From assembly GCA_031362565.1 (NCBI GenBank), contig JANLSU010000065.1, forward strand, positions 1-60,734: a stretch of 60,734 nucleotides of DNA. The letters run 5' to 3'. Shown here one piece after another: positions 1 to 60,734 of this stretch (the first letter of the stretch is position 1; each line of letters opens with the position of its first letter). The position numbers and the translations under genes were made by a program. The stretch comes from a bacterium (GTDB lineage: Bacteria > Krumholzibacteriota > Krumholzibacteriia > G020349025). The notes under the pieces were generated by a model that worked only from the letters and a program-made list of their open reading frames with translations, was not told where the DNA came from and did not search any database.

Positions 1-140
1 CACGCATCGACGAACTCCTGCCCGACAACTGGCAGCAGGCTCGCGCTGAAGCCTCCACCACCAACTGACCCACCCGTTTGCACCCGGTCATATTGCGCCG
101 CGACCTCGACCACGCTACCCTGGGATTGTCGGACGGATAC
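1..140 (+). mobile_element. IS66-family insertion sequence, right end (truncated by window edge)
   Basis: Nt 3-68 encode RIDELLPDNWQQARAEASTTN*, matching the IS66 TnpC C-terminal 'xIDELLPxNW' motif. The element ends in ...GTCGGACGGATAC at 140 (reverse complement GTATCCGTCC, an IS66-type terminus), where the interrupted minus-strand gene resumes. Confidence 0.85.
3..68 (+). CDS. tnpC: IS66 transposase TnpC, C-terminal fragment
   Basis: Manual translation RIDELLPDNW..., TGA stop at 66-68. Confidence 0.8.
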   Translation, partial: RIDELLPDNWQQARAEASTTN

Positions 141-847
141 ATTAAAGAGGGATCCATATCGTTGAAGGATCGGTTCAGGACTCGACTTCGCGCGCCCAGG
201 AACCACGACAGAAGGGACAGCTCCTCTTCCAGGATGCTGATGTGTCGTGCCAGTGGACCTAGAACTGCTTGAACCTGGGAAGCCAAGGCCTTATCGCCGG
301 ACATAGCTTCTTCGCTGATTTGATTCGTGAGCGCAACCGTCTTAACCCAATCTGGCCCAGTTTGGAACGCAGTTGTGAGCTCGGGAACTTTGCTCTTTGC
401 AGAGACGCCGATCCTCGTACTCACAGGGATCGGTCCTGGTCGCCTTGCCGCTGACATTCTCAGGATTGCCAGACGCGCATCCTCTATCAGCACGGGCTTT
501 GCCTTTGGGCTACGTTGTCCGCCGGCTGAAGTAGTAAGAACCGCGAGGGCGGCCGCTACGTTGCCATCGTCGAACGAAGCCGACAGTAGGCAAGACGCAA
601 GGACAGCTACTTCCCGTTCGTTGTCGACCATGGAGAAGCTCGGGTCATCAGCCGCAAACGGCTGACGAAACCACTCGGAGCCACCGGGCAGAGGTAAACC
701 AAAATAAAGACGAGTAACATCGACTGCCCGGAGGGGCTTCATCTCCTGCCTGAGACGATCGAACGGCGACTGCCGGCGAGAAATGATGTCAGGTCCGGGA
801 TTAAGGCCCGCGGATCGATACTCATCAGCGAAGTTGAATCCAGCCAC
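141..847 (-). pseudogene. GASH-like (GTPase-associated system all-helical) protein, interrupted by IS66
   Basis: Absent from the ORF track because no stop occurs before the window edge. GGAGGAGG RBS then GTG at 847. Reads MAGFNFADEYRSAGLNPGPDIISRRQ...WFRQPFAADDPSFSMVDNEREVAVLAS...LEEELSLLSWFLGARSRVLNRSF, then runs into the IS terminus at 140. Confidence 0.72.
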
Positions 848-874
848 GATAACAGTCCTCCTCCTGGCCCGCGC

Positions 875-2155
875 TCACGACCCCTGACTAGCCGCGGACA
901 CTTCCTCGGCTAGCTTTGTTATGAGTCCGCGATCCCTAGCACGCACAAAGACCCGACGAAAGCGCTCGAAGTCAGGCTGGTTGACGTCTTCGTCTTCCAG
1001 AAGTCCCAGCTTGCCGGCAATGGCAGACTTCTGGCTGAGCGTCAGTTTGAAGAAGCGAATACTGAGTTCCCTCAGTGGGTTCATTGGATCCCCCGATGTC
1101 TGCTCGCTGTCATTGGAAGTACTCGCGTTTACCGCTTCCACCGGGGGAGCTTGAACACGCGAAGGCGCCTCCCATGGGTCGAGCTTGATCTCCGATCTGA
1201 ACACCGGCTCATTTGTTCGGTCGATTTTCGCAACAAACCTGCCTGGCGACTCCTGCCATACGCGTAGGTGAGCGCCAATTAGGAGGCGTCGATCCAGTGG
1301 AGTCCCCTGCACTGAAACCTCGATGAGGTTATATCCTGGCTCCCACCCCATTTCCGTACGATCGGGGTGCGTCGCCGCGGCCGCTATTCGGACCCAATCC
1401 CGCGCGAGCGTGATCCGTAGCCGGTGTTCATGTCCAAACAAATGAAGGCGAGCGACATCGTTTAGAGCGTCCTCCAACGCACGGCCGCGCCGCAACCAGT
1501 GCAGTGGATGGTGGCACATCACTAGATGCTCCACGCCAGCAATGCGCCCAAGTTGCGTATATGCTGGGTCGACAAAGAGTGTTTCGGGCCTATCCGCCGC
1601 GCTCGAAACGAATGCAGAGTTTAGACCAGACAAGCGAAGTGTCGATCTGTCATTTAGTGTTAGATCACGGCATGCGATCGTGCGCTGTGGCGGAAGTAGA
1701 TCACAAAAGAATTGCCCTGCGAACAAGTTGTACGCATTCAAGGGCTCGTAGAGCAGTCTGGCCGTCTCTTCGTCGGTCAGCAGACCACGCAGTTTAGCGT
1801 CGAGCGTGAGATCAGCAGACGACTTGATGTCCTGATGCAGCGCCTGAATGATGTTACGGCCGGCGATGTCCCTCGCGACGTCGTGATTGCCGGGACAGAC
1901 GAAGATGTCGGAGAGAGTCGCCTCGCATCTTTGGCAGAGGGCCTCTAGCCATTTCTCAGCGAATTTGTATTCGTCTGCGTGCCCGCTGTACGCTACGTCG
2001 CCTGACAGCAGGATTGCTTGAACAGGGCTGCCTAGCTGCGCACACATTGCTTCTACGTCGCGGAGTATTTCTTCGCGCTGACGCTGGTCAGGGTCAAGAG
2101 TCGTATTGACCATATCACGGCGAAAGTGGATGTCCGACAGATGAAGCAAGAGCAT
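875..2155 (-). CDS. Calcineurin-like metallophosphoesterase with C-terminal GAAD-like helical adaptor domain
   Basis: Motifs HLSDIH, SGD, PGNHD, CHHP, GHEH. A low-complexity linker precedes a ~65-aa tail (RELSIRFFKLTLSQKSAIAGKLGLLEDED...FVRARDRG). GGAG RBS before ATG at 2155. Confidence 0.85.
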   Translation of the reverse strand: MLLLHLSDIHFRRDMVNTTLDPDQRQREEILRDVEAMCAQLGSPVQAILLSGDVAYSGHADEYKFAEKWLEALCQRCEATLSDIFVCPGNHDVARDIAGRNIIQALHQDIKSSADLTLDAKLRGLLTDEETARLLYEPLNAYNLFAGQFFCDLLPPQRTIACRDLTLNDRSTLRLSGLNSAFVSSAADRPETLFVDPAYTQLGRIAGVEHLVMCHHPLHWLRRGRALEDALNDVARLHLFGHEHRLRITLARDWVRIAAAATHPDRTEMGWEPGYNLIEVSVQGTPLDRRLLIGAHLRVWQESPGRFVAKIDRTNEPVFRSEIKLDPWEAPSRVQAPPVEAVNASTSNDSEQTSGDPMNPLRELSIRFFKLTLSQKSAIAGKLGLLEDEDVNQPDFERFRRVFVRARDRGLITKLAEEVSAASQGS

Positions 2156-2610
2156 TCTTGATACTCCACCGTGTGCCCAGGATCCGAGTGCCGGCGATCG
2201 CACTGCCACATCGTCGCTCGTCCGCGGGCGACCATCACCCACGGAGATCGACTGAAGTTACTAGAGCACCCCCCGACTGTCGATAGGGCGTAACCGCTTG
2301 TCTGGGTTGAAAATCCGTTGGATCGGGAAACGAGGAGCAGCCAGGTAGAAGGAGTGATTCGAGACGGCAGCGTTCCCGCAGGCGTTCCCGCATTGCTCGG
2401 GGAACCCGCTGACTCACGCTGAAACCAGTCCTAAAGAACTCTCTTCGCTCGTCGTTGCAGTCCATTGCCGGTCTGCGGTTTCCGTTGATCTGACGTGACT
2501 TGCTGGGCCGAGGCCGTTTGCCGCAAATCGGCCTGAATCGATTTAGGAAACCGCCGCTCATTGGCCAGTCTGACATTCGACGGCGGGACGATCGGCGCAT
2601 CCCGCGTTGT

Positions 2611-4143
2611 TCACTCCGCCGGACCCCGCGCCAGCAGGCTACCACCGGCCGCCTCGGTGCGGACATTGATTCCCAGCCGGCTGGCGGTCGCGGGATCGCC
2701 CCAAAGCTCGCCGGCCGGGCCATCGTATGCGACCCGCCCTGCGTCGAGCACCAGAATCCGGTCACAGGTCGCAGCGACGAAGTCCGCGTCGTGTGACGCG
2801 ACGCAGGTCGTGACCCCACGAGCGTGCAATCGCGCGCACGCGTCCACCAGCCGTTCGACACCCTCGGGATCGAGGCCCAGTGTCGGCTCGTCGAGAAGCA
2901 GGAGCGGGCGTTGTTGCGCCAGCGCACCTGCGAGCGCGACGCGGCGCATTTCGCCACCGCTCAAACGAAATGGTGTCCGTGACGCGAACTCTTGCGGGTC
3001 GAGCCCGACATCGGCCAAGGCTTCAAGGACACGCCGGTCGATTTCGGCGGCCGGAACACCCGACTCGCGCAAGCCATACGCCACATCCTCACGGACGGTG
3101 GCGCCGAAAAGCTGCCGCTCCGCGAACTGGGTGACGAGACTCGGGACGGCCCGCATCGCGCCGGCCACACCGGCAGGCCATTCGACGACGCCACGATGTG
3201 GCTGCAGCAACCCACAGAGTGCCGCGAAGAGTGTCGACTTGCCGGCGCCCGATGCGCCCATCAGGCCAACACGCTCTCCAGCCATGCATTCGAACGACAC
3301 CCCGACGAGCGCTGGCGCCGTCTTGCGCCCGAACATCATCCAGCGGGCTTCCAGATCACGGACGCGCACGAGTGGTGCATCCAACTTTGCCGGCGGTTTG
3401 GGTGGCGTTGAATGGGTCGGGTGCGATACACCACGCGCACCAACATGCAGCGCGGCTTTGGCCGGCAGCGATTTCAATGCCTCCGCCGGCGGCCCGTCGG
3501 CCACCACACAGCCGTCGTGGAGAACCAGAACGCGCGAATGCGCGCGCGCCTGCTCGGCGCTGGTCATCACGTAAATGACGATCGTTTCGGGCGGCAGCGC
3601 CGCAATCGCGGCCGCGAGACTTTCCCGGCCGCGCCGGTCCAGCAACGCCGCGGTTTCGTCGAGCACCAGCACGCGCGGCTGCATCACCCAAACGCTCGCG
3701 AGCGCCAAGCGTGCCTTCTCGCCGCCCGACATCTCATGCGGTGATGCGTGCCGCTGCGACTCAAGTCCGAACCGCCCGAGCGCGTCGTCGACGAGCGGCC
3801 GCATTGTCGTGGTCGGCACATTCAGGTTCTCGAGCCCAAAGGCGATCTCGCGATCCGCCGTCGTGCTCACGAACTGATCATCGGGATCTTGGAAGAGAAG
3901 GCCGACGTCACGGCGGACAGCGAAACGGGCGGCATCGTCCTGCGTGTCGTGCCCGTCCACCGTCACCCGCCCGCGGTCCGGGAGCTCGGTGCCGTTCAAC
4001 AAGCGGACAAGCGTCGTCTTACCACTGCCGTTGCCGCCCAGCAACGCGACGCGCTCGCCGGTTTCGATTCGCAACGACACGCCGTCCAGCACCGGGCGCG
4101 GGCGCCCGGAACGTTCGACCACGACGTCATGCAGTTCGATCAC
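2611..4143 (-). CDS. ECF-type (CbiO/EcfA-like) ABC ATP-binding protein with two fused ATPase domains
   Basis: Walker A GGNGSGKTT and GASGAGKST; FQDPDDQFV and TQFAERQLF Q-loops; MSGGE and LSGGE signatures. Start uncertain (4143 or 4170). Confidence 0.85.
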   Translation of the reverse strand: MIELHDVVVERSGRPRPVLDGVSLRIETGERVALLGGNGSGKTTLVRLLNGTELPDRGRVTVDGHDTQDDAARFAVRRDVGLLFQDPDDQFVSTTADREIAFGLENLNVPTTTMRPLVDDALGRFGLESQRHASPHEMSGGEKARLALASVWVMQPRVLVLDETAALLDRRGRESLAAAIAALPPETIVIYVMTSAEQARAHSRVLVLHDGCVVADGPPAEALKSLPAKAALHVGARGVSHPTHSTPPKPPAKLDAPLVRVRDLEARWMMFGRKTAPALVGVSFECMAGERVGLMGASGAGKSTLFAALCGLLQPHRGVVEWPAGVAGAMRAVPSLVTQFAERQLFGATVREDVAYGLRESGVPAAEIDRRVLEALADVGLDPQEFASRTPFRLSGGEMRRVALAGALAQQRPLLLLDEPTLGLDPEGVERLVDACARLHARGVTTCVASHDADFVAATCDRILVLDAGRVAYDGPAGELWGDPATASRLGINVRTEAAGGSLLARGPAE

Positions 4144-4201
4144 GACGACTCCGTGAGTCTTTGGGCCCATCGCGCCGCCGGACGTGTGGCATCGGTTTCG
4201 T

Positions 4202-4834
4202 TTAAAGTCTTGGTACCTGCCGCCGGTGAGATTGGCGTCGGCGCGGCAACACCACATCGCGGGTCTCCACCGCAGAATCCTCGAACATCTCGACGAGCTG
4301 CATAAACAGAGACCGAGTCGCTAGCGCATCCCCCAGCGCGGTGTGGCGTGCTGAACTCTCCACCGGAATTCGGAAGTGTTTGAAAGCCCCATCGGAGGTT
4401 AGCGCTTCGAGTGGGACCTTCCCTCCCAACCAGGCGCAAAACAGCATGGAATACGTATCCACGGCTCGGTGGGACAGACCCGCAATGTCCGTTCTACCGG
4501 CAAGGGCGGCAAGCTTCCGCAGAAACGACAGATCGAATCCTACGTTGTGTCCAACGAGGGTCATGGGCTGCCCGTGCCCAGCACCACGGACGTATTCCTC
4601 GATCCTCGTCGCAGCTTCGACAGGCGCCACCGCTTCACGCTCCCATGAAGAAGCAAATCGGGCAAGGTTCTCGCGAGCAAACGCGGTCCACACCGGGGCG
4701 GGCGGGCGAATATGAACAAGGAGTGGCGCAAGATCAGCGGAAAAGGGGGCAAGCGCAATCGCAACCGGGTCATGCAGCGCCGGATTCGTCCCGGTCGTTT
4801 CGATGTCGACGACCAACAATCTATCGGTCTGCAT
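4202..4834 (-). CDS. DEDDh 3'-5' exonuclease (DnaQ/RNase T-like)
   Basis: ExoI VVDIETTG, ExoII GHNVGFD, ExoIII HTALGD. Confidence 0.88.
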   Translation of the reverse strand: MQTDRLLVVDIETTGTNPALHDPVAIALAPFSADLAPLLVHIRPPAPVWTAFARENLARFASSWEREAVAPVEAATRIEEYVRGAGHGQPMTLVGHNVGFDLSFLRKLAALAGRTDIAGLSHRAVDTYSMLFCAWLGGKVPLEALTSDGAFKHFRIPVESSARHTALGDALATRSLFMQLVEMFEDSAVETRDVVLPRRRQSHRRQVPRL

Positions 4835-5603
4835 TCTCACGCGTTAGGCCCATCTCATGCGCCCGGATGAGCGCGTACGTTTCCGTTACGATTGTATCAC
4901 CAAAGAGGGTCCAGTTGTCGGCGTAGCTCCTGGCGAACTGTCGCGCCGAAATCAAGAACCCGAATGGCGCAGCAAGGAGAAGAATCCAGTTTACCTGTAG
5001 AGACCGATCGAAGCACCAAGTCACAAGGGCCCCAACCAAGGCAAGTGAAGCAACCCAGCAAGCTCCGGCGGATGCAATCGCAATCGATCGATGAAGCGTG
5101 TATTTGCTCTGATACGTCGCCGCTAAAGATGTTCGGCGATTCTGAACCAGAAGGCACCTGGCGACGCGAAAGAATTCATCCCATGGCGGCGATGCCATGC
5201 CCGGAACAATTTGTGGAGCAGCGACAGCGAATAGCCGCGACAGTTCCTGCCGGTATTGAGCCGTGGGCCTGTGCAGACGAAAGCGGAGAATATCGGTCAT
5301 CGGGAGCGGCGACTTGCCCCCCGTGCACTGGCGAGAGACCCCATTCAGAACTTGGCCCAGGAAATAGCAAGCGACTCCAAGCAGCACCAGCGCTGCGATA
5401 CGCGTCGATGAGGACAAACTCGCGTCGATACTCACGATCTCCGACAGTCTCAATTCAGGCAACAACCCCAAAGACCACTTCAGGGCCAGCGGACCAAGCG
5501 CAAGCCACATCGACCCAACGAAGACAGCGCACAGAAATCCAGGCAGAAGTACCCCGAACAACTCGTACGTCAGTTGCGTCAACTTTCCGATAAACGTATC
5601 CAC
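4821..5603 (-). CDS. Hypothetical membrane protein (about 4 hydrophobic segments)
   Basis: GGGAGG RBS before GTG at 5603. Hydrophobic stretches such as YELFGVLLPGFLCAVFV, LVLLGVACYFLGQVL and WILLLAAPFGFLI. Its stop overlaps the exonuclease start. Confidence 0.7.
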   Translation of the reverse strand: MDTFIGKLTQLTYELFGVLLPGFLCAVFVGSMWLALGPLALKWSLGLLPELRLSEIVSIDASLSSSTRIAALVLLGVACYFLGQVLNGVSRQCTGGKSPLPMTDILRFRLHRPTAQYRQELSRLFAVAAPQIVPGMASPPWDEFFRVARCLLVQNRRTSLAATYQSKYTLHRSIAIASAGACWVASLALVGALVTWCFDRSLQVNWILLLAAPFGFLISARQFARSYADNWTLFGDTIVTETYALIRAHEMGLTRENADR

Positions 5604-5802
5604 GTAACCTCCCGACGCAGTGCGAAGCAACGCGCGTGTCAGGATCGTGGAATACGGATACGTCGGTCTATCTCGCAAGAACCGTCGATTGCGCTGGGAG
5701 TTAGAGCGCCCCCATTTCTCGCCAGAACCGCATCTAAAGGCCGGCCCCACGCCGCAGCTCGGCAAGCGTCATCTTAGACGACATCTTCCAGGAACTCGGT
5801 TG

Positions 5803-6801
5803 TCAGACGGCCGGCTCGGGCACCAGTGCATGGGCGGGAGCAGTGTTCGCGGCCGCAGTCGATACCGCGCTTGCGGTGGCGGTTGGCGTCGGTGACGAAA
5901 CGAGCCAGCTCGTGGTGACGGCTAGGTCGGCCGTCGGAATGGCGCGGAAACGCGGCGCGACAGTCATTGCCTCGAGTTCGCCGGCCGGCCCTGTCGTATT
6001 GGTTTCCGACACGACATTCCAGCCGGCAGCGCGATGAATGGCGCGGAAGTCGGGGAGCCGCAGGCGGTTTTGGTATTGCAACCGATTGTTGATCAAGCGC
6101 CAGGACAAGTCCGAGTAACGCAAGAAATTGTACACGGACAACGTCCGGTCGAATTGCGCGTAGTGATCCACCATGTCGACGAAGTGGCTGCCGAGAGCCC
6201 GCGGTGACGCCAGGCGTGCGAACTCCCGGAGGATGCCGGTGAGAATGTCACCGGGAATGTGTTCGAACGTGTTGTTCGAGACGAACAGGTCGATGGATCC
6301 GGCCGGCAAGTCGAGCTGACGCGCGTCACCGAGAATGCAAGTGATCCCAAGATCGGACAAAAGCTCGCGGCCGCGGCGCGAAGGTGCCGTTTGCAGCACC
6401 GCCCGCAAGCGCGAGTGCGCGTCAGGGCCCCGTACCTGTACAACCCCGGACGAGATCAACGCTTCGATGCGCACGAGCGTCGCCACCGCACACTTGTCGG
6501 TCAACAAGTCCTGCAAGTCGACCGACACGACGCGGCGCGCACCATTCAGGACCATGACCAAGGGCACGATCGGCAACCAACCCGTGCCCAGCTCGAGCAC
6601 GCTCGTGCCCGCGAACGCACCGTGGTGGTTTTCCCAATCTTCGACGTGCCGCTCGGCATGACGCCACCTGGTTAGGAATTGGTCGTCGCTCATCTGGATC
6701 GAGCCGGTGACGTACGTCTGGAGGAGGCGGTTCCAACGCTGCGGGTCGGGGAGCAGCGAAAGCGCTCCTTGGATCGTGGCCTTCGCAATCCAGCGTCCCA
6801 T
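5803..6801 (-). CDS. Class I SAM-dependent methyltransferase
   Basis: Motif I VLELGTG; IDLFVSNNTFEHI; AAGGAG RBS before ATG at 6801. Confidence 0.85.
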   Translation of the reverse strand: MGRWIAKATIQGALSLLPDPQRWNRLLQTYVTGSIQMSDDQFLTRWRHAERHVEDWENHHGAFAGTSVLELGTGWLPIVPLVMVLNGARRVVSVDLQDLLTDKCAVATLVRIEALISSGVVQVRGPDAHSRLRAVLQTAPSRRGRELLSDLGITCILGDARQLDLPAGSIDLFVSNNTFEHIPGDILTGILREFARLASPRALGSHFVDMVDHYAQFDRTLSVYNFLRYSDLSWRLINNRLQYQNRLRLPDFRAIHRAAGWNVVSETNTTGPAGELEAMTVAPRFRAIPTADLAVTTSWLVSSPTPTATASAVSTAAANTAPAHALVPEPAV

Positions 6802-6917
6802 GGTGCACTCCTTCGCGGCGAACCGATCGCGACCACCGCGCATCGCGCGCCGTGGCGGTTGGGCGCAACCCCGTCTGGTCGCGGGGTGCGCCCTGACGCC
6901 AATCGTCACCGCAGGAA

Positions 6918-6933
6918 TGCAAGGACCTGTCCA
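6918..6933 (-). promoter_or_regulatory. Putative sigma54 (-24/-12) promoter for the methyltransferase
   Basis: TGGACAGGTCCTTGCA = GG-N10-GC with TTGC, intergenic and correctly oriented. Confidence 0.55.
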
Positions 6934-6946
6934 GAGACTATTCAAC

Positions 6947-8587
6947 TCAACGCACGAGCGCCGCTTTCGCGGTCAAGACCCCGCTCGGCAAAGTCAACCG
7001 CACGACGTACAAGCCACGCGCCACCTCATGGCCGGAATCGTCGCGCCCGTTCCAATTCAAGACGTGTTCGCCCGACGTGAAGCGCGTACGTGCGAGTTGA
7101 ACGACGTGACGGCCGCGGACGTCGAAAATGTCGATTTGCAGATCGGAGTCGTTCTCGTTCGTAAAGTAGGCTTCCAGGCCGCCGCCTGCGGGGCGGGCAA
7201 GGAGCACTCCGCCGCGGGTTCGACCGGTGCCGGGCGCAGCACACACATTCGCAAAATAGGCGAGCCGGTCGACGCCGCAGGAAAATCCGGGCTTCCGCGG
7301 CACACACACGTCGACGACGGCGACGCACTCGTTCCCAGCGATGTCGGCGGCGCGCAACGACATCCGGTAAACCCGTCCGTTACCCAGCGGGTCGCGCTCG
7401 GCGCGCAGCAGGAACCGAGTTGGGCTCAGGATGATCGCATCTGGACAAGGCGCGGATCCGCCGCCCCCCACGGGCTCATCGGTGCCGATGAGTTGAACGT
7501 CGTACGACAATGGTCCGCCTTCGGGATCCGTGATGCCTTGCACTTCGATCTCCACCATCCGCCCGTCCGGTGGCCAAAGCGTGGAGACAGTCGCAAATGC
7601 GTGCGAGCAGTCGGGCGGCAGGTTGGTGCATGTCGGGGCACAAATCGCATCGCGGGCGATCTCGGCGCCGAAGGGGGCGGCACAGACTGCAGACGTGGCT
7701 ACCGCGCCAATTGCGACCGTACCATTCTGGCAACTGTTCCGAATCAAGGACCGCGACGCGGTAACACTCTGGCCCGGCGGGATTGCTGCGAACGAACCGG
7801 CGAGCACGCGTTCCACGAACACATCGACGGACGCCGTCGTGCTACCGCAGTTCGTCGCAGTTGCAGTGACGGTCACGGGGGCTTCCTGGCACACTCCCGG
7901 AGCCACAGATCCGGAGAGTTGAATGCAAGGCGCGCCTGGACATGCAGCCGGACAAGCCGTCTCCGGGGCGCAACCCGGCACGTTGAGGCGCAGTCGTGCC
8001 GCGATCGCAGCGCCGGTTTCGTCGATCGCACAAGGTCGCATGCATGACTTCGTGAAGGCAGGCGAATCGCATCGGTTGAAGAGCGGGCAGCTGAAGTTGA
8101 AGTTCAGCGGCGGGTCACGGCGCTCGACGCGTAGCTCGGTCGGGCCACCCGCCACGTTGAATACCTGGATTGTTCCCAGGGCGACGCGCGGTGCGCTCAT
8201 GCAATTGGCAAAGGCGATGTTGATGCCGCTTGCCGCCGCATCGTCGTTGGGCGTGAGATCGAGAGCTTCACCGAGCGCAAGCGCGGTCGCAGGCGGCGTG
8301 TAGGACATGAAATAGCCGGCTGGATTCGTGACGACGATCCGAAACTCAACGCCGGTAAACCCATTGGCGACGGCGCCGCCAGGAAACCCGAACACATACA
8401 ATGTGGTCGCTGCGCCCGCCGTCAAGGACGCGCAGGTTTCAGTTCCGGCGGGGTCAGCGAAGACTCCCACAAACTCGCCGTCGGCTGGCGTGCCGGCGAC
8501 CGGAACATCGCCGCGGGCGCGAGGCGCGGCAAACGCCAGAACGACTAGTGCACATGCAATCGCGAAACCCTGGTGTAGTGAACGCAT
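6947..8587 (-). CDS. Secreted Cys-rich multidomain protein with C-terminal FlgD-Ig/Por-secretion-like domain
   Basis: Signal peptide; N-terminal domain paralogous to 8919-9566; NLPPDCS...LWPP...RAER..GNGRVY module; tail IFDVRGRHV...WNGRDDSG...GLYVVRL. Confidence 0.8.
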   Translation of the reverse strand: MRSLHQGFAIACALVVLAFAAPRARGDVPVAGTPADGEFVGVFADPAGTETCASLTAGAATTLYVFGFPGGAVANGFTGVEFRIVVTNPAGYFMSYTPPATALALGEALDLTPNDDAAASGINIAFANCMSAPRVALGTIQVFNVAGGPTELRVERRDPPLNFNFSCPLFNRCDSPAFTKSCMRPCAIDETGAAIAARLRLNVPGCAPETACPAACPGAPCIQLSGSVAPGVCQEAPVTVTATATNCGSTTASVDVFVERVLAGSFAAIPPGQSVTASRSLIRNSCQNGTVAIGAVATSAVCAAPFGAEIARDAICAPTCTNLPPDCSHAFATVSTLWPPDGRMVEIEVQGITDPEGGPLSYDVQLIGTDEPVGGGGSAPCPDAIILSPTRFLLRAERDPLGNGRVYRMSLRAADIAGNECVAVVDVCVPRKPGFSCGVDRLAYFANVCAAPGTGRTRGGVLLARPAGGGLEAYFTNENDSDLQIDIFDVRGRHVVQLARTRFTSGEHVLNWNGRDDSGHEVARGLYVVRLTLPSGVLTAKAALVR

Positions 8588-8769
8588 GATCGACCTCCAG
8601 AAGGCGAGCAGCGCCGCTTCGAGTCGCGGTCGGGTGGGCTCGTTCAACCTATTCCCTCATGCCCACGCAGTCAAGTTACGCTCCGGAGTGCGTTGAGTGA
8701 ATTTCGTGTCATCTTCACTGCGAACGTTCGTCCCGGGGAAGGCTCGTTTCGGTGGCATGGTGCCTTCGC

Positions 8770-8798
8770 TTGCGCATGGCCCCGGCAGGTACTATCAT
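8770..8798 (+). promoter_or_regulatory. Putative sigma70 promoter for 8919-9566
   Basis: TTGCGC-N17-TATCAT. Confidence 0.45.
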
Positions 8799-8918
8799 TC
8801 CCGCGAGCCACAACCCTCGTCATCCCACCGCGATCGGCTCTTGAAACGTTGCGCTGCGACGTCTTTCTTCCCCACCCAAGACGCCGCTTCCAAGTCGTCT
8901 CTATGACTGGAGGACGTC

Positions 8919-9566
8919 ATGATTACTGCGTGCAAGCGGCGTTGGTGGTATGCGCTTTTGGCAGGCGTTACGACACTCTATGGATCGCTGGATGCTCGGG
9001 CGGCGTCCCGCAGCACCGAGACCGAATCCTATGATGTCCACATCGGAGTGTTCTTCGACGCCCAGGGAACCGTCTGTTCCGGCACGATTCGTCCGGGAGT
9101 TCCCGGGACCATCTACATCCTGTCGAAATCCCGGCCTGGGACTGAAGTCCCCTCGGGCGCCGAATTCAGTTTCGAAGGACTCCCGAGCACGTGGTCGGCC
9201 TACGCCGTCCCGAACCCGGGCGCCTTGTCCCTCGGGGATCCGTTCGCCAACGGTGTCAACATCGCGACGTTGGGAAGGTCCTGCGCGGAGCCGGATGCCA
9301 ACCCGATCCTGTTGCTGTACACAGTGCTCATCCTGGCGACCGACGAGCAGGACGACGTCCGCTTCCGGCTCGTTGCGCGCCTCCCGCCCAGCAATCCAGG
9401 GTTCGATTGTCCCCTCATCACCGAGTGCGAAGCACCGACCTTCTACATGCGCTGTGCGCGTAGTGTGCCGTGCTTCGTGAATGCGACGGCGCCAGCACCG
9501 TGTGCGGCAGCGATCACTGCGGTCCAATCGACAACATGGACGGGGCTGCGCGCGCTGTACAGGTAG
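8919..9566 (+). CDS. Secreted Cys-rich hypothetical protein with C-terminal TWxxLRALYR tail
   Basis: GGAGG RBS, signal peptide, IGVFFDAQGTVC...CPLITECEAPTF domain, ends AVQSTTWTGLRALYR*. Confidence 0.8.
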   Translation: MITACKRRWWYALLAGVTTLYGSLDARAASRSTETESYDVHIGVFFDAQGTVCSGTIRPGVPGTIYILSKSRPGTEVPSGAEFSFEGLPSTWSAYAVPNPGALSLGDPFANGVNIATLGRSCAEPDANPILLLYTVLILATDEQDDVRFRLVARLPPSNPGFDCPLITECEAPTFYMRCARSVPCFVNATAPAPCAAAITAVQSTTWTGLRALYR

Positions 9567-9586
9567 CAATTCTGCGGGCGCCACGG

Positions 9587-9711
9587 TGGCGGGACAGACG
9601 GTATTGCGGCGGGTTTTCTTGCTGCGGTGAGCGGCAGCGTCGCGGTGCGAAAACCGTCCGCAGGTGACACAGGGCCGGCAGCGATGCCGGCCCTCGCCGT
9701 CTCGCCCGCCA
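9587..9711. other. Structured intergenic element (three-way junction); candidate cis-regulatory RNA or miniature repeat element
   Basis: P1 9587-9601/9697-9711 (13/15 bp), P2 9605-9618/9649-9662 (12/14 bp), P3 9671-9680/9685-9694 (perfect 10 bp, GCGA loop). Confidence 0.55.
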
Positions 9712-9775
9712 TTTACCATTGTGCGGTACTCTGTGCGCCAACGGCTGCTGTGTCACTCGCGCCGGGGAGCGTAGC

Positions 9776-10783
9776 TTGAATCACTGGGCGAAGTTGCTCG
9801 AGACCGCCCGGCACGCGCCGTCCCCGCACAATGTACAGCCGTGGCGGTTGCGGCCGGTCTCCGATGACGAAGCGGAGTTGTGCATCGAGAAACGCCGCAC
9901 GCTGCCGAAAGAGGATGTGACGGGCAGCTTCATCATCCTCACGATGGCGATGTTCATCGAGACATTGGACCTGGTGGCCCGGCTGCATGGGCTGCGGGTG
10001 GACGCGGCACTTGTGCATGAGCCGGCTTGGTATTCGGCACGCCACTTGGCAACCATTCACGACGCAATCCTGCCGTTTGCTCATCTAAGTCTCCGGTCTT
10101 CGACGGAGCCAGCACCGTTCACCGAAGATCTCTTCCGGGCCCGGCGCACTTCGCGCTTGCGGCTCGCGCCGGATCCAGTGCCGGCCGAGGCGGTGCAGGC
10201 GCTTCAGGATGTAGCGCGGCGGTGGGGCCACCGCTATTCTCAAGTCGAAAATTCGGCCGTCATCGAACGCCTGTTGAAATGCAACACTGCTGCGGTCTTC
10301 GAGGATCTCAACACCCCGGACTATCATGACGAGATTGCGAGTTGGTTCCGTTTTACCGACCGCACGGCGCGGCGCAGCCGCGATGGGCTCGACCACCGTT
10401 GCATGAACGTCGCCGGATTGGAGCTGTGGGCGGTGACGCGCGCCCCGGGTCTACTTCGCCTGCCAATCGCCACGGGATTGCTCGCCAAACGGTACCGGCG
10501 CCAGATTGGTCCGGTACCGACATTGGGTGTACTCGCCGGAGGGTTCTGGAAACCCGACGAGGCGTTCGAAGCGGGGCGGCTCCTGATCTGGTTCTGGCTC
10601 GAGACGGCGCGCCGCGGCTTGTACATTCATCCGTTCGGCAACCTGGTCACCAACCCGCGTGCCGCCGCGACATGCAAGACCATGATCGGTCTCGACGACA
10701 TTTGGTTGGTCTTCAAGATCGGGCGGTGTAGCGAACCTCCGGCAAGCTATCGACTGTCCGTGGAGGAGATCCTACTTGCTTGA
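9776..10783 (+). CDS. Acg-like FMN-binding nitroreductase-fold protein
   Basis: ARHAPSPHNVQPW motif; RRTSR in the second domain; GGGGAG RBS before TTG at 9776. Confidence 0.75.
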   Translation: MNHWAKLLETARHAPSPHNVQPWRLRPVSDDEAELCIEKRRTLPKEDVTGSFIILTMAMFIETLDLVARLHGLRVDAALVHEPAWYSARHLATIHDAILPFAHLSLRSSTEPAPFTEDLFRARRTSRLRLAPDPVPAEAVQALQDVARRWGHRYSQVENSAVIERLLKCNTAAVFEDLNTPDYHDEIASWFRFTDRTARRSRDGLDHRCMNVAGLELWAVTRAPGLLRLPIATGLLAKRYRRQIGPVPTLGVLAGGFWKPDEAFEAGRLLIWFWLETARRGLYIHPFGNLVTNPRAAATCKTMIGLDDIWLVFKIGRCSEPPASYRLSVEEILLA

Positions 10784-12269
10784 CCGTTTGATGTTGCGGG
10801 GCGTGATTTGGTTCCTGGGCGGAATCCGGCTCTTGCTGAGCCTCGACCGCCGCGCGTACCTCGTGTTCACGCTCGGACCGGTGCAGTCGCTCTTGGCGGC
10901 GATCGGCCGCCTGCGGGCGCGCGAGGTCTTTCTCAAGGCGCGGCAACATTGTCCAGCGTACCGTGATTTCCTCACCGCTGCCGGCAAACCGCGCGGCGTC
11001 CCATGGCGATGGTCACAGGTGCCGGTCACGTCCAAGGACAGTTACGTCAAGCCTTACAGCATCGAAGCGCGCTGCTACGGAGGGGCAATCCCGGCGCGCG
11101 GCGTCGTCATCGACGAGTCATCGGGTTCGTCTGGTGTGCCGAACAACTGGGTGCGGAGTGCCCGCGAGCGCCGCGAGGTGAAGCGGATCCTGCAACTGAA
11201 CTACGATCTGATCTACGGCGACCGTGGTTCGATGCTCCTCAATTGTTTCGCGCTCGGCCCGTGGGCAACGGGCATGAATGTCTCGATGTCGCTCGTGGAT
11301 GTCGGCATTCTGAAGTCGATCGGACCCGACGCCAAGAAGCTCGAAACAACGCTCGCGACTTTCGGGCCGCGCTACCGGTACCTCATCTTCGGATACCCGC
11401 CGTTCATCAAGTCGTTCGTGGACGGCGTGATGCTGAATCTCTCGCGCTACGAACTCGACCTCGTCGTCGGCGGCGAGGGCATCTCCGAGAACCTGCGTGC
11501 CTATCTCTCACGCCATTTCAAGAGCGTCATTTCTTCGTATGGAGCCTCGGACCTCGAGATCAACATCGGCGTCGAAACCAGCCTGACGATTGCGCTCCGG
11601 CAGGCGTGTGCCAAGGAGCCGGATCTCTCGACGGCACTCTTTGGGCGTGAGACCCCGCCGATGATCTTCCAGTACAACGCGGTCGATTACCTCATCGAGA
11701 CGCAGGCGGATGGAACGCTCCTGTTCACCGTCTGCCGCCACGACAGCGCGGCCCCCAAGGTGCGCTACGACTTGAAGGATGTGGGCGGCGTCATGACCTA
11801 CGCCACGCTCGAGCGGGCCTTGCGGCAACGCGGCATCGCGATCGCCAACCTCGCGGCACGGCGCAGCCGCTTCCCGATCTTGTTCGTGTACGGCCGCGCC
11901 GACCTCACCGTGCCGTTCTTCGGTGCCAAGATCTATCCGACCGATCTCGAGGCCGTCATCCACGGCCACCCGGTACTGTCCAAGGCCGTGCGGTCGTTTC
12001 AATTCACGAGCCTCGAGAACGCCGCCGGCGACCGGCGGTTGGTGATCGAACTGGAGCGCAGCGAATTGGTGGCGCGCAGCGAGATACCCGCGGACTTACG
12101 TGCCGTGTTCTTCGACGGCTTGGCGGGCTGCAACCAGGATTTCCGCGAGGTGACTCGCATGTTCAACCGCGAGGCGATCGAGATCCACGTACACGACTCC
12201 GGCATGGGTCCGTTCGCCGGTGCCGATGTGCGGGTGAAGAGCCGGTATATCGGCACGCCGCCGGTGTAG
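10776..12269 (+). CDS. Phenylacetate-CoA ligase-like (PaaK/CoF-synthetase family) adenylate-forming enzyme
   Basis: P-loop ESSGSSGVP, YGASD, RYDLKD, GRAD; overlaps the upstream gene. Confidence 0.8.
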   Translation: MLDRLMLRGVIWFLGGIRLLLSLDRRAYLVFTLGPVQSLLAAIGRLRAREVFLKARQHCPAYRDFLTAAGKPRGVPWRWSQVPVTSKDSYVKPYSIEARCYGGAIPARGVVIDESSGSSGVPNNWVRSARERREVKRILQLNYDLIYGDRGSMLLNCFALGPWATGMNVSMSLVDVGILKSIGPDAKKLETTLATFGPRYRYLIFGYPPFIKSFVDGVMLNLSRYELDLVVGGEGISENLRAYLSRHFKSVISSYGASDLEINIGVETSLTIALRQACAKEPDLSTALFGRETPPMIFQYNAVDYLIETQADGTLLFTVCRHDSAAPKVRYDLKDVGGVMTYATLERALRQRGIAIANLAARRSRFPILFVYGRADLTVPFFGAKIYPTDLEAVIHGHPVLSKAVRSFQFTSLENAAGDRRLVIELERSELVARSEIPADLRAVFFDGLAGCNQDFREVTRMFNREAIEIHVHDSGMGPFAGADVRVKSRYIGTPPV

Positions 12270-12323
12270 CGCGTCAATGCCGGTTTTGGAACCGAGCGTC
12301 AAACCTACGACCACCAACGGGCC

Positions 12324-12554
12324 CTACTTGCGAAAAGGTCGCTTTGTCGTGTCGATGAACTTTGCCTTGATCTCGGTCGTGGTCGAAAACTCTCCGGCGG
12401 CGCCTGGAAACTGCGGCGCCGCGAGTGGTCTACAGCGGCATTGAAATGAGGACGGTTTGCGGTCCTTCACCGCCGATTCTTGCTTGGATGGTGCCTGAAA
12501 AAGCTGGCCCCCACACATGGGGCAATACACCTTGTCTCCAAGCATCGATGTCAT
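12324..12554 (-). CDS. Small putative zinc-ribbon protein
   Basis: AAGGAG RBS; CPMC...CRC; 76 aa filling an intergenic gap. Confidence 0.55.
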   Translation of the reverse strand: MTSMLGDKVYCPMCGGQLFQAPSKQESAVKDRKPSSFQCRCRPLAAPQFPGAAGEFSTTTEIKAKFIDTTKRPFRK

Positions 12555-12652
12555 CGCTTCTCCTTATAGAAAATCGAGGTCACGTCTCTTGTCTTGGAAG
12601 CACGACGAACCACACCGCCCAGACGTCTCATCGGCACTGGCTGTGCGCTCGT

Positions 12653-14022
12653 TCAGAGATCCTTCGCATGCTCCGCTGCATGCATCGTCGCGCGGTACAC
12701 ATCGTCGACCGGGATGCCGGCGGCGTCAGCGACGGCGCGGATGCTTTCGTACTCGGGCGTGACGCGGCGCTTGCCGTCCGGACGAATGGCGATCTTGACG
12801 CGCACTCGACCAAGCTTGGTGTCGAGTTCGGCAGTGCGGCGTTCGAGCTCCCAACGCTCTTCTTCGTGCACGCGGACGCCAAGCGTCGTCGTCTCATTGA
12901 GCAACAACCGCACAAACGTCTCTGCGTCCGCCGGCCGCGCGACGACTGTAACGAGCGTCCCCGGGCGCGATTTTTTCATGTGCACTGGTGCGTAGAAAAC
13001 GTCAAGCGCCCCCGCCGCAAAGAGTCGCGACATGACACTCCCGAACAACTCTGGCACCATGTCGTCGATCTGGGTCCGCAGGACGGCGACCCGGCCGCGC
13101 TGAATGGCACCGGGCTCGCGCGCCGCAGGTTCGTGCGAGTGGCTGTGAGTGTGGCCGGGTTCGTGAGGATGCGCGTGCGAGTGCGCATCGCCAGGCTGGT
13201 GCGCGTGCGCATGTTCCGCCCCACTCGCCCCGTGGGTGGCGCGGCCCGTCAAAACAATCGCCGGTTCGACCGCCGGCAATTCATCGCCGCCCTCCGCGTC
13301 CGAATCTACGAGCAACAACCGCAGCACATTCGGCGCATCCACAAAATCGCGCATCCCAGCGCCATATCCCGTCGACCGTACCTGCACCGCTGTCGACCCG
13401 AGCGGCTTGGCGAACGTCCGCAGCAACGCCGCGCCGGTCGGCGTCAGCCGCTCGCCGTCCACTTCTGTCCACCGAATTGGATAGCCCTCGACCAGTTGCA
13501 GCACCGCGGGCGGCGGCACGGGCATCATGCCGTGCTCGGTACGCGTCCGGCCGCGTCCAACGATCAATTGCGACACCCGCATGCCGCGCACCCCATGCTT
13601 CTGGCACAGCCAATCGAGCCCGACACACGCACCCGCGATATCGACGATGGCGTCGACGGCGCCGACTTCATGAAAATGAACTTCATCGACCGGCACGCGG
13701 TGCACACCGGCCTCGGCCTCCGCCAGTCGCCGGAACACCTGCACGGCCCATGACCGCGCCCGCTCGCTCAACCGGCCGCCCTGGAGAATGGCAACCACGT
13801 CGCCGAAGTGCCGGTGCGCGTGCTCGCCCGCCGCGATATCGACGTGCACCTGCGTCGCACCAATCGTATTCCTCGTGACCCGTTCGGAGCGCACCGACCA
13901 ACCGGCGAGCGGCAGTGTCGCAAGCGCGTCCCGAATGACCTCGAGCGGCACGCCCGCATCGACAAGAGCGCCGAGCGTCATGTCGCCGCTCATCCCGGAC
14001 GGGCAGTCGAATACGATCCAGC

Positions 14023-14026
<4 letters not shown>
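12653..14026 (-). CDS. larC: Nickel-pincer cofactor biosynthesis protein LarC
   Basis: FDCPSGMSGDM, VHFHEVGAVDAIVD, TPTGAA, GYGAG, His-rich insert, MKKSRPG, TTTLGVR, PEYE. Confidence 0.93.
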
Positions 14027-14785
<759 letters not shown>

Positions 14786-14793
<8 letters not shown>

Positions 14794-15841
14794 GGGCCGT
14801 CTCCGGTGCCGACGCCGACTCGCACGACAATTGGCTGAACGATGCCGTGCGGCCTTCCGCCGCCGCCGCGTCGCCGCCCAATTCTTCATAGCGCCGCAGG
14901 ATGTCCTCCACCTCGGCGTAGGTGTCGGCGCAGAAGATCCGCGTCCGCAATTCCTTCGAGCCCGGCAGATCGGCCACGTACCACGCCAGGTGTTTGCGCA
15001 TGGCGCGTACGACCCGCACCGGATCGCCCGACGACTCCTCGAGTTCGAGGCGCAAATTATAGAGCGCCATTTCGACGCGATCCAACGGCGTCGGCTCGAA
15101 CGCCACTTCGCCGGCCAACCGCGCCTTCACCTGTGCGAAGATCCACGGATAGCCGAAGCTGCCGCGGCCGATCATGATCGAGTCGCAGCGCGTCTCTTCG
15201 AACATGCGCATCGCGTCATCGGCACGCACGATGTCACCGTTGCCGATGACGGGGATGCGAACCGCGTCCTTGGCAGCGGCGATCCAGTCCCAGCGCGCCT
15301 TGCCGCCAAAGCCCATGGACTTGGTGCGAGCGTGGATGCTCATCCACTGGGCACCTTCCGACTCGATGATGCGCGCCGCGTCCACCGCCACGATCGACTG
15401 CTCGTCCCAGCCGGCGCGAATCTTCACCGACACGGGCACCTGGGAGCGCGCCACGACCGCACCGACGACGCGCCCCAGGCGCGGCAAGTCACGCAGCAAG
15501 TCCGAGCCGCCCGCATTGCGCACCACCTTGCGTGCCGGGCAGCCCATATTGATGTCGATGGCGTCCGGCCGGAGTTCGTTCACGAGATCAACGGCGAGCG
15601 CCATCTTGTGCGGATCGCCGCCAAAGATCTGGACGGCGACCGGCCGCTCCGCAGGCGTGAACCGCGCCAGCTCGTAGCTCCGCAGGCTGTCCCGGGTCAG
15701 CGCCTCGCTCGACACGAGTTCGGTGACGCAGTAGTCAGCCCCCTGCTCCTTGCAGAGCCGGCGGTAGATGCTGTTCGTGATGCTCGCCACGGGTGCCAGC
15801 GCCACACGCCGGCCCCGCAGCCATTGCTGCAGGTTTTCCAC
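14786..15841 (-). CDS. dusB: tRNA-dihydrouridine synthase B
   Basis: QIFG, DINMGCP, VKIRAGWD, HART, GNGDI, MIGRG, MRKH. Confidence 0.92.
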
Positions 15842-15905
15842 GCAGCAACGATACCATTTTTTCTGATTTCCGCATGCGGCCCGTCTCGGCTACACTGCCC
15901 GCCTT

Positions 15906-17456
15906 ATGGTCGACCTCGAAACCATCGTCGGACTCTGCAAACGCCGCGGCTTCGTCTTCCAGTCGAGCGAGATCTACGGAGGTCTCGGATCGGCCTGGGA
16001 CTACGGCCCGCTTGGCGTCGAGCTGAAGCGTAACGTCAAGGCGTTGTGGTGGCGCGACAACATCCAGATGCGGGAAGACATGGTGGGGCTCGACGCCGCC
16101 ATCACCATGCACCCGAAGGTCTGGGAAGCGAGCGGCCACGCCGCCAACTTCGCCGATCCGTTCGTCGCCTGCACCGCGTGCCAGCGGAACTACCGCGCCG
16201 ACCACGTGGGCGGCGAGATGAAGCGTGCGAAATGGGTCGCCGGGATCCAAAAGGCGCTCGCCGGACCCGCCGGCCTGAAAGACCCCGAAAAAGCGGTCAA
16301 GAATTGGGCGATGAGCGACGGCAAGAACGCCGGGCCCGGCTTGCCGTTCGTCAAGAATCCCGAAGACACCGCCGCCATTCGCGCCATGATCGATGCTCTG
16401 GCGAATCCGGACACCCTTCCGGAGCGCTGCCCGTCGTGCGGCGGCACGCTCTCCGACCCCAAGCCCGCGAATCTCATGCTGACGACCGTGCTCGGGCCCG
16501 TCGAAGCGACCGGCACGCGGGTGTTCCTGCGGCCCGAAACCGCGCAGGGCATCTTCGTCAACTTCGACAACGTGCTGACGTCGTCGCGCAAGAAGCTGCC
16601 GTTCGGCATCGGGCAAATCGGCAAGTCGTTCCGCAACGAGATCACCCCGGGCAATTTTACCTTCCGGACGCGCGAGTTCGAGCAGATGGAGATCGAGTAT
16701 TTCTGCAAGCCCGGTACAGAGGACGAGCATTACAAGCTGTGGATTCAGAGCCGCTTCGACTGGTACGTGCGCTACGGGATCAAACCGGAGAATCTGCGCT
16801 TGCGTCCGCACGGGGCGGACGAGCTGGCGCACTACGCCCGGGGCTGCACCGACGTCGAGTATCTCTTCCCGATGGGCTGGAGCGAACTCGAAGGCATCGC
16901 AAGCCGCGGCGACTACGATCTCAAGCAGCACACCAAGTTCTCGGGCAAGGGACTCGACTACTTCGATGACGAGACGCGGGAGCGTTTCGTGCCTTGTGTG
17001 ATCGAGCCTGCCGCCGGCGCCGATCGTGCCACGCTGGCGTTCTTGGTCGATGCCTATCGCGAAGAGCAGGTCAAAGACGAGAAGCGCGTCGTGCTCGGCT
17101 TCCATCCGGAGGTCGCACCGGTCAAGATCGCGGTGCTGCCGCTCCTCAAGAAGCGCGACGACGTCGTGTCGACGGCGCGCGGCATCGCCCAGTTGTTGCG
17201 CCACAAGTGGGTCACGGTGTACGACGACACCGCCGCCATCGGCAAGCTCTACCGCCGCCAGGACGAGATCGGCACGCCCTATTGCATCACCGTCGACGTG
17301 CAAACCGTCGGCGAGTCGGACAAGGGCGAAGCCGCCGACCACCAGGTCACGATTCGCGAGCGCGATTCGATGGAACAAATTCGCGTCCCCATCGACAGCA
17401 TTCCGGCCATCATGGAAACAGTACTCACCAAGGGCTGGGCAGCGCGGCCGCGGTAA
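15906..17456 (+). CDS. glyQS: Glycine--tRNA ligase (alpha2, class IIa type)
   Basis: EIYGG, DYGPLG, LRPETAQGIF, FRNEITP, REFEQME, LAHY, YRRQDEIGTP. Confidence 0.97.
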   Translation: MVDLETIVGLCKRRGFVFQSSEIYGGLGSAWDYGPLGVELKRNVKALWWRDNIQMREDMVGLDAAITMHPKVWEASGHAANFADPFVACTACQRNYRADHVGGEMKRAKWVAGIQKALAGPAGLKDPEKAVKNWAMSDGKNAGPGLPFVKNPEDTAAIRAMIDALANPDTLPERCPSCGGTLSDPKPANLMLTTVLGPVEATGTRVFLRPETAQGIFVNFDNVLTSSRKKLPFGIGQIGKSFRNEITPGNFTFRTREFEQMEIEYFCKPGTEDEHYKLWIQSRFDWYVRYGIKPENLRLRPHGADELAHYARGCTDVEYLFPMGWSELEGIASRGDYDLKQHTKFSGKGLDYFDDETRERFVPCVIEPAAGADRATLAFLVDAYREEQVKDEKRVVLGFHPEVAPVKIAVLPLLKKRDDVVSTARGIAQLLRHKWVTVYDDTAAIGKLYRRQDEIGTPYCITVDVQTVGESDKGEAADHQVTIRERDSMEQIRVPIDSIPAIMETVLTKGWAARPR

Positions 17457-17472
17457 GCGCCAGAGGGGCACT

Positions 17473-17910
17473 GTGTCGGAGAAGGCACCGCAAAGTTTCA
17501 GCCACCACCGCCGGATCGTTCCGCTCTTTCATGTCGTGTGCGTCGGCTGCCTGGTAGCCTATTTCGTCTATTCGGCCTTCAAGCTGGTGCGGGTTCCGTC
17601 GACGGACAACTTCTTCCAGATCCTGCTCGCCTTCGCGCTGCTCCCTCTGGCCTGGTTCGCGCGCGCCTTCCCGGTGACCGCCCAGGACCGCATCATCCGG
17701 CTCGAGATGAAACTTCGCCTGCAGGCCCTGGCGCCCGATCTCATGCCACGCTTCGACCGCTTCGACGCCAAGCAGCTCGTGGCGCTGCGTTTCGCGAGTG
17801 ACGCCGAACTTCCGGACCTGGCGCGCCAGGTGCTGGACGGCAAGCTCATCAAAGGTGCCGACATCAAGCGCCAGATCCGCGATTGGCGGCCGGACCACTT
17901 GCGCGTGTAG
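17473..17910 (+). CDS. Small membrane protein (DUF6526-like)
   Basis: GTG at 17473 after GAGGGG; QSFSHHRRIVPLFH, QDRIIRLE, QLVALRFASD, ends WRPDHLRV. Confidence 0.7.
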   Translation: MSEKAPQSFSHHRRIVPLFHVVCVGCLVAYFVYSAFKLVRVPSTDNFFQILLAFALLPLAWFARAFPVTAQDRIIRLEMKLRLQALAPDLMPRFDRFDAKQLVALRFASDAELPDLARQVLDGKLIKGADIKRQIRDWRPDHLRV

Positions 17911-18032
17911 CACGGGCCGCGGCTTGAGCCTTGAACACCGATGCCAATGCTTGCTAGATTGCAGTCGACTTGCGCTCGCACCCAATGCAAATGGCATCGG
18001 CAGAGTTCGTTCGTCGCGCTGGAGGTCCTTCC

Positions 18033-18656
18033 ATGTCGAGTCGGCAACTGTTTCGAACCTGTGTGTTGGCGATCGGCGTGACCCTCGTCGGTTGCTCCAA
18101 ACACACCATGGTGTCGCGGATCGATCCCGCCACGACCGTGGACCTCTCCGGCAATTGGAACGACACCGATTCCCGCCTGGTCTCCGACGAAATGATCCAG
18201 GATGCGCTGACCATGGGCGGTCAATCGCGTCCGTGGCTCGCGAACCATATGAAGAACAGCAGCAAGAACCCGGCGGTCATCGTCGGCGCGATCCGCAATC
18301 TGACCGACGAGCACATCGCGACCCCGACTTTCGTCGGCGATATCGAGCGCGCCTTCATCAATTCGGGCAGTGTGCGGATCGTCGCGACTTCCGACGAGCG
18401 CGGTGGCGTGCGCGAAGAGCGGCGTGACCAGCAAGCCAATGCCGACGAAACAACTATCAAGAACTTCGGCAAGGAACTCGGCGCCGACTACATGCTGATC
18501 GGCACGATCAGCAAGATCCTGGACCAAGAGGGCAAGGAGAAGATCGCCTTCTACCAGATCGACCTTAGCATGGCCGACATCCAGAGCAACGAAAAAGTTT
18601 GGGTCGGGCAGAAGAAGATCAAGAAATACATCGCACGGCATCCGTTCAAACCGTAG
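18033..18656 (+). CDS. LpoB/YcfM-like lipoprotein (PBP activator family)
   Basis: Lipobox LVGC; DLSGNWNDTD; IRNLTDEHI; ELGADYML; final KKIKK motif. Confidence 0.8.
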   Translation: MSSRQLFRTCVLAIGVTLVGCSKHTMVSRIDPATTVDLSGNWNDTDSRLVSDEMIQDALTMGGQSRPWLANHMKNSSKNPAVIVGAIRNLTDEHIATPTFVGDIERAFINSGSVRIVATSDERGGVREERRDQQANADETTIKNFGKELGADYMLIGTISKILDQEGKEKIAFYQIDLSMADIQSNEKVWVGQKKIKKYIARHPFKP

Positions 18657-18665
18657 CCGGCACTC

Positions 18666-20123
18666 ATGTCGCCTTTGCGCCGGCCCCGGATCTTCGCCAT
18701 AGCCGCTGTTACGGCGCTCACGGCCGCAAGCATGTCCGGCTGCGCGGCGTCGCATATTCAGTTCATGCGCGAGATCCGCGCCGACTTGGACCGCGCCGAT
18801 TTCGCTGCAGCGTACGGCGCCTACAAGAAGAAAGCTCGCTCGACCGAGTCCGTCGACAAGCTCCTCAATTTGGGGCTTTTGGCTTTCGAGGCCAACGATC
18901 TCCCTGAAGTGCAACGGGCACTGGCGGCGGCCGACCAGCACGCCGAAGAGGCGCTGACCAAGAGCGTGTCGCGCGAGCTGCTGAGTCTCGTGACCTCCGA
19001 CGCCAATCGCGCCTACCCGGGAACCGCCTTCGACCGAGCGATGCTGCATTACTATCGTGCGCTCGCCTACGTGGCAGCGAACGACACGCCGGCGGCCGTT
19101 GTCGAAGGCCGCGCGATCGCGACGTTTCTGGACGTCAACGCCCGCGACGGCAAGAACCACTATCGCGACGATGCCTTTCTGCAATGGTTTTCAGGATCGC
19201 TCTACGCGAGCGCCGGCCAGGACAACGACGCGTGGATCTCGTACAAGCGCGCCCGCGAACTGTTCGCCGACTACTATGAAGTGGCCGAGCCGTCGTTCCT
19301 CTGTCCGTTGACGGTGCAGGCAGCGCAATCCGCCGGCGTGCCGGATGCGGAGGCGCGGGTTCCGCAAGCCTGTCTCGAGGCCGCGCAACGCCTGCACGAG
19401 GGCTGGGGACGGGTCATCGTTCTTTGCGAAGCGGGGCAAGTGCCGCCGCTTCTCGAACAGAACATCGTCTTCCCGTTCCTGAAAACCGACCGCCGCGCGT
19501 GGAAAGACGATACCGAGCGCTGGGACACCGCGCGCCACCTCTACGAACGCGGCCCGCAATACCAGTACCAAACAACTGAACTCGAGTACTTGCTGCGCGT
19601 GGCATTGCCCTACTACCCGCCCGATTACACCGGGTCGCGCGTGACCGGGGTGGCGGTGCGCGAGCATGACGACCTGCAGGCCGACGCCGAATTGTCGCAG
19701 AACATGAGTGCGATCCTGCGCCGGGATCTGGACGACCGCATGGGGAGCATCGCCGCGCGGGCCATCGTCCGCGGGCTCGTCAAGTATGCCGCAACCAAGG
19801 CCGTCGAGCCGGACGACAACGACGACAAGAAGGACGGCGACAAGGAGGGCAAGAAGAAGAACAAGAAACAGAGCTGGCTCGAGAAGGCGCTTCCGGACAT
19901 CGTGAACGCGATCGGGGTGCTGACCGAATCTGCCGACACACGCTCCTGGGAGACCCTTCCCGACCGCATCTATGTCGCCGATTTTCAATTGCCGCCCGGA
20001 TACCACGAACTCTCGGCCGAGTTCCGGGACCGGGCCGGAGCCCGGCTCCAACACATCGATTTCCCCGGCACGGTTGTGAAGAAGAATCAAATCGTCTTCC
20101 TGCGTGCCCGCTGCCCGCAGTAG
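18666..20123 (+). CDS. COG3014-like TPR lipoprotein
   Basis: Lipobox MSGC; helical repeats; ADTRSWETLP motif; directly follows the lpoB-like gene. Confidence 0.75.
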   Translation: MSPLRRPRIFAIAAVTALTAASMSGCAASHIQFMREIRADLDRADFAAAYGAYKKKARSTESVDKLLNLGLLAFEANDLPEVQRALAAADQHAEEALTKSVSRELLSLVTSDANRAYPGTAFDRAMLHYYRALAYVAANDTPAAVVEGRAIATFLDVNARDGKNHYRDDAFLQWFSGSLYASAGQDNDAWISYKRARELFADYYEVAEPSFLCPLTVQAAQSAGVPDAEARVPQACLEAAQRLHEGWGRVIVLCEAGQVPPLLEQNIVFPFLKTDRRAWKDDTERWDTARHLYERGPQYQYQTTELEYLLRVALPYYPPDYTGSRVTGVAVREHDDLQADAELSQNMSAILRRDLDDRMGSIAARAIVRGLVKYAATKAVEPDDNDDKKDGDKEGKKKNKKQSWLEKALPDIVNAIGVLTESADTRSWETLPDRIYVADFQLPPGYHELSAEFRDRAGARLQHIDFPGTVVKKNQIVFLRARCPQ

Positions 20124-20243
20124 CTTGCCATCGGAGCAAACCGGGGTTATCGTTGGGGCGTCATCCCTGTGTTGCGCCGTTGACCAGGCCTGTGCGGCCG
20201 CGATGCCGTATGCCTGGAACCATCACACGAAGGATGTCGAACC

Positions 20244-20708
20244 ATGTCCATTCGCGATCACCGGCGGTGGATCCCGGTTGCCTGCATTGCCATGGTGGGC
20301 CTCGGGAACACGTCGTGTGAAGACACGGCGACGCCCAGCTCCGGCCTCGAAATCACCAACGGCGTCGAGAGCTTTGGCCTTCGTGAGGTGACACTCAACG
20401 GCCCCCGCGCGTGGGTGCACCTCATTCGGTGGGGCCGTGAGGGCGAGCGCTTCGAGTCCCGCTTCACCGCCTCCTACCCATCCGACGACTGGTCTGCCAT
20501 CGCGGCGAGCGTCGATATGGACGTGTTGTCGGCACTGCCGGCCGACACGCCGTGCGACCTCGAGCCTTGTCGGGCCACCGAGTGGCTGGAGGTCCGCAAA
20601 GGGACGCGCTCCAAACGGTTGACGTTTCCGGCCGGCGCGAGCTTCCCTGAGATCGCGACCTTCCTGCAGGCGGTCCGTTCCGTCCGCGAGTCGGTGGAGC
20701 AGCCCTGA
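20244..20708 (+). CDS. Hypothetical lipoprotein
   Basis: Signal peptide ending in Cys (GLGNTSC); AAGGA upstream; fills the intergenic gap. Confidence 0.6.
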   Translation: MSIRDHRRWIPVACIAMVGLGNTSCEDTATPSSGLEITNGVESFGLREVTLNGPRAWVHLIRWGREGERFESRFTASYPSDDWSAIAASVDMDVLSALPADTPCDLEPCRATEWLEVRKGTRSKRLTFPAGASFPEIATFLQAVRSVRESVEQP

Positions 20709-20742
20709 ATCGCACCTTTAGTCCCTGCTTCCTTGGAGAACA

Positions 20743-21237
20743 ATGGTCACGAAGGAGCAACTCGCCGCCGCCATGACGCGCGAGTGCGATGTGTGTGTGC
20801 ATCTCTTCGGCAAACTGACGCCCGACGCGTACGCCTACCGGCCTTCGCCCGCGCAGCGCACCACCCTCGATCTCTTGCGCTACTTGTCGATTTGCGGCAT
20901 CGCCGGCTTACGTTGCATGGCGGAACAAAACTGGAAACTGTTTGGTGAATTTGCGGCGCGCTCCAAGGAAATGGCCGCCGAAGATTTCCCGGCCGCGATG
21001 GAACGCCAGAAGGCCGAGATCACCGCGTTCTTCACCGCAGTCGACGAGCACACGCTGGAGACTCAATCCGCACCACTGCCGGGCGGCGGCACGGCACTCC
21101 TCGGGCTCGCGATCCTCAACGGACCTTTCAAATGGATCGCAGCTTACAAACTGCAACTCTTCCTATACGCCAAGACAACCTGTGCGCCCGACATTGGAAC
21201 CGCCAATGCCTGGCACGGAGTCGACCGCCGGGCCTAG
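20743..21237 (+). CDS. Hypothetical protein, DinB-like four-helix fold
   Basis: YRPSPAQRTTLDLLRYL and YKLQLFLYAK resemble DinB motifs with the His ligands replaced; GGAG RBS. Confidence 0.6.
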   Translation: MVTKEQLAAAMTRECDVCVHLFGKLTPDAYAYRPSPAQRTTLDLLRYLSICGIAGLRCMAEQNWKLFGEFAARSKEMAAEDFPAAMERQKAEITAFFTAVDEHTLETQSAPLPGGGTALLGLAILNGPFKWIAAYKLQLFLYAKTTCAPDIGTANAWHGVDRRA

Positions 21238-21270
21238 GTCGCCGGGGCCAAAACGCCGCGCCTCAAACGA

Positions 21271-21298
21271 CGAGGGAGGCGGTCGCCCGCCTCCCTCG
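21271..21298. terminator. Hairpin between convergent genes (probable bidirectional terminator)
   Basis: Perfect 12-bp stem CGAGGGAGGCGG-TCGC-CCGCCTCCCTCG; weak U-tracts. Confidence 0.55.
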
Positions 21299-21328
21299 CT
21301 GTTGCGTACGATCGCGCCTCGCCGGGCG

Positions 21329-23050
21329 TTACTTGATGACGCCGCCCGTGCGCGCCGTGTCACGTGGGTCGACCGCGCTGGACTTGCCGCCCATGCGGCG
21401 TTTCATCTCTTCGGTCGACAGCTCCTTCAGATCGTCGGCCTTGATCGCATAGAGATCCTTCACGGTCTTGCCGTGCGCGAACAAGTCGAGCGCCTTCTTG
21501 AGCTGATCGTCACCCTCGATCGACACCAGATACGCCGCCTTGGTGCCGTGCAGGCGCCGCACGACCTCGCGCCGCAGGCCCCGGTCGACGTAGACGGCGT
21601 TCGAGTCCCATGCCGCCTGGGTGTACGTGAACTTGTCGTCGACCAGCATCTGCTTGAACTCGGTCAGAACTTCCGGTGTCACCTTGAATTCCTTGACGTT
21701 CGGATGCTTGGCCGCCCATTTCACGGCGTACTGGAACAGGTAGTTCTTGCGCTCGAGATCGATGTCGAACTGCGTCAGTTCGCTCTGCGGAATCGTGACA
21801 TCCGGCGTGATGCCGCCGCCACCGCGCACCGTCCGCTTGCCGACGGTGAGGAAGGTTTCCGTCGAGTCGGGCGCTTCCTTCTTCGCCTTGTCGAGCTTCA
21901 GGTCGCCGGGCTTCGGCGGCGTCACCTGGGCTTCTTCATCCTCGGCCTTGTCGCTGTCCTTGCGGTGTTCCTTGTGAATGCACCGGCCACTCGGCGTGTA
22001 GTACTTCGCCGTCGTCAGCTTGAGCGCTTCGGTTTCGGTGAGCGGATACACCGTCTGCACCGAACCCTTGCCATAGGAGGTCTCGCCGACGATGACCGCC
22101 GCATCCCAATCTTGCAACGCGCCGGCGACGATTTCCGAGGCGCTGGCGCTCGCTTCGTTGACCAGCACGACCAACGGATAGTTCCGCGCGTGCACCTTGG
22201 TCTCCGGCGTCGTGGAGTAGTAGTCGGCGTTCTGGCGCGGCGTCCGGCCGCGCGTGTAGACGATCTTTTTGCCCGAATCCAAGAACAACTGGCTCACGTC
22301 ACGGGCGGCGCGCAACAAGCCGCCTGGATTGTAGCGCAGGTCGAGCACTAGGCCCTTGATGCCTTGGGCTTCGAGTCCCTCGAGCCGCGTCTGCAGTTCG
22401 TCCGCGGTGTCCTGCGCGAAGTTGGTGACACGGATGTAGCCGACATCGCCGATCTTGAATGCGTACCGCACGCTCTCGATGGCGATGATGTCGCGCGTAA
22501 TGCCGTATTCGATGGGCTTCTCGACACCCTCGCGGTGCACCTTGAAATGCACGTCGGTGCCCTTGGGGCCGCGCAGCTTGGCAATCGCCTGCGAGATCGT
22601 CCAGCCGTACGTGTCGTTGCCCTCGATGTCGATGATCTGGTCGCCGCCCTGCACGCCCTGAATGTAGGCCGGCGTGCCTTCGATGGGCGCGATTACGGTC
22701 GGGTAGTTGTCGCGCACGGAGATCTCGATGCCGAGCCCGCCGAACGAGCCCTGCGTCGAAGTCATGAGGTCGTCGTACTGGCGGTCGTCCAAGAACTGAC
22801 TGTGCGGGTCGAGCCCGGACAGCATGCCGTCGATGGCCTTCTTGATCAGTTCATCGGGGTCGAGGTTCTCGTCGACGTAGTACGTGAAGACTTTCTCGTA
22901 CACATGGGTGAAGAGGTCGAGGCTCTTCATGACTTCCGCCTGATCCGGCGGACCCGTGCGCTTGGGTGTCTTGGGCGCGTTGTCGGCACGGAGCGAATTC
23001 GCGAACCACAGGACCAGGACGCCGGTGGCGAGGGCGGGCATCCATCTCAT
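21329..23050 (-). CDS. ctpA: S41A carboxyl-terminal processing protease (CtpA/Prc-like)
   Basis: Signal peptide, LDPHS, PDZ FGGLGI, LDLRYNPGG, SASASEI, YGKGSVQ, YYTPSGR. Confidence 0.92.
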   Translation of the reverse strand: MRWMPALATGVLVLWFANSLRADNAPKTPKRTGPPDQAEVMKSLDLFTHVYEKVFTYYVDENLDPDELIKKAIDGMLSGLDPHSQFLDDRQYDDLMTSTQGSFGGLGIEISVRDNYPTVIAPIEGTPAYIQGVQGGDQIIDIEGNDTYGWTISQAIAKLRGPKGTDVHFKVHREGVEKPIEYGITRDIIAIESVRYAFKIGDVGYIRVTNFAQDTADELQTRLEGLEAQGIKGLVLDLRYNPGGLLRAARDVSQLFLDSGKKIVYTRGRTPRQNADYYSTTPETKVHARNYPLVVLVNEASASASEIVAGALQDWDAAVIVGETSYGKGSVQTVYPLTETEALKLTTAKYYTPSGRCIHKEHRKDSDKAEDEEAQVTPPKPGDLKLDKAKKEAPDSTETFLTVGKRTVRGGGGITPDVTIPQSELTQFDIDLERKNYLFQYAVKWAAKHPNVKEFKVTPEVLTEFKQMLVDDKFTYTQAAWDSNAVYVDRGLRREVVRRLHGTKAAYLVSIEGDDQLKKALDLFAHGKTVKDLYAIKADDLKELSTEEMKRRMGGKSSAVDPRDTARTGGVIK

Positions 23051-23147
23051 GCGTGCTTTCAAGGAAGGCCTCCGACAGGTGTGAGCCCACCGAGTGTAGG
23101 CTGGCGGTCGCCGCAGCAACCAAGGCGCCATGTCCCCGAACAACCCA

Positions 23148-23163
23148 GGCAAGGAGCATTCCA
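23148..23163 (-). promoter_or_regulatory. Putative sigma54 promoter for ctpA
   Basis: TGGAATGCTCCTTGCC (GG-N10-GC). Confidence 0.55.
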
Positions 23164-23326
23164 AGCAGCCGAGTCGTTCCGCATGCGGCCACCGGGGGTC
23201 GAGGCATTCCCGGGGTTCAGGGCACCGAGGCTCCGTTTCGCAGCCGCGGCCCGCTTGCTGGCAGCATTTTAGGACTGTCAGCATCCCAAAGTCGTTCAAC
23301 AAGTTGGAGCCCGGGTCGGTTCCGGT

Positions 23327-24004
23327 TCAGTGCGGTCCGCCGAAGGCGCCGGTGCTGGCGGGCGCCCCGCCCCGGTGTGGCCCAGGCGCCACACGGCCAT
23401 CCGGACCCTCCAGCCGGGCGACCGAGTTCCGAACGTGCACGACCCGCTGCAGAACGGTGATCCAAGACAGAACCATCACGACCAGGATGGCGCCGGTCAG
23501 CGCCTGTGGGCCGCACAACAAGCCCGCGATGGTGACGACGACCCGCTCCGGGCGCTCGAACATCCCAACCTTGCATTCCAAACCGAGGCCCTCGGCGCGG
23601 GCCCGCGTATAGCTCGTAATGATCGATCCGGCGAGTCCCAGCAGCGTTACGATGGCGAGGGCTTCGGCGTGCGGGCCCCGCGTGCGCAGGAACCAGGCGG
23701 CGATGCCCGCCAAGACCACGGTTTCGTCGATGCGATCGATCGTGGAATCGAGAAAGGCGCCGTAGCGGCTAACGCGCCCGGTGCGGCGCGCCAATTGGCC
23801 GTCCAGCGCGTCGCAGACGCCGGCCACCGTCAAGAGCCAGCCGCTCACGAAGGCGTGTCCGAGGCCGACAGCGATACCGGCGACCACGTTCAAGCCAAGC
23901 CCGACGAGGGTCACGAAGGTCGGCGAGACGCCCGCCTGGGCGAGAACCACGACCACCGGCGTCAGGAGGGATCGGGCCCGTTCCTGCCACACGCTCTTGG
24001 TCAT
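23327..24004 (-). CDS. CDP-alcohol phosphatidyltransferase family protein
   Basis: DALDGQLARRTGRVSRYGAFLDSTIDR; SYTRARAE; ERPER. Confidence 0.92.
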   Translation of the reverse strand: MTKSVWQERARSLLTPVVVVLAQAGVSPTFVTLVGLGLNVVAGIAVGLGHAFVSGWLLTVAGVCDALDGQLARRTGRVSRYGAFLDSTIDRIDETVVLAGIAAWFLRTRGPHAEALAIVTLLGLAGSIITSYTRARAEGLGLECKVGMFERPERVVVTIAGLLCGPQALTGAILVVMVLSWITVLQRVVHVRNSVARLEGPDGRVAPGPHRGGAPASTGAFGGPH

Positions 24005-24043
24005 CCGTCACCCTCCCCAAAAACCAGCTCCAGGCTCGAACCG

Positions 24044-24059
24044 TGGCCTGGCGGTTGCA
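24044..24059 (+). promoter_or_regulatory. Putative sigma54 promoter for the histidine kinase
   Basis: TGGCCTGGCGGTTGCA (GG-N10-GC), 31 nt upstream of ATG. Confidence 0.6.
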
Positions 24060-24090
24060 CGTCGGGCTTGGATCCAACCCCGGAGTTCCG

Positions 24091-25437
24091 ATGGCCGACA
24101 CACAGCGCTTGGGTCTGGACCACGATACCCTGCTCGCCTACCAGCGACAGTATCACTCCCAGAAGCGTTTGGCGGAATCTCTCTTCGGATTGTTTCGCAC
24201 GCTCGGCAGTGCGCTGGAAGTGGAGCGGGTGGCCAACGTCGGCTTGCTGACGCTGACCGGGCAACTCCTCATCAAGGGTGCGGGGTTCCTCCAGCGTCAC
24301 GGCCACGTCTATCGCGTCGCTTCGACGGTCGGGACGCGCGATCCGCGTTTGATCGGGTTGCAATTGCGCAGCGCCCATCCGCTGGTCACGCGCTTGTTCG
24401 AGGAGCGCCGCCTTCTGGACCTCGCCAGTGCGGACGCCGTCGACCCGACCCTCGACAAACTGCGCATCCACGGCTTCACGAGCCTGTTTCCGCTCACCGA
24501 CGGCGGTGAGCCGCTTGGGATCCTCGCGCTCGGCCAAAAAATCGTCCCGGGGCCCTTGGCGGCGGAAGACCTGCAAATCCTCGATGCGTTCGGCGTCGTG
24601 ATTTCCGTCAGCCTCAAGCACTCCCTTGCGTTCCAACTCGTCGAGGCGAGCCGTGCCGAACTCGAACGGCTGAACGAAATGAAACGCGAGTTCTTGAGCC
24701 ACGTGTCGCACGAGTTCCGGACGCCGCTCACCGTACTCAAGAACATCTTCGAAATGATGGAAGTCGACCCCGAGATCGCTGTCATGCAACGTTCGGCGCT
24801 GGCGCGGCTCGAGAATCTCATCGATTCGGTTCTGTTGCTGAACGAGATCAACTCCCGCGGCATGAAACTCGAACCGCAATTGCTGGATGGCCAGGCCTGG
24901 ATCCACAACCAGGTCGAGCCGCTTCTCGACCTCGACGGCCAATTTCAGCTGCACGCCGATCTCGGCCCCGGGATGCTCGAATTCGACTCGTTCAAGGTTG
25001 GCAAGGCGCTCGAAGGTTTGCTCAACAACGCGGTCAAGTTCGGCGGCGAGGCCATTCCAGAAGTGGCGATCTACCGCAGCACCCGCAGCTTCGTCTTGCA
25101 ACGGATGCAAGATCCGGAGTGTGAATCGAGCAACCTGGCGATCGGCTTCATGCGGCCGACGGCGCCGGTCGCTCCGGACGACAGTGACGCGGCACTGGTC
25201 GTCGAAGTGAAGGACTGCGGTATCGGCATTCCGCGCGGCGAGCGCGATGCCATCTTCCAGCCGTTCACCCAGGCGGTGAATTCACCGACCCGCGGGGTCA
25301 GTGGCGCCGGGTTGGGTCTCGCCATGGCCAAGCGCATTGTCGACGCGCATGGCGGCGAATTGTTCTGCCGCAGTGTGGTGGGTGAAGGCACCATCTTCTA
25401 CATGGCGGTGCCGTGCGCACCCGTCGGCAGATCCTGA
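24091..25437 (+). CDS. Soluble sensor histidine kinase (GAF-like + HisKA + HATPase)
   Basis: SHEFRTPLT H-box, LLNNAVKF N-box, DCGIGIP, FQPFTQ, GAGLGL; no transmembrane segment. Confidence 0.92.
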   Translation: MADTQRLGLDHDTLLAYQRQYHSQKRLAESLFGLFRTLGSALEVERVANVGLLTLTGQLLIKGAGFLQRHGHVYRVASTVGTRDPRLIGLQLRSAHPLVTRLFEERRLLDLASADAVDPTLDKLRIHGFTSLFPLTDGGEPLGILALGQKIVPGPLAAEDLQILDAFGVVISVSLKHSLAFQLVEASRAELERLNEMKREFLSHVSHEFRTPLTVLKNIFEMMEVDPEIAVMQRSALARLENLIDSVLLLNEINSRGMKLEPQLLDGQAWIHNQVEPLLDLDGQFQLHADLGPGMLEFDSFKVGKALEGLLNNAVKFGGEAIPEVAIYRSTRSFVLQRMQDPECESSNLAIGFMRPTAPVAPDDSDAALVVEVKDCGIGIPRGERDAIFQPFTQAVNSPTRGVSGAGLGLAMAKRIVDAHGGELFCRSVVGEGTIFYMAVPCAPVGRS

Positions 25438-25452
25438 AATCGAATCCCGCCC

Positions 25453-26877
25453 TCAAGCCTCGACGACGTAGCTCGCGACATCGATCCCGTGCTGGCCCGC
25501 GTCGATCGACTTCAGGATTCCAAGACTGGCGGCGGTGGCCGTACCGGCGGCGAGATCGACCGTTGTGGGCGGTTCGATCCGAACCCCGGCCGGGTCGGCG
25601 ATGATTCGAACCATGGGCGCGCTCGGCGCGGCGGCGTTGTGCTGCACGACAACCGCCGTCGATTCATCGGTCAACAGAACGATGGTTCCCACCGGATAGA
25701 TGCCGGTGGCGTTGATGAACGCCCGCACGAGCATTGGGTCCAACCCCCAGGCCGGGTCGTCGCGCATGTTCTTGAGAACGCGGTCGGGCGCCCAAGGCTT
25801 GGAGCGGTAGCTGCGCACCGAGGTCACGGCATCGAAGGTGTCGACGACCGAAACGATGCGCGAATAAAGTGTCGGCCGCCGCGGCCGCACGACGCGCGGA
25901 TACCCCGAGAGATCGATGCGCATGTGATGCTCGTACGCCGCCAGCATTTGCCGCAATGGTGCGTCGGCGAACCCATGGATACGGAACAACGTCAGAAGGC
26001 CGAGCGCCGGATGCTTCCGCATCTGCGTCCATTCCGTGTCGGACAGTGCCCCTGGCTTGTTGATGACGTCGCGGCTGATGCGCATCTTGCCGATGTCGTG
26101 CAGGAGGCCGCAGAGGCCGAGTTCGTAGAGTTGATGGCGGTCCAACCCGAGCTTGTGTCCGAACACGACGCAGAAAATACAAACGTTGACGCTGTGCGTG
26201 AACGTATATTCGTCGAAATCCCGTAACGTCGTCATCCCGAGCAATGCAGACTCGTTGTTGAGCACCTGATCGACGATGCTCTGCACGGTGCGCTTCACGC
26301 GCCGGACGTTTGCCGCTTGGCCGAGGCGGACACCGGTCAGGATCTCGCGCGAGACGAGCACCGAACGTAAGTACACGCGCTTGGCCGCATCGGTGCGCTC
26401 GGGTGTCGCGCGGCCGCCGGCCTGCGCGAACACCGTGATATGCCGGACCCCGAGTGCCGCCAATTCCGCGACGACGTCCCCATAAGTCGTCACGCCGGTG
26501 GTCCGCCCGGTGAGCACCGACAGGAACTTGAGGCATTCCTCCGGTGCGATCCCGGGGGTCAGAGCGATGCCGCCGATCTGGAGGCGCGTGAAGAGCCGCT
26601 CCACCGAGTCGAACACCGTGTAGAGACCCAGATCGAGCGGCAGGCGCACTTGGTTCAAGAAGAAGCAGCCGCCGCCCATGCGTAATTCGAGATTCGATTC
26701 GGTCTCGAAGAGCCGCGTCGCCGTACGGTGCAAGTCCCGCACGACGTTCTGCACCGTCTGGTTCTCGGCTGGATACAACTTCACGGCCTGCAACGCCGCG
26801 TGGAACGACGCCACGAGGCGCCGGCCCTGAGCGCGCAGATTCGGACTGACAGGCGCGGCAATCGGCCCATTGTTCAT
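25453..26877 (-). CDS. HD-GYP domain cyclic-dinucleotide phosphodiesterase
   Basis: YTFTHSVNV, LHDIGK, KPGAL, HHMRIDLSGYP, DTFDAVTSVRSY. Confidence 0.9.
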   Translation of the reverse strand: MNNGPIAAPVSPNLRAQGRRLVASFHAALQAVKLYPAENQTVQNVVRDLHRTATRLFETESNLELRMGGGCFFLNQVRLPLDLGLYTVFDSVERLFTRLQIGGIALTPGIAPEECLKFLSVLTGRTTGVTTYGDVVAELAALGVRHITVFAQAGGRATPERTDAAKRVYLRSVLVSREILTGVRLGQAANVRRVKRTVQSIVDQVLNNESALLGMTTLRDFDEYTFTHSVNVCIFCVVFGHKLGLDRHQLYELGLCGLLHDIGKMRISRDVINKPGALSDTEWTQMRKHPALGLLTLFRIHGFADAPLRQMLAAYEHHMRIDLSGYPRVVRPRRPTLYSRIVSVVDTFDAVTSVRSYRSKPWAPDRVLKNMRDDPAWGLDPMLVRAFINATGIYPVGTIVLLTDESTAVVVQHNAAAPSAPMVRIIADPAGVRIEPPTTVDLAAGTATAASLGILKSIDAGQHGIDVASYVVEA

Positions 26878-28670
26878 GCCTGGCTCCTTTGCAGGGCGCG
26901 TTTCACCGCGGTACGTACGGCCGGCTCGGCGTCGTCAACGGCTTTTTGTAGTGCGGCCTGCGCCTCGGGGGCCGTGATCGACCCGAGGGCACGCGCCGCG
27001 CACGCGCGCACGTCGGGCGTCTCACGATGCCGGAGCACCCGGCGCCCGTTCAGCAACCGGTGCAGAAGCGGCACGGATTGCACGCCACCGGCGCGTGCAT
27101 ACGCATCCACGAGCGCTAGTTTGTCCCCGAGCGCGACGCTGCGAAATTCGCGCGCCGTGAGGATGGCCTCCAGGGCCGGCAACGCCGGCGCATGCTGCCA
27201 CGTACCGACACCCCAGGCGGCAGCCAAACGAATGTCGCGGTTCTCATGTTCGAGCAACGGGACGAGCAAATCCATCGCAGCGGGCACGCCGAAGGCGACC
27301 AGTGTTTGGATTGCGGCGCGTTGAATTTCGAGCTCGGGATGTTTCAGAAGCCGCCCGACCACCGGAACGAGGTCGATGCGTCCGAGCGGAACAGCCAGAG
27401 CGAGTGCCGCGGTCAGCAGTTGCGGATCCGAGGCCACCAGGGTCGTTGCCAGCACGCCCGGGTGGGCCACCGCGACGCGCTGTGCGGCGTCGCGAATCAC
27501 CTCGCGCAATTCGGCGTGTGCACACACGGTACTCGCGCCAAGCAGCGTCCCGAAGGCGTCGCCACCCGCCGGACGCAAGAGCAATTCGAGATCTTCGACC
27601 CGGCACGGATTCTCGGACGCGAAAAGACTTTGCCAGAATTCAGGGCGTGCCGTCAGTGCGACTGTCTCGCGCACGATCCGCTCGACCTCCACCTGCTGGA
27701 GCGCATCGACGAACCGGCCTTCCTCGATGACTTGACTCAGTTCTCGCAGCGTATGCACCGCGACGCGGGTTTCGCCGGCGGCGAGTTGGCGCGGCAGCAG
27801 TTGAGCCACGACTTGCAATGTCTCGGCGCGGATCGCTTCGTCCGGATCTTCGAGAAGGTCGAGAAGCGCATTCACGACGTCGATTTCCACATCGCGCTGC
27901 AACTCGGCCTCGATCGCGCGTCCAAGAGCCTCGAGGTCTTCCGGCCCGAGAGACACCGGGCGGGCGAGCTTGGCGTGCACCGACTCGGGCAGCCCGACGG
28001 GGTCTTGCCACGGCGCCGGAGCCGCCGCGGCAGCCGCCGGGGACGGCGGGCCTGCTGCGCTGTGCGGCGGCGTTTCGCTCGCATCTGCCGGTAGAGTTTC
28101 ATTGTCCGGCGCCGCGCCGCTCGTGCCGCTCAGCATAGTGCTGGAAGCATCGCCCGGCGCACTTCCGGTGGCGGGTTCGTGCGGCGCATCCTCGCCTTCT
28201 GCGAGCTCGACGTATTGATAGCGAAATGCCGTGAAGTCCTGCGCCCATAAAAGCGTCAAAAGATCTTCTTCGGTGTCGTGGGCGTTTTGCGCTGCCAGAA
28301 GCAACTGCACGAAGGCATCGATGTCGCGCTCTTCGAAGCCCGGTAGAAATGTAATGACCCGCACGCTGTCCTTGTAGAACAAGAACGGCAGGGAGCCGCT
28401 GCGGCGCTCCGCTTCGTGCACTGTCATTTGGTCGAAGACCAAACGGTCTTCGCTCACGGCGACCGTGAGTTCGGGGATGTACTCCCAGAGAGAGCGAAAG
28501 CAATCGCGGAGCGTGGAGAGGCGTCCACCGACTTGCGCATTTCCGGGACCGTACATCTCGTAGGCGCGCAGAAGTTGTTGCAGGGCGTTGAATACAGCCG
28601 CGACGCGCTCGCCGATCGCGGATTTTTCCGCGGTTTCGGCGCCACCAGTCGAGGCGTGGGTCGCAGGCAT
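26874..28670 (-). CDS. HEAT-repeat protein
   Basis: C-terminal HEAT repeats (IRLAAAWGVG, VRACAARALG); ATGA overlap with the HD-GYP gene. Confidence 0.85.
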   Translation of the reverse strand: MPATHASTGGAETAEKSAIGERVAAVFNALQQLLRAYEMYGPGNAQVGGRLSTLRDCFRSLWEYIPELTVAVSEDRLVFDQMTVHEAERRSGSLPFLFYKDSVRVITFLPGFEERDIDAFVQLLLAAQNAHDTEEDLLTLLWAQDFTAFRYQYVELAEGEDAPHEPATGSAPGDASSTMLSGTSGAAPDNETLPADASETPPHSAAGPPSPAAAAAAPAPWQDPVGLPESVHAKLARPVSLGPEDLEALGRAIEAELQRDVEIDVVNALLDLLEDPDEAIRAETLQVVAQLLPRQLAAGETRVAVHTLRELSQVIEEGRFVDALQQVEVERIVRETVALTARPEFWQSLFASENPCRVEDLELLLRPAGGDAFGTLLGASTVCAHAELREVIRDAAQRVAVAHPGVLATTLVASDPQLLTAALALAVPLGRIDLVPVVGRLLKHPELEIQRAAIQTLVAFGVPAAMDLLVPLLEHENRDIRLAAAWGVGTWQHAPALPALEAILTAREFRSVALGDKLALVDAYARAGGVQSVPLLHRLLNGRRVLRHRETPDVRACAARALGSITAPEAQAALQKAVDDAEPAVRTAVKRALQRSQA

Positions 28671-28723
28671 TCGAATGACTCTCCGTAGGAATTCGGTAGT
28701 TTACGGCCGTCTGAACCACGCAC

Positions 28724-28739
28724 AGCAAGCCCTATGCCC
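28724..28739 (-). promoter_or_regulatory. Putative sigma54 promoter for the HEAT/HD-GYP operon
   Basis: GGGCATAGGGCTTGCT (GG-N10-GC). Confidence 0.62.
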
Positions 28740-28793
28740 GCAGGGCCGGTGCCGGAGCGACGATGAAGCAAAGGTGTCTGGCGGTCCCTCGAG

Positions 28794-30509
28794 CTACTTC
28801 ACGAGCACCATGCGATGCGTGAACACCCGGCCGTCGGCTTCCAGGCGCACCAGGTAAACGCCGGCCGCGACGCCACGGCCGTGTCCGTCGGTGCCGTCCC
28901 ATGGCAGCGCGTGGGCGCCGGCCGTCAGGCTGCCATCGACAATGCGCCGCACCAGCCGTCCGGAAAGATCGTACACGGCCAGATGCACGGCACCGGTCGT
29001 CGCCAGATCGAAGCGAATCTTCGTCATGGGATTGAATGGGTTCGGCGCGTTGCCCACGAGGCGCGTTGGAAGCGGCGGGTACCCGGCGTCGGTCACTCCC
29101 TGGAACCAGCCGATGTCACGGAACGCAAACTCGGTCAAGTCGACCTTGCCGGCCTGTAGGTCTGGATTGATCGCCGGTTCCATGAGTAGATTCGGCAGCG
29201 CGGCCACATCCCAATGCGAAATCGAGGAACCGGGCTGGACGGGATTCGGGGTGAAGAGCAGCACGCGGCCCTGCGCGTCCGCTCCGGCATTCTGCGCCAG
29301 GTCGAGCTTGAGAGTGGCGTTCACGCCGCCGCCCAGCTGTGCCCGGATGATATTGCCATCGGCGAGCGAAATCCCGACGACCGGAATTGTGATCGCCGGG
29401 TCGGAGCCGCCCGGCGCCAGAGTCTCCGCCACGTTGTTGGCAATGATGACACCGATGGCCCCGGCAGCCTGAGCCCGGGCTGCCTTGCTCGCGAACGTGC
29501 AGCCGGTGGCGCTGCGGTCGATGAAGGCAATTTTGCCGCTGACCTGGGCGCCATTGAGAATGGCCGAGCAGGCGTCACTCGTCGGCGCCGTGCCGTCGTC
29601 CACGAGCGCGACTGCGCCGCTCAACCCGGTTGCCGACAGGTGCGCTCCAAACGCCGCGGCGCTCGCCCCATACGTGCCGGCGATCCCCGCCGGCGAGTTG
29701 ACGACGACGAGGGCGCGCGGCGCGAGCAGCAGCGGTGAAGCGAGCGTTGTGTTCTGCCCGTCCCACACGATGTTGCCGGTGTTCATCGCCGACGCGACAC
29801 GCTGTGCCGCCGTGAGCTGGTCCCAGTGTTTGCTTTGAGTTTTGTCCAAGATCCGGCGGTCGTACATGGTGGGCAAGCCGGCGGTTTGAAAAACACCGGT
29901 GCTCAAGACGACGGACGAGGCAAAGCCGAGGCCGTGGCCGATCTCGTGCAACACGACCGGCAGCAGATCGATGTTCGTGCCCTCGTTGCCGTCGAGACCG
30001 TAGTACCAACCGGTGCCGTTCAAGCAGGCGGCGTTGCCGTTCAGGCTGGAGTTGAACTGCGCTTCGACATCATTGCCCGCGGGGTTGAGGTCGGACCCGT
30101 GCAGCCGGTTGGCCAGCGCTTCGGGATAGGCGGTGTTGGCGACCGGCGCGCCTGGGAAATTAGCAAAAAAAGTTGGCGCGCCGGCCTGGCCCAAAATCGC
30201 ACTGCCCGGACTGCACGAGAGGGGATCGAAAGCCGCTTCGATGCGAATCGTCACCGCACTCGTCAGCAGCGCTCCCCAGGCCTGTCCGGCGCGCGCGAAA
30301 ACGTTCAACCGTTGCTGTCCGATGGTGGTCCCGGCATTGCCGCCCACCACCGCCGCCGGGGTGGCATCGTTGAATCCTTCGCCTGCCCCGTCGACATTGA
30401 CTATGACGATGGTGGCCGCCGCATGCACCACACCATTCGCGAGCACCAGAGCGGATGCGAGCGCCAAGCCGAACCCGGGGTGCTTGGTGACATTCCTGCG
30501 GCCTCGCAT
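28794..30509 (-). CDS. Secreted zinc metallopeptidase with PA domain and FlgD-Ig/Por-like C-terminal domain
   Basis: Signal peptide; LHEIGHGLGF; PA domain GKIAFIDR...AQAAGAIGVII; SISHWD; tail NAPNPFNP...GVYLVRL. Confidence 0.88.
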   Translation of the reverse strand: MRGRRNVTKHPGFGLALASALVLANGVVHAAATIVIVNVDGAGEGFNDATPAAVVGGNAGTTIGQQRLNVFARAGQAWGALLTSAVTIRIEAAFDPLSCSPGSAILGQAGAPTFFANFPGAPVANTAYPEALANRLHGSDLNPAGNDVEAQFNSSLNGNAACLNGTGWYYGLDGNEGTNIDLLPVVLHEIGHGLGFASSVVLSTGVFQTAGLPTMYDRRILDKTQSKHWDQLTAAQRVASAMNTGNIVWDGQNTTLASPLLLAPRALVVVNSPAGIAGTYGASAAAFGAHLSATGLSGAVALVDDGTAPTSDACSAILNGAQVSGKIAFIDRSATGCTFASKAARAQAAGAIGVIIANNVAETLAPGGSDPAITIPVVGISLADGNIIRAQLGGGVNATLKLDLAQNAGADAQGRVLLFTPNPVQPGSSISHWDVAALPNLLMEPAINPDLQAGKVDLTEFAFRDIGWFQGVTDAGYPPLPTRLVGNAPNPFNPMTKIRFDLATTGAVHLAVYDLSGRLVRRIVDGSLTAGAHALPWDGTDGHGRGVAAGVYLVRLEADGRVFTHRMVLVK

Positions 30510-30511
30510 AC

Positions 30512-30952
30512 TCACTTCACGTCCCGGCCATCCACCGTGATCGCCGCGGCACCGGCGCCCAAGAGGAACTGGCGGACATCGTTCGCGTCGGTCGCACAGC
30601 CGGTGGCGATTTTGCCGTCCGCACCGCACTGTGCGACGGCATAGGTCCGTCCGCGCCCGCGCATGTCGATCTGCAGTGTCCCGTCGGCGAACAGACGCGA
30701 GGGTGCTTCGCCTTGCGGCTCGGCAGGCAGGTCGAGCCCTCCGGCCGCCTCACCCGCCGCCAGTCCGAGGGTTCCGGTCTCGGGATCCATCGCGACGCGC
30801 ATCGCGGCAGTCGACGCCGCCGGCGCTGCGGCTTGCCCGGTTGTTGCAGCGTGGCGATGCACGAGCCCTGCTCCGAACACGAGCACGGCGATGACAATGA
30901 CGCCGGCGAACCACTTCGCGCCGGGCACCCAATGGACAGAAAAGCGATTCAT
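30512..30952 (-). CDS. Small exported protein (post-PEP-CTERM-1-like domain)
   Basis: N-terminal TM/signal; [12 protein letters not shown]...ADGTLQID...[19 protein letters not shown] overlap with nadE. Confidence 0.65.
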
Positions 30953-31842
30953 GCAGGATCCTTTCTGTCGCGGTGCGCGCTCCAATCACGCGGATAGCGG
31001 AAGTCATGGCCGATACTGCGGCCCGAAATTTTGCAAATGAGCGGCATGCGCCGCTTGTATTGCGAACGCGTGACCAGATCCTCGATTCGCGCTACGAAGC
31101 GCGCATCGAATCCCAGCGCCACCAATTCGTCGTGCCGGTAGCGGCGCTCGATCATGAAGTGCAGCAACTCGTCGACCTCGGCGTACGTGAATCCCAACTC
31201 CTCTTCGTCGGTTTGTCCGGCCCACAGATCGGCGCTCGGGCTCTTGTCGATGACGCGGCCCGGCACCCCCACGGCGCGCGCCAGCGCCCAAACTTGAGTC
31301 TTGTACAGATCGCCGATCGGATTGAGGGCCGACGCCATATCACCGTGGATGGTTCCATAGCCGAGGAAAAGCTCGGTCTTGTTGCTCGTGCCGAGCACGA
31401 GCCCGCCGCTTGCCGCCGAGTGGTCGTACAAGATGGTCATGCGTTCGCGCGCCATCTTGTTGCCACGGCGGAGCGATGCAGCGTCTGGGAAGCGTTCGAA
31501 GTAGGCGTCCACTTGCGGCGTGATGTCGACCCGCAGGAGCGCGACGCCGCAGGCCTCGGCGACGAGCCGCGCATCGGCCTCGCTCTCGGGATTCGAGGTG
31601 CGATACGGCATCACGATGCCCGTCACGTTGCCGGGCCCGAGGGCGCGCGCCGCAAGAAAAACCACGAGTGCCGAATCCACTCCACCCGACAAGCCCAGAA
31701 CGGCGCGCGTCGCGCCCGTCTTTTGCACGCCATCGCGCAGAAACGCGACCAGCACACGCTCGGTGAGATCGGCATTGAGGGCGTGTTCGCGATAACCGCG
31801 GCGCAGGCGCTCCGCCATGGCTGCAGGCTGGGTTCGTGTCAT
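30949..31842 (-). CDS. nadE: NAD+ synthetase (synthetase domain only)
   Basis: [50 protein letters not shown]. Confidence 0.95.
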
Positions 31843-31864
31843 GTTTTCCACCGCCGTGCAGAAG

Positions 31865-32827
31865 TCACCGGTCACGGCCGTCGGCACCCGGAGACACGTC
31901 TGGTGCACCCGTCATGCCACTGCCACTCGTGCGCCGTTGGCGCTGAATGCGCTCCAATTCGGCGATCGTGATGTCGAGGCGTTCGCTCCGCAGCGTCGGG
32001 TCGCCGACCCGGTAGCGCCGGACCTCGTTCCAATCGATCTCGGTCACAAAGAGTCCGGCTTCGAGCAGCGGCGCTTCGAACGCCACCCGGCCACCGGGCG
32101 CGATGACTCGCGAACCGCCCCAGAACGCCAAGCCGTCCTCGAAGCCGACGCGATTCACCAGCACCACCCAGCAACCGAAGAGCTGGCTGTACATCTGAAG
32201 TGCGGTGTGCCACACATTGACGTTCGAAGTCCCGGTGTCGCTGACGTCGGCGCCACGCAACGGGCTGGCGGCGGCCGCGACGATACACTCCGCGCCATCT
32301 TGCGCCAGCACGTAGGCCGTCGACGGATGCCACACATCTTCGCAGACGAGCGTCCCGACGCGTCCAAGCCGGGTATCGAAGGCCCGCAGTTGTTCGCCGG
32401 ATGCGTAGAGGCGTCCTTCCTCGAACAATCCGTAGGTCGGCAGATACACCTTGCGATGCACATGCGTCACTTGGCCGTGATCGCAGAATGCATAACTATT
32501 GTAGAAGCGATGGTCGGCGGATTCCTCGACGAAACCAAAGCCGAGGGCAAGGCCGCGGCTGGCGTCCACGAGAGCACGGAACGCCGGGTTGCCGGCGTCC
32601 ATCGCCACATCCGGGACCAGATCTTTCAATTGGTAGCCGGTGGTCGAAAGCTCCGGAAACAGAACCAAGCCGGCGTTCGCGGCGCGCGCCGCGGCGATGG
32701 TTTCCAGGTGCATCTCGACGTTCGCACCCAGGTCGCCGAGCCGGGGCGCCACTTGGGCAATGGCAAGCCGCACGGTGCGCAGCCGGGGCCCGCTCGCGAT
32801 CGTCGTTGGAACTTCAGTGACGGCCAT
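31865..32827 (-). CDS. Nitrilase-family amidohydrolase (probable glutaminase partner of NadE)
   Basis: Catalytic triad FPEL / [16 protein letters not shown] / VCEDVW; NRVG, FWGGS; immediately upstream of nadE. Confidence 0.88.
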
Positions 32828-32908
32828 CCCGTTGCCTCCCGAACGCGTTCAGTTTACTACATGGACGCAGTTCGCGCTCCGGGACGGCGGCACGGTACGT
32901 CCGGCGCG

Positions 32909-34438
32909 TCAGTCGCCCGGGTGTTGCGGCGCGTCGCCCAGGCGGCCCGGCATGTCGGCGAGGATGTACACCATGACAGCGAGCGCCGCGGTGTTCTTTC
33001 GCAATTCGATCGGGTCGACTTTATCGAGCATATCGGCCTGGGTGTGGTGCCAGTCGAAGTAGTGCTCGCCGGTGGTGCGGTGGGCGACCCCAGGAACGCC
33101 TTTTTTCATCAGTGGGTCGATGTCCGCTCCGCCACCGCTGTCGTTGATCTGGCCGGCTCCCAGGCCGGCGAGCAACGGCGCGATCTCGCGGGCCAACGCC
33201 ACGGCGTTCGCGGTCCGCGGCACATCCGTCGAATCGCTCCCCGCCTGCTGCACCTTCACCCCAAAGCCGACGGGCTGTTCGACACCACCATCGGCTTCGA
33301 TAACCGCGACGTGCTTCGCGTACGCCTCACCCACTGAATCTTTGTACGCCTTGGCGCCCTCGGTGCCGTTTTCTTCGTTGGTCCATAGAATGACGCGTAC
33401 CGTACGCCGCGGCCGTAGTCCGAGCTGGCGCATGAGCCGCAGTGCTTCCATGCTGATGATGCAGCCGGCGCCGTCGTCATGGGCGCCCTGTCCCACGTCC
33501 CACGAGTCGATGTGGCCGCCTACCAGCACGACTTCATCGGGGCGCTCGCGGCCGCGAATCTCACCGATGACGTTGTGCGAGATGGCGTCCGGCAGCATCT
33601 TGGCGTTCATTTCCAAGTGCACGCGCACGCGCTGGCCGCGATCGAGGAGCCGGTGCATCATCGTGGCATCTTCGATGGTCACCGCGGCCGCCGGAATCTT
33701 CGGGAAGCTGTCGACATACGCCCGCATGTTGCCGGTGTGTGGCGTCCGCAAGCTCACCGGTCCGACCGAGCGCACCAACGCCGCCACGGCGCCGTGCGCC
33801 GCCGCCCGCTTGGCACCGTCGCCTCGGTACCGCACCGTCGTTCCGTAGGTGGTGAACGGCACGTCGTACAGCACGATCTTGCCGCGCACGGCGTCCGCCG
33901 GCAGGGCATTCAGCGCGGTGAAACCATCCACGGCAACAACGTCGGCGGTAATGCCACCCTTCGGAGTGCCGACGCTGCGCCCGAGACCCAACATGCTCAG
34001 CTTCTGCGGGCCCGGCTCCACCATCTCGGCGTGTTCGTCGCCACGCACCCAGTGCGGCACTTTTACGGCCTGCAGTTGCACGTTCTCCAGCCCGTCCTCG
34101 CGCATGGCCTCGGCAGCCCAGCGCACGGCGCGCTCCAGTGCCTCGGAGCCGGACAACCGGTGGCCGATTCCATCGCACAATTCGGAGAGCCGTTGATAGG
34201 CGTGATCGCTGGTCATCGCCGCACCGATGAGGCGCTCCGCCGCGTCGCGGTATTGCATGGCGAGCGGCATTTCCCCGGGCGGGATCGTGGGTTGAATTCC
34301 ATTGCCGGTCACGGCCGCGGGCGGCCGGACGGCGACGGGCGCTGGGGCGGATTCGGCCGCGTAGGACGCGCCGGCTGCCACGCAGCTGGTCACGACGAAC
34401 CACCCGAGCGGGTGCGAGATCACCACCGGCAATTTCAT
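32909..34438 (-). CDS. M28 metallopeptidase (carboxypeptidase Q-like)
   Basis: GHRLSGS, PHWVRG, PHTG, GGHIDSWD, DDGAG, NEENG, HHTQAD. Confidence 0.9.
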   Translation of the reverse strand: MKLPVVISHPLGWFVVTSCVAAGASYAAESAPAPVAVRPPAAVTGNGIQPTIPPGEMPLAMQYRDAAERLIGAAMTSDHAYQRLSELCDGIGHRLSGSEALERAVRWAAEAMREDGLENVQLQAVKVPHWVRGDEHAEMVEPGPQKLSMLGLGRSVGTPKGGITADVVAVDGFTALNALPADAVRGKIVLYDVPFTTYGTTVRYRGDGAKRAAAHGAVAALVRSVGPVSLRTPHTGNMRAYVDSFPKIPAAAVTIEDATMMHRLLDRGQRVRVHLEMNAKMLPDAISHNVIGEIRGRERPDEVVLVGGHIDSWDVGQGAHDDGAGCIISMEALRLMRQLGLRPRRTVRVILWTNEENGTEGAKAYKDSVGEAYAKHVAVIEADGGVEQPVGFGVKVQQAGSDSTDVPRTANAVALAREIAPLLAGLGAGQINDSGGGADIDPLMKKGVPGVAHRTTGEHYFDWHHTQADMLDKVDPIELRKNTAALAVMVYILADMPGRLGDAPQHPGD

Positions 34439-34451
34439 GCTGGGCCTCCGT

Positions 34452-35483
34452 TCAGCCACGCAAGCGGACGAGGATTTCGGCCACGCGCTCGATGTCGTCC
34501 AAGCTCACATCGAGGTGGGTGACCATGCGGATGTATCGTGTATCCCAGAGATTGACGATCACGCCTTCGCGCTTCAGGTCTTCTTGGAGAGCGCGTGGCG
34601 TGTCGCCGGCGCCCGTGGGCTCGACAATGAGAATGTTCGTATCGGGAGTGTGTACCGCCCGCAAGCCGGAGGACTTCGCCACCGCGGCTGCCAAACGCCG
34701 CGTCTTCTGGTGATCGTCCGGCAAACGTTCGAGATGGTGGTCGAGCGCAAACAGGGCCGCGGCGGCGATCACGCCCACCTGCCGCATGCCGCCGCCCCAC
34801 ATCTTGCGCAAGCGGTGCGCGCGGCGCATCGTCTCCGCATCCCCGGCGAGCGCCGAACCAATGGGGGCGCCGAGACCCTTTGAAAAACAAACGCTCACGG
34901 TATGCGCACAAGCGCCGTACGCATCGAGCCGGATGCCGGTCGCGGCGCTCGCGTTCCACAACCGGGCGCCGTCCAGATGCACCCGCAGCCCGGTGGATGG
35001 CGCCCAATTCCAGATGTCGCGCATGCGCTCGAGGGCGAACACCTCGCCGCCGCGTCCGTTGTGCGTGTTCTCGATTTCAACCAAGCGCGTCTGCGGCTGC
35101 GAGGCGTCGGACCGGCAAAGCGGGGCCAGATCCTCGACCCGAAAACCGCCCGGCGGCGAATCGACGGTCCGGAACTGCACGCCCGACAGGGCGGCGCCGG
35201 CGCCGCATTCGTAGTGCAGCATGTGGGAAGCGCGATCGATCAGCACCTCATCGCCGCGCTGCGTGTGCACCGCGAGCCCGAGCTGGTTCGCCATCGTACC
35301 GCTCGGGGTAAAGAGCGCCGCTTCCTTGCCGAGCAATTGCGCAACGCGGTCTTGAAGGGCGCGAGCGGTGGGATCGTCGCCGAATACGTCATCGCCGACT
35401 TCGGCTTCGGCCATCGCCCGGCGCATGGCGGCTGTGGGTCGCGTCACCGTGTCGCTGCGCAGATCGATGGCCACGTGTCTCAA
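34452..35483 (-). CDS. ltaE: Low-specificity L-threonine aldolase
   Basis: [45 protein letters not shown]. Confidence 0.93.
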
Positions 35484-35758
35484 CCTTGGGCCACGAGATC
35501 CTTGAGTTCCTTCGACACTTTGAATACCGGCACCTTGCGCTGTGGAACGGGTGCCGGCTCGCCAGTGCGTGGATTCCGCGCGGTGCGTGCCTTGCGTTGT
35601 TTTACTTTGAAGGTCCCGAAACCACGAATCTCCAGATGCTTTCCCTCGGCGAGCGCATCGGCCACGGCTTTCAAGAACATATCGACCGCTTCGGCGATCT
35701 CCTTCTTGGTGAGCCCGGTCTTCGCCGCGATATCTTCGACGATTTCCGCCTTGGTCAT
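35480..35758 (-). CDS. hup: HU-family DNA-binding protein
   Basis: MTKAEIV...GFGTF...[10 protein letters not shown]...PVFK. Confidence 0.95.
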
Positions 35759-35806
35759 GCGAAAGCCTCCTGTGGGTCCGAAGTTCGGGGGATCCCGTCG
35801 GGAGCG

Positions 35807-35835
35807 ACTCTAACGCCCGCCTTCCAACGTGTCAA
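35807..35835 (-). promoter_or_regulatory. Sigma70 promoter for the hup-ltaE-peptidase operon
   Basis: TTGACA-N17-TAGAGT. Confidence 0.7.
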
Positions 35836-36102
35836 TAGCTTGCAAGATAGCGAGTTACCGCACCAGGTCGAGTCTTGCAGCGAGCGTGCATTCTGCCGCC
35901 ATACGCGCCGCGTGGACCCCGTGCATGGCCGTCCACCGCGAGGAATTCGAGGACACGCAGAGGTGAGGCAGGCGTCAGGAGTCCGGTTTTCGTACCCGGA
36001 AACCCCGTTGTGTGGGCGGTGCGTTGTGACCGCCGTCGGTGCGCCCCGGAACCGCGCCGCATGCGGCTCCCGACAATGAGCCGCGCTTCACCCCGGCGCG
36101 TG

Positions 36103-36118
36103 CGGCACATCGGTTGCT
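36103..36118 (+). promoter_or_regulatory. Putative sigma54 promoter for the FN3 lipoprotein
   Basis: CGGCACATCGGTTGCT, near-consensus GGCAC-N5-TTGC. Confidence 0.65.
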
Positions 36119-36324
36119 GAACAGGGCTTGTCGCGAGGGAGCGCACCGCTATCACACCAGCGAGTCGCATCCCGCTCCCCGCGACACCTTCGCGCCAACG
36201 GGCTCGAGGGTACGACTTGCGCAAAGTGGCCGAGGCGTTCCGGCACTGCGTTGCGCCGCAGCAATGTTCGTGAGGGGCCAGCCGGAAGCTGGTTCGTGGT
36301 CGTCAACAGGAGGTCCGTTCGTTC

Positions 36325-36738
36325 ATGACTAAGCGAAGCAGCATCCTGGTTACCCTATTCGCCGCGGTCGCACTCAACGCCGTTGGCTGCAGCAATGATT
36401 CGGCGACGAGTCCCGTCGTCGACACCGTGGCGCCGTCCCCCGTTCTGGACGTCGATGCCGCCGTGGTGACTCCGACCAGCGTCGAGGTCACGTGGGCGGC
36501 AAGTCCCGAGGCGGATGTCGTCGGCTATCGCGTCTTCCGCTCGGTGAACGGCCTCGCCGCGACTCTCGCCGTCACGGTCGGGACGACCGATTGGACGGAT
36601 AGTGCCGTGCAGCTGGGTTCGGCCTACGTCTATGAAGTCGCCGCCGTCGACCAAGCCGGCAACGAAGGCGCGCACGTCGTTTCCGCCCAGGTCGTCATCC
36701 GCAACGGCGGCGTCCTCCGCGGCGGCGTCCGCGACTGA
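36325..36738 (+). CDS. Lipoprotein with fibronectin type III-like domain
   Basis: Lipobox AVGC; DTVAPSP, VTWAAS, GYRVFR, YVYEVAAVDQAGNE; AGGAGG RBS. Confidence 0.85.
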   Translation: MTKRSSILVTLFAAVALNAVGCSNDSATSPVVDTVAPSPVLDVDAAVVTPTSVEVTWAASPEADVVGYRVFRSVNGLAATLAVTVGTTDWTDSAVQLGSAYVYEVAAVDQAGNEGAHVVSAQVVIRNGGVLRGGVRD

Positions 36739-36760
36739 CCACGAGGGGTCGAATCAAAAT

Positions 36761-36799
36761 GCGGCCGGTTGTCGATGCACAACCGGCCGCGTTTTTTTT
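36761..36799 (+). terminator. Rho-independent terminator
   Basis: GCGGCCGGTTG...CAACCGGCCGC stem followed by a T8 run; an A-run upstream suggests it is bidirectional. Confidence 0.85.
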
Positions 36800-36838
36800 G
36801 CCGGTAAGCGCCTTTCGAAACGTGCCGTCCTCAGGCAC

Positions 36839-37531
36839 TCAACGGTAGAGTGCCTTGACGCGGCCCCAGAGTTCGGGCGCGGTCGACACGGGGCAGGTGA
36901 TCCGCATCGTCATCCGTGGCACCTCTTCCCAGCTGCCGTGCAGGCGGTTCGGGCTGCATGCAGGGTCGAGAAACCCCGGGAAATTCGCCGCGAGGGGCAA
37001 GAAGTCCGTGGTGCCGAGGACATCGCCGTACGGGCTGGTCAATGTCAGCACGCAACTCGAATTGTCGAAGTCACCGCTCAACGTGATGTCAGCCGTCACG
37101 TACGTGAGTTGAAAATCGATGTAAGACCATGACAGGACGACGGTCGTCGGGGCCGGTCCCAGCGTGCCTGTTCCACTGCCCCAGGGCCCCGGATTGAGAC
37201 AAAAAGTGCCACCCTCGAAGGTGTTCGTGAACCGAACAAAGCCGAAGCCGGAGTCACGATCGTCCACAACTGTCTGTTGGCCCGGCTGGACCCCGCAGGA
37301 GAAACCCCACTGAGTGCCCAGGGCAGAACCGTCCCACGACTGCGAATTGAAGACATCGCCCAAGCCCTGGCTCGCGTTGTGTGGCGCCGCCCACGACTGT
37401 GACGCGCGACCCGCGAGCAGCGAGCCACCGAGGTCGACCGATGTATAAGTACCGGCGATGGGTGCGGCTTGGGCAGCCGTGGCAAGTGCAACGAGCCCGG
37501 CCACCGACAGGTGAAACCCGTAGTGCTTCAT
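36839..37531 (-). CDS. Secreted hypothetical protein with C-terminal WGRVKALYR tail
   Basis: Signal peptide ending AQA; ends CPVSTAPELWGRVKALYR*; AAGGAAG upstream of ATG at 37531. Confidence 0.78.
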   Translation of the reverse strand: MKHYGFHLSVAGLVALATAAQAAPIAGTYTSVDLGGSLLAGRASQSWAAPHNASQGLGDVFNSQSWDGSALGTQWGFSCGVQPGQQTVVDDRDSGFGFVRFTNTFEGGTFCLNPGPWGSGTGTLGPAPTTVVLSWSYIDFQLTYVTADITLSGDFDNSSCVLTLTSPYGDVLGTTDFLPLAANFPGFLDPACSPNRLHGSWEEVPRMTMRITCPVSTAPELWGRVKALYR

Positions 37532-37612
37532 GGAAGCCTTCCTTTGGGGGCGTTGATCCTTGCAAAAAGTAGATCGCATTGGGAGCCGGTGTGCAACGGG
37601 GGCGGCGGGCAA

Positions 37613-38281
37613 TCAACTGCCTGACAAAGCCTTCAACACCGGGGATAGCAGTGCCGAACCGATCCCGATGAATTTCCAAGCCACCCCGGAGTACACCAAA
37701 ACCAATACCACGATGAAGCCCCAGCGCATGCCAAAGGTCTGGTAGTGCGCCGCCAGCCGTGGCGGCAGGAAATGATTCACCAGATAGCTGCCGTCGAGCG
37801 GCGGCATCGGAATCATGTTGAACACCGCGAGGACAACATTGAGGTACTGGACGAACGGCAGCGTCTTGTCCGCGAAGGCGTGAACCGTGAACGCGACACC
37901 AGATTCTGCACCACCCAGGAACAGCCCATTGAGGCGCATGAGCAGCGCTGCCGCGAGCGCCAAGATCAAGTTGAAGCCGGGACCGGCGAGTGCCACAAGG
38001 ACGTCGTCGCGGCGCGGATTCCGCAACTTTCGGCGGTCGATCGGCACCGGGCGCGCCCAGCCGATGAGCGGCACGCCGGAGAAAATCTGCAGCAACGGAA
38101 ACACCACGGTGCCGATGGGGTCGATGTGCGGGAGCGGATTGAGCGTCACCCGCCCGAGTTGCTGTGCCGTGTCGTCACCGCACCGCAACGCCGTCCACGC
38201 GTGCCCAAACTCGTGGAACACGAGCGAGAACAGCAAGATGCAATACAGCAAGATGCCGTTGAAAATCAGCTCGGGCGACAT
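37613..38281 (-). CDS. Site-2 protease (M50) family membrane metalloprotease
   Basis: HEFGH, TLNPLPHIDPIG, GWARPVP, ALAGP, FNMIPMPPLDG. Confidence 0.92.
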   Translation of the reverse strand: MSPELIFNGILLYCILLFSLVFHEFGHAWTALRCGDDTAQQLGRVTLNPLPHIDPIGTVVFPLLQIFSGVPLIGWARPVPIDRRKLRNPRRDDVLVALAGPGFNLILALAAALLMRLNGLFLGGAESGVAFTVHAFADKTLPFVQYLNVVLAVFNMIPMPPLDGSYLVNHFLPPRLAAHYQTFGMRWGFIVVLVLVYSGVAWKFIGIGSALLSPVLKALSGS

Positions 38282-38282
38282 C

Positions 38283-39167
38283 TCAACTCCTCGGCCGTTC
38301 GATCTCTTGGCGCACCCGCGCGGCGTAGGCGTCCCGCAACAGGGCGGTCACCGGGCCGGGGCACGGCGCCGGCAAGTCGTGTCCGTCGACCGACCGCACC
38401 GGCAGGATGCCACGCAGACTCGCGGTCAGAAAGGCCTCGCTTGCCGCCTGCAGCGTGGCCCGGTCGACCTCTCCTTCACGGTACGGCACGGCGGCGATTC
38501 GCGCCAATTCGAGCCCGACGCCGCGTGTGATCCCTGGCAAACACCCGTCGCCGGGCGCCGGTGTGCGCAAAACTCCCGCCGCATCGACCAGAAAGACGTT
38601 GGTGAAGCTGCCTTCGGCGAGAAATCCACGCTCGTTGAACTGCACCACGTCGAAGGTTTCCGGGCGCTGGGCTTCGCGGCGTTGCCAGGTACTCCAGGCG
38701 TAACTCGTCGACTTGATGCAGTGTAGTGGGTGCGCGACCCGCATCTGCGGCGAGACTTCGATCGCCACGCCCGGCCCACCGGCGTGGTTCTCCTCCGGCT
38801 CCTGCCACGGGTCGAGCGTCAACACCGCGGTTGGTGTCCCCGGCCGCTCCGCTTGGTGCGTTTCGGTACCGCGAGTCACCGTGATCCTGAGCCGCCCCAG
38901 TTGCGCCGCCGCGGGATCCGCCGCCACGAGCGCCTGCACCGCGTCGCGGAGTTCCGCCGGCGACATGGCAACCGGCATCGCCAGCCGGTCGAGGCCGGCC
39001 GCAAGCCGTTCCAGGTGCAGGTCCAAGAAGAGCGCGGCGCCTGACTCGACGCGCAGCGTTTCGAAAACACCGTCGCCGGCAAGCCAGCCGCGGTCGTCGA
39101 CAGCGATGTGCACCTCGGACCGCCGCACCAGCCGCCCATTCCACACCGCGTGCGGGATGCGGCTCAT
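38283..39167 (-). CDS. Class IV aminotransferase / aminodeoxychorismate lyase-like
   Basis: DRGWLAGDGVFETLR, HLERL, EGSFTNVF, LPGITR; coupled to the pabB-like gene. Confidence 0.88.
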   Translation of the reverse strand: MSRIPHAVWNGRLVRRSEVHIAVDDRGWLAGDGVFETLRVESGAALFLDLHLERLAAGLDRLAMPVAMSPAELRDAVQALVAADPAAAQLGRLRITVTRGTETHQAERPGTPTAVLTLDPWQEPEENHAGGPGVAIEVSPQMRVAHPLHCIKSTSYAWSTWQRREAQRPETFDVVQFNERGFLAEGSFTNVFLVDAAGVLRTPAPGDGCLPGITRGVGLELARIAAVPYREGEVDRATLQAASEAFLTASLRGILPVRSVDGHDLPAPCPGPVTALLRDAYAARVRQEIERPRS

Positions 39168-40762
39168 GGTGCGCGCCGTTCCACCGCTGCCAGCGCTTCG
39201 CAGAGCGCCCGCCCCTTGGCGAGCGTCTCCTGGTATTCGTGCTCCGGCTGCGAGTCGGCGACAATGCCGCCACCGACATGAAAGTACGCCTGGCCATTCT
39301 GGACGAGAAACGTGCGGATGAGGATGTTGAAATCCATGCTGCCGTCCAAGCCGATGTACCCCGCCGAGCCGGTGTAGACGCCGCGGCGCACCGGCTCGAG
39401 CGCATCGACGATCTCCATGCAGCGCACCTTTGGAACCCCGGTGATGCTGGCGCCGGGGAAAGTCGCCGCCAATAGATCGAAGGCGTCGGCGTTGGACTGC
39501 AGGCTGCCGGTAACCCGGCTCACTAAGTGGCGGACGTGCGAGTACGCTTCGACGTGCATGAAACTCTCGACTGCCACACTGCCGGCTTCACAGACGCGGC
39601 CGATGTCGTTGCGCGCCATGTCGACGATCATGAGATGTTCGGCGCGTTCCTTCTCGCTCGCAAGCAAATCGCGCTGCAGGCGGCGGTCGGCCTGGCGTTC
39701 GTCGACGCGCGGGCGCGTGCCGGCGATCGGGCGGGTTTCGACCCGGCCGTGTTCGACTTGCACCAGCCGTTCGGGCGAACAACTGACGATCTCGTGGTCG
39801 GGAAACCGCAAGTACGCCGCGAACGGCGACGGGTTGATGGCGCGCAATCGCCGGTACAAATCGATGCCCCGGCCGGCGAATGGCGCCGAGAACCGGTGCG
39901 ATAGATTCGCTTGGTAAATGTCGCCGGCCAGGATGTGTTCGTGGCAACGGGCCAGCATCCGGTCGTACTCGGCACGCGTCAAATTGCTCTGCAGCCCGGC
40001 CGCCGCCGCGCGCCGGGTCGCGGCCGCCCGCGCTGGGCGCTTCGCGGTCGCGGCGCGCTGCACCGTATTCCAGAGCGCGCGCAGTTGGCGTCGCGCCCGT
40101 TCGTAGTCCTGGCGCGGATCGGTGCCGCAATGAACGCTCGTGCGCAGACTGAGCGTCGAAGCCGCCCGGTCCCACACCAGCACCCGGCGCACGAATCCAA
40201 AGCGAAACTCCGGCACGCCGAGATCGTCGGTCACGGTGTCCGGGAGACGCTCGAGCCGGTTCTTGAAGTCGTATGCGACATAGCCGATCAGGCCGCCGCC
40301 GAAACCGTCCGCATACGGGACCGGCGTGGCGCCTTCGGCGGCGAGCACGGCGCGCAACTCCGCGAGCGGCGAAGGGCTCGGCGCCGAATGCGAGCGTTTG
40401 CCTGCCGACCTAGTCTCGAGCCGCGTCCCGCGTAACACGTACTCCCGTTCGGGGTCCCACGCCAGAATGACCCGCCGGGCCAAATCCGGTGGCCCACCCG
40501 CCGTCTCGAGCAAGTACGCGGTACCAGTCGGCGCGAGCGTTTCGACCAAATCGGCGGGGTCCCAACCCGGATCCGCAACATCGAGCCGCACCCCGATGGA
40601 CTTGCCCGGCGCGTGCAGGGCGCGAAACAGCGCCGCCTCCGGCACCCAAATAGCGTCTCGGACCGGCACGAGACGCGCCGCGGGGGGAAGGCGGCGCGGC
40701 GTTGCGCGGCGCACGGAACGCGTCGGACGCGCTCCCGGTGCCGCCGCATGCCTCGTGGTCAA
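39164..40762 (-). CDS. pabB: Aminodeoxychorismate synthase component I (PabB/TrpE family)
   Basis: GDIYQANL, NPSPF, SPERL, RPIAGT, KERAEHLMIVD, FPGASITGVPK, GGGIVADS. Start uncertain (TTG at 40762 after GAGGAG). Confidence 0.85.
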   Translation of the reverse strand: MTTRHAAAPGARPTRSVRRATPRRLPPAARLVPVRDAIWVPEAALFRALHAPGKSIGVRLDVADPGWDPADLVETLAPTGTAYLLETAGGPPDLARRVILAWDPEREYVLRGTRLETRSAGKRSHSAPSPSPLAELRAVLAAEGATPVPYADGFGGGLIGYVAYDFKNRLERLPDTVTDDLGVPEFRFGFVRRVLVWDRAASTLSLRTSVHCGTDPRQDYERARRQLRALWNTVQRAATAKRPARAAATRRAAAAGLQSNLTRAEYDRMLARCHEHILAGDIYQANLSHRFSAPFAGRGIDLYRRLRAINPSPFAAYLRFPDHEIVSCSPERLVQVEHGRVETRPIAGTRPRVDERQADRRLQRDLLASEKERAEHLMIVDMARNDIGRVCEAGSVAVESFMHVEAYSHVRHLVSRVTGSLQSNADAFDLLAATFPGASITGVPKVRCMEIVDALEPVRRGVYTGSAGYIGLDGSMDFNILIRTFLVQNGQAYFHVGGGIVADSQPEHEYQETLAKGRALCEALAAVERRAP

Positions 40763-41065
40763 TTTCGGTATCTCCTCGGGGTGCGGGAGGGCGGGACCTT
40801 CCCCAGCCGACCGGCTGAAATGAACCGCGTGTCCAGAAACTTGCCACGCAACCTTAGTGTACCGGCGCACCACTCACAACGGCGCGGCCGCGCCCAGCGC
40901 GCCCCCGGGCGCCGCCCCGCCGCGATTCCATGTCCCCAAAGGAGCCCCGGCGATCCTCACACAACCGCCTGTGAACGCTTGCGTTACGAGGCGCTAGCGG
41001 CCGGTACACCTTTCGCTAGTCCCGACGACGGCACGGCAGGCAACGCGCATTTGGGGGAGAGCCGG

Positions 41066-44000
41066 ATGGCGAGCAACGACAAGCTTCTGAAGAAGGTCGA
41101 ACAAGAGCGCAGCAAGGGTCAACTCGACCGCGCTCTGGCTCGCCTCAAGGAAGGCATTGTTGAAAATCCGCGCGATTTTGACATCGCGCGAGAAGCCACC
41201 GAGTTGTGCTTCGAACTCGGGCGAACGCTGGAAGGCGCCGGCATTCTGCGCGCCGCCATGAAGCGCTGCCCTTCCGGACGTGCGACCGCCATCGAACTCC
41301 TCGAACGCGAGTTCGCGAACAACCATCCGCTCGAACTCGGCGAGATCCTGTACGAATCGTATCTCGGCCAACCGGACTACGACCGCGCCCGCGACGTGCT
41401 CACCGTTCTCACCGATGCCGATCGCGGCAAACTGTTGTCGAAGCTTCGCACCAAGCTCACTTCGGTCGCCGAGGAAACGCCCAACGACGCCGGACGGCTC
41501 GTAGCGCTCGGCTTGGCCGAAGTGCTCGTGCTGTCGTCGCTCCTGCGTTCCGTCGAAGTTGCCGCGACACTCGAACGGATTCTCGACCTCGATGCGGGCC
41601 AAGTCGCCATCGTCGGCCGCCTCGCCAAGATCGAAATGAAGCAATCGGCGCTGAGTGGCGAGGTGCAACTGCTGCTCTTGCGCTGCTACCTCTTGGTCGA
41701 CAAGCCGGACTTGGCCGCCGACGTCGGAGTGGCGGCCGGCAAGCGTCCCGAGTTCCGCGCTCGGGCTCTCGAACGCCTCGACCGGGCGCCGGACGTAACT
41801 CCGATCCGGCGCTCACGCGCCGAGGTCTATTTGCATGACGGAAATTTTGAGGCCGCCCGCGTCTTGCTCGAGAGCATTCTGCGCGACGACGTCGAGAACG
41901 GCGCGCCGGCGGTCCGCCAAACGCTCGAAACCGTCACGGGCTGCGTCAAGGCAGCGCCGGCGCTTGGAGTCGTGTATGCGCGGGCCCTGGCGCGAACCAA
42001 TGCGATGCGCCTCGCGGTCAAGGAACTCCAAGACGCGCATGCCGCCGGTGCCGATGCTCAAGCGGCGCTTGCGGCCGTCAGCGAGTTCTTCGAACTCGAC
42101 GCCAAGAATCCCGACATCGTGATGCTGCGCGCCCGGCTGGCACTCGAAGCGCACGACCCCGACGTCGCGCCGGAGGCCTTCCAGCATATGCTGGAGGCCG
42201 ATCCGTCGCGCGCCGAGAGCATGCGCGACGAACTCGAGTCGGCCGCCGGAGCGGGCGGCGACGCCACCGCCGGACGGGTCTTGGTGGATCTCTACTTGCG
42301 TCTCGAACAGCCACAGGAAGCCGCCGATGCGCTCAAGCGGTTGCGCGACACGCACGGCGCGACGCCGCAGGTGCTCTACGACCTGTCGACGGAAATCTCG
42401 GGACGCTTCGGCCTCTCCGCGCCATTGCTCCTCGTGTTCGTGGAATCGGCGCTCGACACCGAGCGCGAACCCGAAGCGCGCGGTGCCGTCGCACACTACT
42501 TGGGGTCACCCGGGGCACGCACCACCGACTTCGCACAGTTGCTGACTCAGCTCGTGCGCGAGCGTCCGGCGCTCGCGCCACGCCTCGTGCGCACCCTCGA
42601 CGGCTTGGGACTCGCCCCGGAAGTGCGGCTGACCATCGCTCTCGCCTGTCTCGAGAGTGACGATTGTGACTCCGCGGTGTCGGCGCTCGAGCGGCTCGTC
42701 CTCGAACGCCCACAGTTGCGCGACACGGCGCTCATGGCGCTCGAAGGTTTCTTGGAGCGGCATCCGGAAGCGGCCAGTGCACTGATTCTGTCCGCCGAAT
42801 TCCTCGACACCGCCGACCGGTCGGTCGACGCCGTGCAACGGCTGGCGACGGCGCTGCGGACCTCGCCCCAAGACACCGACCGGATCTGCAAGGTCGCGGA
42901 ACGCGTCCTGCGGCGTTCGCCCGGACGTGACGAGTTGTGGCGCGAAATCGTCCTGGCCCTCGTCGATGCACAGCGGTATCGCCATGCGCGCGAGCTGTGC
43001 TATCTGGCCGGCCAGGTTTTGCCGCCGGAAAAACAAGGCTTCGTGCATCTGGCTCTCGGCGAGATGACGCTCGTCGCGGGACAGTTTCAAGCCGCTGTCA
43101 ACGAATTGGAGAGCGCTCTCGGCTGCGAGGACACGCCTCTCGACCGGCTTGTGTCCGTGCTGCGAAAAGCGGTGGAGACCGACGGCCGCCACGGCTACGT
43201 CCGTTACGCGCTGGCGGCGGCGCTCCTGCGCCAAGGCACGGATCTCGATGTGGCGATTGCGAACCTCTCGGCCGCCGTGCAGCAGGACGACTTGATCATC
43301 GATCTGGCGTTCGAGCTGCTCACCGATTACACGACGGTCCTCGATGACCATGCGCCGGCACGGGTGCTCGAAGGCCTGCTCTTCCTGCGCAAAGGCGATC
43401 GCACCCAGGGCATCGCGTTGCTCGATCGCGCCCTCCAGTTGCAGCCTGAGCTCGCGGCCCAGGTCGTCGTGCCGCTCGAGACCGAATGGGATCGCGATCC
43501 GCAGAACGCCGGCGTCGGCTTGGCGTTCGTCCGCGCGCTGCGCGGTTCGGGTCAAGCGCGCCGCGCCTGCCGTTTGGCGGCCGAGCTGGCGCGCCGGTTC
43601 CCGCATTGCGGCGACCGTCTCATCACCGAACTCGAAGGCTTGCTCGAACTCGAATCGTTGCCGGAAGCGCATCGCATCCTGTGGGATCTGTTCTTGGATC
43701 GCGGCGAAGAGGATGCGGCGGGCCGCCACCTGGAAGCCGCAGTGGTCTTGGCGGCGCGTGACATTGCCACCTGCCGTGAACTCCTCGAGCTGGGATTACG
43801 CCGCCAACCCGATGCGCCGTGGATCGCCTGCCGCCTGAGCGAAACCGAAGCGCGGAGCGGCAATGCGCGGCGCGCCGAGGAGCTGTTGCGTGGCCTGCTC
43901 GTTCGCGACCCGTCGCAAGCGGATGTCGTGCTGCAGACCCTGCGCGGCGAAGATTTCGGAGTCCGTGGGCCGGCACTGCAGCTTCTCGAGATCGACTGCC

Positions 44001-44905
44001 TCCTCGTCGGACACAGCAACACCGAAGCCCTCGAACTTCTGCAGAAGCTCCGCGTCCAGGACGGTGCCGATCGCAGTGCGCTCATCGAGCGCTACCAGGT
44101 TCTCGCCGCACCGGGAACCGCCGGCATCATGGTCGACGTGGAACTAGGCACGCTGCTGAAAGAAAGCGGCCGCATCGAAGAGGCCGTTGCGGCCTTCGAA
44201 GTGGCGCTGCCGCGCACCGAGACGGCGCCGGCGGACGAAAGTGGCGCGGTGCGGGAGCTGCGCTTGGCACTCGCACAGTTGTATGTCGAACTCGGACGCG
44301 AGTCGGAGGGCCGCGAATTGTTGGCTTCCGTTCTCGACCGGCCGGGCGACCACCACGACACCTACGGCGTGCTGGAGCGGTTGGCGCGCCAGGGCATGTT
44401 GAGCAAATTGCGCAGCTTGCGTGAAACGATTTCGTCGTACCCGGGGAATTTGCGGGCGCGGCTCGAGCTGGCGCGGTTGTCGATCGTCTCCATGGACTAC
44501 GAGGGCGCCCGCGAAGCCCTGTCGTTCACCGGCGATTCACCGGCCGTCGAGGCCACGCGCCGCTACTTGCTGGCGCGCAGCCACGCCGACGAGGACCACA
44601 TCGACCTGGCGGCCGCCGTGCTGCGCAGCATCTCGATCGACGACGTTGCTGACGACGAGTTGCGCCGCAACATCGTCTACCAGAAAGCCGTGTGCTGTGA
44701 GCAGCTTGGGCATCATGGCGAAGCACACACTTTGTATCTGCACATTCTGAGCGAGTTTCCGTACTTCAAGGACACACGCGAACGCGTGCGTCGGACGTAT
44801 CAACGGCATTTGGAGAGCGCGGTGGAGCCGCGCGCTGAGGCGCTGGAGAAGCGCACTCAGCTCGAGATGGCGGAGCGTGCAGCCGGGCGCGCGCCGCGGG
44901 GTTGA
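41066..44905 (+). CDS. Large tetratricopeptide-repeat protein (~1280 aa)
   Basis: Continuous Ala/Leu helical repeats (e.g. LARLKEGIVENPRDF, LDRALQLQPE); GGGGGAGAG RBS before ATG at 41066; no signal peptide. Confidence 0.8.
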   Translation: MASNDKLLKKVEQERSKGQLDRALARLKEGIVENPRDFDIAREATELCFELGRTLEGAGILRAAMKRCPSGRATAIELLEREFANNHPLELGEILYESYLGQPDYDRARDVLTVLTDADRGKLLSKLRTKLTSVAEETPNDAGRLVALGLAEVLVLSSLLRSVEVAATLERILDLDAGQVAIVGRLAKIEMKQSALSGEVQLLLLRCYLLVDKPDLAADVGVAAGKRPEFRARALERLDRAPDVTPIRRSRAEVYLHDGNFEAARVLLESILRDDVENGAPAVRQTLETVTGCVKAAPALGVVYARALARTNAMRLAVKELQDAHAAGADAQAALAAVSEFFELDAKNPDIVMLRARLALEAHDPDVAPEAFQHMLEADPSRAESMRDELESAAGAGGDATAGRVLVDLYLRLEQPQEAADALKRLRDTHGATPQVLYDLSTEISGRFGLSAPLLLVFVESALDTEREPEARGAVAHYLGSPGARTTDFAQLLTQLVRERPALAPRLVRTLDGLGLAPEVRLTIALACLESDDCDSAVSALERLVLERPQLRDTALMALEGFLERHPEAASALILSAEFLDTADRSVDAVQRLATALRTSPQDTDRICKVAERVLRRSPGRDELWREIVLALVDAQRYRHARELCYLAGQVLPPEKQGFVHLALGEMTLVAGQFQAAVNELESALGCEDTPLDRLVSVLRKAVETDGRHGYVRYALAAALLRQGTDLDVAIANLSAAVQQDDLIIDLAFELLTDYTTVLDDHAPARVLEGLLFLRKGDRTQGIALLDRALQLQPELAAQVVVPLETEWDRDPQNAGVGLAFVRALRGSGQARRACRLAAELARRFPHCGDRLITELEGLLELESLPEAHRILWDLFLDRGEEDAAGRHLEAAVVLAARDIATCRELLELGLRRQPDAPWIACRLSETEARSGNARRAEELLRGLLVRDPSQADVVLQTLRGEDFGVRGPALQLLEIDCLLVGHSNTEALELLQKLRVQDGADRSALIERYQVLAAPGTAGIMVDVELGTLLKESGRIEEAVAAFEVALPRTETAPADESGAVRELRLALAQLYVELGRESEGRELLASVLDRPGDHHDTYGVLERLARQGMLSKLRSLRETISSYPGNLRARLELARLSIVSMDYEGAREALSFTGDSPAVEATRRYLLARSHADEDHIDLAAAVLRSISIDDVADDELRRNIVYQKAVCCEQLGHHGEAHTLYLHILSEFPYFKDTRERVRRTYQRHLESAVEPRAEALEKRTQLEMAERAAGRAPRG

Positions 44906-44965
44906 CGGCCTGTCGACGTGGTCATGGTGGCCGGCAACTGGCTGGCGTGGGCGGTTGGAGGAGTC

Positions 44966-46825
44966 ATGAAGCTGTGTCCCTTTCTGGTGGCCGGAGCGTC
45001 GATGCAGTCGACGGATTCGCGCCCCGGCGTCATTCCCATCACGCCGGTTTCATCGGTTCAGAACCCTGAACTCGGAGAGATTCTGCACGGTGACGTGCTG
45101 CAGTCCTTCGACTCGCCGTTCGAAGCCGGCAAAACGGACCGTGGGGGACGTGCGTCTTCTCAGGAGTGTCTGGGCGAGACCTGCCGTTTCTTCCGTTCGG
45201 GTGGTTGCAGTTTCGATGCACTCTTCGATGCCCAAGCGGTGCGCGCAGCGGCCGGCGTCGCCGACGGTGCGGTCGCAGCCGATTCCGGCGCCGCTTCCGT
45301 CGTCGCTTCCCTCCCCACGGTGCTCGATGAAGTGTGGTCGCTGCAGCGCGAAAGTTTGCGCGAGGTGATGGCCGGCTTCCGCAAGTTGGAAACGGCGCAA
45401 GCCACGTTGCAAACCGACGTCGCAGCCCACATCGACAGCCAAGTCGGCCAGGTACAGGCGCGCGTCCAGCAAGTGGGCTCGCAGGTGGGCACCGTCGAGA
45501 CGCAAGTGACGCGCATCGAAGCAGTCGTTGGCGACGTCGAGACGCAGGTCAAGAAGGTCGAAACCGATCTCGGTGGTTTCCAATCCGCCGTCGGACGCGT
45601 GCAGACTGAACTCGAGACCTTGCGCAAGCAGCTCGGCCAAGTCGAAACCCAGGTCAAGACGGCCGCTGAGACCAAGCCCGCGGTCGGTCCGGAGATTCTC
45701 GATCTCGTCGGGCGCCACTTCGAGACCCTCGAGCGCGACGTCCGCCAGATCGAATCGTCGGTGCGCTCCGGCCTTGGCGACTCGCTTCGCACCATGGTGA
45801 AGGAATCCCAGGGTGCGGCGCTCGCGAGTGCCGAGACGTCGCTGCGCGCCGTGCTCGAAGGCGTGCAGGCTGCCGTGCGCGCCGCCGCGCAGGATCAGCA
45901 GGGCGCGCTCCGCGGTGCATTGGCGGAGTCACAGACCGCCCTCAAGAGCATGCAGGAATCGCAAGCGGCGTTGCGCACTCTCGTCCAGGAATCGCAGGCG
46001 GTGCTGCGTGGCGCTCTGCAAGAGTCGCAAACCGTCGTGCAAAGCACCGTGCAGGAGTCGCAGACGGCACTCCGTTCCGTCTTGAGCGAGTGGCAGACGC
46101 AATTGGGCCCAGTGCTCGCGAACGCCTCCGGCGACACGCGCAAGCAAGTCGAGGAAGCGCTCACCCGCCTTGCCGATGAACTCCAGGCATCACGCGACGC
46201 GCGCTTGCAAGCGCAGGCTGCCGTCGATGGGTTGATGCGCGAAACGCGCGACCTGGTGACGATGGCACGGCGCGTCGAGAATTCGCAGGTGCTGACGCAC
46301 GAGCTCTTGGACGAACAGCGCCAAGTGCACCAGAAAGTCGACGCCCGGGAGAAGCGCGAACGCGCCCGTCAATTGAACAACGCCGGCGTGTTGAGTTACC
46401 ACCAAGGCGCCTACGATACCTCGGTGCAGCGCTTCCGGGAGGCCACCGAGCTCGACCCGACGCTCGCCGAAGCCTTCAACAATTTGGGGCTGTCGTACAC
46501 CGAGATGGGACGCGAGGAAGAAGCGATCGTCGCGTATCAGCGCACGATCGAACTCGACCCCGCCTCGGGCCAGGTCTACAACAACCTGGGCTATCTCTAC
46601 TACCGCAAGGGCGACCTCGACCAAGCCGTCGAGATGTACCAGCGCGCGACCCAGCGCGGCACCGACACGAGTGCGGCATACTGCAATCTCGGCAACGCCT
46701 ACTACCGGCTCAAGCGCATCGATCAGGCCGTGCAGGCTTGGCGGCGCGCCATCGAAGTCGATCCGGCGAACACCAAGGCAGCGGCAGCCCTCGAACGGCT
46801 CGGGCTCGAGACGCGTCCGAGCTGA
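44966..46825 (+). CDS. Coiled-coil/TPR protein with N-terminal Cys motif
   Basis: MKLCPF...CLGETCRFFRSGGC; heptad and 11-residue repeats; four canonical C-terminal TPRs (AFNNLG, VYNNLG, AYCNLG). Confidence 0.85.
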   Translation: MKLCPFLVAGASMQSTDSRPGVIPITPVSSVQNPELGEILHGDVLQSFDSPFEAGKTDRGGRASSQECLGETCRFFRSGGCSFDALFDAQAVRAAAGVADGAVAADSGAASVVASLPTVLDEVWSLQRESLREVMAGFRKLETAQATLQTDVAAHIDSQVGQVQARVQQVGSQVGTVETQVTRIEAVVGDVETQVKKVETDLGGFQSAVGRVQTELETLRKQLGQVETQVKTAAETKPAVGPEILDLVGRHFETLERDVRQIESSVRSGLGDSLRTMVKESQGAALASAETSLRAVLEGVQAAVRAAAQDQQGALRGALAESQTALKSMQESQAALRTLVQESQAVLRGALQESQTVVQSTVQESQTALRSVLSEWQTQLGPVLANASGDTRKQVEEALTRLADELQASRDARLQAQAAVDGLMRETRDLVTMARRVENSQVLTHELLDEQRQVHQKVDAREKRERARQLNNAGVLSYHQGAYDTSVQRFREATELDPTLAEAFNNLGLSYTEMGREEEAIVAYQRTIELDPASGQVYNNLGYLYYRKGDLDQAVEMYQRATQRGTDTSAAYCNLGNAYYRLKRIDQAVQAWRRAIEVDPANTKAAAALERLGLETRPS

Positions 46826-46864
46826 CGTGCCGCGCGCCGCGAACCGCGAATGCCGGGCGTTGCG

Positions 46865-47287
46865 TCAGGGCGCTGGCGTGTCTTTGTCGGGATCTTTCTT
46901 TTCGAACTGCAGTGCGGCCGAGTTGATGCAGTAGCGCAGCCCCGAGGGTTTCGGACCGTCCGGGAACAGGTGCCCCAAGTGGGCGCTGCAGCGGCTGCAG
47001 AGCACCTCGGTGCGGTGCATCATGAAACTCTTGTCGTTTTCGGTTGCGACATTCTGCGCATCAACCGGCGCCCAGAAGCTGGGCCAGCCGGAGCCGGATT
47101 CGAATTTGTGCTCGGACGCGAAGAGTTCGTTGCCGCAACAGGTGCAGTGGTACATCCCCGCATCGTGATTGTTCCAGTGCTGGCCCGTGAACGCGGGCTC
47201 GGTGCCCTTCTGGCGCGTGATCCGAAACTCTTCCGCCGACAAGGTCTTGCGCCACTCGTCGTCGCTCTTGACGATCTTCTCCGTCAT
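46865..47287 (-). CDS. msrB: Peptide-methionine (R)-S-oxide reductase
   Basis: GTEPAFTG, CTCC, KFESGSGWPSF, CSRC, HLGHLFPDGP, RYCINS. Confidence 0.97.
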   Translation of the reverse strand: MTEKIVKSDDEWRKTLSAEEFRITRQKGTEPAFTGQHWNNHDAGMYHCTCCGNELFASEHKFESGSGWPSFWAPVDAQNVATENDKSFMMHRTEVLCSRCSAHLGHLFPDGPKPSGLRYCINSAALQFEKKDPDKDTPAP

Positions 47288-47386
47288 GTCCGTTTCCTTC
47301 CTTGAGGCCGCTCGGCCTCGAACTCCGCGGCCAGGCTTCCGGCCTGGCTCCTCCCAGAACCACCACCGGGCCGCCGGTGTTCCCGC

Positions 47387-48364
47387 TCAGGGTTCCAGGA
47401 TGATCTTCCCTTGGCTGCGATTCTCGGCCATATAATGGTGCGCTGCCGCAGCGTCGGCGAGCATGAAGGTCCGGTCGACGACGGCGCGCAGGGCGCCCTC
47501 GGCAAGGCGCGGCAGAACGAACGCCCCGCAGCGCTCGACGAGCGACGCCTTTTCCGCCAGCGTGCGGCCGCGGAGTGTCGTACCGCGCACCGTCAAGTTC
47601 TTGCGCAGCACCGGCGCCAGGTCCAGCTCCCCGGCCGACCCACCCAAGAAACCCATCAGGACGAGCCGGCCACCCGGCCGCAAGGCGCGCGCGTTGCTCG
47701 TCCAATACGGGGCGCCAATCAGGTCGACGATCAGGTGCACACCCGCGCCGTGGGTTGCGCCGAGCGCCACCGATGCGAAGTCATCGCGATCGCGATGAAT
47801 TGCGAGATCGACTCCGAGCGCGCGGCAAAGCTCGAGCTTGGCGTCGCTTCCGGCCGTCGCGAGCACGGTCGCACCGGCGGCATGCGCCAGTTGAATCGTC
47901 GCGGTGCCGATGCCGCTCGCGCCGGCGTGCAGGAGCACGGTTTCGCCGGCTTGCAGTCCGCCGAGATCGAAAAGGCTCAGCCACGAAGTCAGAAATGATT
48001 CCGGGATCGCCGCCGCATGCCGCGAATCGAGCGCCCCCGGCATCAACCATGTGGTGCTTTCGGGTGCGACGGCAAGGGTCGCATAGGCGCCGCCCGCGAC
48101 GAGCGCCATGACGCGGTCGCCGATCTGCCGTTCACGGCAACCCGGGCCGAGCGCGATCACTTCACCGGAGAGCTCGAGTCCGAGCACCTCGGAGACGCCG
48201 GGCGGCGCCGGGTAACGCCCGAGGCGTTGCAGCAGGTCGGCGCGATTCACACCCGCGGCGTGGACTCGAATGAGCACCTCATTGGCACCCGGCACTGGGT
48301 CGGGAACCTCCGCCAAACGCATGACTTCCGGCTCGCCGGGATGGTCGAACACAATGGCACGCAT
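47387..48364 (-). CDS. NAD(P)H-quinone oxidoreductase (PIG3/zeta-crystallin family)
   Basis: AAGVNRAD, LGLE, HAGASGIG, AAAAHHYM, GKIIL. Confidence 0.92.
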   Translation of the reverse strand: MRAIVFDHPGEPEVMRLAEVPDPVPGANEVLIRVHAAGVNRADLLQRLGRYPAPPGVSEVLGLELSGEVIALGPGCRERQIGDRVMALVAGGAYATLAVAPESTTWLMPGALDSRHAAAIPESFLTSWLSLFDLGGLQAGETVLLHAGASGIGTATIQLAHAAGATVLATAGSDAKLELCRALGVDLAIHRDRDDFASVALGATHGAGVHLIVDLIGAPYWTSNARALRPGGRLVLMGFLGGSAGELDLAPVLRKNLTVRGTTLRGRTLAEKASLVERCGAFVLPRLAEGALRAVVDRTFMLADAAAAHHYMAENRSQGKIILEP

Positions 48365-48609
48365 CGAGATACCTCCACCGCTCCACAACGGCGTGAGACC
48401 GCGGAAATTTCCCACGCCTCGGCATCGTTCCTCTACTACTACACGCTCTCGCGGGGCGGCGCGAGCCTCGGGAACTCGAACGCCGCGGAGCGCATTGGGC
48501 ATTCACCCGCGTGAGGGCGAGGCCGCATGAGGGCCGCGACACGGGTTGCGCCAAGCGCCTCGACACGTTAGAACATCCTGGGCAAGCCGGGCATCCAAAA
48601 AGGTGGAGC

Positions 48610-50961
48610 ATGCGACACGCACTCGGACGCTACATGCACTGGCTCCACACGCGTTGGCCGGCCGGGACCATCGAGCCGCTGCCGGAGGTCGCAGCCGATG
48701 GGACGACGGCGCTCGCCGGCGTCCGGGTGGTGGGCGATCTCACCGGCATTCCGCTCCTCAAGTTTTCGGCCGATACCGGCGCGCGGGCCGTGCAAGCCAT
48801 CGTTGCCGAACCGGGCTTCGCGGCCGGGCGGCGCGCCGGCGTGTTGGATCTCGCCATCGTCGGCGGCGGCGTTTCGGGCATCGCGGCGGCGCTCGAGGCG
48901 CGCCAGGCAGGGCTCGAATTTCGCGTCTTCGAAGCCACGCTGCCGTTCTCGACCATCGTCAATTTTCCCAAAGCCAAACCCATCTATACCTATCCCACCG
49001 AGATGATTCCGGCGGGCCAGTTGCAGCTCCGCGCCGAGATCAAGGAAACGTTGCTCGAAGAACTCGAGGCCCAGCGCCGTGCGGCGGCCATTGAACCGGT
49101 GAAAGCGCGTATTGTGCGCCTCGAACGCCAGGGCGACGAGCTGCTGTTGCACGGCGACAAGGAGGTCGTGGCGCGGGCTCGGCGCGTCATCGTCGCCATC
49201 GGCCGAAGCGGCAACTATCGCAAACTCGGCGTGCCCGGCGAGACGCTCGACAAGGTGTACAACCGGTTGTATGACCCCAAGGAATTCGCCGGCCGCAATA
49301 CGTTGGTCGTGGGTGGCGGCGATTCGGCGCTCGAAGCCTCGATCGCGCTCGCGACGTGCGGCGCCCACGTGACGCTGTCCTACCGCGGCAAGGAGTTCTC
49401 GCGTCCCAAGCCCGACAACCTCGAGATGGTTGCCCAGTTGCAGGCGAATCCCGCCGCCGAAGTGGCGGTCGAGGAACCAACCTCCGAGCGCGTCACGACG
49501 GCGGCGAACTCGAGCATGCGCGGCGACAAGCCGGCCGGGTCGCTGCGATTGATGCTGGGTTCGCGATTGCAGGACATCCAGGCCGACGCGGTCCGGGTGC
49601 GCGACGGCTCGGGCGCCGAGCACAAGATCCCGAATGACGTCGTGTTCGCGATGATCGGCCGCGAGGCGCCGCTCGACTTCTTCCGGCGCTCCGGGATCGC
49701 AATTCGCGGCGAGTGGAGCTTGAAGCGCGGCGCCGCCCTCGCGGCGTTCTTTGTCTTCTGTACATTCCTCTACAACTGGAAGCTGGGGGGCGGGCTGACG
49801 CACGCCTTTCAGGCCCGGCATTGGTTTCCGTTCAACGTCCCGGCTTGGCTCGAGTCGCTGTCGGCGACCGCCAAGGATCCGCGCGCCTTTCTCGGCACCC
49901 TCGCCGTGTCGCTCGAAGAGCCCAGTTTCTACTACTCGCTCGCCTATTCGCTTTGCATCGTCATCTTTGGCATCGACCGGATGCGGCGGCGGCGAACGCC
50001 GTACGTGAAATGGCAGACCCTGTCCCTCATGGCGTTTCAAGTGCTGCCGCTCTTCTTGCTGCCATATGTTCTACTGCCGTGGGCGGGACACAATGGCGCC
50101 TTCGACGGCGGCGCCGGCAAATGGTTCGGCGATCAACTCTTTCCCGTCGCCAACTACGGCCACGGACGCGAGTACTGGCGCGCTTTCGGCTTCGTGCTCG
50201 CGTGGCCGCTCTTCATCTGGAATTTCTTCACCGAGAAGCCGATGTGGATGTGGCTCGCCATCGGCTCTGTGCAAACATTCGTGCTGATTCCGCTCGTGGT
50301 GCGCCGCTGGGGCAAGGGTGCGTACTGCGGCTGGGTGTGTTCCTGCGGCGCGCTGGCCGAGACCCTCGGCGACCGGCATCGCCAGAAGATGCCGCACGGG
50401 CCGCGCTGGAACCGCCTCAACATGGTGGGCCAAGTCATTCTTTGGATCGCGCTCGCGATGTTCCTGCTGCGGATCGTCAGCTGGACGGTGCCGAATACCG
50501 GGCTCGGCCGCATGACTTCCAACCTCTACCACGGACTCTTATCGGGATGGGCGCCGTTCGGTATCCAGTTGAACTACTGGCATGTCGTCGATTTGGCCTT
50601 GGCGGGGATCGTCGGCGTCGGCGCCTACTTCTGGTTCAGCGGCCGGGTGTGGTGCCGCTTCGCCTGCCCACTGGCTGCCCTCATGCACATCTACGCGCGG
50701 TTCACGACCTTCCGCATCTTCGCCGACAAGAAGAAGTGCATCTCGTGCAACGTCTGCACGTCGGTCTGCCATCAGGGCATCGACATCATGAACTTCGCCA
50801 ACAAGGGCATGCCGATGGAAGACCCGGAGTGCGTGCGTTGTTCGGCCTGCGTCCAGATGTGCCCCACCGGCACCTTGAGTTTCGGCCGCTACGCCAAGGA
50901 CGGCCGCATCGTCTTCGACATCCTGCCGGCATCGCCGGTGCGAATGCGCGAAGGGCACTGA
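48610..50961 (+). CDS. FAD/NAD(P)H oxidoreductase (TrxR/YpdA-like) fused to a NapH/RdxA-like membrane 4Fe-4S domain
   Basis: IVGGGVSG, VVGGGDSA, several TM helices, YCGWVCSCG, WCRFACP, two CxxCxxCxxxC ferredoxin motifs. Confidence 0.88.
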   Translation: MRHALGRYMHWLHTRWPAGTIEPLPEVAADGTTALAGVRVVGDLTGIPLLKFSADTGARAVQAIVAEPGFAAGRRAGVLDLAIVGGGVSGIAAALEARQAGLEFRVFEATLPFSTIVNFPKAKPIYTYPTEMIPAGQLQLRAEIKETLLEELEAQRRAAAIEPVKARIVRLERQGDELLLHGDKEVVARARRVIVAIGRSGNYRKLGVPGETLDKVYNRLYDPKEFAGRNTLVVGGGDSALEASIALATCGAHVTLSYRGKEFSRPKPDNLEMVAQLQANPAAEVAVEEPTSERVTTAANSSMRGDKPAGSLRLMLGSRLQDIQADAVRVRDGSGAEHKIPNDVVFAMIGREAPLDFFRRSGIAIRGEWSLKRGAALAAFFVFCTFLYNWKLGGGLTHAFQARHWFPFNVPAWLESLSATAKDPRAFLGTLAVSLEEPSFYYSLAYSLCIVIFGIDRMRRRRTPYVKWQTLSLMAFQVLPLFLLPYVLLPWAGHNGAFDGGAGKWFGDQLFPVANYGHGREYWRAFGFVLAWPLFIWNFFTEKPMWMWLAIGSVQTFVLIPLVVRRWGKGAYCGWVCSCGALAETLGDRHRQKMPHGPRWNRLNMVGQVILWIALAMFLLRIVSWTVPNTGLGRMTSNLYHGLLSGWAPFGIQLNYWHVVDLALAGIVGVGAYFWFSGRVWCRFACPLAALMHIYARFTTFRIFADKKKCISCNVCTSVCHQGIDIMNFANKGMPMEDPECVRCSACVQMCPTGTLSFGRYAKDGRIVFDILPASPVRMREGH

Positions 50962-50973
50962 GGCGCCGGAGCG

Positions 50974-51927
50974 CTAGCGTGAATCGCCCAACAGGAAGGT
51001 GAACCCGGCGGTGAGGCCGTACAGCATTCCCGCCCGGTTGCCGTATGTACCGTCCGCGCCGGTCAGTCGAACGTCGGCGCCAATGTGGATCGCAACCCCC
51101 GGCACGCTGTGACTGAGCGGCAGGAGCACGCCGCCCGCAAAGAGGACTCCAAGCTTGGTGTCGTTGAAAAACCCGGGGTAGTATCCGCCATTGTTGAAGT
51201 CCGTCGCAAAGTAGCTGCCGCTATTCTGAAACACGGCTCCTACTCCAACCTCGACAAACGTGATCGGCCGGTCCAACCAGACGGCCCGCGGATGGGCGCC
51301 GACCACGAAGTACAGCTCGTCTAGAGAAGCATCGCCGAAGCCACCGTAGTACGACCCCGAATACGAATTGAAGTCGAGCCACTGCCGCCGGTAATCGAAG
51401 CCGATATAGGCATTCTTGACCGCTGTGATCCGCAGTCCAAACCCGAGCGAGCCGCCGCCGTGCAGCGCCTCGAACGCATCCCCACCGGAGCCTGACGCCC
51501 CGAGGGAAAGACTCGGCAGCACCAAGACGCGCGCCGGCAATGCGCCGCGCCGGCGCCAATCGCGCCGCCGTGCGGAAGTGGTAACGCTGGGTTCCGGTTC
51601 GGCGGCGGGTGGCCGGATGAACTCGCCGTGGTCCGGCTCCGTGCCCGCGAAGATCTCCTCGGTCACATCGCGGCCGGCGGGATCGACAATGGCTCGAATC
51701 GACGCTCGCGGCATGCTCTTCCGTCCACCCTGTCCGTTGACCAGCAGAATCGCCGGCTCGCCCGCCGTACTGACGACGGTCATGTCCGGATACTCCCAGC
51801 CATCGGTCGTCGTAACGGTGACGTTGGACCAGGTGGCAGCGCGCGCTGCGCCGGCCGTCGCAACCACAATACAAACCAGAACCACGACGCCGCGGCATCC
51901 TGCCGCGATCGATCGAAGGGTGAACAT
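50974..51927 (-). CDS. Secreted protein with probable small outer-membrane beta-barrel C-terminal domain
   Basis: Signal peptide ending ARA; alternating hydrophobic strands; terminal strand GLTAGFTFL. Confidence 0.6.
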   Translation of the reverse strand: MFTLRSIAAGCRGVVVLVCIVVATAGAARAATWSNVTVTTTDGWEYPDMTVVSTAGEPAILLVNGQGGRKSMPRASIRAIVDPAGRDVTEEIFAGTEPDHGEFIRPPAAEPEPSVTTSARRRDWRRRGALPARVLVLPSLSLGASGSGGDAFEALHGGGSLGFGLRITAVKNAYIGFDYRRQWLDFNSYSGSYYGGFGDASLDELYFVVGAHPRAVWLDRPITFVEVGVGAVFQNSGSYFATDFNNGGYYPGFFNDTKLGVLFAGGVLLPLSHSVPGVAIHIGADVRLTGADGTYGNRAGMLYGLTAGFTFLLGDSR

Positions 51928-51947
51928 GCGCCTCGCCTCCTCTGCTT

Positions 51948-54461
51948 TCAGCGGCTGCTTTCCTGCTGGCCGTGCGCCGGGCGGTTCTTGACCCAGCGGT
52001 CGGCCCAGTCGACCATTTCGGCCAACGTTTGCAGAATCGACTCGCGCGCCCGGTAACCGTGGCCTTCGGAGGGCAACATCACGAGCCGAGCGGTGGCGCC
52101 ATTGCCTTGCAGGGCTTGGAAGAACCGCTCCGATTGAATCGGGAACGTGCCGGAGTTGGTGTCTTCCTCACCGTGAATCAACAGAATGGGCGCGTGCATC
52201 TGGTTCGCGAACGTGAACGGTGAGAGCTGAGTGTACGTTTCGGTCGCGTCCCAATACGAACGCCGTTCGTCCTGAAATCCGAACGGCGTGAGCGAGCGGT
52301 TGTAGGCCCCGCTCCGGGCAATCCCGGCCGCGAACAGATCGCTGTGCGCGAGCAAGTTCGCTGTCATGAAGGCGCCGTAGCTGTGGCCGCCGATGCCGAT
52401 GCGATCGCGGTCCGCAACCCCCATCGCCACCAGCGTATCGACCGCCGCCTTGGCAGCCGCGACCGTCTGCTCCACGTACGTGTCGTTCATGTGCTCGGGA
52501 TCCCCAATGACCGGCATCGTCGGATCGTCGAGCACCGCGTAACCTTGGGTCAGGAAGAAGAGCTGCGAAGCGCCAGTCAACCGCACGAACGTGTTCTCCG
52601 AGCCACGTACCTGACCCGCCGTACTGGCGTCGGAAAATTCGCGCGGGTAGGCCCACAGCATGACCGGCAAGTGCGTCCCCGGCGTATAGCCCGGCGGCAG
52701 ATAAAGGAACGCCGTGAGCGGGGTGCCATCGGCGCGGTGGTACTTGAGGAGCCGTTTCTCGATGCCGGCCAGTTGCGGCGCCGGATCACGGTAATTCGTC
52801 AACTTGGTGCGGCGTTGCGACACCAGGTCGACCGCAAATTGATTCGGCGGCTCGGTATGCGATTGCGCCGCGACCAGGATGCGTGTCCCTGACGCGAATG
52901 CCACGAACGTTTCGAGACCGTTGTGGGGCGACTCGAACAGGCGGGTCTTCTCGAGCGAGCGCAGGTCCATGCGATCCAGGAACGGGCGGTCGCCGTCCGG
53001 CGACGAGCCCTTGCCCGACAAATAGATGAAATCGCCATCCTGGCGCATGGCTTGCGTGCCGTCGGAGCGCGTATTCAAGACCGGGCTCCCAGGGTCCTTG
53101 TATGCATCGTTGACGCTCCGATCGAAGATCTTGCGCAGCGCGCCACCGCGGATTGCAAGGTCCGCCGACCAGGTCGTCAACCAGCGGCGATCCCGGTCGT
53201 ACTCGTTGATGAACACCCGGTCGCGCCGTCCCGTCCACGTCAAGCCGGCGAGGCGCTCGTGAAGCTGCAGCACTTCTTCCGCCGACTGCGCGAGGTTGTT
53301 CGGGATGTCTTCGAGCGGATCGACCCCCGCCGGCCGCGTGGGCGCTTTGCCCAACGCTTTGGACACCGCGACGCGCAGAATCCGGTCCCGGTTCGGCACT
53401 TTTTTCATCGGGTCGCCGCCGTCCAGCGCTTCGGCCCACACGAGCGTCGCCGGGCAAAACGGCTGCCAGGAAATTTCGCGCGGTCCGGTCGCAACACCCT
53501 GCTGCGGCACTTCGTCAGCGACGGGCAACTTCGCCACGGAAGCCACCCGCTTGCCACTGGCTTCCCAGATTTCAATTTCGCGCCCAAAGTTCTCTGCCGG
53601 GACGCGGTACGAAAACGGCCGCACGACGCGGGTCACGAGCAAGTACGCACCGCTCGGCGCGAACGTGGCCTCGGCGTACAAACCAGGTTCGGCGAGCGCC
53701 TGCATGGTTCCCGACTCGGTATCGACGAGCGCGAGCTGCGACGTGCCGTAGTACGCGAACAGCTCCTCGTCGTGCGGATCTTCGAGCAAGTCGCGAAAGG
53801 TCGCCATACGAGTGCGCTTACCGGCCGTCTGTTGAACGGCGGGCCCGACCGGAACGCGGCTCACGGCCGGCGCCGGGCCGCGATTCGCGGCCACCGCACG
53901 CACCAAGAGCTGGCGATTGTCACGCGTCCATTGAATCGGCGCGCCGAGCATGTCGTTGAGGCGCACGCCCGGAACGGCGTGCGCGGTCGCGGCGCGAGCA
54001 TCGCCCACCCACAGCTCGACGCCGTCATCCAAAGTGCGCGTGAAGGCAAAGTGTTTGCCGTCGAACGACCAGACCGGGGTGCCGATGTACGAACCGGCCG
54101 GCAGCTGGACCGGCTGCGGAGCGCCGCCGCTCGACCGCTGCAGCGTCAAACCGGTGGCGCGAAACTCCCGGCGCCGGGCTCCGAGCGCCGGATCGACGCG
54201 CACGCCGGCGAGTTTCAAGAATGGCCGGGCGAGAAGTTCAATCGGCGGATACGGTTCGGTGTCCACCAGCAGGAGCGCTTCACCCGTCGGTGCAGGGATC
54301 GCGATGGGCGGCGCCGGTGCGGCGAGAATATCGACGATGTCCTGCGGCGGCTGCCGGTAGGCTTCGGCACCGCGCGCGGTTCCCGCGCCCACCACAACAG
54401 CCAGCGCGACCGCAACCGGCCGGGCCCAATGAACACGAAACACCGGCGCTTGGATACGCAT
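51948..54461 (-). CDS. S9 prolyl-oligopeptidase-family peptidase (glutamyl endopeptidase-like)
   Basis: Signal peptide, YRQPP, WAEALDGGD, GGHSYGAFMT, ARSGAYNR, HGEED, EGHGY. Confidence 0.92.
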   Translation of the reverse strand: MRIQAPVFRVHWARPVAVALAVVVGAGTARGAEAYRQPPQDIVDILAAPAPPIAIPAPTGEALLLVDTEPYPPIELLARPFLKLAGVRVDPALGARRREFRATGLTLQRSSGGAPQPVQLPAGSYIGTPVWSFDGKHFAFTRTLDDGVELWVGDARAATAHAVPGVRLNDMLGAPIQWTRDNRQLLVRAVAANRGPAPAVSRVPVGPAVQQTAGKRTRMATFRDLLEDPHDEELFAYYGTSQLALVDTESGTMQALAEPGLYAEATFAPSGAYLLVTRVVRPFSYRVPAENFGREIEIWEASGKRVASVAKLPVADEVPQQGVATGPREISWQPFCPATLVWAEALDGGDPMKKVPNRDRILRVAVSKALGKAPTRPAGVDPLEDIPNNLAQSAEEVLQLHERLAGLTWTGRRDRVFINEYDRDRRWLTTWSADLAIRGGALRKIFDRSVNDAYKDPGSPVLNTRSDGTQAMRQDGDFIYLSGKGSSPDGDRPFLDRMDLRSLEKTRLFESPHNGLETFVAFASGTRILVAAQSHTEPPNQFAVDLVSQRRTKLTNYRDPAPQLAGIEKRLLKYHRADGTPLTAFLYLPPGYTPGTHLPVMLWAYPREFSDASTAGQVRGSENTFVRLTGASQLFFLTQGYAVLDDPTMPVIGDPEHMNDTYVEQTVAAAKAAVDTLVAMGVADRDRIGIGGHSYGAFMTANLLAHSDLFAAGIARSGAYNRSLTPFGFQDERRSYWDATETYTQLSPFTFANQMHAPILLIHGEEDTNSGTFPIQSERFFQALQGNGATARLVMLPSEGHGYRARESILQTLAEMVDWADRWVKNRPAHGQQESSR

Positions 54462-54517
54462 CGGGGACTCCTCCTTGGGTTGCGGGACCGCATCATTGTA
54501 GCCGATCGGGGGAGCGG

Positions 54518-56605
54518 CTAGGGGCGCGGGACGCGCACTTCCCAGTGGCGGTGGCGGAGCGTCTTGCCGGACTCACGGGCATGCACCTCGGCCGTAATTG
54601 TGAATGCCTCACGGTCGCCGGTCATCCGCCAGCAGGATTCGACCTCGACATGCCACGCACCGCGCCGGCGGGTGGCGTGATGCATGACGCGCGCTTCGGC
54701 GGCGAGGGGATCCTCGGGGTGAATGCGAAACAGCTCCTCGATCGCATGTCCGGTCTCGAGGTCGATGGCGGGAAAGGACGTGCGCGCCGGAATCGAGCCA
54801 GCGCCAAAGTCGATGCGCGTCACGACCGTCGTCATCCCGGTGCGAGGATCGGTGGTCTCACGTGATTCGATGGCGGTCGGATCGACATCGTGCGTGGCAT
54901 CGGCCGGCGCCGACTCGGGACCGGCAAAGGCGGGCAACAAGGCGTCGTCCGGATGCGATGGCCGCTGCGGCAGTTCGAGTCCGGCTTGCGCCGCGAAAAT
55001 CGTCAATGCGACGGGCTCCGGCGACGGCCACACGATCGGCCAATACGCGGTCGACACGGCGACGCGCAGCCGGTGTCCGGGCGCAAACGAATGCGCCGCG
55101 TGACGGAGCACGACTTGGACACGGATTCTCTCCCCAGCAACAACCGGGTCGCGCCGCTCGGGGCCGTGGCGCTGCGTCAAGTCGTAGAGCGCATACGAAA
55201 CGCGCGCGCTGTCACCATTCGGCGCGACGTCGCAGAGACGCACCGCAAGGAACGCCGACGGGCGGTCCACCGACAATTCGAACGAAACACCGGGAGCACC
55301 AAGAATTTCGATTCCGGCGTCGAGCGCGGCACTCTCGAAAACCAAGGAACCGGCATCGTCACTCGACTGTTCAGGAAATGGATCCGCTTCGATTCCGAAG
55401 CCGCACCACGGACCCGCGGCAAGCCCAATCGACTGCCGGGCACCGGGTGGAATCGCCACCTCGCTCGCCGCATTCACCGCCCCCGTGGCCACGGTCCCCG
55501 CTGCCGGCAGCACGTGCAGCACGTTCTCGATGCGCGCCGACGGCCAATCCGCTTCCGCCACCCATCGCCCGGCGCGTTGCGTCACCGAATGCCGGGCGGG
55601 CGTCGGGCGCGGATGGTCCTGCATCCACACGCGGTAGGCGGGTTCACGGCGCACTCCCGTATCGATGCCGCGCAACCATTCGTCCCACCAGCGCTTCGCC
55701 TCTTGCAGGAAGCCAATCGCCGGCCCTGGAGTCGCTTCGTGGGGATACAGATGTGCCCACGGACCCACGAGGCCTTTGCAGGGAGCGCGCAATCCGGCGA
55801 GCAATCGCGGCACCGTATCGGCATAGGCATCGGCCCAGCCGCTCACCGCAAAGACCGGACACTCGATGCGTGCGAAGTCTTCCGCGACGGACCCACGCTG
55901 CCAATAGTCGTCACGTGTCGTGTGCGCCAGCCAACGGGCGGCGAAAAGCGGCAGTGCATCGACCCGCGCCAGCCACTCGGCGCGCCAGTGTGGTTCGCCT
56001 GCATGCGCATGGCCGGGCGGTTCCGGCGTGTCGCCCACGAGCAGCGGGTCGGGTGGCAGCGCCGCGACCGTTCCCAACATGGCGCCCCACGACAGGTTCT
56101 CGACCAACGAACAGCCGCCCATCCAGTGCGCATCGGTCAACCAGCGATCATCGCTTGAACAAACGGTGATTACGGCACGCAACGCCGGCGGCCGCCGCGC
56201 CGCCACCTGCAGCGCCAGAATTCCGCCCCAGGATTTGCCGATCATGCCGACGGCACCGTTGCACCACGGTTGCGCCGCGATCCACGCGATCGCCTCGACC
56301 GTGTCTTGCTGTTCGCGTTCGCTGTACTCGTCCTCGAGGCGGCCCTCGGACTCGCCCGTGCCACGCGTATCGAGCCGCACGCATGCGTAGCCTTCGTTCG
56401 CGAACCAGCGGTGCATGCGTTCGTCGCGTTCGCGGGTGCCGTCGCGTTTGCGATACGGATTGCATTCGAGAAGCGCCGGAACCGGGGACCTGGACGCGTC
56501 GGCCGGCAGCCAAAGTCTGGCGGCCAGCCGGCAGCCGTCCGGCATCGGCACCCACAGGTGTTCCACCTCCTGCACGCTGCCCGGGGCAATGTCACGAACG
56601 TGCAT
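54518..56605 (-). CDS. CocE/NonD-family (S15) hydrolase
   Basis: MPDGCRLAARLWLP, PYRKRD, RGTGESEG, GKSWGG, GWADAY, GPWAH, YWPIVWP. Confidence 0.92.
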   Translation of the reverse strand: MHVRDIAPGSVQEVEHLWVPMPDGCRLAARLWLPADASRSPVPALLECNPYRKRDGTRERDERMHRWFANEGYACVRLDTRGTGESEGRLEDEYSEREQQDTVEAIAWIAAQPWCNGAVGMIGKSWGGILALQVAARRPPALRAVITVCSSDDRWLTDAHWMGGCSLVENLSWGAMLGTVAALPPDPLLVGDTPEPPGHAHAGEPHWRAEWLARVDALPLFAARWLAHTTRDDYWQRGSVAEDFARIECPVFAVSGWADAYADTVPRLLAGLRAPCKGLVGPWAHLYPHEATPGPAIGFLQEAKRWWDEWLRGIDTGVRREPAYRVWMQDHPRPTPARHSVTQRAGRWVAEADWPSARIENVLHVLPAAGTVATGAVNAASEVAIPPGARQSIGLAAGPWCGFGIEADPFPEQSSDDAGSLVFESAALDAGIEILGAPGVSFELSVDRPSAFLAVRLCDVAPNGDSARVSYALYDLTQRHGPERRDPVVAGERIRVQVVLRHAAHSFAPGHRLRVAVSTAYWPIVWPSPEPVALTIFAAQAGLELPQRPSHPDDALLPAFAGPESAPADATHDVDPTAIESRETTDPRTGMTTVVTRIDFGAGSIPARTSFPAIDLETGHAIEELFRIHPEDPLAAEARVMHHATRRRGAWHVEVESCWRMTGDREAFTITAEVHARESGKTLRHRHWEVRVPRP

Positions 56606-56793
56606 GGAACTCCCCAAGGTCTTAGCGCGGGCGGCCACTGTTTCCACCGAATGCACCGCAGGACTGCCGCCGCGGGCGGGCCCCACTGTAACCTTCCGCC
56701 CGGCGGTTGCGTACGATCGATGGTCCCGGCCCGACCCCGTCCCGGCGCACGCCCGTCCGTGCCTCTCGACCCCGAACTTCGCTCGGAGCCGCT

Positions 56794-57723
56794 GTGAATT
56801 CATCCGCCCTGCTCGCCCGTCGCGCCACGCCGTTCGTGCTCGCCATGCTTGGAATGGCCGCCGTGGCCGCGCCGGGCCAGGCCCAAACCGCCGGCACGAC
56901 CGGCGGCGTGCACCACACGTCACCGGTCCTTGCGACCGAGGACTCCATTCGCCAGTACGAGCTTCCGGAACCCATTCGCGTCCACGCCGAACGTGTTCCC
57001 TTGCTCGACATCATTCGCAAGGCGCAACAGGGTGAACGGCATAAGTACGACGGCCTCGCGACTCTGAGCTACACCCGCATCGTCAAGATCTCGATCGAGT
57101 TCGGCAAGCCGAAGGCGCGCACCGAGACCGATGAAACGGTATCGCGGGTCTATTTTCGTGCCCCAGATCGCTTGAAGGCCACCGAAGTGCGCCACACCGA
57201 AACGGTCATCCAACCGGACGGCACGCGCCGTCCGAAGGAGAAAGACAAGGAGAAGGACGGGGTCCAGGTCGAAGTGAGTGACGGCGACGAGGAGAACACG
57301 CGAAACGGTCTCGTCGATTTGCCCGACTACCTGGAACGCCTCGATCACTACGATTTCGAGATCCTGCATCGCAGTGTGCAGCCCGACCAGGTCGTGTATG
57401 AGATCGGTTTCCATCCCAAGTCCGAATTCGACATGCTGCCCGAAGGACGCATGTGGATCTTGACGCGCGGCTACCAGATCGTGCGCGAGGAGCTGCATTT
57501 CGCCCATCTGCCGATGCCGGGGATCCTCAAGGATGTCGACCTGATCACGCGCGAATGGCAGGAAGTGGAGGGGCGTTGGCTTCTCAAACGCATCAGCGCC
57601 CGCGCCACCCTTGGACTGCCCGGAATCTTGCGGGCACCCAAATCCCTCGAGGCCGTCGTCGTGTACGGCCAGTATGTTTTCAATCCAACGCTCGACCCGG
57701 CGCTGTTCGGGGAGGGCAAGTGA
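56794..57723 (+). CDS. Secreted hypothetical protein (resembles the N-terminal half of DUF5686-type proteins)
   Basis: Signal peptide; DIIRKA, ETVSRVYF, YDFEIL, VYEIGFHPK, GRMWI; ends FNPTLDPALF. Confidence 0.6.
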   Translation: MNSSALLARRATPFVLAMLGMAAVAAPGQAQTAGTTGGVHHTSPVLATEDSIRQYELPEPIRVHAERVPLLDIIRKAQQGERHKYDGLATLSYTRIVKISIEFGKPKARTETDETVSRVYFRAPDRLKATEVRHTETVIQPDGTRRPKEKDKEKDGVQVEVSDGDEENTRNGLVDLPDYLERLDHYDFEILHRSVQPDQVVYEIGFHPKSEFDMLPEGRMWILTRGYQIVREELHFAHLPMPGILKDVDLITREWQEVEGRWLLKRISARATLGLPGILRAPKSLEAVVVYGQYVFNPTLDPALFGEGK

Positions 57724-59117
57724 TGCAGTCCTGGAGCCGTGCGGCGTTGTTTGCAATCGTTTGTCTCGCCGTGCAGGCAGTACAAGCCGACGCACCCGCC
57801 ACGGCACCAAGCACCCGCCGCGCAACACGGGTCCTGCCGTGGCGCGGCGCCGCGGCGGCGCCGGCCGGCGCCGACACCTTCAGCGTGCAGTCGATCTTGC
57901 GCGCCCGGAGCGCCGCGCTCGACTCGGCGCTGAGCGACGAATCGGCGCTCTTCGATACGCTCGGTATCGACAGCTTGACGGCCGCGCTCGACCGTGGCGG
58001 CGCGGACGCAATGCGGTCCTTCCACGCCAAGGACACGTCGCCCTCAGGCCTGCGCTTCGTACTGCGCCCGTTGGCGCTCTCGACGTACGAACGCATCGAT
58101 GGTTTGCGCCTCGGCTCCGGCGTCGGGGCCCGCGTCGGTCGCCATGTCGCGATCGACGCCGACGCCGCCTATGGATTCGCCGCACACAATTGGTCCGGGA
58201 GCACGCGCGCCCGGGTAACGGGGAAGCGCCGAATGCCGGCCTTGGATGGCGGTTGGAGCGACAGAGTCGAGCCCTTTGGACCCAATCGCGGCGCCTACTT
58301 CACGTCCTTCACCGCCCTGGTGGCCGGCCAGGATCGCCAAGACTATTTACGACGGCGCGCCTGGGATGCCGGTCTGCGCTGGCGGCCGGTGCGCCGCACC
58401 GATCTTGCGGTGCACTATTTCGTGCACGAGGACCAGAGCGCCAATGCCGCGACGGATTTTCGATTCGCGGGCAACAACGCCCTCATCGAGCGGGCGAATC
58501 CCAGCATCGATCGTGGCACGGCGCGCGGCCTGCTGGCGGATGCCGCATGGGCGTCACGTCATGGACGAGTGAGAGGCGACTTGCAAACCGGCGTCGCCGG
58601 CAATTCCTTCGGCGGTGATTTCGACTATGCGTGGCAGGAGGCATCGCTCACCGTTGTGCCCGCGGTCGTTGCCGGTGGAACATTGCGCCTGACGGTGGCG
58701 GGAGCCAACACGGCGGGAACACCGCCGACACAAGCGTTGCCGTACTTGGGTGGCGACGGGAATTTGCGCGGCTTCGAAGCGCTCGAGTTCTCCGGCCGGC
58801 GGCGCGCGACAGTGCGCGCCGAGTACTCGCTGGGACGCGATCTCCTGGCGCGCACCCGCATCCCGGTCGTGCGCGCGCTGCACCTGCAGTTCATTCCGTT
58901 CGCGGATGCAGGCAGCACGTGGGGCGACGCCGCCGGTGTGGGCGCCTCTCACACCCTCGACGGGACCTGGAAATCGAGCCTGGGACTTGGGATTCAACGC
59001 GATCTGTACTATCCGGGCTTCGGCTCGCTGCGTTTGGATGTATCGCGCCGCACGGACGGTGGCCCCGGCGGCGTGGGTGTCTGGTTCCGCGTCCTGCCGT
59101 TCGAAGACACCGATTGA
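57723..59117 (+). CDS. Outer-membrane beta-barrel protein (Omp85/DUF5686-like C-terminal barrel)
   Basis: Signal peptide, YERIDGL, amphipathic strands, LGGDGNLRGF (Omp85 loop-6 RGF motif), FADAGSTW; TGATG overlap with the upstream gene. Confidence 0.72.
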   Translation: MQSWSRAALFAIVCLAVQAVQADAPATAPSTRRATRVLPWRGAAAAPAGADTFSVQSILRARSAALDSALSDESALFDTLGIDSLTAALDRGGADAMRSFHAKDTSPSGLRFVLRPLALSTYERIDGLRLGSGVGARVGRHVAIDADAAYGFAAHNWSGSTRARVTGKRRMPALDGGWSDRVEPFGPNRGAYFTSFTALVAGQDRQDYLRRRAWDAGLRWRPVRRTDLAVHYFVHEDQSANAATDFRFAGNNALIERANPSIDRGTARGLLADAAWASRHGRVRGDLQTGVAGNSFGGDFDYAWQEASLTVVPAVVAGGTLRLTVAGANTAGTPPTQALPYLGGDGNLRGFEALEFSGRRRATVRAEYSLGRDLLARTRIPVVRALHLQFIPFADAGSTWGDAAGVGASHTLDGTWKSSLGLGIQRDLYYPGFGSLRLDVSRRTDGGPGGVGVWFRVLPFEDTD

Positions 59118-59269
59118 CGGTGGAATCGCACTGAAATCCTTGTCGGTCCGCCGCGAATGTAGGATGACACACTGCGGTGGCGCGGTCGATGCATGCCTCC
59201 GTCCGGTCACGGTGATGTTGGGTCAGGGATGTGGGGGCGTGTCAGGACACGCGTGGGGCGGAAGCGTCG

Positions 59270-60589
59270 ATGCAGCGCGTTACCTTTGTCTTCCCGACAG
59301 CTTGGGATTTGCGTCAACTCACCGCCTGCGAGTCGCGGTGGCGTGATCGATTCGTGGTCGCATTCACCTCGCCGTCCGACGAGGAGTGCCTCGCGACCTT
59401 CGACGTCCTCGACTTCGTCGAAGCCATGGCGCGTGACACGACACGGCAGATTCACGGAGTCACGAGTTCGAGCGACTATCCGGGAGCCGTCATCGCAGCC
59501 GCGATCGCGCGGGCGCGCGGACTCGCCGGTGCGCCACCCGAAGCCGTGCTGCGTTGCGCCAACAAATACATGGCGCGCGTGGCGCTTGCCCGCGCCGTGC
59601 CCGAAGCCGTGCCGGCGTTCGCGCTCGTCACGCCTGGACCCGGCGAGGACCCGGCGAGATTGTTCCATCCGCACGCGCATGCCGCACTGCCGTTGCCGGC
59701 GTACCCGCTGTTCGTCAAGCCGGTGAAGGGCGCCTTTTCGGTTTTTTCCGGACGTGTCGAAAATGCCACGGAGCTCGCGGCGTTCGTTCAGCGTCCGGCG
59801 ATCGAATCGTACACCCACGACTACTTACGGATTTTCCACTGCATGCAAGAGCGCTGGGCGCCCGAGTCTCCCAGTGCGTGCTCCTTCCTAGCCGAGGAAG
59901 TTCTGCAAGGCATCCAAACGACCGTCGAGGGCTACGTCGCCGGCGGCCAAGTCGAGCTCCTGGGGATTGTCGACTCGGTGTTGCACCCGGGTACGCGCTG
60001 CTTCGCCCGTTTCGAGTATCCGTCGTCGTTGCCGGCCGGCGTGCAAACCCGCATGGCGGATCTGGCTCAGCGTGCCATTCCCGCGCTCGGCCTCGAGTCG
60101 ACGCTCTTCAACATCGAAATGACTTGGGATCCGGCGACCGACCGGCTCGGAATCATCGAAGTGAATCCGCGCATGTGCGGTCAATTCGCCGACCTCTACG
60201 AAAAAGTCGATGGCACGAACGGCTACGAAGTCGCCCTGGCACTCGCAGTAGGCGAGCGCCCCGTCCTCAACCACCGCGCCGGCTCGCACCGCGTCGCCGC
60301 CAGCGTACCGCTCCGCGTCTTCACGCCGACCCATGTCGTACGCACTCCCAATTCCGCAGATCGCGCCGCCGCCGAGCATCTCTTCCCCGGCACGCTCGTC
60401 TGGGTCGAGTGCGAACCCGGCCAAGACCTCGCCGACTTCGAATCCACCGAGGATGGCAGCAGCGCCCGCTACGCCATTCTCAACGTCGGCGCCACCTCTC
60501 GCGACCAACTCACCACCCGCATCGAAGCCATCCAAGTCCGCCTAGCCTTCCAGTTCACCCCCGCCGAAAAGCTCCAGTCTTCACACTAG
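59270..60589 (+). CDS. ATP-grasp domain protein
   Basis: CANKY, YPLFVKPVKG, LAEE, FNIE, IIEVNPR. Confidence 0.88.
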   Translation: MQRVTFVFPTAWDLRQLTACESRWRDRFVVAFTSPSDEECLATFDVLDFVEAMARDTTRQIHGVTSSSDYPGAVIAAAIARARGLAGAPPEAVLRCANKYMARVALARAVPEAVPAFALVTPGPGEDPARLFHPHAHAALPLPAYPLFVKPVKGAFSVFSGRVENATELAAFVQRPAIESYTHDYLRIFHCMQERWAPESPSACSFLAEEVLQGIQTTVEGYVAGGQVELLGIVDSVLHPGTRCFARFEYPSSLPAGVQTRMADLAQRAIPALGLESTLFNIEMTWDPATDRLGIIEVNPRMCGQFADLYEKVDGTNGYEVALALAVGERPVLNHRAGSHRVAASVPLRVFTPTHVVRTPNSADRAAAEHLFPGTLVWVECEPGQDLADFESTEDGSSARYAILNVGATSRDQLTTRIEAIQVRLAFQFTPAEKLQSSH

Positions 60590-60734
60590 CCGTGACTGGT
60601 TCCGCTTCCGAGTCGGAGCACGTCTTCGGAGGTGTGGGGCCCCCGCCCCCGGGTTTAAGGGCGCGCCCCGCTCAAAATTGGCGCGAAGCGCGCGGCGCCG
60701 CCCGGGGTGTGGGTGTGGGGGGGGGGGCCACCCC

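Follow-up and report, generated by a model that had tools for sequence, protein, structure and literature searches.

We describe a locus that, with a probability of roughly 85% and on the strength of sequence comparison, is what remains of the promoter-proximal part of a five-gene conflict operon of the GAP1-N1 'GTPase-centric' type, which was acquired horizontally and whose GASH gene was cut by an IS66 element. It occupies positions 141–2155 of the analysed window, a stretch of 60,734 nt that represents the contig JANLSU010000065.1. In the assembly examined, the surviving genes are the effector gene and the GASH fragment only, located at the very start of the contig. The system type is already known from computational prediction in 2020, and the present copy is an inactivated member.

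According to Kaur et al. 2020 (PMC7159879), GAP1-N1 DO-GTPase systems are composed of GASH, two paralogous DO-GTPases and a GAP1 protein with the GAP1-N1 domain. These are combined with a variable effector, which is coupled via GAAD, via EAD1 or by fusion to GAP1 (PMC7159879). GAAD is predicted there to be the effector adaptor to GAP1, a calcineurin-type phosphoesterase is given as the commonest effector among GAP1-N1 systems, and the order phosphoesterase-GAAD, GASH, DO-GTPase2, DO-GTPase1, GAP1-N1 is given as the commonest GAP1-N1 'GTPase-centric' form (Kaur et al. 2020, PMC7159879). The role of the system in biological conflict is probably an anti-phage one. An earlier sequence-only reading of this DNA had proposed a disrupted operon of this kind, and all the elements that it named are present in the sequence. 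Its remark that such systems are little characterised experimentally is in agreement with our search by system names and Pfam accessions, which found no experimental paper on the system in the literature searched.

An undecayed gene for the predicted phosphoesterase-GAAD effector

The predicted effector of the system is a calcineurin-type metallophosphoesterase with a C-terminal GAAD domain (P0001, 426 aa), encoded by an intact gene on the minus strand (875–2155) that ends with a TGA stop at 877–875. Its start was placed at ATG 2155 (MLLLHLSDIHF), which is also the start in all 16 aligned relatives; an upstream GTG at 2242 was considered and rejected on the basis of the same 16/16 relatives. 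The phosphoesterase call of the sequence-only reading was borne out by Metallophos (PF00149), which covers residues 1–245 with 41.5 bits at a Pfam cut-off of 21.5. Likewise, the helical tail of about 65 aa that had been likened to GAAD scores 63.5 bits with PF19976 (cut-off 23.6) and, at 66.7 bits in a search of the genome, is the sole match to this family. The GAAD domain spans residues 361–420 (positions 896–1075, minus strand). In the AF2 model of the effector (pLDDT 81) it forms a five-helix bundle, with helices at residues 359–424 and a disordered linker (334–354) preceding the bundle.

All five metallophosphoesterase motifs (DxH, GD, GNHD/E, H, GHxH) are kept in the effector, and the corresponding residues (D8-x-H10, G52-D53, G89-N90-H91-D92, H215-H216 and G241-H242-x-H244) are invariant in 17/17 aligned sequences. 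The alignment further contains 154 near-invariant columns, in which the effector deviates once, compared to 0–10 deviations in the 16 relatives. Judged by its sequence, the effector gene is without decay. Nearest among the solved folds in a Foldseek comparison was the B. subtilis YydB model (E 1.7e-16), followed by GpdQ and Rv0805 (about 1e-8) and, with a lower match, Mre11 (about 3e-5). We rejected a housekeeping identity as CpdA or SbcD, since the protein has a GAAD tail and belongs to a conserved operon; the sbcD model reached 23.6 bits at a cut-off of 77.65.

At E ≤ 0.001, we obtained 510 effector homologues among the 8000 candidates scored. The pair of Metallophos and GAAD is present in all 120 homologues listed, and the best identity among the matches listed is 64%. 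The best homologues (55–64% identical) carry proteobacterial names where they are named. A scan of positions 1–2700 for promoters and terminators was uninformative, with no terminator and a single promoter-like site that falls within the effector gene, where 0.6 such sites are expected by the scan. An undecayed effector gene, it may be noted, would also fit continued use.

A GASH gene interrupted at its codon 235

Downstream of the effector stop, a spacer of 27 nt (848–874, minus strand), read from the sequence, leads to the 5' fragment of a GASH gene (141–847, minus strand), which comprises 235 whole codons of about 360. The sequence-only reading had recognised here a hidden gene of this length with its ribosome-binding site, and the sequence indeed contains the GTG start at 847–845 and, 8 nt upstream of it, the string AGGAGGAGGA at 856–865, both on the minus strand. 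The protein database lists the effector as a product of the window and does not list the GASH piece, in keeping with the remark of the sequence-only reading that this gene was missing from the ORF track. The proposed family was confirmed by PF19994, which matches with 58.2 bits at a cut-off of 27 and has its best stretch at profile positions 3–111 of 398; both motifs on which the proposal had been based, FAADDPSFSMVDNEREVAVLA and EEELSLLSWFLGARSRVLNRSF, are found in the translation. In tblastn searches with two intact GASH proteins, residues 1–235 and 4–235 of their 360 residues align, and the match ends at window position 143. No near-identical intact GASH protein was found, the best of 42 matches being 62% identical. 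Overall, the GASH piece shows 2 deviations in 26 near-invariant columns. Just before the junction, three radical changes relative to the closest relative (W214S, W220R, P227S) affect strongly conserved positions.

The similarity of the GASH gene to its relatives stops at codon 235, exactly at the right end of an IS66-family element, and read-through from GASH into the IS gives a chimeric frame of 299 aa (235 + 64). This right end (1–140, plus strand) is 100% identical to positions 2209–2348 of another contig (C89) of the host assembly, which agrees with the IS66 disruption named in the sequence-only reading. It contains the last 21 codons and the stop of the DDE transposase gene (3–68, plus strand), and its right inverted repeat ends with ...GGACGGATAC at position 140, placing the IS/GASH junction at 140/141. 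A complete copy elsewhere in the assembly (contigs C113/C89; 2501 bp) shows nothing unusual for the IS66 family, with TnpB_IS66, DDE_Tnp_IS66 (253.7 bits), terminal inverted repeats that match at 22/40 positions and an 8-bp target duplication (GCATCAAT). Since the 140 IS nucleotides show no difference from another copy and the effector gene is without decay, the disruption looks recent; both the identity and this judgement of age are based on the right-hand 140 nt that the window holds of its own IS66 copy.

Related loci with intact operons

All five genes are present in the same order in 7/7 related loci with enough downstream DNA, counting loci whose effector is at least 50% identical; contig ends truncate two further loci. 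Intact five-gene operons are found in Afipia massiliensis DSM 17498 (L021), Rhodoferax ferrireducens (L016), Devosia pacifica KCTC 32437 (L017) and Camelimonas lactis DSM 22958 (L019), with effectors that are 61%, 57%, 55% and 50% identical to P0001, respectively. The N-terminal 235 residues of GASH are 44–47% identical in the two comparisons made, those with Afipia and Rhodoferax. In these four operons, the effector and GASH genes follow one another as they do in the window, with a similarly close spacing, whereas the relatives continue with GASH residues 236–360, DO-GTPase2, DO-GTPase1 and a GAP1 protein of 649–679 aa. The expectation that systems of this type also encode DO-GTPase1 and DO-GTPase2 is therefore correct for the intact relatives, where both genes and GAP1-N1 (95.8–105.3 bits) directly follow GASH. 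One DO-GTPase of the relatives' operons has an N-terminal four-cysteine region. PADLOC v2 and NCBIfam contain no models matching the GASH, DO-GTPase1, DO-GTPase2 or GAP1 proteins of the Afipia operon.

Probable foreign origin and island context

Both genes of the remnant have a GC content of 56.6%, compared to 65.3% for the genome, and a GC3 of 57–61% compared to 74% (with 2023 long open frames as a rough background). The atypical codon usage reported in the sequence-only reading holds for these values and for CTA in the effector gene, which occurs 12 times in 427 codons including the stop (28 per 1000 versus 1.8), while the counts in the 235 codons of the GASH piece are small (TTA 2, CTA 2, AGA 1). 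No effector homologue at E ≤ 1e-20 was found in any of 40 relatives of the host (six of the same family, 34 of the same class), and the host of the window stands outside the proteobacterial hosts of the nearest homologues. The low GC content, the absence in relatives and the proteobacterial homologues point to a foreign origin by horizontal acquisition.

The effector start is followed by a spacer of 455 bp (2156–2610) and by a conserved chromosomal ABC-ATPase gene (2611–4257, minus strand). Within this stretch, at about 2400–2800, the GC fraction rises from 0.55–0.58 to 0.66–0.68, and we take the spacer as the edge of an accessory island. The ABC genes are conserved in 4/4 same-family genomes searched (55–63% identical). 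In 3/3 same-family genomes examined, the ABC-ATPase genes are located 0.3–3.1 kb from a PRTase block. The orthologues of this block in the host are found on another contig (C122), which runs on into 4.6 kb of accessory DNA encoding an HNH protein as well as a resolvase that is interrupted by an IS21-type element. We conclude that the locus forms one of the edges of an island full of mobile elements and that the IS21-cut resolvase lies at the other edge. Window positions 2151–2700 and C122:27201–27800 share no word of at least 11 bases, and C122:26000–31834 contains no tRNA gene, tmRNA gene or Rfam family.

A co-existing variant in the source community

A second mobile-element junction was found at a CTAGCC site in the effector gene (1945–1950), where Logan contigs of both runs, X1 and X2, have loose ends at 1950. 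In this variant, the window sequence to the right of CTAGCC gives way to the terminus of a different repeated mobile element. The letters of the loose end occur at five places near contig ends of the host assembly, with CTAGCC before each. In X1, the variant has a depth of 11.5 compared to 13.1 for the window path, these depths being sums over organisms and not copy numbers. The variant would lack effector residues 1–68 together with the promoter side. Across window positions 1–2600, the Logan contigs of X1 and X2 include no piece over about 175–1914, though X1 holds all words sampled there; such a hole proves nothing.

One could read two mobile-element junctions within a 2-kb remnant as a sign that the system was costly or autotoxic in this host and was silenced stepwise, with the orphan phosphoesterase knocked out after the uncoupling of the switch. 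We consider this reading rather unlikely; if true, stepwise silencing would record, in a natural setting, selection against a conflict-system effector that had lost its regulation.

Fate of the distal operon genes

The sequence-only reading had placed the GTPase genes beyond the IS, a claim for which we obtained no support. The 3' part of GASH, DO-GTPase1, DO-GTPase2 and GAP1-N1 were not found by Pfam and tblastn searches of the host assembly (5.4 Mb in 133 contigs), a metagenome bin with an estimated completeness of 100%, and the left flank of this IS copy is absent from all of its contigs. The best matches to the DO-GTPase families were restricted to the P-loop and stayed below the 27-bit cut-off (16.9 bits for PF19975 and 16.1 bits for PF19993), and PF20012 (GAP1-N1) gave no match at E ≤ 1. 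Similarly, tblastn with eight query proteins for the four missing parts, including four DO-GTPases and two GAP1 proteins, yielded no match in the assembly. A BLAST search with the whole IS and the contig end with the left terminus revealed no second IS66 left junction among these contigs, and when the metagenome_contigs collection was scanned for exact copies of 51 bases from the IS left end, there were 0 matches. As the missing parts were not found and the far flank of the IS is unassembled, GTPase genes beyond the IS remain unproven. Against our main explanation, it should be mentioned that the rest of the operon might lie, complete, on a contig that was not binned, given that the far side of the IS was not seen.

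One possible explanation, to which we give a little less than an even chance, is an IS-mediated deletion or rearrangement in which the distal 4.3 kb of the operon were lost and an orphan effector and a GASH stump were left behind. The absence of the missing parts from the assembly in both Pfam and tblastn searches is consistent with such a loss, and so is an island in flux, as seen from the second junction in the effector gene in two runs and from the IS21-cut resolvase on the other island edge. The changes W214S, W220R and P227S just before the junction point in the same direction. However, failure to find genes in a metagenome bin is weak evidence of their loss, and only 2 of the 26 near-invariant GASH columns show deviations.

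A simple insertion, which is nested in our main explanation, is also a serious candidate that we rate somewhat below even odds. Here, the GASH 3' part, DO-GTPase2, DO-GTPase1 and GAP1 would directly follow the IS left end on unbinned or unassembled DNA. The IS terminus coincides exactly with the junction, as plain transposition would leave it, and the identical IS sequence together with the undecayed effector suggests a young event. In the relatives, the missing genes always follow GASH (7/7). Moreover, the source run contains at least four different right-hand flanks of this IS66 element and the bin holds two; therefore, the bin misses IS-flanking DNA that is present in the run. Yet all four missing parts remained untraced in 5.4 Mb at an estimated completeness of 100%, and, since the bin includes short island contigs (3.1 and 3.7 kb), a piece of 4–5 kb might have entered it as well. 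The lack of a second IS left junction among the contigs and of the IS left end in the scanned metagenome collection also speaks against an insertion of this kind.

It is very unlikely that the remnant is still active, with the phosphoesterase-GAAD protein serving as a stand-alone effector or toxin, either alone or together with the N-terminal GASH fragment or the 299-aa chimera. The effector gene and its start as well as the GASH start and ribosome site are intact, and similar phosphoesterase domains form the N-terminal part of candidate defence proteins of the single-protein type (PDC-S60, DS8). However, the GAAD tail is kept in all 120 homologues listed and the four partners in 7/7 readable loci, which argues for a dependence of the effector on its partners, and no locus with only the two genes was seen among the loci read. 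An assembly or binning artefact, in which either the IS-GASH junction is spurious or this DNA has been assigned to the wrong genome, would fit a junction at the contig start with a 140-nt graph overlap and a composition unlike the genome, but is highly improbable given that a 31-letter word from an independent assembly of the same reads spans 111–141, that the rest of the contig has ABC genes 55–63% identical to those of 4/4 same-family genomes, and that the break coincides exactly with the end of the IS.

Proposed mechanism and significance

For the operon of which we regard this locus as an inactivated remnant, a mechanism can be proposed from domain architecture, following Kaur et al. 2020 (PMC7159879). 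In the intact system, the two paralogous TRAFAC GTPases would act as an NTP-dependent switch, to which GAP1 and GASH would couple the sensing of an invader. The helical GAAD tail might dock the dimetal phosphoesterase on GAP1, allowing its release or activation only upon infection, and the freed enzyme would then hydrolyse phosphodiester bonds of nucleotides or nucleic acids. In the present copy, the IS66 element has cut GASH after codon 235 of about 360. With the switch and the docking partner missing or uncoupled, the system cannot operate as such.

As GAP1-N1 DO-GTPase systems are widespread and no experimental test was found in the literature searched, a working example would be worth testing. 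The present locus is not such an example, because it is cut by the IS and the switch genes are absent from the assembly. It shows, nonetheless, that the GASH and GAAD families can be recognised by reading the sequence alone, and it directs attention to the intact operons of relatives that are in culture. In addition, it documents how mobile elements bring about the decay of a system of this type, in a host lineage that was otherwise found to be without it (0/40 relatives).

Comparison with known systems

At the level of the enzyme, the effector has the dimetal phosphoesterase core in common with the class III cyclic-nucleotide phosphodiesterase Rv0805 (2hy1) and the glycerophosphodiesterase GpdQ (2dxl), with Foldseek TM values of 0.54–0.65 on the target, and the N-terminal motif also agrees by sequence profile. 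In contrast, identity to these enzymes amounts to 15–20%, and they are without the effector's beta-rich extension (about 274–324), its linker and its GAAD tail. The N-terminal phosphoesterase domain of the candidate single-protein anti-phage families DS8_antiphage and DS9_1 (NCBIfam) and PDC-S60 (PADLOC) resembles that of the effector, with 103.5 bits for DS8, 63.6 bits for DS9_1 and an E-value of 3e-21 for PDC-S60, but the match is limited to the first 235–250 of about 1000 profile positions. Membership in DS8 or DS9_1 was rejected, the respective cut-offs being 790 and 420 bits.

The closest correspondence is with the GAP1-N1 systems described by Kaur et al. (PMC7159879). Although the GASH gene of the window is cut at codon 235 and neither the GTPases nor GAP1 could be found in the assembly, the window matches these systems in the type of effector, in the GAAD domain carried by the effector and in GASH.

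Remains of a GTPase-centric conflict operon

Two genes read from the minus strand lie next to each other at the left edge of the window, which covers the first 60,734 bases of contig C90. The first has 426 codons, from an ATG at 2155 to a TGA at 877–875, and is followed by a spacer of 27 nt with AGGAGGAGGA at 856–865; the second frame starts with a GTG at 847 and stays open as far as the first base of the window. A sequence-only reading had described these genes and their spacing, which are present as reported, and had proposed three family assignments, each of which scores above the curated Pfam threshold in HMM searches of both translations. The first protein (P0001, hereafter the effector) matches Metallophos on residues 1–245 (41.5 bits, cut-off 21.5) and GAAD on residues 361–420 (63.5 bits, cut-off 23.6), and the second matches GASH (58.2 bits, cut-off 27), most strongly over profile positions 3–111 of 398. 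Against NCBIfam and PADLOC, the effector gave sub-threshold matches only, confined to its N-terminal domain, and the GASH piece gave no match.

The AlphaFold2 model of the effector, built from a 17-row alignment (mean pLDDT 81, pTM 0.82), comprises a phosphoesterase core, a beta-rich extension (approximately residues 274–324), a disordered linker (334–354) and a five-helix GAAD bundle (359–424). Its top Foldseek match is B. subtilis YydB, taken from an integrative model that also contains YydD (PDB 9a6c_B; E 1.7e-16, query TM 0.59); a search of literature listings gave no function for YydB. This match ranks far above any crystallised phosphodiesterase, with GpdQ and the cyclic-nucleotide phosphodiesterase Rv0805 at ~1e-8; Mre11-type nucleases follow at ~3e-5. 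A sequence profile search returned GpdQ only (1.1e-7, N-terminal 92 residues). These results favour a phosphodiesterase that would act on small phosphodiesters or nucleotides, as predicted by Kaur et al. 2020.

Intact operons in related genomes

Scanning a single genome of each species yielded 45 loci, nine of them with an effector at least 50% identical to that of the window. In Afipia massiliensis (L021), the genes after the effector score 141 bits for GASH, 157 for DO-GTPase2, 257 for DO-GTPase1 and 105 for GAP1-N1; the corresponding values in Rhodoferax ferrireducens (L016) are 187, 166, 245 and 96 bits. Using the five Afipia proteins in tblastn, all five genes were found in one shared order in 7/9 loci (L013, L015, L016, L017, L019, L020 and L021). 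The other two are cut short, L014 within DO-GTPase2 and L018 within the effector gene, so that the five-gene operon is seen in 7/7 loci able to show it. The system type named from the sequence alone, one that also encodes DO-GTPase1/2, was correct.

Individual loci show further features. In the MAG locus L015 (5610–6680), the GASH open frame has 234 aa, yet tblastn homology continues to residue 352/360; a frameshift or a sequencing error is the probable cause, the length resembling that of the window fragment by coincidence. In Camelimonas lactis (L019:3374–4195), GASH and DO-GTPase2 are separated by an additional 273-aa ORF, the operon being otherwise colinear. Upstream of the intact operons we observed a tyrosine integrase in Rhodoferax (L016:7762–9045) and a DUF4172-Fic protein in Afipia (L021:8781–9893), which is consistent with operons carried on mobile or defence islands.

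Mobile-element junctions in the two genes

Window positions 1–140 are 100% identical to C89:2209–2348 of the same assembly (G000; 5.4 Mb, 133 contigs), where an IS66 element has its right end; the genes of this element score 110.6 bits for TnpB_IS66 and 253.7 bits for DDE_Tnp_IS66. A complete copy of 2501 bp spans contigs C113 and C89, with terminal repeats agreeing at 22/40 positions and the 8-bp duplication GCATCAAT on both flanks. When intact GASH proteins of two relatives were searched by tblastn, homology ended at window 143 (residues 1–235 and 4–235 of 360), and in a 31-sequence alignment the window protein tracks the family to approximately residue 235, beyond which the IS-encoded residues diverge. 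Judged by these boundaries, the GASH gene (141–847, minus strand) is cut exactly at the IS terminus, in line with the disruption proposed earlier. Read into IS66, the frame gives a 299-aa chimera of 235 GASH and 64 IS-encoded residues.

The effector keeps all invariant columns of a 17-sequence alignment, including five metallophosphoesterase motifs, and deviates once (A34V) in the 154 columns where at most one sequence differs from the rest, compared with 0–10 deviations in the 16 relatives. The GASH piece deviates in two of 26 such near-invariant columns, joint highest among 31 sequences; compared with its nearest relative, which is 62% identical, it shows the substitutions W214S, W220R and P227S in the best-conserved motif, immediately ahead of the junction. 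This gives a weak hint that constraint may be relaxed on GASH, with no such sign on the effector. The identity of the 140 nt of IS66 to the other copy, an effector without decay and the slight deviation of GASH suggest that the disruption is recent.

A second junction was found within the effector gene. A path departs from the window sequence after 1950 in Logan contigs of two runs: X1, which is the probable source and hence not independent of the assembly, and X2, which comes from another sample of that study. The first 21 letters of this variant occur at five places in G000 (one exact, four with one mismatch), 4/5 near contig ends and all five preceded by CTAGCC, which is also present at window 1945–1950; on C131, the gene next to a 90%-similar copy encodes an rve core together with a Mu-transposase C-terminal domain. 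In the variant, the end of a different repeated mobile element takes the place of the sequence right of 1950, and its effector would be without residues 1–68, including three catalytic motif residues. Contig depth in X1 is 11.5 for the variant and 13.1 for the window path, values not taken as copy numbers. We consider it improbable that two mobile-element hits within one 2-kb remnant reflect selection first against a costly system and later against its orphaned effector.

The missing genes

G000 contains a single GASH and a single GAAD match, both at the remnant locus. Here, DO-GTPase1 and DO-GTPase2 reach at best 16.9 and 16.1 bits against a cut-off of 27, scores of P-loop level only, GAP1-N1 has no match at E ≤ 1, and ten proteins of two intact operons match (tblastn) solely the effector and GASH residues 1–235. 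No second IS66 left end was found in G000, where C113 alone carries one, and a 51-base stretch of this end is absent from the metagenome collection scanned.

Two explanations appear about equally likely: a simple insertion, as the sequence-only reading had proposed, with the GTPase genes beyond IS66 in DNA outside the bin, or loss of the distal operon genes from the genome. In X1, the IS66 contig has a depth of 51 versus ~13 for the adjoining chromosome, and the right end shows at least four different continuations versus two right flanks in the bin, so that the community contains more copies than these two flanks account for. As the bin misses IS flanks, absence from it says little, which favours simple insertion and weakens the case for loss. 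Conversely, island contigs as small as 3.1 and 3.7 kb were nonetheless binned, which speaks for loss and against genes left outside the bin.

Genomic context and origin

Both remnant genes have a GC content of 56.6% versus 65.3% for the genome, and a GC3 of 57–61% versus 74% for a rough reference set of long open frames, some of which are antisense in this GC-rich genome. In the effector gene, CTA codons are enriched 15-fold. No homologue was found at E ≤ 1e-20 in 40 relatives (6 of the same family, 34 of the same class; 37/41 genomes of good quality, G000 included). Both domains occur in 120/120 of the effector homologues listed; the top one shares 64% identity with the window's protein, and those with names are proteobacterial.

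The ABC-ATPase gene adjoining the remnant (2611–4257) is conserved in 4/4 same-family genomes searched and lies 0.3 to 3.1 kb from one shared gene block in three same-family genomes (G006, a further one, left out). The orthologues of this block in G000 sit on C122 up to 27,246, the first gene, a PRTase, being ~80% identical, and are followed by 4.6 kb of accessory DNA. This other edge of the variable spot (C122:27250–31834 and C124; loci L077 and L066) holds two unknown ORFs, an HNH-domain ORF and a serine recombinase (resolvase) gene, which is cut on C122 by an IS21-type element with IstB and repeated ATTCCG...GATCA motifs. C122 and C124 overlap by 141 bases, and no partner for the far end of C124 was found in the bin. 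The conserved ABC gene and the PRTase block lie on different contigs in G000, the window's contig (C90) and C122, and the remnant is thus one edge of a mobile-element-riddled island at a variable insertion spot; searches of the island borders gave no att-like repeat, tRNA or Rfam RNA.

A second low-GC patch (0.57–0.59 versus 0.65) is located at window 4202–5765. It carries a DEDDh/RNase_T-type exonuclease gene (4202–4840, minus strand) and an overlapping 314-aa ORF (4821–5765, minus strand) with no Pfam match, and may be another accessory module.

Relation to known systems

As two defining components, the DO-GTPases and GAP1-N1, were looked for in G000 and not found, we regard the locus as a broken, new instance of a computationally defined kind, the remnant of a system rather than a system. 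Every component has a Pfam model, and no PADLOC v2 or NCBIfam model matches the four core proteins. We found no experimental test of GAP1-N1 DO-GTPase systems in the full-text library searched, which does not extend to subscription journals; besides Kaur et al. 2020, the relevant matches there were an alignment-methods paper and a 2026 preprint that names DO-GTPases once, in passing. The system class is of interest, and the place to test it is the intact operons of cultured relatives, not this locus. In the sections of Kaur et al. 2020 (PMC7159879) that describe them, GAP1-N1 systems combine two DO-GTPase genes, one of which encodes an N-terminal zinc ribbon, with GAP1 and GASH; in the Afipia DO-GTPase2, four cysteines fall within the first 33 residues. 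The same sections give a calcineurin-superfamily phosphoesterase as the commonest effector and describe the GAAD domain as small and helical, with a predicted role in coupling effector and GAP1. The gene content of the intact relatives agrees with this description, and the architecture found here is one that these authors call frequent.
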